Shown: piece by piece, positions 1 to 13,051 of the stretch
How the letters are laid out: the number at the start of each line of letters is the position of its first letter
Numbering within the stretch: the first letter of the stretch is position 1
Assembly (NCBI GenBank): GCA_041737595.1
Contig: JBGSRK010000015.1
Location: 1 to 13,051, forward strand
Source: Patescibacteria group bacterium
GTDB lineage: Bacteria; Patescibacteriota; CPR2; UBA1875
Direction: 5' to 3'
Length of the DNA: 13,051 nt
The notes under the pieces: model-generated
What the model was told of the DNA's origin: nothing
The model's input: the letters and a program-made list of their open reading frames with translations, nothing else
Database searches by the model: none
Position numbers and translations under genes: made by a program

Positions 1-533
1 CTCCAGTTTTCAGATGATGGTGCTATATTTGGAGTAATATAATTATTCAGTAATCTAACTGGGAGAGTCGTAAATTCAATAACACTCGTTTCATTAATAT
101 TAGACATATTACCATTTCTGGACACTATTTTAGTTTTATAAAGTTTATTAGCCTCGAGCCCTGTAAATGAATATTCAAAGGTACCATTACCGGCGGGGTC
201 AACTTGTAACCAATCAGTTGTTTTCCCAATACCACTAATTAAAATATTATTCGCGTCGTAAAGATAATATTTAATACCAGAGTTTTCAAAATTTAGGTTG
301 CTATAATTTATATTTTCTGAATAAACAGTAATTGTATTAGAATCAAGTGTTGAATTTTTTATCTTAACATTACCAGGTGATTCTATATTGGTATACATTT
401 CATATTCAGTAGAGGGAGAAGGGTTTCCACTGCTATATGCATGAATATGTACTGAGTTATCAATATTCTTATTAACAACCCCTTCTTGAATCCATTCATA
501 GTAATTAGCGCCAGTTTTAGCACCCCCCCCCAT
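1..533 (-). CDS. Frameshifted C-terminal continuation of the giant surface protein (fibronectin type III-like domains); partial, runs off the left edge
   Basis: Manual translation is stop-free from 533 to the edge: MGGGAKTGANYYEWIQEGVVNKNIDNSVHIHAYSSGNPSPSTEYEMYTNIESPGNVKIK...GTFEYSFTGLEANKLYKTKIVSRNGNMSNINETSVIEFTTLPVRLLNNYITPNIAPSSENW. YSFTGLEANKLYK...EFTTLP is an FN3-like pattern. Removing one G from the tract at 523-531 joins it to the upstream ORF. Confidence 0.8.
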   Translation of the reverse strand, partial: MGGGAKTGANYYEWIQEGVVNKNIDNSVHIHAYSSGNPSPSTEYEMYTNIESPGNVKIKNSTLDSNTITVYSENINYSNLNFENSGIKYYLYDANNILISGIGKTTDWLQVDPAGNGTFEYSFTGLEANKLYKTKIVSRNGNMSNINETSVIEFTTLPVRLLNNYITPNIAPSSENW

Positions 534-3500
534 TTATTGATGCTAGTGGGGTATCACTTTCATCCCCTTCCACATGATCACCAGCAAAAAATTTAAATCC
601 ACCAATTGAGTCCGTTGGTTCTGATTGTTGCCATTTCCATTTAATAGATGTTTCTGTAATATTTTCATGGCTTAAATTATATGGCTTACCTGGTGGCATA
701 TATAATGAACCGTTAATTGGGGCAACAGGGGTTCTCCCAGTACCAGCTACGTAACTAATTGTCCCTGTCCATTGAGATTTATCACCATAAACAATACTGA
801 CACGTCCTCCACCCCCCCCACTCCCTTGATTTGTAGTAACAGATAAACCATTACCCCCAATAGCACTAATAACACCATTCCCCAACAAAGATCCAGTGGA
901 AACATTAACCGTACCACCAGAACCACCTCCCCCAGAACGGGTAGTTGAATAGATAGCACCGTTTGCACCATTTGAAATAATTTGACCGTTATTGGTTACT
1001 GAATTAACTGTATTTAATAAAATGGCGCCACCCCCCTTACCGCCAGTCCCCGAACTATAACTACCAGCACCACCACTACCAAGATCTACAGGCTTTTTAT
1101 CAACTCCATATGTATCTCCTCCAGTATAAAGGCTATAATAACCTCCATGCCCACCATAAGAGCCTCCTCCAGCGAAATAACTATTACTCTGGGCATAACC
1201 TGGTCCAAACCCACTCCCATTTGTACCAGTACCACCTGCGTAACCCTGTCCACTTGCATCAATCTTAGAACCAGCATCCACAGTAACATTCTTAGCATTT
1301 ATTGTAAGACCCCTACCATTGTAACTAGGGGATGTTGATATTGTGTAATAACCGAGTGGAGTAAGAGTAGAACCGTTTTTAACTAAAAGTAGACCGTTCG
1401 GGACATTTAAAGTTGAATTACCACCAACTGTCATAGTTGAAGTTAGAGCATCCCCTACTGTTGCATCTCCAGATACATTAATAGTTGAATTTGATGGGAA
1501 AGTAAGAGTCCCACTACTTAAAAGTAAATCATTATAGAAATTAAAAGTTGAAGGGGTTGTAGTTGGGTTTGTGTTACTGCCTAAAGTAGCAGTCCCCCCG
1601 TTTACATTGAATGTACCTGCATTAACAGTGGAACCATTACCGACAGTAACTGTTTTAGATGATGGGATATTAAAACTATTTGAACTTGAAGTTAATTGTG
1701 CACCAGTACCTAAGGTAATAGTACCATCAGTGTATGTTATGGGGGCAGAAATAGTAACATTAGCAACATTAGCACTTAGTGTTCCCCCATTAACTGTTAA
1801 TGATGCCCCTGAAATAGAAGTGCCTGTACCGACAGTAAATGTTTTTGTACTTGGGACAGTGAATGTATTAAGAGGGTTTTCAAGAACAGAATAAGACCCC
1901 GTGGTAAGATTCCCTGTCGCAGTGCGATTTATTTTTGCTGAAATATTACTATAATTACCAAGAGTTAATGTCCCATTATTAATATTTATTTCTGTAGTTA
2001 CTGGTATTGGGTTGGTAAGTGAGGTAAAGCTTGGAAAGGTTAATACAGCCCCACTCTGTTCTAAAGATATAGCCGTATTATTCAATGTAGCAGGTTCTGC
2101 ACTAAATAATATACTGTGGTTAGCATTCAAAGTAATATCACTTACCACACTAAATGTACCGCTCCCAATACTTACTACATTTGTATTCCCATTCGTCATA
2201 AATAATGAGCCAGAACTTAATGTAGTATTGGTCCCTGTATAAAATTTAGTGTTGTTACTACTAAGTTTTAATTCATTTGTGACTGAAATATCATTACTAT
2301 TACCTATAGTAAAGTTGTAGCCTCCATTTAATATAAAGGTATTATATTTCTGTGTTAACCCCGACTGAGTATTTGTTAAAGCGACTGTCATTGTTACAGC
2401 CAGGTCAGGGTATACCGAAGTATTAATCAATGTTTCACCGGCCGAAAAATCAATATCGGCTGGTAAATTATCGTTATTACCCCCATAGCTAGACCAGGAA
2501 CTTTGTACGCCAGTCGAATTAAGATAGCTTGCCTGCCAATGGTAACTTATGCCAGCTGTTAATTTACCACTGGGTATATTAACAGTAGCCAAATATACCC
2601 CGTTTTTAGTATCTATTATTGAGCCTTGATAAGTATTTATATTATCAATAGTACATATATCAGTCCCGGTGCACGTAAAGGCAGTGTCTACGGATCGTAT
2701 CTCAATTTGTGGGGTGAAAACATTAGTTATACCTGGGCTATTTGACTGATACCAAAAAGATAGATTTATCCCAGATTCATTTGTAGTTGCCCCTGTGCCA
2801 AGCACAGTATTACTAATTGTTTTTTGGTTACCAAACCCTAATATACTATCATTTGCAGGATAAGAAAGTGTCCCATCTTCGCCACCATTATAACTAGTGC
2901 CTTTTGTAGTAATATTTGATTCTGTAAGGGCCGAACCTGACCAAGTAGAACTATTAAATTCGATAAATACTCTACCGCCTCCGCCTCCTCCTGAGAATCT
3001 ATATGTTTCATTCCCCCCTTTACTTGCTAAAATACCATTTCCAGAAAAAATATTTGTTTTTATCCAAATACTACCACCACTACCGCCCGAGTATGTGTTC
3101 GTGCCTCCATTGGCAAGCAATGAACCGTTATTTATAAATGAATTATTAGAGATAACTTTTATTGCACCACCACCTGTGCCACCTCTGTTAGAGCCCCCGC
3201 TACCTAAATCTGTGGGCTGGTATACAGAACCGTAAGTTTCACCGTAAGGGACGCCACTACACCATAGACTCCTACCACCAGCACCACCATAACTTCCCCC
3301 GTTCCCACCCTCTAAAAGACAAGAACCAGCCCCTGGGCCATCACCTAAAATTGAACTCCCCCCTCCGATATAGCCCTGTAAGGAAGCATCAATCTTAGAA
3401 CCAGTATCAATTTGTATATTATTACCTGCGTTAAGGGTCACCCCTTTACCATTTGTCGCTGCCGTACCAGTTCCTGTGTAATATCCTTTTGGTATGATAC

Positions 3501-5481
3501 TCGAATTACCCGTTACTAAGATATCTCCTGTCCCACCAGCCACATTTACATCTATGACAGAACCGTCAATTGTATCTGTAGGCTGTATATTTAGTACTGC
3601 CCCATTTTTAACAGTTATAGATTTATATCCATTAACCCCTTGTCTATCACTATAAATAGTATATTGCTCACCATCAACAACAAGATCTCCACCAGCAATA
3701 TCACCGGTTACTCCTATTGTAATAGAAATATAAGGTATCAAGCTTTTATTAGTAATGTAGTCAGAAGAATAAAAAGTTGATGTACCAGTGGTTGCTGTTA
3801 GTACTATTCCGTTATTAGTTAATAAACCAGCTTGCCAAGCTTGAGTAATATTTGTAATATCAAATTTTTGCCAATTTACAGATGCAGAGGTAGTAAGAGT
3901 AGATGTATAACCAGTATTATAATCTCCAGTTCCAAAAGTGGTTGAAGCCCAAGTATTGGTGCCATCTTTCTTTGACCAGGTTGCTCCTGTTTCCGTCCAA
4001 CCGCTAGTTGTAAGAGGATAAATAGTAGTCGCAACGGCCGTTGTACTAGATTGGTAAAGATTTAAAGAGGCTGAAGTTATCCCCTCACCCGGGTTTAATA
4101 GAGTTGAATAATCAAAGTGTAGTAATGGACGGGTTGTTGAGGAGTTGCTAAGTGTAGTGGCAGTTCCATAATTTGTTGTTGTGGCCCCAGAATTGATATA
4201 AGTATCTTTTTTGGTGCTTGTTTCAAGTTCAACTTTAATAGTCCCTTTGTTATCTACAATATTTTGACCAGTTAAAAAAACAACTTGGAGATTTGTACCC
4301 GTAATAGTATTCCAGGTTGAACTATCTGTTGTTACTGTAATATTAGAACCATTCCAAACAATACCACCATCTGTTGAATATTGAACTGTGGTGGTAGTGG
4401 TGTATTTAATTGTATAAATATTTGGAGTTAAGGTGCTCCCCGATAGAGGTCTGACCGAGAGAAGTGGTATACCTACTGTGTTATTAGTAGTTAAACGATA
4501 ATTATTTGGCTGAATATTATAAATTGTTGGATCGAGTATCATAGGATACGTCATACTACTAAGATCTGGTATTTTAATTTTTAATGAATATTTATTTTTT
4601 TCAGTTTTAACTAAAATGTAGTCGAGATATTTTATAACTTCATTTTTATCTTGGATAAAGGGTTGTGGCATTTGAGCCAATAGGGCACCTTCATCTAAAA
4701 CAAGTATGCTTCCGTTAATATCTTCTCTAAGGTTTAATTTAGTTTCAATTATTTCATTTATTTCATAAGGATGCCCTGATTCTTTAAATATAAAGTTTTG
4801 CTTAATTCCGGTAGGTTCTGCGATTCGTTCAAGATTAGTATTAGTATAAATATTTTTATATGTTGCTTTATTGTTTTCTATAGTTGGATTTGATTTATTA
4901 AGTTGATCCGAGAGAGCAAACTTCATTTTATAATCTTTATCTAACTGATTTGAAATTTGAGGGGTAAACTCAATTGGCTTTGAAATATCTTTTTGAAACC
5001 TAAGGTTATACGGGGTTTTTAAAACCTCAAAATTATTCTCATCAAGATTAGTAATATTTGTGTCTATAAGTTGATAATTACCATTTTTATCTTGATAATT
5101 TATTTGTTCTCCATAAACACGATATTCTTTTTTCCCCTCAGAGTTTTGATAAACTCTAATGTTTGGTTTTCTTTCACTAGGAAGTTCTGCATATGCCTGT
5201 AATGGTTTTGATGGGCTGAAAATACTTGGGGCTAAAAATTGAGTAAGCGAAAAAAAAGTAATTGATATTATAAAGGCCATTAAGGTCGCATTATGGATTT
5301 TAGATGAATAAGGTTTATCAGTCCATTTTTTATATCTTCCACCTTTAGAGTAAGAGATATCATGAAGTTTTCTTATTTTAAGATGATAAAAATTTAACCC
5401 TTCGAAATACAAAAGACGAGCTTTAGATATAGCTATCCCAAAACGATAGAATATGTTTGTTTGTTTACCCTTCTTTTTCAA
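517..5481 (-). CDS. Giant secreted/surface protein (1654 aa up to the frameshift): N-terminal TM/signal segment, wall-associated-protein-like region, DNRLRE/CBM96-like domain, two Gly-rich modules, beta-helix-like T/S/N/G-rich region, start of an FN3 domain
   Basis: TTG start with AAGGGGG SD at about 5489-5495. Hydrophobic segment LMAFIISITFFSLTQFLAP; YPMILDPT motif; DTYINSGATTTNYG...RPLLHFD...WTETGATW...FDITNITQAW...NNGIVL...FYSSD; two IDASxQGYxGG...GGSYGG...PxDLGSGG...GGGGGRV modules; PGKPYNLSHENITETSIKWKW FN3 start. Domains assigned by eye. Confidence 0.85.
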   Translation of the reverse strand: MKKKGKQTNIFYRFGIAISKARLLYFEGLNFYHLKIRKLHDISYSKGGRYKKWTDKPYSSKIHNATLMAFIISITFFSLTQFLAPSIFSPSKPLQAYAELPSERKPNIRVYQNSEGKKEYRVYGEQINYQDKNGNYQLIDTNITNLDENNFEVLKTPYNLRFQKDISKPIEFTPQISNQLDKDYKMKFALSDQLNKSNPTIENNKATYKNIYTNTNLERIAEPTGIKQNFIFKESGHPYEINEIIETKLNLREDINGSILVLDEGALLAQMPQPFIQDKNEVIKYLDYILVKTEKNKYSLKIKIPDLSSMTYPMILDPTIYNIQPNNYRLTTNNTVGIPLLSVRPLSGSTLTPNIYTIKYTTTTTVQYSTDGGIVWNGSNITVTTDSSTWNTITGTNLQVVFLTGQNIVDNKGTIKVELETSTKKDTYINSGATTTNYGTATTLSNSSTTRPLLHFDYSTLLNPGEGITSASLNLYQSSTTAVATTIYPLTTSGWTETGATWSKKDGTNTWASTTFGTGDYNTGYTSTLTTSASVNWQKFDITNITQAWQAGLLTNNGIVLTATTGTSTFYSSDYITNKSLIPYISITIGVTGDIAGGDLVVDGEQYTIYSDRQGVNGYKSITVKNGAVLNIQPTDTIDGSVIDVNVAGGTGDILVTGNSSIIPKGYYTGTGTAATNGKGVTLNAGNNIQIDTGSKIDASLQGYIGGGSSILGDGPGAGSCLLEGGNGGSYGGAGGRSLWCSGVPYGETYGSVYQPTDLGSGGSNRGGTGGGAIKVISNNSFINNGSLLANGGTNTYSGGSGGSIWIKTNIFSGNGILASKGGNETYRFSGGGGGGRVFIEFNSSTWSGSALTESNITTKGTSYNGGEDGTLSYPANDSILGFGNQKTISNTVLGTGATTNESGINLSFWYQSNSPGITNVFTPQIEIRSVDTAFTCTGTDICTIDNINTYQGSIIDTKNGVYLATVNIPSGKLTAGISYHWQASYLNSTGVQSSWSSYGGNNDNLPADIDFSAGETLINTSVYPDLAVTMTVALTNTQSGLTQKYNTFILNGGYNFTIGNSNDISVTNELKLSSNNTKFYTGTNTTLSSGSLFMTNGNTNVVSIGSGTFSVVSDITLNANHSILFSAEPATLNNTAISLEQSGAVLTFPSFTSLTNPIPVTTEININNGTLTLGNYSNISAKINRTATGNLTTGSYSVLENPLNTFTVPSTKTFTVGTGTSISGASLTVNGGTLSANVANVTISAPITYTDGTITLGTGAQLTSSSNSFNIPSSKTVTVGNGSTVNAGTFNVNGGTATLGSNTNPTTTPSTFNFYNDLLLSSGTLTFPSNSTINVSGDATVGDALTSTMTVGGNSTLNVPNGLLLVKNGSTLTPLGYYTISTSPSYNGRGLTINAKNVTVDAGSKIDASGQGYAGGTGTNGSGFGPGYAQSNSYFAGGGSYGGHGGYYSLYTGGDTYGVDKKPVDLGSGGAGSYSSGTGGKGGGAILLNTVNSVTNNGQIISNGANGAIYSTTRSGGGGSGGTVNVSTGSLLGNGVISAIGGNGLSVTTNQGSGGGGGRVSIVYGDKSQWTGTISYVAGTGRTPVAPINGSLYMPPGKPYNLSHENITETSIKWKWQQSEPTDSIGGFKFFAGDHVEGDESDTPLASINGGGC
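523..531 (-). repeat. G9 homopolymer at the frameshift site
   Basis: Nine C on the + strand. Minus strand reads AAT GGG GGG GGG TGC TAA; with G8 it reads AAT GGG GGG GGT GCT AAA ACT... and stays open. Confidence 0.9.
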
Positions 5482-5511
5482 GCAAAATCCCCCTTAATAA
5501 TTTCTTCGTAT

Positions 5512-5541
5512 ATTTTACTACTTTTTTCTAAATCAATGCAA
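5512..5541 (-). promoter_or_regulatory. Putative sigma70-type promoter of the giant surface protein gene
   Basis: TTGCAT-N18-TAAAAT about 30 nt upstream of the TTG start. The AT-rich context lowers specificity. Confidence 0.4.
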
Positions 5542-5561
5542 GCAAAAAAACATGTCTATTC

Positions 5562-5597
5562 AAAAGGGACGGACCCTCTGGAGGGTCCGTCCCTTTT
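5562..5597. terminator. 17-bp perfect inverted repeat; bidirectional terminator-like or REP-like palindrome downstream of leuS
   Basis: AAAAGGGACGGACCCTC-TG-GAGGGTCCGTCCCTTTT, with A/T tracts at both ends. Confidence 0.7.
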
Positions 5598-5613
5598 TAT
5601 GCCTCTTATATAG

Positions 5614-5639
5614 GGTCTCTCCCTCGAGAGGGAGAGACC
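5614..5639. repeat. 12-bp perfect inverted repeat related to the neighbouring palindrome
   Basis: GGTCTCTCCCTC-GA-GAGGGAGAGACC; shares the CCCTC-NN-GAGGG core with 5562-5597. Confidence 0.75.
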
Positions 5640-5657
5640 GTTAAAACTTAAAGTTTT

Positions 5658-8510
5658 TTAGATAACAATATTTAAGATCTTATTTGGGATATAAATAATT
5701 TTTTTTGGTTTTTCGGTGCCAATATATTTTTTTACATTTTCTTCGACTAATGCTTTTTCTTCAACATTTTTTTGAGTACTATTTTTATTCATCATTATAT
5801 TAGCTCTGACTTTACCGTTTATTTGCACAACAATAGTCACAATGTCGTCCTCAATCATCTTCGGGTCAAATTTAGGCCATGGCTCAAGATGTACACTTTT
5901 AGTGTTCCCTAATTTCATCCAAAGCTCTTCTGCAAGATGTGGTGCAAACGGAGCAAGTATAATCGCGAATTTAGAAAGTATTATTTTATTCTGTTTCTTC
6001 TCTTTTGTAAGTGTATTTAAAAGAATCATAAGTGTACTAACAGCAGTATTAAATCTGAAATTTAATATATCTTCTTCAACCTTTTTTATGGTACGATTGA
6101 TTATTTTTTCATGTTCTATTTTTGGTTCACCTTCTTCAGTTGGTAGTTCAAATAGATTCCAAGTTCTTTTTAAAAATTTATGAACTCCTTCTACTCCCTT
6201 TTCGTTCCAAGCCGCAACGTCTTCAAATGGGCCTATAAACATTTCATATGTTCTAAAAGTATCACCGCCAAAATTTTCAATAATTTCATCTGGATTAACT
6301 ACATTCCCTCTTGATTTAGACATTTTTTGGTTATCTTTCCCAAGTATCATTCCGTGTGAATGACGTCTTTTATACGGTTCTTCAGTTGGGACAACCCCAG
6401 CATCAAATAATGCTTTATACCAAAATCTTGAATATAAAAGATGAAGAGTTGTATGCTCCATACCTCCGTTATAAAGATCGACTGGAAGCCAATATTCCAT
6501 TTTATCTCTAGCGGCAAGTTCCTTGTCATTTTTTGCATCAACATAACGGATATAATACCAACTTGAACCTGCCCAATTTGGCATTGTGTCTGTTTCTCTT
6601 TTTGCTGAACCACCACATTTTGGACATTTTACATTAACCCAAGATTCAACAGCTGCAAGCGGAGATTCCCCTGTCCCTGTTGGTTCATATTTTTCAACCA
6701 TAGGAAGTTCTACTGGTAAATCTTTTACTGGGACTGGGACTTCGCCACATTTTTCACAATGAATTATTGGAATCGGCTCTCCCCAATAATGTTGACGAGA
6801 AAAAATCCAATCGCGAAGCTTATAATTAATTGCCTTTTTAGCTAATTTTTTCTTTGAAAGTTCTGTAATTATTTTTTCTTTCGCTTCTTCTGGTTTTAGA
6901 TCATTATATTCTTCTGAATTCATTAAAACCCCTTCATCAGTCCAAGGTTGGCCATCCATAAGATCTGTTTCAAAAATATATTTATGATTTATAAGTGAAA
7001 TTTCATTTAACATTTCGTCTTTAGTTTTCCAACTTATGTGATGTAGATCCTTTTCTTCTTCTTCTCGCTCTTTTAATTCACCGTCAGCAAGTTGGATAAA
7101 GATGTTTTTTTGATAAGCATGTCTATTTACCCCTTTGTGTGGGGCATGGAATTGATCAATATGTGAAAGTTTAACATATCTTGCTTCTTTTATATTTTGA
7201 TAACCAGTTTCTTCTCTTATTTCTCTTTTTGCTGCTTCAAGTGGGTCTTCTCCTTCTTCTATCCCACCAGTAAATAGACACTTCCAGTTAAATTTAGGGG
7301 AATAATCAAGAAGGTATTTTTCTTCTTTCCAGTGTTTAACGATTACAATTACCCCATTTCTTATTGTATTTTCAGCGTCTTTTTTAGGAGGATTAATTGG
7401 ATCCACAAAAATTGGTGAAATAACCTGAATTATTGGCAAATCATATTTTTTAGCAAAATCCCAGTCACGCTCATCATGGGCAGGAACCGCCATAATTGCA
7501 CCATGACCATAGTTCATAAGAACATAATCAGATATCCAAATTGGAATTTTTTCATTATTAATTGGATTTATGGCAAAACTCCCAGTGAATACCCCTGTTT
7601 TATCTTTTTCAAGCTCTTGTCTTTCAAGATCACTTTTAAATTTAGTGTCTTTTACATATTTTAAAACATTCTTTTCTTGTTCTTTTGTTGTTAATTTTTG
7701 AACCAAAGGATGTTCTGGGGCAATAACCATAAAGGTAGCTCCAAAAAGAGTGTCTGGACGCGTTGTAAAGACCCACATGTCGTTTTCTTTTCCTTCAGTA
7801 TCAACTGCCTTAAAAAGAACTTCGGCCCCTTCTGAGCGCCCTATCCAGTTGATTTGTTGAGTTGATATTTTTGATAAATAATCAACATTTTTAAGATCTT
7901 CGATCAGTCTATCTGCATATTTAGTAATTTTAAGCATCCATTGGCTTAATTCTTTTCTTTCTGACTGAGCACCACAACGTTCACATTTACCATCAATTAC
8001 TTCTTCGTTTGCTAACCCAGTTTTACAAGAAGGGCACCAATTTATTGGCATTTTTTGTTTATAGGCAAGCCCCATTTCATATAGCTTTAAAAATATCCAC
8101 TGGGTCCATTTATAATACTGGGGATCAGTTGTATTTATTTCTCTATCCCAATCAAATGAACACCCCCAAGATATCAATTGCTTTTTAGAGTTTTCAATAT
8201 TATTTTTAATTGTAATAGATGGGTGGATACCAGTTTTTATTGCATAATTTTCGGCTGGGAGTCCAAAAGCATCCCAACCAATTGGGAAAAGTACATTGTA
8301 TCCTTGCATTCGCTTTAACCTTGAAAGAGCGTCAAGTGCACTATAACTCCGACCATGACCAACATGAAGGCGTTCACCAGAAGGATATGGGAATTCAATT
8401 AAGCAGTAAAATTTTTCCTTTTTATCAAAATCCTTGGCAGCGTAAATATTAGAATCTAACCATTTCTTCTGCCACTTCTTCTCTATTTTTTTGTGATTAT
8501 ATTCAGACAT
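5658..8510 (-). CDS. leuS: Leucyl-tRNA synthetase with an inserted Nudix hydrolase domain
   Basis: FPYPSG-RLHVGH (HIGH motif), GWDAFGLPAEN, CP1 editing motifs TTRPDT and GAIMAVPAHDERD, LRDWIFSRQHYWGEPIP, KMSKS and C-terminal VQINGKVR. Nudix box GGIEEGEDPLEAAKREIREETG at 7203-7268. GAGGG SD at 8514-8518. Confidence 0.98.
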   Translation of the reverse strand: MSEYNHKKIEKKWQKKWLDSNIYAAKDFDKKEKFYCLIEFPYPSGERLHVGHGRSYSALDALSRLKRMQGYNVLFPIGWDAFGLPAENYAIKTGIHPSITIKNNIENSKKQLISWGCSFDWDREINTTDPQYYKWTQWIFLKLYEMGLAYKQKMPINWCPSCKTGLANEEVIDGKCERCGAQSERKELSQWMLKITKYADRLIEDLKNVDYLSKISTQQINWIGRSEGAEVLFKAVDTEGKENDMWVFTTRPDTLFGATFMVIAPEHPLVQKLTTKEQEKNVLKYVKDTKFKSDLERQELEKDKTGVFTGSFAINPINNEKIPIWISDYVLMNYGHGAIMAVPAHDERDWDFAKKYDLPIIQVISPIFVDPINPPKKDAENTIRNGVIVIVKHWKEEKYLLDYSPKFNWKCLFTGGIEEGEDPLEAAKREIREETGYQNIKEARYVKLSHIDQFHAPHKGVNRHAYQKNIFIQLADGELKEREEEEKDLHHISWKTKDEMLNEISLINHKYIFETDLMDGQPWTDEGVLMNSEEYNDLKPEEAKEKIITELSKKKLAKKAINYKLRDWIFSRQHYWGEPIPIIHCEKCGEVPVPVKDLPVELPMVEKYEPTGTGESPLAAVESWVNVKCPKCGGSAKRETDTMPNWAGSSWYYIRYVDAKNDKELAARDKMEYWLPVDLYNGGMEHTTLHLLYSRFWYKALFDAGVVPTEEPYKRRHSHGMILGKDNQKMSKSRGNVVNPDEIIENFGGDTFRTYEMFIGPFEDVAAWNEKGVEGVHKFLKRTWNLFELPTEEGEPKIEHEKIINRTIKKVEEDILNFRFNTAVSTLMILLNTLTKEKKQNKIILSKFAIILAPFAPHLAEELWMKLGNTKSVHLEPWPKFDPKMIEDDIVTIVVQINGKVRANIMMNKNSTQKNVEEKALVEENVKKYIGTEKPKKIIYIPNKILNIVI

Positions 8511-8518
8511 TTTCCCTC

Positions 8519-8608
8519 GTCATTCTGAACTTCCTGCCCATCCGCAGGCGGGGATTCAGAATTTAGATTCCAGCTCAACTTATCATAAATTGATTAGGCT
8601 GGAATGAC
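8519..8608. repeat. Composite palindromic element (REP/MITE-like) in the leuS upstream region
   Basis: Terminal IR GTCATTC...GAATGAC. Internal stems ATTCTGAA(8522-8529)/TTCAGAAT(8555-8562) and ATTCCAGC(8567-8574)/GCTGGAAT(8598-8605), each enclosing a further hairpin. Confidence 0.75.
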
Positions 8609-8678
8609 AATTAATAATTACCCATTTGTAGCAAAATATTACCATAATTTATGCTTAATATAAAGAGCTCTGTGATTT

Positions 8679-8725
8679 TTTGAAACTAAAAAAGAACCGG
8701 GGGAAGGTTCTTTTTTAGTTTCAAA
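8679..8725. terminator. 20-bp perfect inverted repeat; probable intrinsic terminator of the 8734-9228 gene
   Basis: TTTGAAACTAAAAAAGAACC-GGGGGAA-GGTTCTTTTTTAGTTTCAAA, 8 nt after the stop codon. Confidence 0.75.
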
Positions 8726-8733
8726 TGTTTTTA

Positions 8734-9228
8734 TTATCTATTCATTCCGCCACCGCGATGCATTCCTCCGCCAAATCCACCACCTTGTCCTTCTGGTTCT
8801 GGCAAGATTGATTCATCTATACCTTCTGATTCAAGAAAATCATGCATTTCAGTTCTTAATTCTTGCATTTTTTCTCCACGTTCTCCATTTGCAAGAGTTC
8901 TTACTTCTTCTCTTTTTGTTTGCATTTCTTCATGTTTTGCAAGAATAGCTATTTTTTGAGCCTCTGTTATTTTACCGTCAGTAACGGCTTTATTAAGGGC
9001 ATCAGTATAAGCAACTTCTCTTTCTTCATGATTTTGTTCTCTGTCTTCATCTAATACCGCTTTTACTTCATCGGTATTAAGATTAAATTTTTCTACTATT
9101 GCCTGTACTCCTCTTGGAAAAGTATTTGTAGAATCTGTAGCTGCTTTAACTGCTCCGACTCCGTAAAGCCCAGATATAACAGTTGCTCCGGCGACTAATC
9201 CTAACGCAATTTTTTGTTTAGTTGTCAT
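8734..9228 (-). CDS. Secreted, highly charged alpha-helical protein with a Gly/Met-rich tail (Spy/ZraP-like architecture; function unknown)
   Basis: Start moved from 9246 to ATG 9228 because the SD AAAGGAG lies at 9234-9240. Signal peptide MTTKQKIALGLVAGATVISGLYGVGAVKA; motif AVTDGKITEAQ; tail GGGFGGGMHRGGGMNR. Confidence 0.8.
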   Translation of the reverse strand: MTTKQKIALGLVAGATVISGLYGVGAVKAATDSTNTFPRGVQAIVEKFNLNTDEVKAVLDEDREQNHEEREVAYTDALNKAVTDGKITEAQKIAILAKHEEMQTKREEVRTLANGERGEKMQELRTEMHDFLESEGIDESILPEPEGQGGGFGGGMHRGGGMNR

Positions 9229-9281
9229 TTTTACTCCTTTTAACACTCGTCAGTGTAGTTTAATATTTGGTACCTACACTA

Positions 9282-9312
9282 ATACTACAAATGACTTAAT
9301 TAAAATCTTTCA
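9282..9312 (-). promoter_or_regulatory. Putative ECF sigma promoter of the secreted-protein gene
   Basis: TGAAAGAT(9312-9305)-N15-TGTAGTAT(9289-9282); boxes and spacing identical to 10405-10435. Confidence 0.8.
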
Positions 9313-9835
9313 TATTTTCTGGCGCCTCAGGAGCATATGGAAGCAACATTCTTCGTTTACCTGGGTTTAACCTACGCCCTTCACCAGGAACAAATTTTCT
9401 TTGACCTTCTTCATAAAATCTCTGAAAGTGAGGTGACTCTTCAAGATTTTCATTAAGTTTTGTTGCTGATGCAAACCCACCCAAAATTACAATCCCAAGG
9501 CTAATAATAATTACTGTCCATAATAGATTTTTTTTATAACCACCTTCGTATTTTTTATATATATAAATAAGAACTCCAATAATTAAAGCTCCAATTAATA
9601 CTAACCCCCAAGGTATTGAATCAAAAATTACTGGTGGGGTTGGTCCAACACCTAATACTCCAGCTCTTCGAGGTAAATAGAATGAAAGATTAAATATATA
9701 AATAGCAGAAATCCCCAAAAAAATACTTAATACTAAAAATAACATCTTAATAAATTTAAAGAAGTTTTTTGAACGGACTTTAATGTCGTTTTTTTTGATT
9801 TTTTCTAATATCTCTTTTTTTAAGTCTTTGTTCAT
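9296..9835 (-). CDS. Membrane protein with 3 predicted TM segments; putative anti-sigma factor
   Basis: ATGA overlap with the sigma gene stop codon; short basic N-terminus followed by three hydrophobic segments. Confidence 0.7.
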   Translation of the reverse strand: MNKDLKKEILEKIKKNDIKVRSKNFFKFIKMLFLVLSIFLGISAIYIFNLSFYLPRRAGVLGVGPTPPVIFDSIPWGLVLIGALIIGVLIYIYKKYEGGYKKNLLWTVIIISLGIVILGGFASATKLNENLEESPHFQRFYEEGQRKFVPGEGRRLNPGKRRMLLPYAPEAPENMKDFN

Positions 9836-10398
9836 AAATAATCCTCTACATTAATATTTAATTTTCTTTTTAATATCTCAAGTCCTCGCTTAACCCTTAC
9901 ACCAACTGTGTTTTTTGGGATTTCTAGAATATCTGATATCTCTTCATATGATTTATCCTCAAAATATCTGAGCATTATTACCTCTCTATATTTAATACTC
10001 ATTTTCTCAACATTTTTTTTCAGCTTTTTCTTAATATCATCTGAATCGATATCTTTTTCTATCTTTTCAGCATTATTATCTTCATCAACCATCTCTTTAA
10101 TTTCTGAAAGACCGACTAAAATTTTCTTCTTTCTTAATTCATTTAAAGCTTTATTATGAGCTATTCTATATATCCAAGATGAAAATTTTCTGGTCAGATC
10201 AAAAGAATTTATATTTTTATAAACAGATATAAATACTTCCTGAAGGACATCATTAGCTTCTTCTGAATCTCTTGTAATTAAAAGTACATAACGTTCGAGT
10301 TTTTTTTGATAGCGATCGATAATTTCTTCGATTCCATCTCCCCCGTTTTCTTGCATAAAAGACGCCAACTTCTCATCTGAAAGCTTTGATAATTCCAT
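9832..10398 (-). CDS. ECF-family RNA polymerase sigma-70 factor (SigW/RpoE-like)
   Basis: 188 aa. Region 2: EEANDVLQEVFISVYKNINSFD...FSSWIYRIAHNKALNELRK. Region 4: YREVIMLRYFEDKSYEEISDILEIPKNTVGVRVKRG. Confidence 0.95.
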   Translation of the reverse strand: MELSKLSDEKLASFMQENGGDGIEEIIDRYQKKLERYVLLITRDSEEANDVLQEVFISVYKNINSFDLTRKFSSWIYRIAHNKALNELRKKKILVGLSEIKEMVDEDNNAEKIEKDIDSDDIKKKLKKNVEKMSIKYREVIMLRYFEDKSYEEISDILEIPKNTVGVRVKRGLEILKRKLNINVEDYL

Positions 10399-10404
10399 AT
10401 ATCT

Positions 10405-10435
10405 ATACTACACCATTATTTAATATTATCTTTCA
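10405..10435 (-). promoter_or_regulatory. Putative autoregulatory ECF promoter giving a leaderless transcript
   Basis: TGAAAGAT(10435-10428)-N15-TGTAGTAT(10412-10405). Only 6 nt separate it from the ATG at 10398, and there is no SD. Confidence 0.8.
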
Positions 10436-11082
10436 ATAAATATTGCTGTTTTACGCCAAATCTTAATGAATTCTTCTTTATTTATATACTTATTCTTTAG
10501 CTCTAACCGATCTTTGCTATTTTTTTTCGGATTATTTGGATCATTTAAATATATTCCAACTATATTATTATTTTCAAATTTATACCCAGTTAATACAACT
10601 AGATGTGGGTTATTCTTTTTACCTAAATTTTTATTTATACTTATAATTATTGGAATTTCCAAATCTATGCTTTTTTTAATTGTATATAACGATTCACTAA
10701 TCACTTGTTCTTTATATAAAATAATTGATTTAGCATTATGGTTCTCATTTACAATATTTTGTATATCGCTTGGTCTTATTAAATATGAATGTCTGAATGA
10801 TTTAAATCCAAATTCTTGGATTGTTTGAACTAGTCTCGAATGAATCCAACCATAGTCTTTTCTTTGACCCAATTGAAGTCTGTAAGCTCTATTCTTTAGA
10901 GATGATTTTATTAATAAATTTAATGGGATTCTTTTTTTGTTATATTTATCAGATAAATAATCAAGAATCATTTTTACTGAAACAATACCACAAGAACGTC
11001 TTTTAAAAACTTTAATATGCTCTTTTGAGCCATCGATCTCCTCAAATTCAGAATAATATGGAATATTAATTATTTTTTTCAT
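10426..11082 (-). CDS. Peptidase C39-like family protein
   Basis: IPYYSE...RSCGIVSVKM (catalytic Cys), PIIISI...PHLVVLTGY (His), YLNDP (Asp). ATG 11082 preferred over TTG 11085; TATAAT lies at 11095-11090. Confidence 0.8.
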   Translation of the reverse strand: MKKIINIPYYSEFEEIDGSKEHIKVFKRRSCGIVSVKMILDYLSDKYNKKRIPLNLLIKSSLKNRAYRLQLGQRKDYGWIHSRLVQTIQEFGFKSFRHSYLIRPSDIQNIVNENHNAKSIILYKEQVISESLYTIKKSIDLEIPIIISINKNLGKKNNPHLVVLTGYKFENNNIVGIYLNDPNNPKKNSKDRLELKNKYINKEEFIKIWRKTAIFIER

Positions 11083-11176
11083 CAAAATTATTATAACTCA
11101 ATCTAGAAATATTAGCTTTAAAATGATAGAATATTCGAGCTGTTTTCTAAATATATTATATTAATTAAATAGTTTT

Positions 11177-11252
11177 GGGCCTGTGGCGCAGTTGGTAGCG
11201 CGCCTCCATGGCATGGAGGAGGTCAGGAGTTCGAATCTCCTCAGGTCCACCA
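11177..11252 (+). tRNA. tRNA-Ala (anticodon GGC)
   Basis: 76-nt cloverleaf. Acceptor GGGCCTG/CAGGTCC with the G3:U70 Ala identity pair; anticodon arm CCTCC-ATGGCAT-GGAGG; T-arm AGGAG-TTCGAAT-CTCCT; encoded CCA. Confidence 0.98.
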
Positions 11253-11269
11253 TAAAAAATTTCGACCCA

Positions 11270-11382
11270 TTTCAGCAGCTTTATCACCACCCGAAAATCG
11301 GGCTTCAGCGGGCAAGTTCAAGAGTAAATCGTACGGTTTGACGAAATCAAGCAAGAGCTGTCCGCCTGTTGAAATGCGGTTC
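11270..11382 (-). repeat. Inverted copy of the recombinase 3' region (left arm)
   Basis: Reverse complement matches 12939-13051 at 112/113 positions; the mismatch is 11371 G versus 12950 T. Confidence 0.97.
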
Positions 11383-11462
11383 CTGGGCGGTAGCACAGAA
11401 AGGATGAAAGTATATTACAATTATTCACTCAATATACCGAGTCCTTTGAGCCGTAAGGTTCC

Positions 11463-11482
11463 CTCGCCTCAAAAGAGGCGAG
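11463..11482. other. 8-bp perfect hairpin upstream of the recombinase
   Basis: CTCGCCTC-AAAA-GAGGCGAG, followed by ATTTT. Confidence 0.6.
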
Positions 11483-11562
11483 ATTTTGGCCAGATTCCAT
11501 TGTCGGTGTAATAAGAATGCATTTGGAAGCGATAAAATATACAAACAAACGAGGAGGGATTT

Positions 11563-13051
11563 ATGCTAAAATTTTTCATCTATTGCAGAAAGTCGTCCGA
11601 GGAGGAAGAACGGCAGATTTTATCGATCGAGGCCCAGCTCCAAGAACTGCGAGACTATGCTAAACAAAATGATCTTTTGGTTACAAAAGAATTCACTGAA
11701 AGCCGAACAGCTAAGGAGCCGGGGCGACCGATTTTCAATCAAATGCTTTCAGAAATGGAAGAAGGTCATGCTACGGGTATTTTGGCTTGGAACCCTGACC
11801 GCCTAGCTCGCAACTCTATTGATGGCGGGAAGGTGATCTATCTTGTTGACGAGGGCAAAATAGAAGCCTTGAAGTTTCCGACTTTCTGGTTTGATACAAC
11901 TCCACAAGGAAAGTTCATGTTGAGTGTGGCCTTCGGACAGGCCAAGTATTACACCGACAATTTGCGCGAAAACATTTTGCGAGGAATCAGGCAGAAGCTA
12001 AGGCGAGGCGAGTTCCCCTCCAAGGCTCCCCTAGGCTACTACAATGAGCCGAGACGAAGAACAATCGAGCCTGACAAGGAAACCTTCACAAAGATGAAAA
12101 AAGCCCTTCAGCTCTACGCTGAGGGCAACCATACCCTATCTGGGATCCGAGACGAAATGTTTTCAGCGGGCTTGGTTTCAAAAACTGGAAAACCGATACA
12201 CCTCTCGACTGTTCATGGTTTTCTCAAGAATCCATTCTACTATGGTATGTTTTTCTATCGTGGCGAACTCCAGCAAGGGAGCCACCAGCCGATGATCACA
12301 AAGAAGCTCTATGACAAAATCCAAGTAGCCATGCACGACAACGGCAAGCCCCGCAAAAAGACTGATCCGAAGGGCTTCCCATTTCTAGGCTTCGCGAGGT
12401 GCGGGGCATGTGGGTATATGATAACTGCGGAACGCCACACAAAACCGAGTGGCCGCGAGTATGTATATTATCGCTGTACCAAGAAGAGCAAAGCCCAGAA
12501 ATGCTCCGAGCCGAGCTTTTTGCGGGATGAAGTGCTGGCCGATCAAGTCACAGAAAGATGTCAAAGAGCTTCTATCCCCGACGAATGGAGAGACAAATTC
12601 CTAGAAAAAGTAGCCCTCTGGGAACAAGAACAAAATGACTCGACAGGCGTTATGAGTGGGAAGCTCAAGGATAAGCTCCGAGAGATAGGCATTAAACTAG
12701 ATAGACTCTCAAATGGCTATCTTGAAGGGGCTTATGAGCTTCCAGAATATCACCTAAAGAAAAACAATCTAACCGAACAAAAGAAGGATCTGGAAGAGAA
12801 GTTATCCGATTTTGAGCGGAAAGGTAATCATCGGCTCGAACTTTTGAAAAACTGGATTCTTGAAGCCAACCAAGCGGGAAATCTGGCCAAAACAAAAAAT
12901 TTCCCACTGATGAGAAATTTTTTGAAAACCGTCGGCTCGAACCGCATTTTAACAGGCGGACAGCTCTTGCTTGATTTCGTCAAACCGTACGATTTACTCT
13001 TGAACTTGCCCGCTGAAGCCCGATTTTCGGGTGGTGATAAAGCTGCTGAAA
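11563..13051 (+). CDS. Large serine recombinase (resolvase, recombinase, Zn-ribbon and coiled-coil regions); 3' partial
   Basis: SD GAGGAGG at 11551-11557. MLKFFIYCRKSSEEEERQILSIEAQ (catalytic Ser), GRPIFNQM, AWNPDRLARN, APLGY, LKNPFYYG, GSHQPMI, Zn ribbon CGACG...YYRCTKK...KC. Stop-free for 496 codons to the window edge. Confidence 0.96.
   Translation, partial: MLKFFIYCRKSSEEEERQILSIEAQLQELRDYAKQNDLLVTKEFTESRTAKEPGRPIFNQMLSEMEEGHATGILAWNPDRLARNSIDGGKVIYLVDEGKIEALKFPTFWFDTTPQGKFMLSVAFGQAKYYTDNLRENILRGIRQKLRRGEFPSKAPLGYYNEPRRRTIEPDKETFTKMKKALQLYAEGNHTLSGIRDEMFSAGLVSKTGKPIHLSTVHGFLKNPFYYGMFFYRGELQQGSHQPMITKKLYDKIQVAMHDNGKPRKKTDPKGFPFLGFARCGACGYMITAERHTKPSGREYVYYRCTKKSKAQKCSEPSFLRDEVLADQVTERCQRASIPDEWRDKFLEKVALWEQEQNDSTGVMSGKLKDKLREIGIKLDRLSNGYLEGAYELPEYHLKKNNLTEQKKDLEEKLSDFERKGNHRLELLKNWILEANQAGNLAKTKNFPLMRNFLKTVGSNRILTGGQLLLDFVKPYDLLLNLPAEARFSGGDKAAE
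12939..13051 (+). repeat. Right arm of the inverted repeat, inside the recombinase CDS; truncated by the window edge
   Basis: Reverse complement of 11270-11382. Confidence 0.97.

What the first reader, a model, noticed from the sequence alone, without database searches (positions are those of the whole stretch)
11241..11396. Recombinase C-terminal tail is encoded antisense into the tRNA and stops in its acceptor stem
Seen: on the minus strand the inverted arm continues in the recombinase frame as ...NRISTGGQLLLDFVKPYDLLLNLPAEARFSGGDKAAEMGRNFLWWT*. TGG TGG ACC TGA overlaps the antisense of the tRNA 3' end (stop at 11243-11241). An in-frame GTG at 11396 would give a separate 51-aa ORF. Inference: the host tRNA supplies the recombinase's last codons and stop, so the protein's C-terminus depends on integration state or orientation.
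Basis: partly seen in the sequence, partly recalled or inferred. Interest (0 to 1): 0.7.

Follow-up and report, generated by a model that had tools for sequence, protein, structure and literature searches.

The report
Mirror copy of recombinase end at tRNA
The stretch is the junction where a small mobile island, moved by a large serine recombinase, is inserted into the end of a tRNA-Ala gene. The apparent recombinase tail there is a detached mirror copy of the gene's real end, because the island carries its attachment site twice, in inverted orientation.

Summary
The minus strand of 11241-11396 reads ...AEMGRNFLWWT*, with the stop inside tRNA-Ala(GGC). It mirrors the recombinase 3' end (113-nt inverted repeat, 1 mismatch).

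It is not the end of the gene here. Stop codons precede it. The real gene (11563-13051, + strand) ends in the other arm, at the contig end.

Across 160 related loci from candidate-phyla-radiation (CPR) bacteria, the recombinase cassette lies between two inverted copies of an attP-like site: X arm, 6-nt core, I arm.
- The core is the last 6 nt of the target tRNA.
- The I arm is the last ~40 codons of the recombinase.
- The X arm encodes a conserved 13-19-codon tail.

In 86 of 137 loci with the repeat, the 3'-side copy is joined to a tRNA. In 78 of 79 distinct cases the ORF then runs into the tRNA antisense.

This window is the rare other isomer, in which the upstream copy was used. Its partner junction (X-CCACCA-host) is on contig C108. 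An X-CCACCA-I junction is present in contigs of both public runs that hold the window.

Novelty: a new variant of a serine-integrase island.

The parts
11177..11252 (+). tRNA-Ala(GGC), intact. It is the target (attB side) of the island. Its T-loop GTTCGA lies 12 nt before the core.
   Evidence: ARAGORN; Rfam RF00005, 65.9 bits.
11247..11252 (+). Core CCACCA: the last two acceptor-stem bases, the discriminator A and CCA. It is shared by attL (here), attR (C108:274-279) and the X-core-I junction seen in run contigs. The crossover is inferred to lie within it.
   Evidence: In 72 of 86 related loci the repeat ends exactly 6 nt inside the tRNA.
11253..11382 (-). I arm (left arm of the inverted repeat): an inverted duplicate of the last ~40 codons of the recombinase gene. 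Together with the core and the tRNA it forms attL. Identity to the right arm can be measured in the window only for 11270-11382, because the contig ends there.
   Evidence: Relatives have repeats of up to 136 nt that reach the core.
11241..11396 (-). The 51-aa mirror ORF of the finding. It is a by-product of the inverted duplicate and is not joined to a recombinase body.
   Evidence: three stops immediately upstream in frame.
11383..11562 (+). Spacer/leader of the recombinase gene. It has conserved blocks: a hairpin at 11383-11398 with compensatory changes in relatives, a second hairpin at about 11463-11482, and GAGGAGG before the ATG.
   Evidence: Alignment A2 of 10 Ala-type loci; RNAalifold pair counts.
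11563..13051 (+). Large serine recombinase gene (Resolvase, Recombinase and Zn_ribbon_recom domains), open at the 3' end because the contig ends. 496 codons are visible.
   Evidence: It aligns to the SPbeta integrase 9dxh over residues 6-458 of a homologue.
12939..13051 (+). Right arm of the inverted repeat: the gene's real 3' coding end, cut by the contig end. 12950-13051 is 102 nt, so the contig stops where the last k-mer holding the single mismatch ends (assembler k of about 101, inferred).

Best explanation
Positions 11241-11396 are the attL junction of a small integrative island moved by a large serine recombinase (LSR).

Attachment site. The island's attachment site has three parts:
- an X arm of about 45-60 nt. 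It carries a tRNA-T-loop-like GTTCGR motif 17 nt from the core, and it encodes the recombinase's native last 13-19 codons;
- a 6-nt core identical to the last 6 nt of the target tRNA (here CCACCA);
- an I arm of about 90-130 nt, which is the last ~40 codons of the recombinase.
This site is present twice, in inverted orientation, on either side of the cassette 'spacer + recombinase gene'.

Integration. The enzyme recombines one copy with the 3' end of a tRNA gene. The I arm then supplies the tRNA's terminal bases, so the tRNA stays intact. The X arm ends up at the far end of the island, next to the displaced core and host DNA.

The two isomers.
- If the copy at the gene's 3' end is used (the common isomer), the ORF loses its X-encoded tail and reads into the tRNA antisense.
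- If the upstream copy is used, or the cassette is later flipped between the arms, the result is this window. The tRNA is joined to the detached mirror arm and the gene points away from the tRNA. It keeps its X-encoded tail only if the X-core-I junction seen in the runs is the continuation behind 13051, which no contig shows.

Shown: the anatomy, both junctions in this genome, the family-wide pattern, and the coding signature of X.
Inferred: a circular free form, crossover inside the core, LSR catalysis, and any functional effect of the tail swap.
For: This genome.
- attL = tRNA | CCACCA | I arm in C80.
- attR = X | CCACCA | host DNA at C108:251-279, with G+C 0.58 before and 0.30 after the junction.
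- There is only one copy of this recombinase in the genome.
- Contigs of both public runs that hold the window carry 24 nt of the same X arm joined to 11247 onward. In X2 this contig runs through the arm and spacer into the gene start, 11247-11604.

Family. Of 160 loci (80 genome contigs, 80 metagenome contigs, a few duplicated):
- the inverted repeat was found in 137;
- X on the left and a tRNA on the right in 72;
- any tRNA on the right in 86 (Gln 35, Gly 19, Ser 19, Ala 10, Val 2, Ile 1);
- the repeat ends exactly 6 nt inside the tRNA in 72 of those 86.

A second, inverted X + core + unrelated DNA, i.e. the far junction, lies 2-3.4 kb upstream in L014, L015, L025, L026 and L049 (5 of 26 loci with at least 1.5 kb upstream) and in L006.

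Both copies are usable:
- L120 and L149 have the cassette between two inverted tRNA genes.
- L027 and L109 have X on both sides.
- L110 is a 1878-nt contig bounded by a 212-nt repeat.

X encodes a tail.
- The frame is open for 13-19 codons and then stops in 78 of 81 distinct X arms.
- Third-codon-position entropy is the highest overall (1.06/0.93/1.31) and in each of the 4 subfamilies.
- 21 of 120 database homologues end in this tail.

Serine-integrase logic. Pfam finds Resolvase + Recombinase + Zn ribbon. The motif GTTCGR lies 12 nt from the core in the tRNA and 17 nt from it in X, in all four subfamilies. This matches the 5-bp shift of the zinc-ribbon-domain motif between attB and attP described in PMC3783163 (passages read). 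Identity between the junctions is limited to the 6-nt core.
Against: - No contig or read shows what follows 13051 in this genome. The X-core-I junction in the runs could come from a free or differently arranged copy rather than from the gene's own 3' end.
- No empty attB was seen (listed loose ends only; 14 were not shown).
- No same-genus relative gives an empty site.
- No circular form was recovered.
- Canonical serine integrases have one attP, and recombination between attP and attL or between two attPs is not expected.
- The two isomers are very unequal: 86 loci with a tRNA at the 3' arm, against this window, L079, L120 and L149 with a tRNA at the upstream arm. Random use of either copy does not explain this.
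- The I arm shows no clear zinc-ribbon-domain motif at the attP spacing.
- Depth figures (host flank about 5, gene 9.5 in X1) come from contigs and are weak.
Confidence: 0.78

Rival explanations
1. In-situ flip-flop. The cassette between the two arms inverts in the living population, by homologous recombination or by the recombinase. Both isomers would then coexist, and in part of the cells the recombinase really does read through 11396-11241 into the tRNA.
For: The arms are 95-100% identical within most loci, while the recombinase proteins of different loci are only 45-96% identical to the window's. This fits ongoing exchange between arms. Both orientations exist among relatives. The X arm beside the detached copy keeps a coding signature.
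Against: No joint or strand-changing contig was reported (table 5: none). However, 31-mer contigs cannot bridge a 113-136-nt repeat. The isomer ratio is extremely skewed (86 against 4), unlike a free switch.
Confidence: 0.3
2. Hin-like phase switch. The repeat-flanked cassette is mainly an invertible promoter element that turns the neighbouring cargo genes on or off. Integration at tRNAs would be secondary.
For: The recombinase lies inside the repeat-bounded segment, as hin does. Cargo next to X is often an HTH regulator plus DNA methyltransferases or restriction-modification genes, transcribed away from the cassette. The spacer holds conserved hairpins.
Against: The enzyme is a roughly 520-aa integrase-type LSR, not a small invertase. 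The arms coincide with island/host junctions at six kinds of tRNA. Cargo is not always restriction-modification: L014 carries a LysE translocator and an LD-carboxypeptidase.
Confidence: 0.12
3. IS-like transposon. The unit 'arm, spacer, recombinase, arm' is a serine-transposase insertion sequence with terminal inverted repeats that inserts at tRNA ends. X would just be a preferred pseudo-tRNA target.
For: Many homologues sit on contigs of 1.6-2.1 kb. L110 is bounded by its repeat. L120 and L149 show the bare cassette between two tRNAs.
Against: X co-varies with the recombinase subfamily. It is read in the recombinase frame with a fixed-length tail. It recurs inverted at the far end of the cargo next to the displaced core. 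There is no target duplication beyond the core. Serine recombinases cannot excise a segment between inverted sites.
Confidence: 0.06
4. Assembly artefact. The inverted repeat at the contig end is a fold-back chimera.
For: The right arm touches the contig end. The bin has 143 contigs.
Against: There is one mismatch between the arms. The same architecture is found in 137 of 160 independent loci. Contigs from two runs cover the arm, spacer and gene.
Confidence: 0.02

Closest known systems
Phage-type large serine integrases (A118/LI, Bxb1, phiC31, SPbeta SprA)
   Same: Same domain set and sequence similarity to SprA and the A118 integrase. The junctions share only a short core. The same motif lies 5 bp further from the centre in the element arm (X) than in the host arm (tRNA), as described for attP versus attB (PMC3783163, passages read).
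   Different: The target is a tRNA 3' end; the Islander paper (PMC4383910, passages read) says serine-family integrases were not known to target tRNA genes. The site lies inside the enzyme's own 3' coding end. It is duplicated as a long inverted repeat around the gene. No directionality factor was identified.
SSV1-type archaeal tyrosine integrases, whose attP lies inside the int gene (recalled, not checked in a paper here)
   Same: Integration at a tRNA changes the integrase ORF, because the attachment site lies within the gene.
   Different: The enzyme class differs. Only the last 13-19 codons are exchanged, so the gene is not split in two. A spare copy of the complete 3' end is kept in the island.
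Yeast 2-micron plasmid (FLP sites inside two long inverted repeats) and the Hin/Gin invertible segments (recalled)
   Same: Two inverted copies of a recombination site divide the element into two segments that can exist as isomers. As with hin, the recombinase gene lies in one of the segments.
   Different: Here the sites serve integration into host tRNA genes. Inversion itself has not been observed. The enzyme is an integrase-type LSR.
tRNA-targeting genomic islands of tyrosine integrases (Islander signature)
   Same: The island lies next to an intact tRNA, the integrase gene is at the tRNA-proximal end, and the tRNA 3' end is restored by island DNA.
   Different: The repeated tRNA fragment is only 6 nt, not tens of nt. 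The enzyme is a serine recombinase. An extra intact attP-like site remains inside the island.

Membership tests
Large serine recombinase (serine integrase) | N-terminal resolvase catalytic domain, followed by a recombinase domain and a zinc-ribbon domain | tested here: met
   PF00239 4e-20 (residues 5-150), PF07508 6.5e-09 (178-258), PF13408 4.3e-10 (273-333); aligns to SPbeta SprA 9dxh over 6-458 and to the A118 integrase 4kis.
Large serine recombinase (serine integrase) | attP and attB share only a short central core, and the distal recognition motif is shifted 5 bp between attP and attB half-sites | tested here: met
   The junctions share 6 nt. GTTCGR lies 17 nt from the core in X and 12 nt from it in the tRNA, in all four subfamilies. 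The rule was read in PMC3783163. Only one arm of each site shows the motif clearly.
Large serine recombinase (serine integrase) | Catalysis of attP x attB recombination, with a 2-nt staggered crossover | not testable with these tools
   The L026 attR core is CCGCAA against CCGCCA elsewhere in that locus. This places the exchange within the first 4 nt of the core, by inference only.
Integrated genomic island at a tRNA gene | Two junctions in one genome: tRNA + island DNA, and island DNA + displaced tRNA end + host DNA | tested here: met
   C80:11177-11382 and C108:251-279, with a G+C step from 0.58 to 0.30. The physical link between the two contigs is not assembled.
Integrated genomic island at a tRNA gene | Empty site in a relative or in the population | tested here: inconclusive
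   There is no same-genus genome among the 40 relatives. One same-order genome has tRNA-Ala(GGC) near a homologue of a C108 gene, but on the other strand. No empty-site contig is among the listed loose ends.
Small DNA invertases (Hin/Gin/Pin) | An enzyme of about 190 aa with a C-terminal HTH, and 26-bp inverted sites flanking a segment | tested here: not met
   The protein has at least 496 aa with recombinase and zinc-ribbon domains. The arms are 85-157 nt.
Insertion sequence with terminal inverted repeats | Repeats at the element ends, next to unrelated host DNA, with a target duplication | tested here: not met
   In 88 of 137 loci the left arm is flanked by the conserved, coding X arm. Cargo and a second X lie beyond it.

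The most novel reading that the evidence does not exclude
The duplicated, inverted attachment site works as a self-limiting switch. Integration through the copy at the gene's 3' end cuts off the recombinase's conserved 13-19-residue tail and replaces it with arbitrary tRNA-antisense residues. This would disable or redirect the enzyme and lock the island in place. The spare complete 3' end, kept upstream in inverted orientation, would let a flip of the cassette restore the native enzyme and re-mobilise the island, or let it capture a second tRNA gene and invert the chromosome. That would be directionality control of a serine integrase by exchange of its own C-terminus, without a separate directionality factor.
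Probability: 0.2. Interest if true: 0.8.

Novelty: new variant of a known kind. Interest (0 to 1): 0.6.

Why it matters
The result defines both partners of the reaction for a very large recombinase family: a roughly 60-nt X-core-I site and the last ~25 nt of a tRNA gene plus its downstream flank.

It matters for four reasons:
- It shows serine integrases that target tRNA genes. This was stated as unknown in 2014 (PMC4383910).
- It explains why these genes sit at contig ends or on roughly 1.8-kb contigs in CPR assemblies.
- It points to a source of chromosome inversions between tRNA genes (L120, L149).
- It offers sets of natural integrase/site pairs (Ala/Val/Ile, Gln, Ser and Gly types) that could be tested as genome-engineering tools.

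The tail exchange is a testable idea about how such an enzyme's direction is controlled.

Tried and rejected
- Other copies in the genome: blastn and tblastn of the recombinase region against the whole genome found no second copy and no contig that continues past 13051.
- Empty site: a search of 40 relatives with the host flank gave only tRNA and gene-level matches and no clean empty site.
- The viral contig collection held only one distant relative, so a phage origin is not supported by that scan.
- Rfam found only tRNAs in the window and six loci.
- The consensus scan found one promoter-like site before the tRNA and no terminator-like site in 11000-11700.
- I tried to place the crossover symmetrically between the TCGA motifs of X and I. 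This put it outside the shared core, so I dropped it (own reading).
- Laying run contigs gave no joints. 31-mer contigs cannot bridge the repeat, so this says nothing about inversion.
- No contig covers 13004-13051 in either run.
- Literature: five full-text searches listed no paper describing duplicated inverted attP sites or tRNA-targeting serine integrases of CPR bacteria. The tycheposon preprint (10.1101/2020.12.28.424599, passages read) mentions a minority of elements with large serine recombinases but nothing on this architecture. Supplements were closed and were not seen.
- The search of earlier findings was not open.

Full report
**What is in the window**

The window is a complete 13,051-nt contig (C80) of a 1.09-Mb, 143-contig genome bin with 38.5% G+C. 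ARAGORN and Rfam place tRNA-Ala(GGC) at 11177-11252 on the + strand.

A large serine recombinase gene starts at 11563 on the + strand and runs off the contig end at 13051. It has 496 visible codons and the Pfam domains Resolvase, Recombinase and Zn_ribbon_recom.

Positions 11270-11382 are the reverse complement of 12939-13051: 113 nt with one mismatch, at 11371/12950. It runs on as MGRNFLWWT and stops at 11243-11241, inside the tRNA's 3' acceptor strand.

In the same frame, three stop codons lie directly upstream of that peptide. The left arm is thus a detached copy of the gene's 3' end and not the end of a gene.

The distance from the mismatch at 12950 to the contig end is 102 nt. The contig stops where the last k-mer that still contains the distinguishing base ends. 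This fits an assembler k of about 101 (inference) and implies that the perfect repeat continues beyond 13051.

**What the relatives show**

The protein belongs to a very large family. There are 5979 hits at E <= 0.001 among the 7999 candidates scored, and the source names that exist are from candidate-phyla-radiation (CPR, Patescibacteria) bacteria. I fetched 80 loci from species genomes and 80 from metagenomes. A few are the same DNA filed twice. One script classified them all.

- An inverted repeat was found in 137 of 160 loci. One arm is the 3' end of the recombinase ORF and the other lies 100-300 nt upstream of its start. Most of the other 23 are cut by contig ends.
- Arms are 85-157 nt long in the first set and mostly 95-100% identical within a locus.
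- In 86 of the 137, the 3' arm abuts a convergent, antisense tRNA gene: Gln 35, Gly 19, Ser 19, Ala 10, Val 2, Ile 1.
- In 72 of those 86, the repeat ends exactly 6 nt inside the tRNA. The 6-nt cores are CCACCA, CAGCCA, CCGCCA and GCTCCA, depending on the recombinase subfamily.
- After removing duplicate DNA, 79 such loci remain. The recombinase ORF stops inside the tRNA antisense in 60, beyond the tRNA's 5' end in 18, and is broken earlier in 1.
- The tail after the core is 0-93 codons long, with a median of 13.

**The other side of the repeat**

The DNA outside the upstream arm is not host DNA. It is a conserved 'X arm', found in 88 of 137 loci by a frame-based test. Several of the 25 loci classed as 'other' are X with the repeat boundary shifted by a few bases, judged by eye.

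X carries GTTCGR 17 nt from the core in all four subfamilies. The tRNA's T-loop GTTCGA lies 12 nt from the core. A 5-bp outward shift of the same motif is what Rutherford et al. describe for the zinc-ribbon-domain motif of attP relative to attB half-sites: positions 16-24 against 11-19 (PMC3783163, passages read).

It has a conserved pattern, C[VL]L..[AIV]RT.F..N. The third codon position is the most variable, both overall (entropy 1.06/0.93/1.31) and in each subfamily (36 loci).

Among 120 database homologues, 21 end in this X-encoded tail, 76 end at or in tRNA-antisense sequence, and 23 are truncated or otherwise different. X therefore encodes the enzyme's native C-terminal tail. X-core-I has the layout of an attP site that lies inside the 3' end of the gene and is duplicated, inverted, upstream of it.

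**The island**

A second, inverted X plus core lies 2-3.4 kb further upstream, followed by unrelated, host-like DNA. It was found in 5 of 26 loci that have at least 1.5 kb of upstream sequence (L014, L015, L025, L026, L049) and in L006.

The common arrangement is therefore:
host, core, reverse-complement X, cargo, X, core, I arm, spacer, recombinase, I arm, core, tRNA.

Cargo includes an XRE-type HTH gene, DNA methyltransferases, type I and type II restriction-modification genes, and in L014 a LysE translocator and an LD-carboxypeptidase.

Such an island holds attL (tRNA-core-I), attR (X-core-host) and one intact, inverted attP-like site (X-core-I). A free circle formed by excision would carry two inverted attP copies that separate the recombinase cassette from the cargo. 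The circle is an inference; none was recovered.

Both copies are usable:
- L120 and L149 have the bare cassette between two inverted tRNA genes.
- L027 and L109 have X on both sides.
- L110 is a 1878-nt contig bounded by a 212-nt repeat.

**This genome**

The window shows the rare arrangement, with the tRNA joined to the upstream arm. L079, L120 and L149 are the only others among the 160 loci with a co-oriented tRNA 100-700 nt upstream of the gene.

The partner junction exists in the same bin. C108:251-273 is the X arm, identical over 24 nt to the one seen in the run contigs. It is followed by CCACCA at 274-279 and then AT-rich DNA. G+C is 0.58 for C108:1-273 and 0.30 for the next 2 kb.

The bin holds only one recombinase of this family. 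More distant ones lie on C108 (39% identity) and C36 (25-27%).

Two public runs from one study hold the window, probably its source. In both, a contig carries the 24 letters of X directly before 11247. In X2 that contig continues through the arm and spacer to 11604. A separate X2 contig joins the tRNA to the arm, covering 10992-11276.

An X-core-I junction is thus present alongside tRNA-core-I. This is what the model predicts for the sequence behind 13051: arm, TGGTGG, reverse-complement X. A free or differently arranged copy could also produce it. The reverse complement of the C108 X arm translates, in the frame after the core, as CVLDDARTHFGRDEA followed by a stop.

**How it most likely works**

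- Shown: the two junctions, the shared 6-nt core, the duplicated site, the family-wide pattern and the coding signature of X.
- Inferred: the recombinase recombines one X-core-I copy with the tRNA 3' end. The crossover lies in the first bases of the core, because the L026 attR core reads CCGCAA against CCGCCA elsewhere in that locus. The I arm restores the tRNA.
- Inferred: using the 3'-side copy swaps the enzyme's conserved tail for tRNA-antisense residues. Using the upstream copy, or flipping the cassette afterwards, leaves the tail in place and puts the gene downstream of the tRNA in the same orientation. No terminator-like site was found between them by the consensus scan.
- Unexplained: why the first isomer outnumbers the second by about 86 to 4. 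One possibility is that loss of the tail stabilises the island.

**Rivals**

- In-situ inversion may coexist with the main model (0.3).
- A Hin-like expression switch for the cargo is possible but secondary (0.12).
- An IS-like unit is unlikely (0.06), because X is coding and recurs at the far cargo end.
- An assembly artefact is excluded for practical purposes (0.02).

**Comparison with known systems, and novelty**

By domains, PDB similarity and site logic this is a serine integrase island. It differs in three ways:
- It targets tRNA 3' ends. [quoted passage not shown]
- Its attP lies inside its own ORF.
- It carries attP twice, as a long inverted repeat.

Five full-text searches listed no description of this architecture. 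Supplements were closed, and subscription journals are not covered. I rate it a new variant of a known kind.

**Verdict**

Interest 0.6.

Noticed in passing
window 5658-8510 (-): The leucyl-tRNA synthetase ORF (950 aa) has a NUDIX domain hit (PF00293, 4.8e-13, residues 388-500) directly after the editing domain. This is an unusual insertion for LeuRS.
   Followed up: no
window 517-5481 (-): A 1654-aa ORF with no Pfam family above threshold; the only hit is a sub-threshold one to TGFb_propeptide.
   Followed up: no
L026, L033, L037, L039, L060, L074, L014, L015 (about 60-150 nt left of the X arm); also C108:1-20: A recurrent GC-stem hairpin with a C-rich loop (such as TTCCTTCCCCCCAACCCCCTTCC) sits just outside the X arm in several subfamilies. 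Many contigs, including C108, start inside it. Rfam has no match.
   Followed up: partly
L120:6601-8600 and L149:6712-8537: The recombinase cassette lies between two inverted tRNA genes (tRNA-Gly(tcc) twice; tRNA-Gln(ctg) and tRNA-Gln(ttg)), with no X arm and no cargo.
   Followed up: partly
window 11383-11398 and about 11463-11482; alignment A2: The spacer upstream of the recombinase gene has two conserved hairpins. The first has 3 pairs with changes on both sides among 10 loci. They may be operators or leader structures.
   Followed up: partly
G000 C36:89611-90561 (-), next to tRNA-Ala(tgc) at 88993-89069 (+) and tRNA-Ile at 88570-88646: A distant serine recombinase (25% identity to the window's) also points toward a tRNA-Ala gene about 540 nt away. 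It may be another tRNA-associated element.
   Followed up: no
window 10800-12980 in run X1: Contig depths are about 4.9-5 for the host flank, 16.5 for the repeat arm and 9.5 for the recombinase body. If taken at face value, the element is about twice as abundant as this host junction. Contig depths are weak evidence.
   Followed up: no
L026:1478-1513: At the far junction the core reads CCGCAA instead of CCGCCA. The original tRNA-Ser gene probably did not encode a full CCA, and the island's arm supplies one.
   Followed up: no

Follow-up and report, generated by a model that had tools for sequence, protein, structure and literature searches.

The 13,051-nt window (the whole stretch of DNA analysed here) holds, to judge from its sequence, one end of a genomic island whose integration at the 3' end of a tRNA-Ala gene is attributed to a large serine recombinase (LSR). 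In the reading preferred here, which is given a probability of about 0.6, such islands sit at tRNA genes, carry their attachment site inside the recombinase open reading frame, keep a spare copy of the gene's 3' end, and occur in two forms. The anatomy, its conservation, the logic of the attachment sites and the presence of both forms in nature were found directly in the window and its relatives. The forms would interconvert by inversion between arms of 85-157 nt or by integration via either of two attP copies, and clipping or restoring the protein's tail would change recombinase activity, locking or re-arming the island.

The inverted repeat around the recombinase gene

The features of the window are listed below, where a denotes the last ~130 nt of the LSR gene and a' its inverted copy; b and b' denote the pair of arms that flank the cargo.

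1..11246, no strand: host chromosome, from composition and Pfam matches; GC 23-44%
11177..11252, plus strand: tRNA-Ala(GGC), from ARAGORN and Rfam (RF00005, 65.9 bits)
11247..11382, no strand: upstream arm (core + a'), repeating the recombinase gene's last ~40-45 codons in inverse orientation
11371..11371, no strand: arm-to-arm difference in the alignment, G against A at 12950
11383..11562, plus strand: unique region 5' of the recombinase gene, read directly from the sequence
11563..13051 (ORF 11563-13050), plus strand: large serine recombinase gene, 496 codons, 3' end open
12939..13051, plus strand: downstream arm (a), the recombinase coding 3' end, clipped by the contig end

Comparison of the window with itself recovers 11270-11382 and 12939-13051 as reverse complements over 113 nt (112/113, 99%), as an earlier note on this DNA had described, and the repeat is biological. 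The runner-up inverted pair reaches at most 34 nt at 74%, so a 113-nt repeat lies far beyond chance. The single mismatch, the G at 11371, would read Ser for Leu in the recombinase frame and is located in the non-coding copy; in a 92%-identical relative (L001) both arms have A at this position. The two sequences diverge cleanly inside 11383 and 12938. Outward, identity extends to 11247 and takes in the last 6 nt of the tRNA, which brings the true repeat to 136 nt, an extension based on a 148-nt contig of sequencing run X1 and on L001. The window is the complete contig C80, whose end clips the right arm and also the recombinase gene, ~23 codons short of its predicted stop; the predicted missing tail was taken from L001 and from contig C108, the island's other end.

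The same note had held that one of the arms is coding sequence from the recombinase gene's own 3' end, and that flipping the interior would join the gene in frame to the tRNA-proximal end; both points are supported. The latter is borne out by an in-frame 51-aa ORF on the minus strand of the left arm (11241-11396), with its TGA stop inside the tRNA. The encoded protein has the domain set of a large serine recombinase, Resolvase, Recombinase and Zn_ribbon_recom (PF00239, 4e-20, residues 5-150; PF07508, 6.5e-9, 178-258; PF13408, 4.3e-10, 273-333). All of its matches to the characterised NCBIfam subfamilies (XisF, CcrA/B/C) fall far below cut-off (XisF 107.9 against 375; CcrB 96.3 against 900), and its matches in the PDB, to the SPbeta and A118 integrase structures, are weak, with a best full-length E-value of 6e-5. 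Between upstream arm and gene lie a GC-rich hairpin of 8 bp (11463-11482) and, ahead of the ATG, the ribosome-binding site GAGGAGG; a terminator scan of 11383-11562 returned none and left the hairpin unscored. Among the products of the host part (1-11246) are LeuRS, a sigma-70 family factor and a C39-like peptidase.

Relatives of the recombinase were encoded on 577/599 and 589/599 candidate stretches; 160 loci were kept, 150 of them with distinct LSR sequences. A search of related genomes for an inverted match upstream of the recombinase, as the earlier note had suggested, found the gene-end repeat in 130 of the 150 distinct loci, and a convergent tRNA lies directly 3' of the gene in 102. Arm pairs clear of contig ends (n = 111) have a median length of 124 nt; 39 are at 100% identity and six below 90%. 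In species-representative genomes the repeat is present in 27 of 30 loci, the window counted, and the architecture is intact in the single-contig genomes G353 and G034.

It had also been cautioned that the repeat might be an MDA chimera or an assembler fold-back with nothing biological behind it, and the match does reach the contig end. In run X1, however, the arm contig is covered to a depth of 16.5 where the loop has 9.54 and the host 8.97, and outward from the arm there are two contexts, tRNA-Ala and a second one; the X1 loop contig spans 11341-12980 and enters the collapsed arm at either end. The contexts part at 11246/11247 in runs X1, X2 and X4, and a 92%-identical relative recovered from a lake sample with no connection to this one has its inner boundary at the same place. 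Given the doubled depth, the two contexts, the family-wide occurrence with some arms diverged, and the single-contig genomes, both artefacts are rejected, and the probability left to them is virtually nil. In run X4 the depths of arm and loop were 16.5 and 19.1, which is not a twofold ratio, and no conclusion is based on that run's depths.

Attachment sites at the tRNA and within the gene

Composition breaks at the tRNA, from 23-28% GC before it to 40-51% in the island DNA from 11247 on. On C108, from the same genome, GC falls from 57% to 27-33%: positions 1-279 are GC-rich and terminate in b + core, with AT-rich host DNA next. The last 6 nt of tRNA-Ala (11247-11252), which is both a host gene and an attB-derived half, form the core common to the island and recur as a direct repeat at C108:274-279. 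The same pattern of island ends is present in 9/9 loci with both repeat pairs, and also in genome G353. In all nine, host DNA meets core + b' at the left end, the internal site is a reversed a + core + b', and a + core meets the tRNA at the right end; the internal site is identical in sequence to the attP that excision would form. A search for an empty site among 40 relatives returned none, its sole strong match being in G022 (67% identity, at a locus without a tRNA); the closest genomes are too distant. The cargo and the second b' copy of the window's own island were not found in the bin, in which C108:1-300 matches itself alone. Of the 143 contigs in this bin, 87 are small, GC-rich and probably foreign.

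Across relatives, the outer end of the arm overlaps the tRNA 3' end. In 80 loci the T-loop-like motif of the b' half lies 5 nt further out than that of the tRNA half, with a match fraction of 0.378 at +5 against 0.165-0.294 at 18 other shifts (tRNA-side half). The published account of LI integrase places the zinc-ribbon motif of attP half-sites 5 bp farther out from the centre than that of attB half-sites (PMC3783163), and the shift of the T-loop-like motif corresponds to this rule. On such evidence the arm's outer end is assigned as the att crossover and the upstream arm as half of a complete second attP-like site.

On this assignment the attachment site lies inside the recombinase ORF. The frame passes through a and a core of 4-17 nt identical to the tRNA 3' end, and beyond the core enters a P-type half-site, b', which encodes a conserved tail of 15-18 residues. 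The spare copy, an inverted a + core + b located ~130 nt (median) upstream of the LSR gene (180 nt in the window), is at once a spare gene 3' end and the second complete attP-like site. The frame does continue across the core into a conserved tail: the spare copies yield 77 distinct listed peptides with a frame open through arm and tail, most of which end in a C-L-L-x-K-[IVA]-R-T-F-F-x-x-N-P-like motif. Its Arg residues are encoded by CGA (64), CGG (9) and AGA (6), and Thr by all four codons. Conservation of the tail could stem partly from DNA recognition at the P half-site and not from protein function.

It might be supposed from these open frames that the spare copy is expressed, as a C-terminal peptide of ~60-70 aa that acts in trans to complement or regulate the clipped recombinase. 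This is highly improbable, since the first in-frame start is inconsistent (of 85, TTG 51, ATG 15, GTG 14, none 5) and a Shine-Dalgarno-like motif is present in just 14 of the 85.

Among assembled LSR ORFs the tail is present in 1/160 and missing from 159; in the common form the tails, which vary in length, are antisense-tRNA junk, and the conserved tail is carried in one orientation only throughout the family. A pattern match over 120 listed clusters of a protein collection assigned 30 to the native tail and 50 to an antisense-tRNA tail, with 40 unclassified. The tail-bearing clusters, mostly on contigs of 1.6-3.4 kb and some on contigs of up to 37 kb, could represent true whole-gene or free forms, or else greedy walks through the collapsed repeat, and are given no weight.

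Two forms and possible routes between them

In the common form the order is host DNA, core-b', cargo, b-core-a' and the LSR gene, whose a-core abuts a convergent tRNA, the gene's own tail being lost to antisense-tRNA codons. The window would instead run from tRNA-Ala through core-a' and the LSR gene with its a-core-b' to the (unassembled) cargo, and from there to b-core and host DNA on C108. As assembled it is the rarer, opposite form: the upstream arm adjoins the tRNA, where in most relatives it adjoins the b arm, and the gene reads into its native tail. The proposal in the earlier note that the recombinase could exchange or lose its C-terminus by inversion holds insofar as the two orientations give different C-termini; the window, however, is the whole-gene state and not the tail-losing one. 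Both orientations are found among relatives, the opposite form in a handful of loci against 102/150 for the common one. Locus L079 and its 78%-identical relative L048 have opposite orientations, and L185 has an opposite-form join with arms of 85 nt. Two further loci have tRNAs on both sides, with the recombinase module between two tRNA-Gln genes (CTG, TTG) in L151 and a tRNA-Gly on either side in L122.

It is conceivable that the real locus is in the common form and that the assembler left the collapsed arm by the wrong exit, the repeat itself still being real. With 124 nt exact and 136 nt overall, the arm is near the apparent k of 141, depth is only ~9x, the contig breaks off oddly within the right arm, and fold-back contigs do occur in the family, as in L106 with inverted ends of 2122 nt at 100% identity. 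Against this, a contig across 11246-11383 needs bridging words, the opposite form is rare rather than random among MAG contigs, and opposite-form joins occur where arms are just ~85 nt (L185, and L122 with the tRNA counted in the repeat). An assembly error of this kind is considered unlikely. In contigs built at k=31 either orientation gives an identical graph, and the window's own join, which leads from the tRNA via the arm to the upstream region, depends on how the assembler traversed a 136-nt repeat at ~9x depth.

The inverted repeats that flank a segment, with a recombinase encoded nearby, give the locus the layout of a programmed inversion switch. A C-terminus swap by inversion, in the earlier note a candidate shufflon-like autoregulatory switch, would fit this anatomy, and integration via the second site would be an equally simple route. 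The published rules for serine integrases do not allow attP to pair with attR (PMC3783163), and so any inversion may be driven by RecA, or may never happen. A reading that stays within the known rules for serine integrases dispenses with inversion: the excised circle would bear attP twice, in identical and mutually inverted copies, integration via one or the other would linearise it as either the window or the common form, gene conversion would keep the long arms alike, and no regulatory role would fall to the spare copy. The internal site has the sequence of the attP expected from excision and obeys the +5 rule, and L151 and L122 are the products to be expected from the internal site and a second attB. 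Identical sites should nevertheless see roughly equal use, yet it is the common form that dominates, and a half-site needs only about 25 bp according to the same account (PMC3783163), in contrast to the 85-157 nt of coding homology that are kept across clades only 47% identical. This makes two attP sites alone a rather doubtful explanation, and the reading with interconvertible forms and an altered recombinase is preferred. The form frequencies are very unequal, which neither free inversion nor two equivalent attP sites would predict without added selection.

A more specific version of the preferred reading is put forward tentatively, as possible but short of even odds. The spare end may be a programmed latch, in which integration would clip the tail, disarm the recombinase and lock the defence island in place, and a subsequent inversion between the arms would connect the gene body to the spare tail again, re-arming it for excision or transfer. 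Two other roles for the repeat were dropped. A single-strand, fold-back attP of the CTX type was set aside on reasoning alone, as double-strand cleavage by a serine enzyme would produce hairpin-capped chromosome ends. A 2-micron-like role in amplification would need attP x attP recombination, which known rules disfavour (PMC3783163).

Known systems and occurrence in Patescibacteria

The family shares with phage serine integrases (LI/A118, phiC31, Bxb1, SPbeta) the domain set, the 5-bp offset of the motif between attB and attP, and integration at a short core. It differs from them in its very distant sequence, as the PDB matches indicate, in an attP placed inside the ORF, in a second, inverted attP per element, and in targets that are tRNA 3' ends with the T-loop as motif. 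In Hin/Gin/Cin-type segments and the R64 shufflon, inverted repeats in coding sequence join alternative 3' ends to one gene body, and in the Hin system the segment that inverts also carries the recombinase gene. These systems swap the ends of tail-fibre, pilin or flagellin-control genes, and their repeats are short recombinase sites, not integration sites; in the present family, by contrast, the ends belong to the recombinase itself.

The Int protein of myxophage Mx8 is a tyrosine recombinase. Its attP has been described as lying inside the integrase coding sequence, such that integration (intP to intX) creates a new 3' end and alters the enzyme (PMC6070905). The likeness lies in an att site within the element's own gene and a protein changed by integration; the differences are that the enzyme here is a large serine recombinase, that just ~15-18 residues would be exchanged, and that an inverted spare copy of the gene end is present, which the account cited for Mx8 does not mention (PMC6070905). 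Archaeal SSV-type 'suicidal' integrases likewise have the crossover inside their own ORF, an arrangement proposed to act as directionality control (PMC8371274). They are tyrosine recombinases with the gene split in two, and occur in archaea alone according to the same source (PMC8371274), whereas the present family is bacterial, has serine-recombinase domains in place of tyrosine chemistry, would lose just its tail and keeps a spare. The family works like the Mx8- and SSV-type systems and is a member of neither. It points to control of a serine integrase through editing of its own gene, a principle so far described for tyrosine enzymes, and a latch, if true, would give the 'suicidal' integrases their first counterpart among serine recombinases, and their first in bacteria, complete with a repair part of its own. 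A literature search, with subscription journals and supplements outside its scope, found no earlier description of such islands.

Relatives of the LSR (E <= 1e-30) occur in 218 of 401 sampled Patescibacteria genomes, in part of which the repeat was checked, and a latch, if true, would be correspondingly widespread. With just one weak relative among viral contigs, a viral origin is unlikely. The members are read as LSR islands at tRNA gene 3' ends in Patescibacteria, mostly with restriction-modification or other defence genes, and as such would be a main vehicle of these genes in the group. They also constitute a very large, previously uncharted natural set of serine recombinases for which both attB (the tRNA 3' end, with its T-loop motif) and attP can be read from genomes, and which is useful raw material for integrase tools. 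In 66 of 140 repeat-bearing loci the contig begins within 1 kb of the recombinase gene on its upstream side; the repeat accounts for this systematic break in assembly, by which the island cargo is split off from MAGs.

The inverted repeat and its relatives

An inverted-repeat scan of the window, which is the entire 13,051-nt contig C80 of a 1.09 Mb bin (143 contigs), bore out the match claimed by the earlier note: 11270–11382 is the reverse complement of 12939–13051 (113 nt, 99 per cent), and the runner-up pair reaches 34 nt at 74 per cent. In the alignment the sole mismatch falls at 11371 versus 12950, and the arms diverge cleanly on their inner side. The neighboring features are:

11177–11252, tRNA-Ala(GGC)
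11563–13050, plus strand, open reading frame, open at the contig end, with three large serine recombinase (LSR) domains

By these domains the protein is an LSR; it falls in no named subfamily. GC content is 23–28 per cent before the tRNA and 40–51 per cent after it. Elsewhere, on the minus strand, a 1654-aa frame with internal repeats (517–5481), which has only a sub-threshold TGFb_propeptide match and no firm Pfam assignment, is probably a large surface protein, and a leucyl-tRNA synthetase frame (5658–8510) carries a NUDIX match (residues 388–500, E 4.8e-13), an unusual insertion that separates the editing domain from the remaining catalytic core.

Assemblies of Patescibacteria are rich in relatives of the recombinase, which were encoded by 577/599 candidate stretches from species genomes and 589/599 from metagenome contigs; 80 loci were retained from each set, giving 160, 150 of them with distinct LSR sequences. 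An inverted match upstream of the gene, which the earlier note proposed to look for in relatives, pairs with the LSR 3' end in 130 of the 150 distinct loci, and a convergent tRNA lies directly downstream in 102. The outer end of the arm overlaps the 3' end of the tRNA by ∼5–6 nt, and the tRNAs are Ala, Val, Ile, Gln, Ser, Gly and Pro, also Leu, Asn, Lys and Glu. Median arm length is 124 nt across the 111 pairs clear of contig ends, with 39 pairs identical, 31 at 98–99.99 per cent, 19 at 95–98, 16 at 90–95, and 6 below 90. Two single-contig genomes carry the structure, G353 at tRNA-Ala(GGC) (124-nt arms, 100 per cent) and G034 at tRNA-Ile (113 nt, 90 per cent). Across the phylum, 218 of the 401 genomes sampled contain LSR relatives (E ≤ 1e-30), and the repeat, checked in the 30 best loci alone, was present in 27. 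Three single MAGs each hold two islands of the family: L002/L007 at tRNA-Ala TGC and GGC, L041/L050 at tRNA-Ser CGA and GGA, and L006/L015, for which no adjoining tRNA was found.

The earlier note cautioned that an amplification (MDA) chimera could produce the same pattern, and contigs from four public runs (X1, X2 and X4 among them) placed on window positions 10000–13051 rule this out for the repeat. In X1, the best of the four, a 148-nt contig spanning 11247–11370 has a depth of 16.5, compared with 9.54 for a 1640-nt contig (11341–12980) that runs into the arm at both ends and 8.97 for host contigs, so each copy of the locus has the arm twice. On its outer side the arm leads either to tRNA-Ala (an X2 contig, 10992–11276) or to another, unrelated context (24 nt). 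The lake sample X4, from a different study, contains a 92 per cent identical relative whose inner boundary is the same and whose arm is attached to a different tRNA. Diverged arm pairs in relatives cannot be assembler fold-backs, and the two single-contig genomes likewise speak against an artefact. The run contigs also extend the repeat to 11247, making it 136 nt, the right copy being shortened only by the contig end.

Two other contigs have inverted ends. The ends of L106 (a metagenome contig, 8610 nt) are 2122-nt inverted copies at 100 per cent identity, each holding a complete recombinase module, with 4.4 kb of cargo between them, apparently because the assembler took a stem-loop-stem path along a second repeat (b, described below). 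Contig C5 of the window's bin (6676 nt, GC 58 per cent) has perfect 140-nt inverted repeats at its two ends, with no match to the island b arm, and possibly represents a further loop of the assembly graph bounded by repeats. In that bin 87/143 contigs exceed 45 per cent GC, mostly 1.5–6 kb long, the large contigs lying at ∼31–34 per cent, and it probably contains foreign short contigs.

Island ends and attachment sites

A second inverted pair (b'/b, 47–409 nt), present in many loci, adjoins the upstream arm and encloses 2–5 kb of cargo. With a denoting the end of the LSR gene, a' its inverted copy, and core the final 4–17 nt of the tRNA, 9/9 loci examined and G353 have host|core-b' at the left end, a-core-b' at the internal junction when this is read backwards, and a-core|tRNA at the right end. 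The island therefore spans core-b' to a-core, with the core as a direct repeat on both sides, and holds, in inverted form, the whole junction expected on excision (attP). In the b' half a T-loop-like heptamer lies 5 nt further outward than the tRNA's own T-loop (80 loci; match fraction 0.378 at +5 versus 0.165–0.294 at the 18 other shifts, for the att half-sites on the tRNA side). The same 5-nt relation between attP and attB half-sites is reported for the integrase of a Listeria phage (PMC3783163). A search of 40 relatives turned up no empty site.

In the window's bin the far end of the island is C108:1–279, GC-rich and ending in b and core, followed by AT-rich host DNA; C80 itself stops, oddly, 23 nt before the core. 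At ∼165 nt past the island end, C108:441–462 (L081) repeats the final ∼21 nt of tRNA-Ala, perhaps a remnant of an older integration into this tRNA.

The cargo is mostly defence genes: restriction-modification types I, II and III, OLD-family and AbiE-like genes, a DpnI-like enzyme and a Schlafen-like protein, alongside some transporters and a single protein of the aminoglycoside nucleotidyltransferase family. In L025 (4721–5239, minus strand) the cargo includes a member of the aminoglycoside-2''-adenylyltransferase family (PF10706, E 1e-25), so these islands can carry more than defence genes.

The recombinase tail

On its minus strand the internal copy has a-core-b' naturally contiguous, and the LSR frame followed through it reaches a stop a median of 17 residues further on (n = 83). 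Most of the 77 distinct peptides listed share an end close to W-x-C-L-L-x-K-[I/V/A]-R-T-[F/Y]-F-x-x-N-P, and the ∼25 residues ahead of it are freely variable. The tail arginine is encoded by CGA (64), CGG (9) or AGA (6), and the threonine by all four codons; this variation points to selection on the protein, although these bases double as the half-site motif. In the common form of the integrated island the frame instead enters the antisense strand of the tRNA and acquires tails with no relation to the conserved one (their median is 17.7 residues and the longest has 108), frequently with D-S-N-P-R derived from the T-arm. Integration at the gene-proximal attP thus clips the conserved tail, and the upstream inverted copy keeps the last ∼40 codons and that tail in reserve.

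Only 1 of 160 assembled frames has the conserved tail (L115, on a 2.8-kb contig). A pattern match over 120 protein clusters near L115 gave 30 native tails, 50 antisense-tRNA tails and 40 unclassified, but most tail-bearing clusters come from ∼2-kb contigs, which may represent genuine free or whole forms or else an assembler's path across the collapsed repeat, and the native-tail clusters were therefore given no weight.

Two orientations and how they may arise

Exchange of a C-terminus through inversion is the principle of the shufflon and Gin systems, which are not known to target the gene of their own recombinase; those systems exchange the ends of other genes, whereas the inverted arms here are the recombinase's own gene end. 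The integrase of myxophage Mx8 is a tyrosine recombinase. As in the LSR islands, the att site is reported to lie inside the integrase gene in Mx8 (PMC6070905) and in the SSV-type tyrosine recombinases, which a review describes as exclusive to archaea (PMC8371274); these two accounts mention no inverted spare, whereas the LSR islands carry one. No prior description of this architecture was found in the open literature searched.

The relative L001 (96 per cent protein and 92 per cent DNA identity to the window) has the common form: second context, core, a', LSR, a, core, convergent tRNA. Its b side is exactly the arm's other context in the X1 contig. The window is opposite, with a' joined to tRNA-Ala and the LSR reading outward, an orientation that rests on the assembler's path over a 136-nt repeat at ∼9x depth, k=31 contigs being orientation-blind. 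The reverse strand of C108:1–279 encodes a 15-residue tail and stop, so that in the window's order the recombinase, as assembled, is the whole-gene form. Joined instead to the a' beside tRNA-Ala, it would terminate at a TGA within the tRNA, one codon beyond the core, in agreement with the in-frame join the earlier note had predicted. L079 is opposite in orientation to its relative L048 (LSR 78 per cent, tRNA-Ser(GCT) 87.5 per cent identical), and L185 has the opposite-form join with 85-nt arms and a decayed gene. Opposite-form joins also occur where the module lies between inverted tRNA genes Gln-CTG and Gln-TTG (L151 9718–11531) or two inverted tRNA-Gly(TCC) regions, 85 per cent alike (L122 7773–9772), which suggests chromosome rearrangement or deletion via an internal attP-like site.

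Islands of this anatomy and att logic thus occur with the gene clipped and with the gene whole. The earlier note's proposal that the recombinase could lose or exchange its C-terminus by inversion holds insofar as the forms differ in tail and both exist; that they interconvert we infer. The segment between the arms could invert, and the arms (85–157 nt), far above a half-site of ∼25 bp (PMC3783163), would suit homologous recombination; known serine integrases, according to the same paper, do not pair attP with attR. Alternatively, an excised circle could integrate by one or the other of the two attP copies it carries, and L151 suggests that the internal copy can meet a second tRNA. We favor the view that clipping and restoring the tail would matter to the element, given that the spare 3' end is far longer than a binding site and is kept across clades ∼47 per cent identical. 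The strong excess of the clipped form (102/150) fits a locked resting state, and would also be seen if the other route is simply rare.
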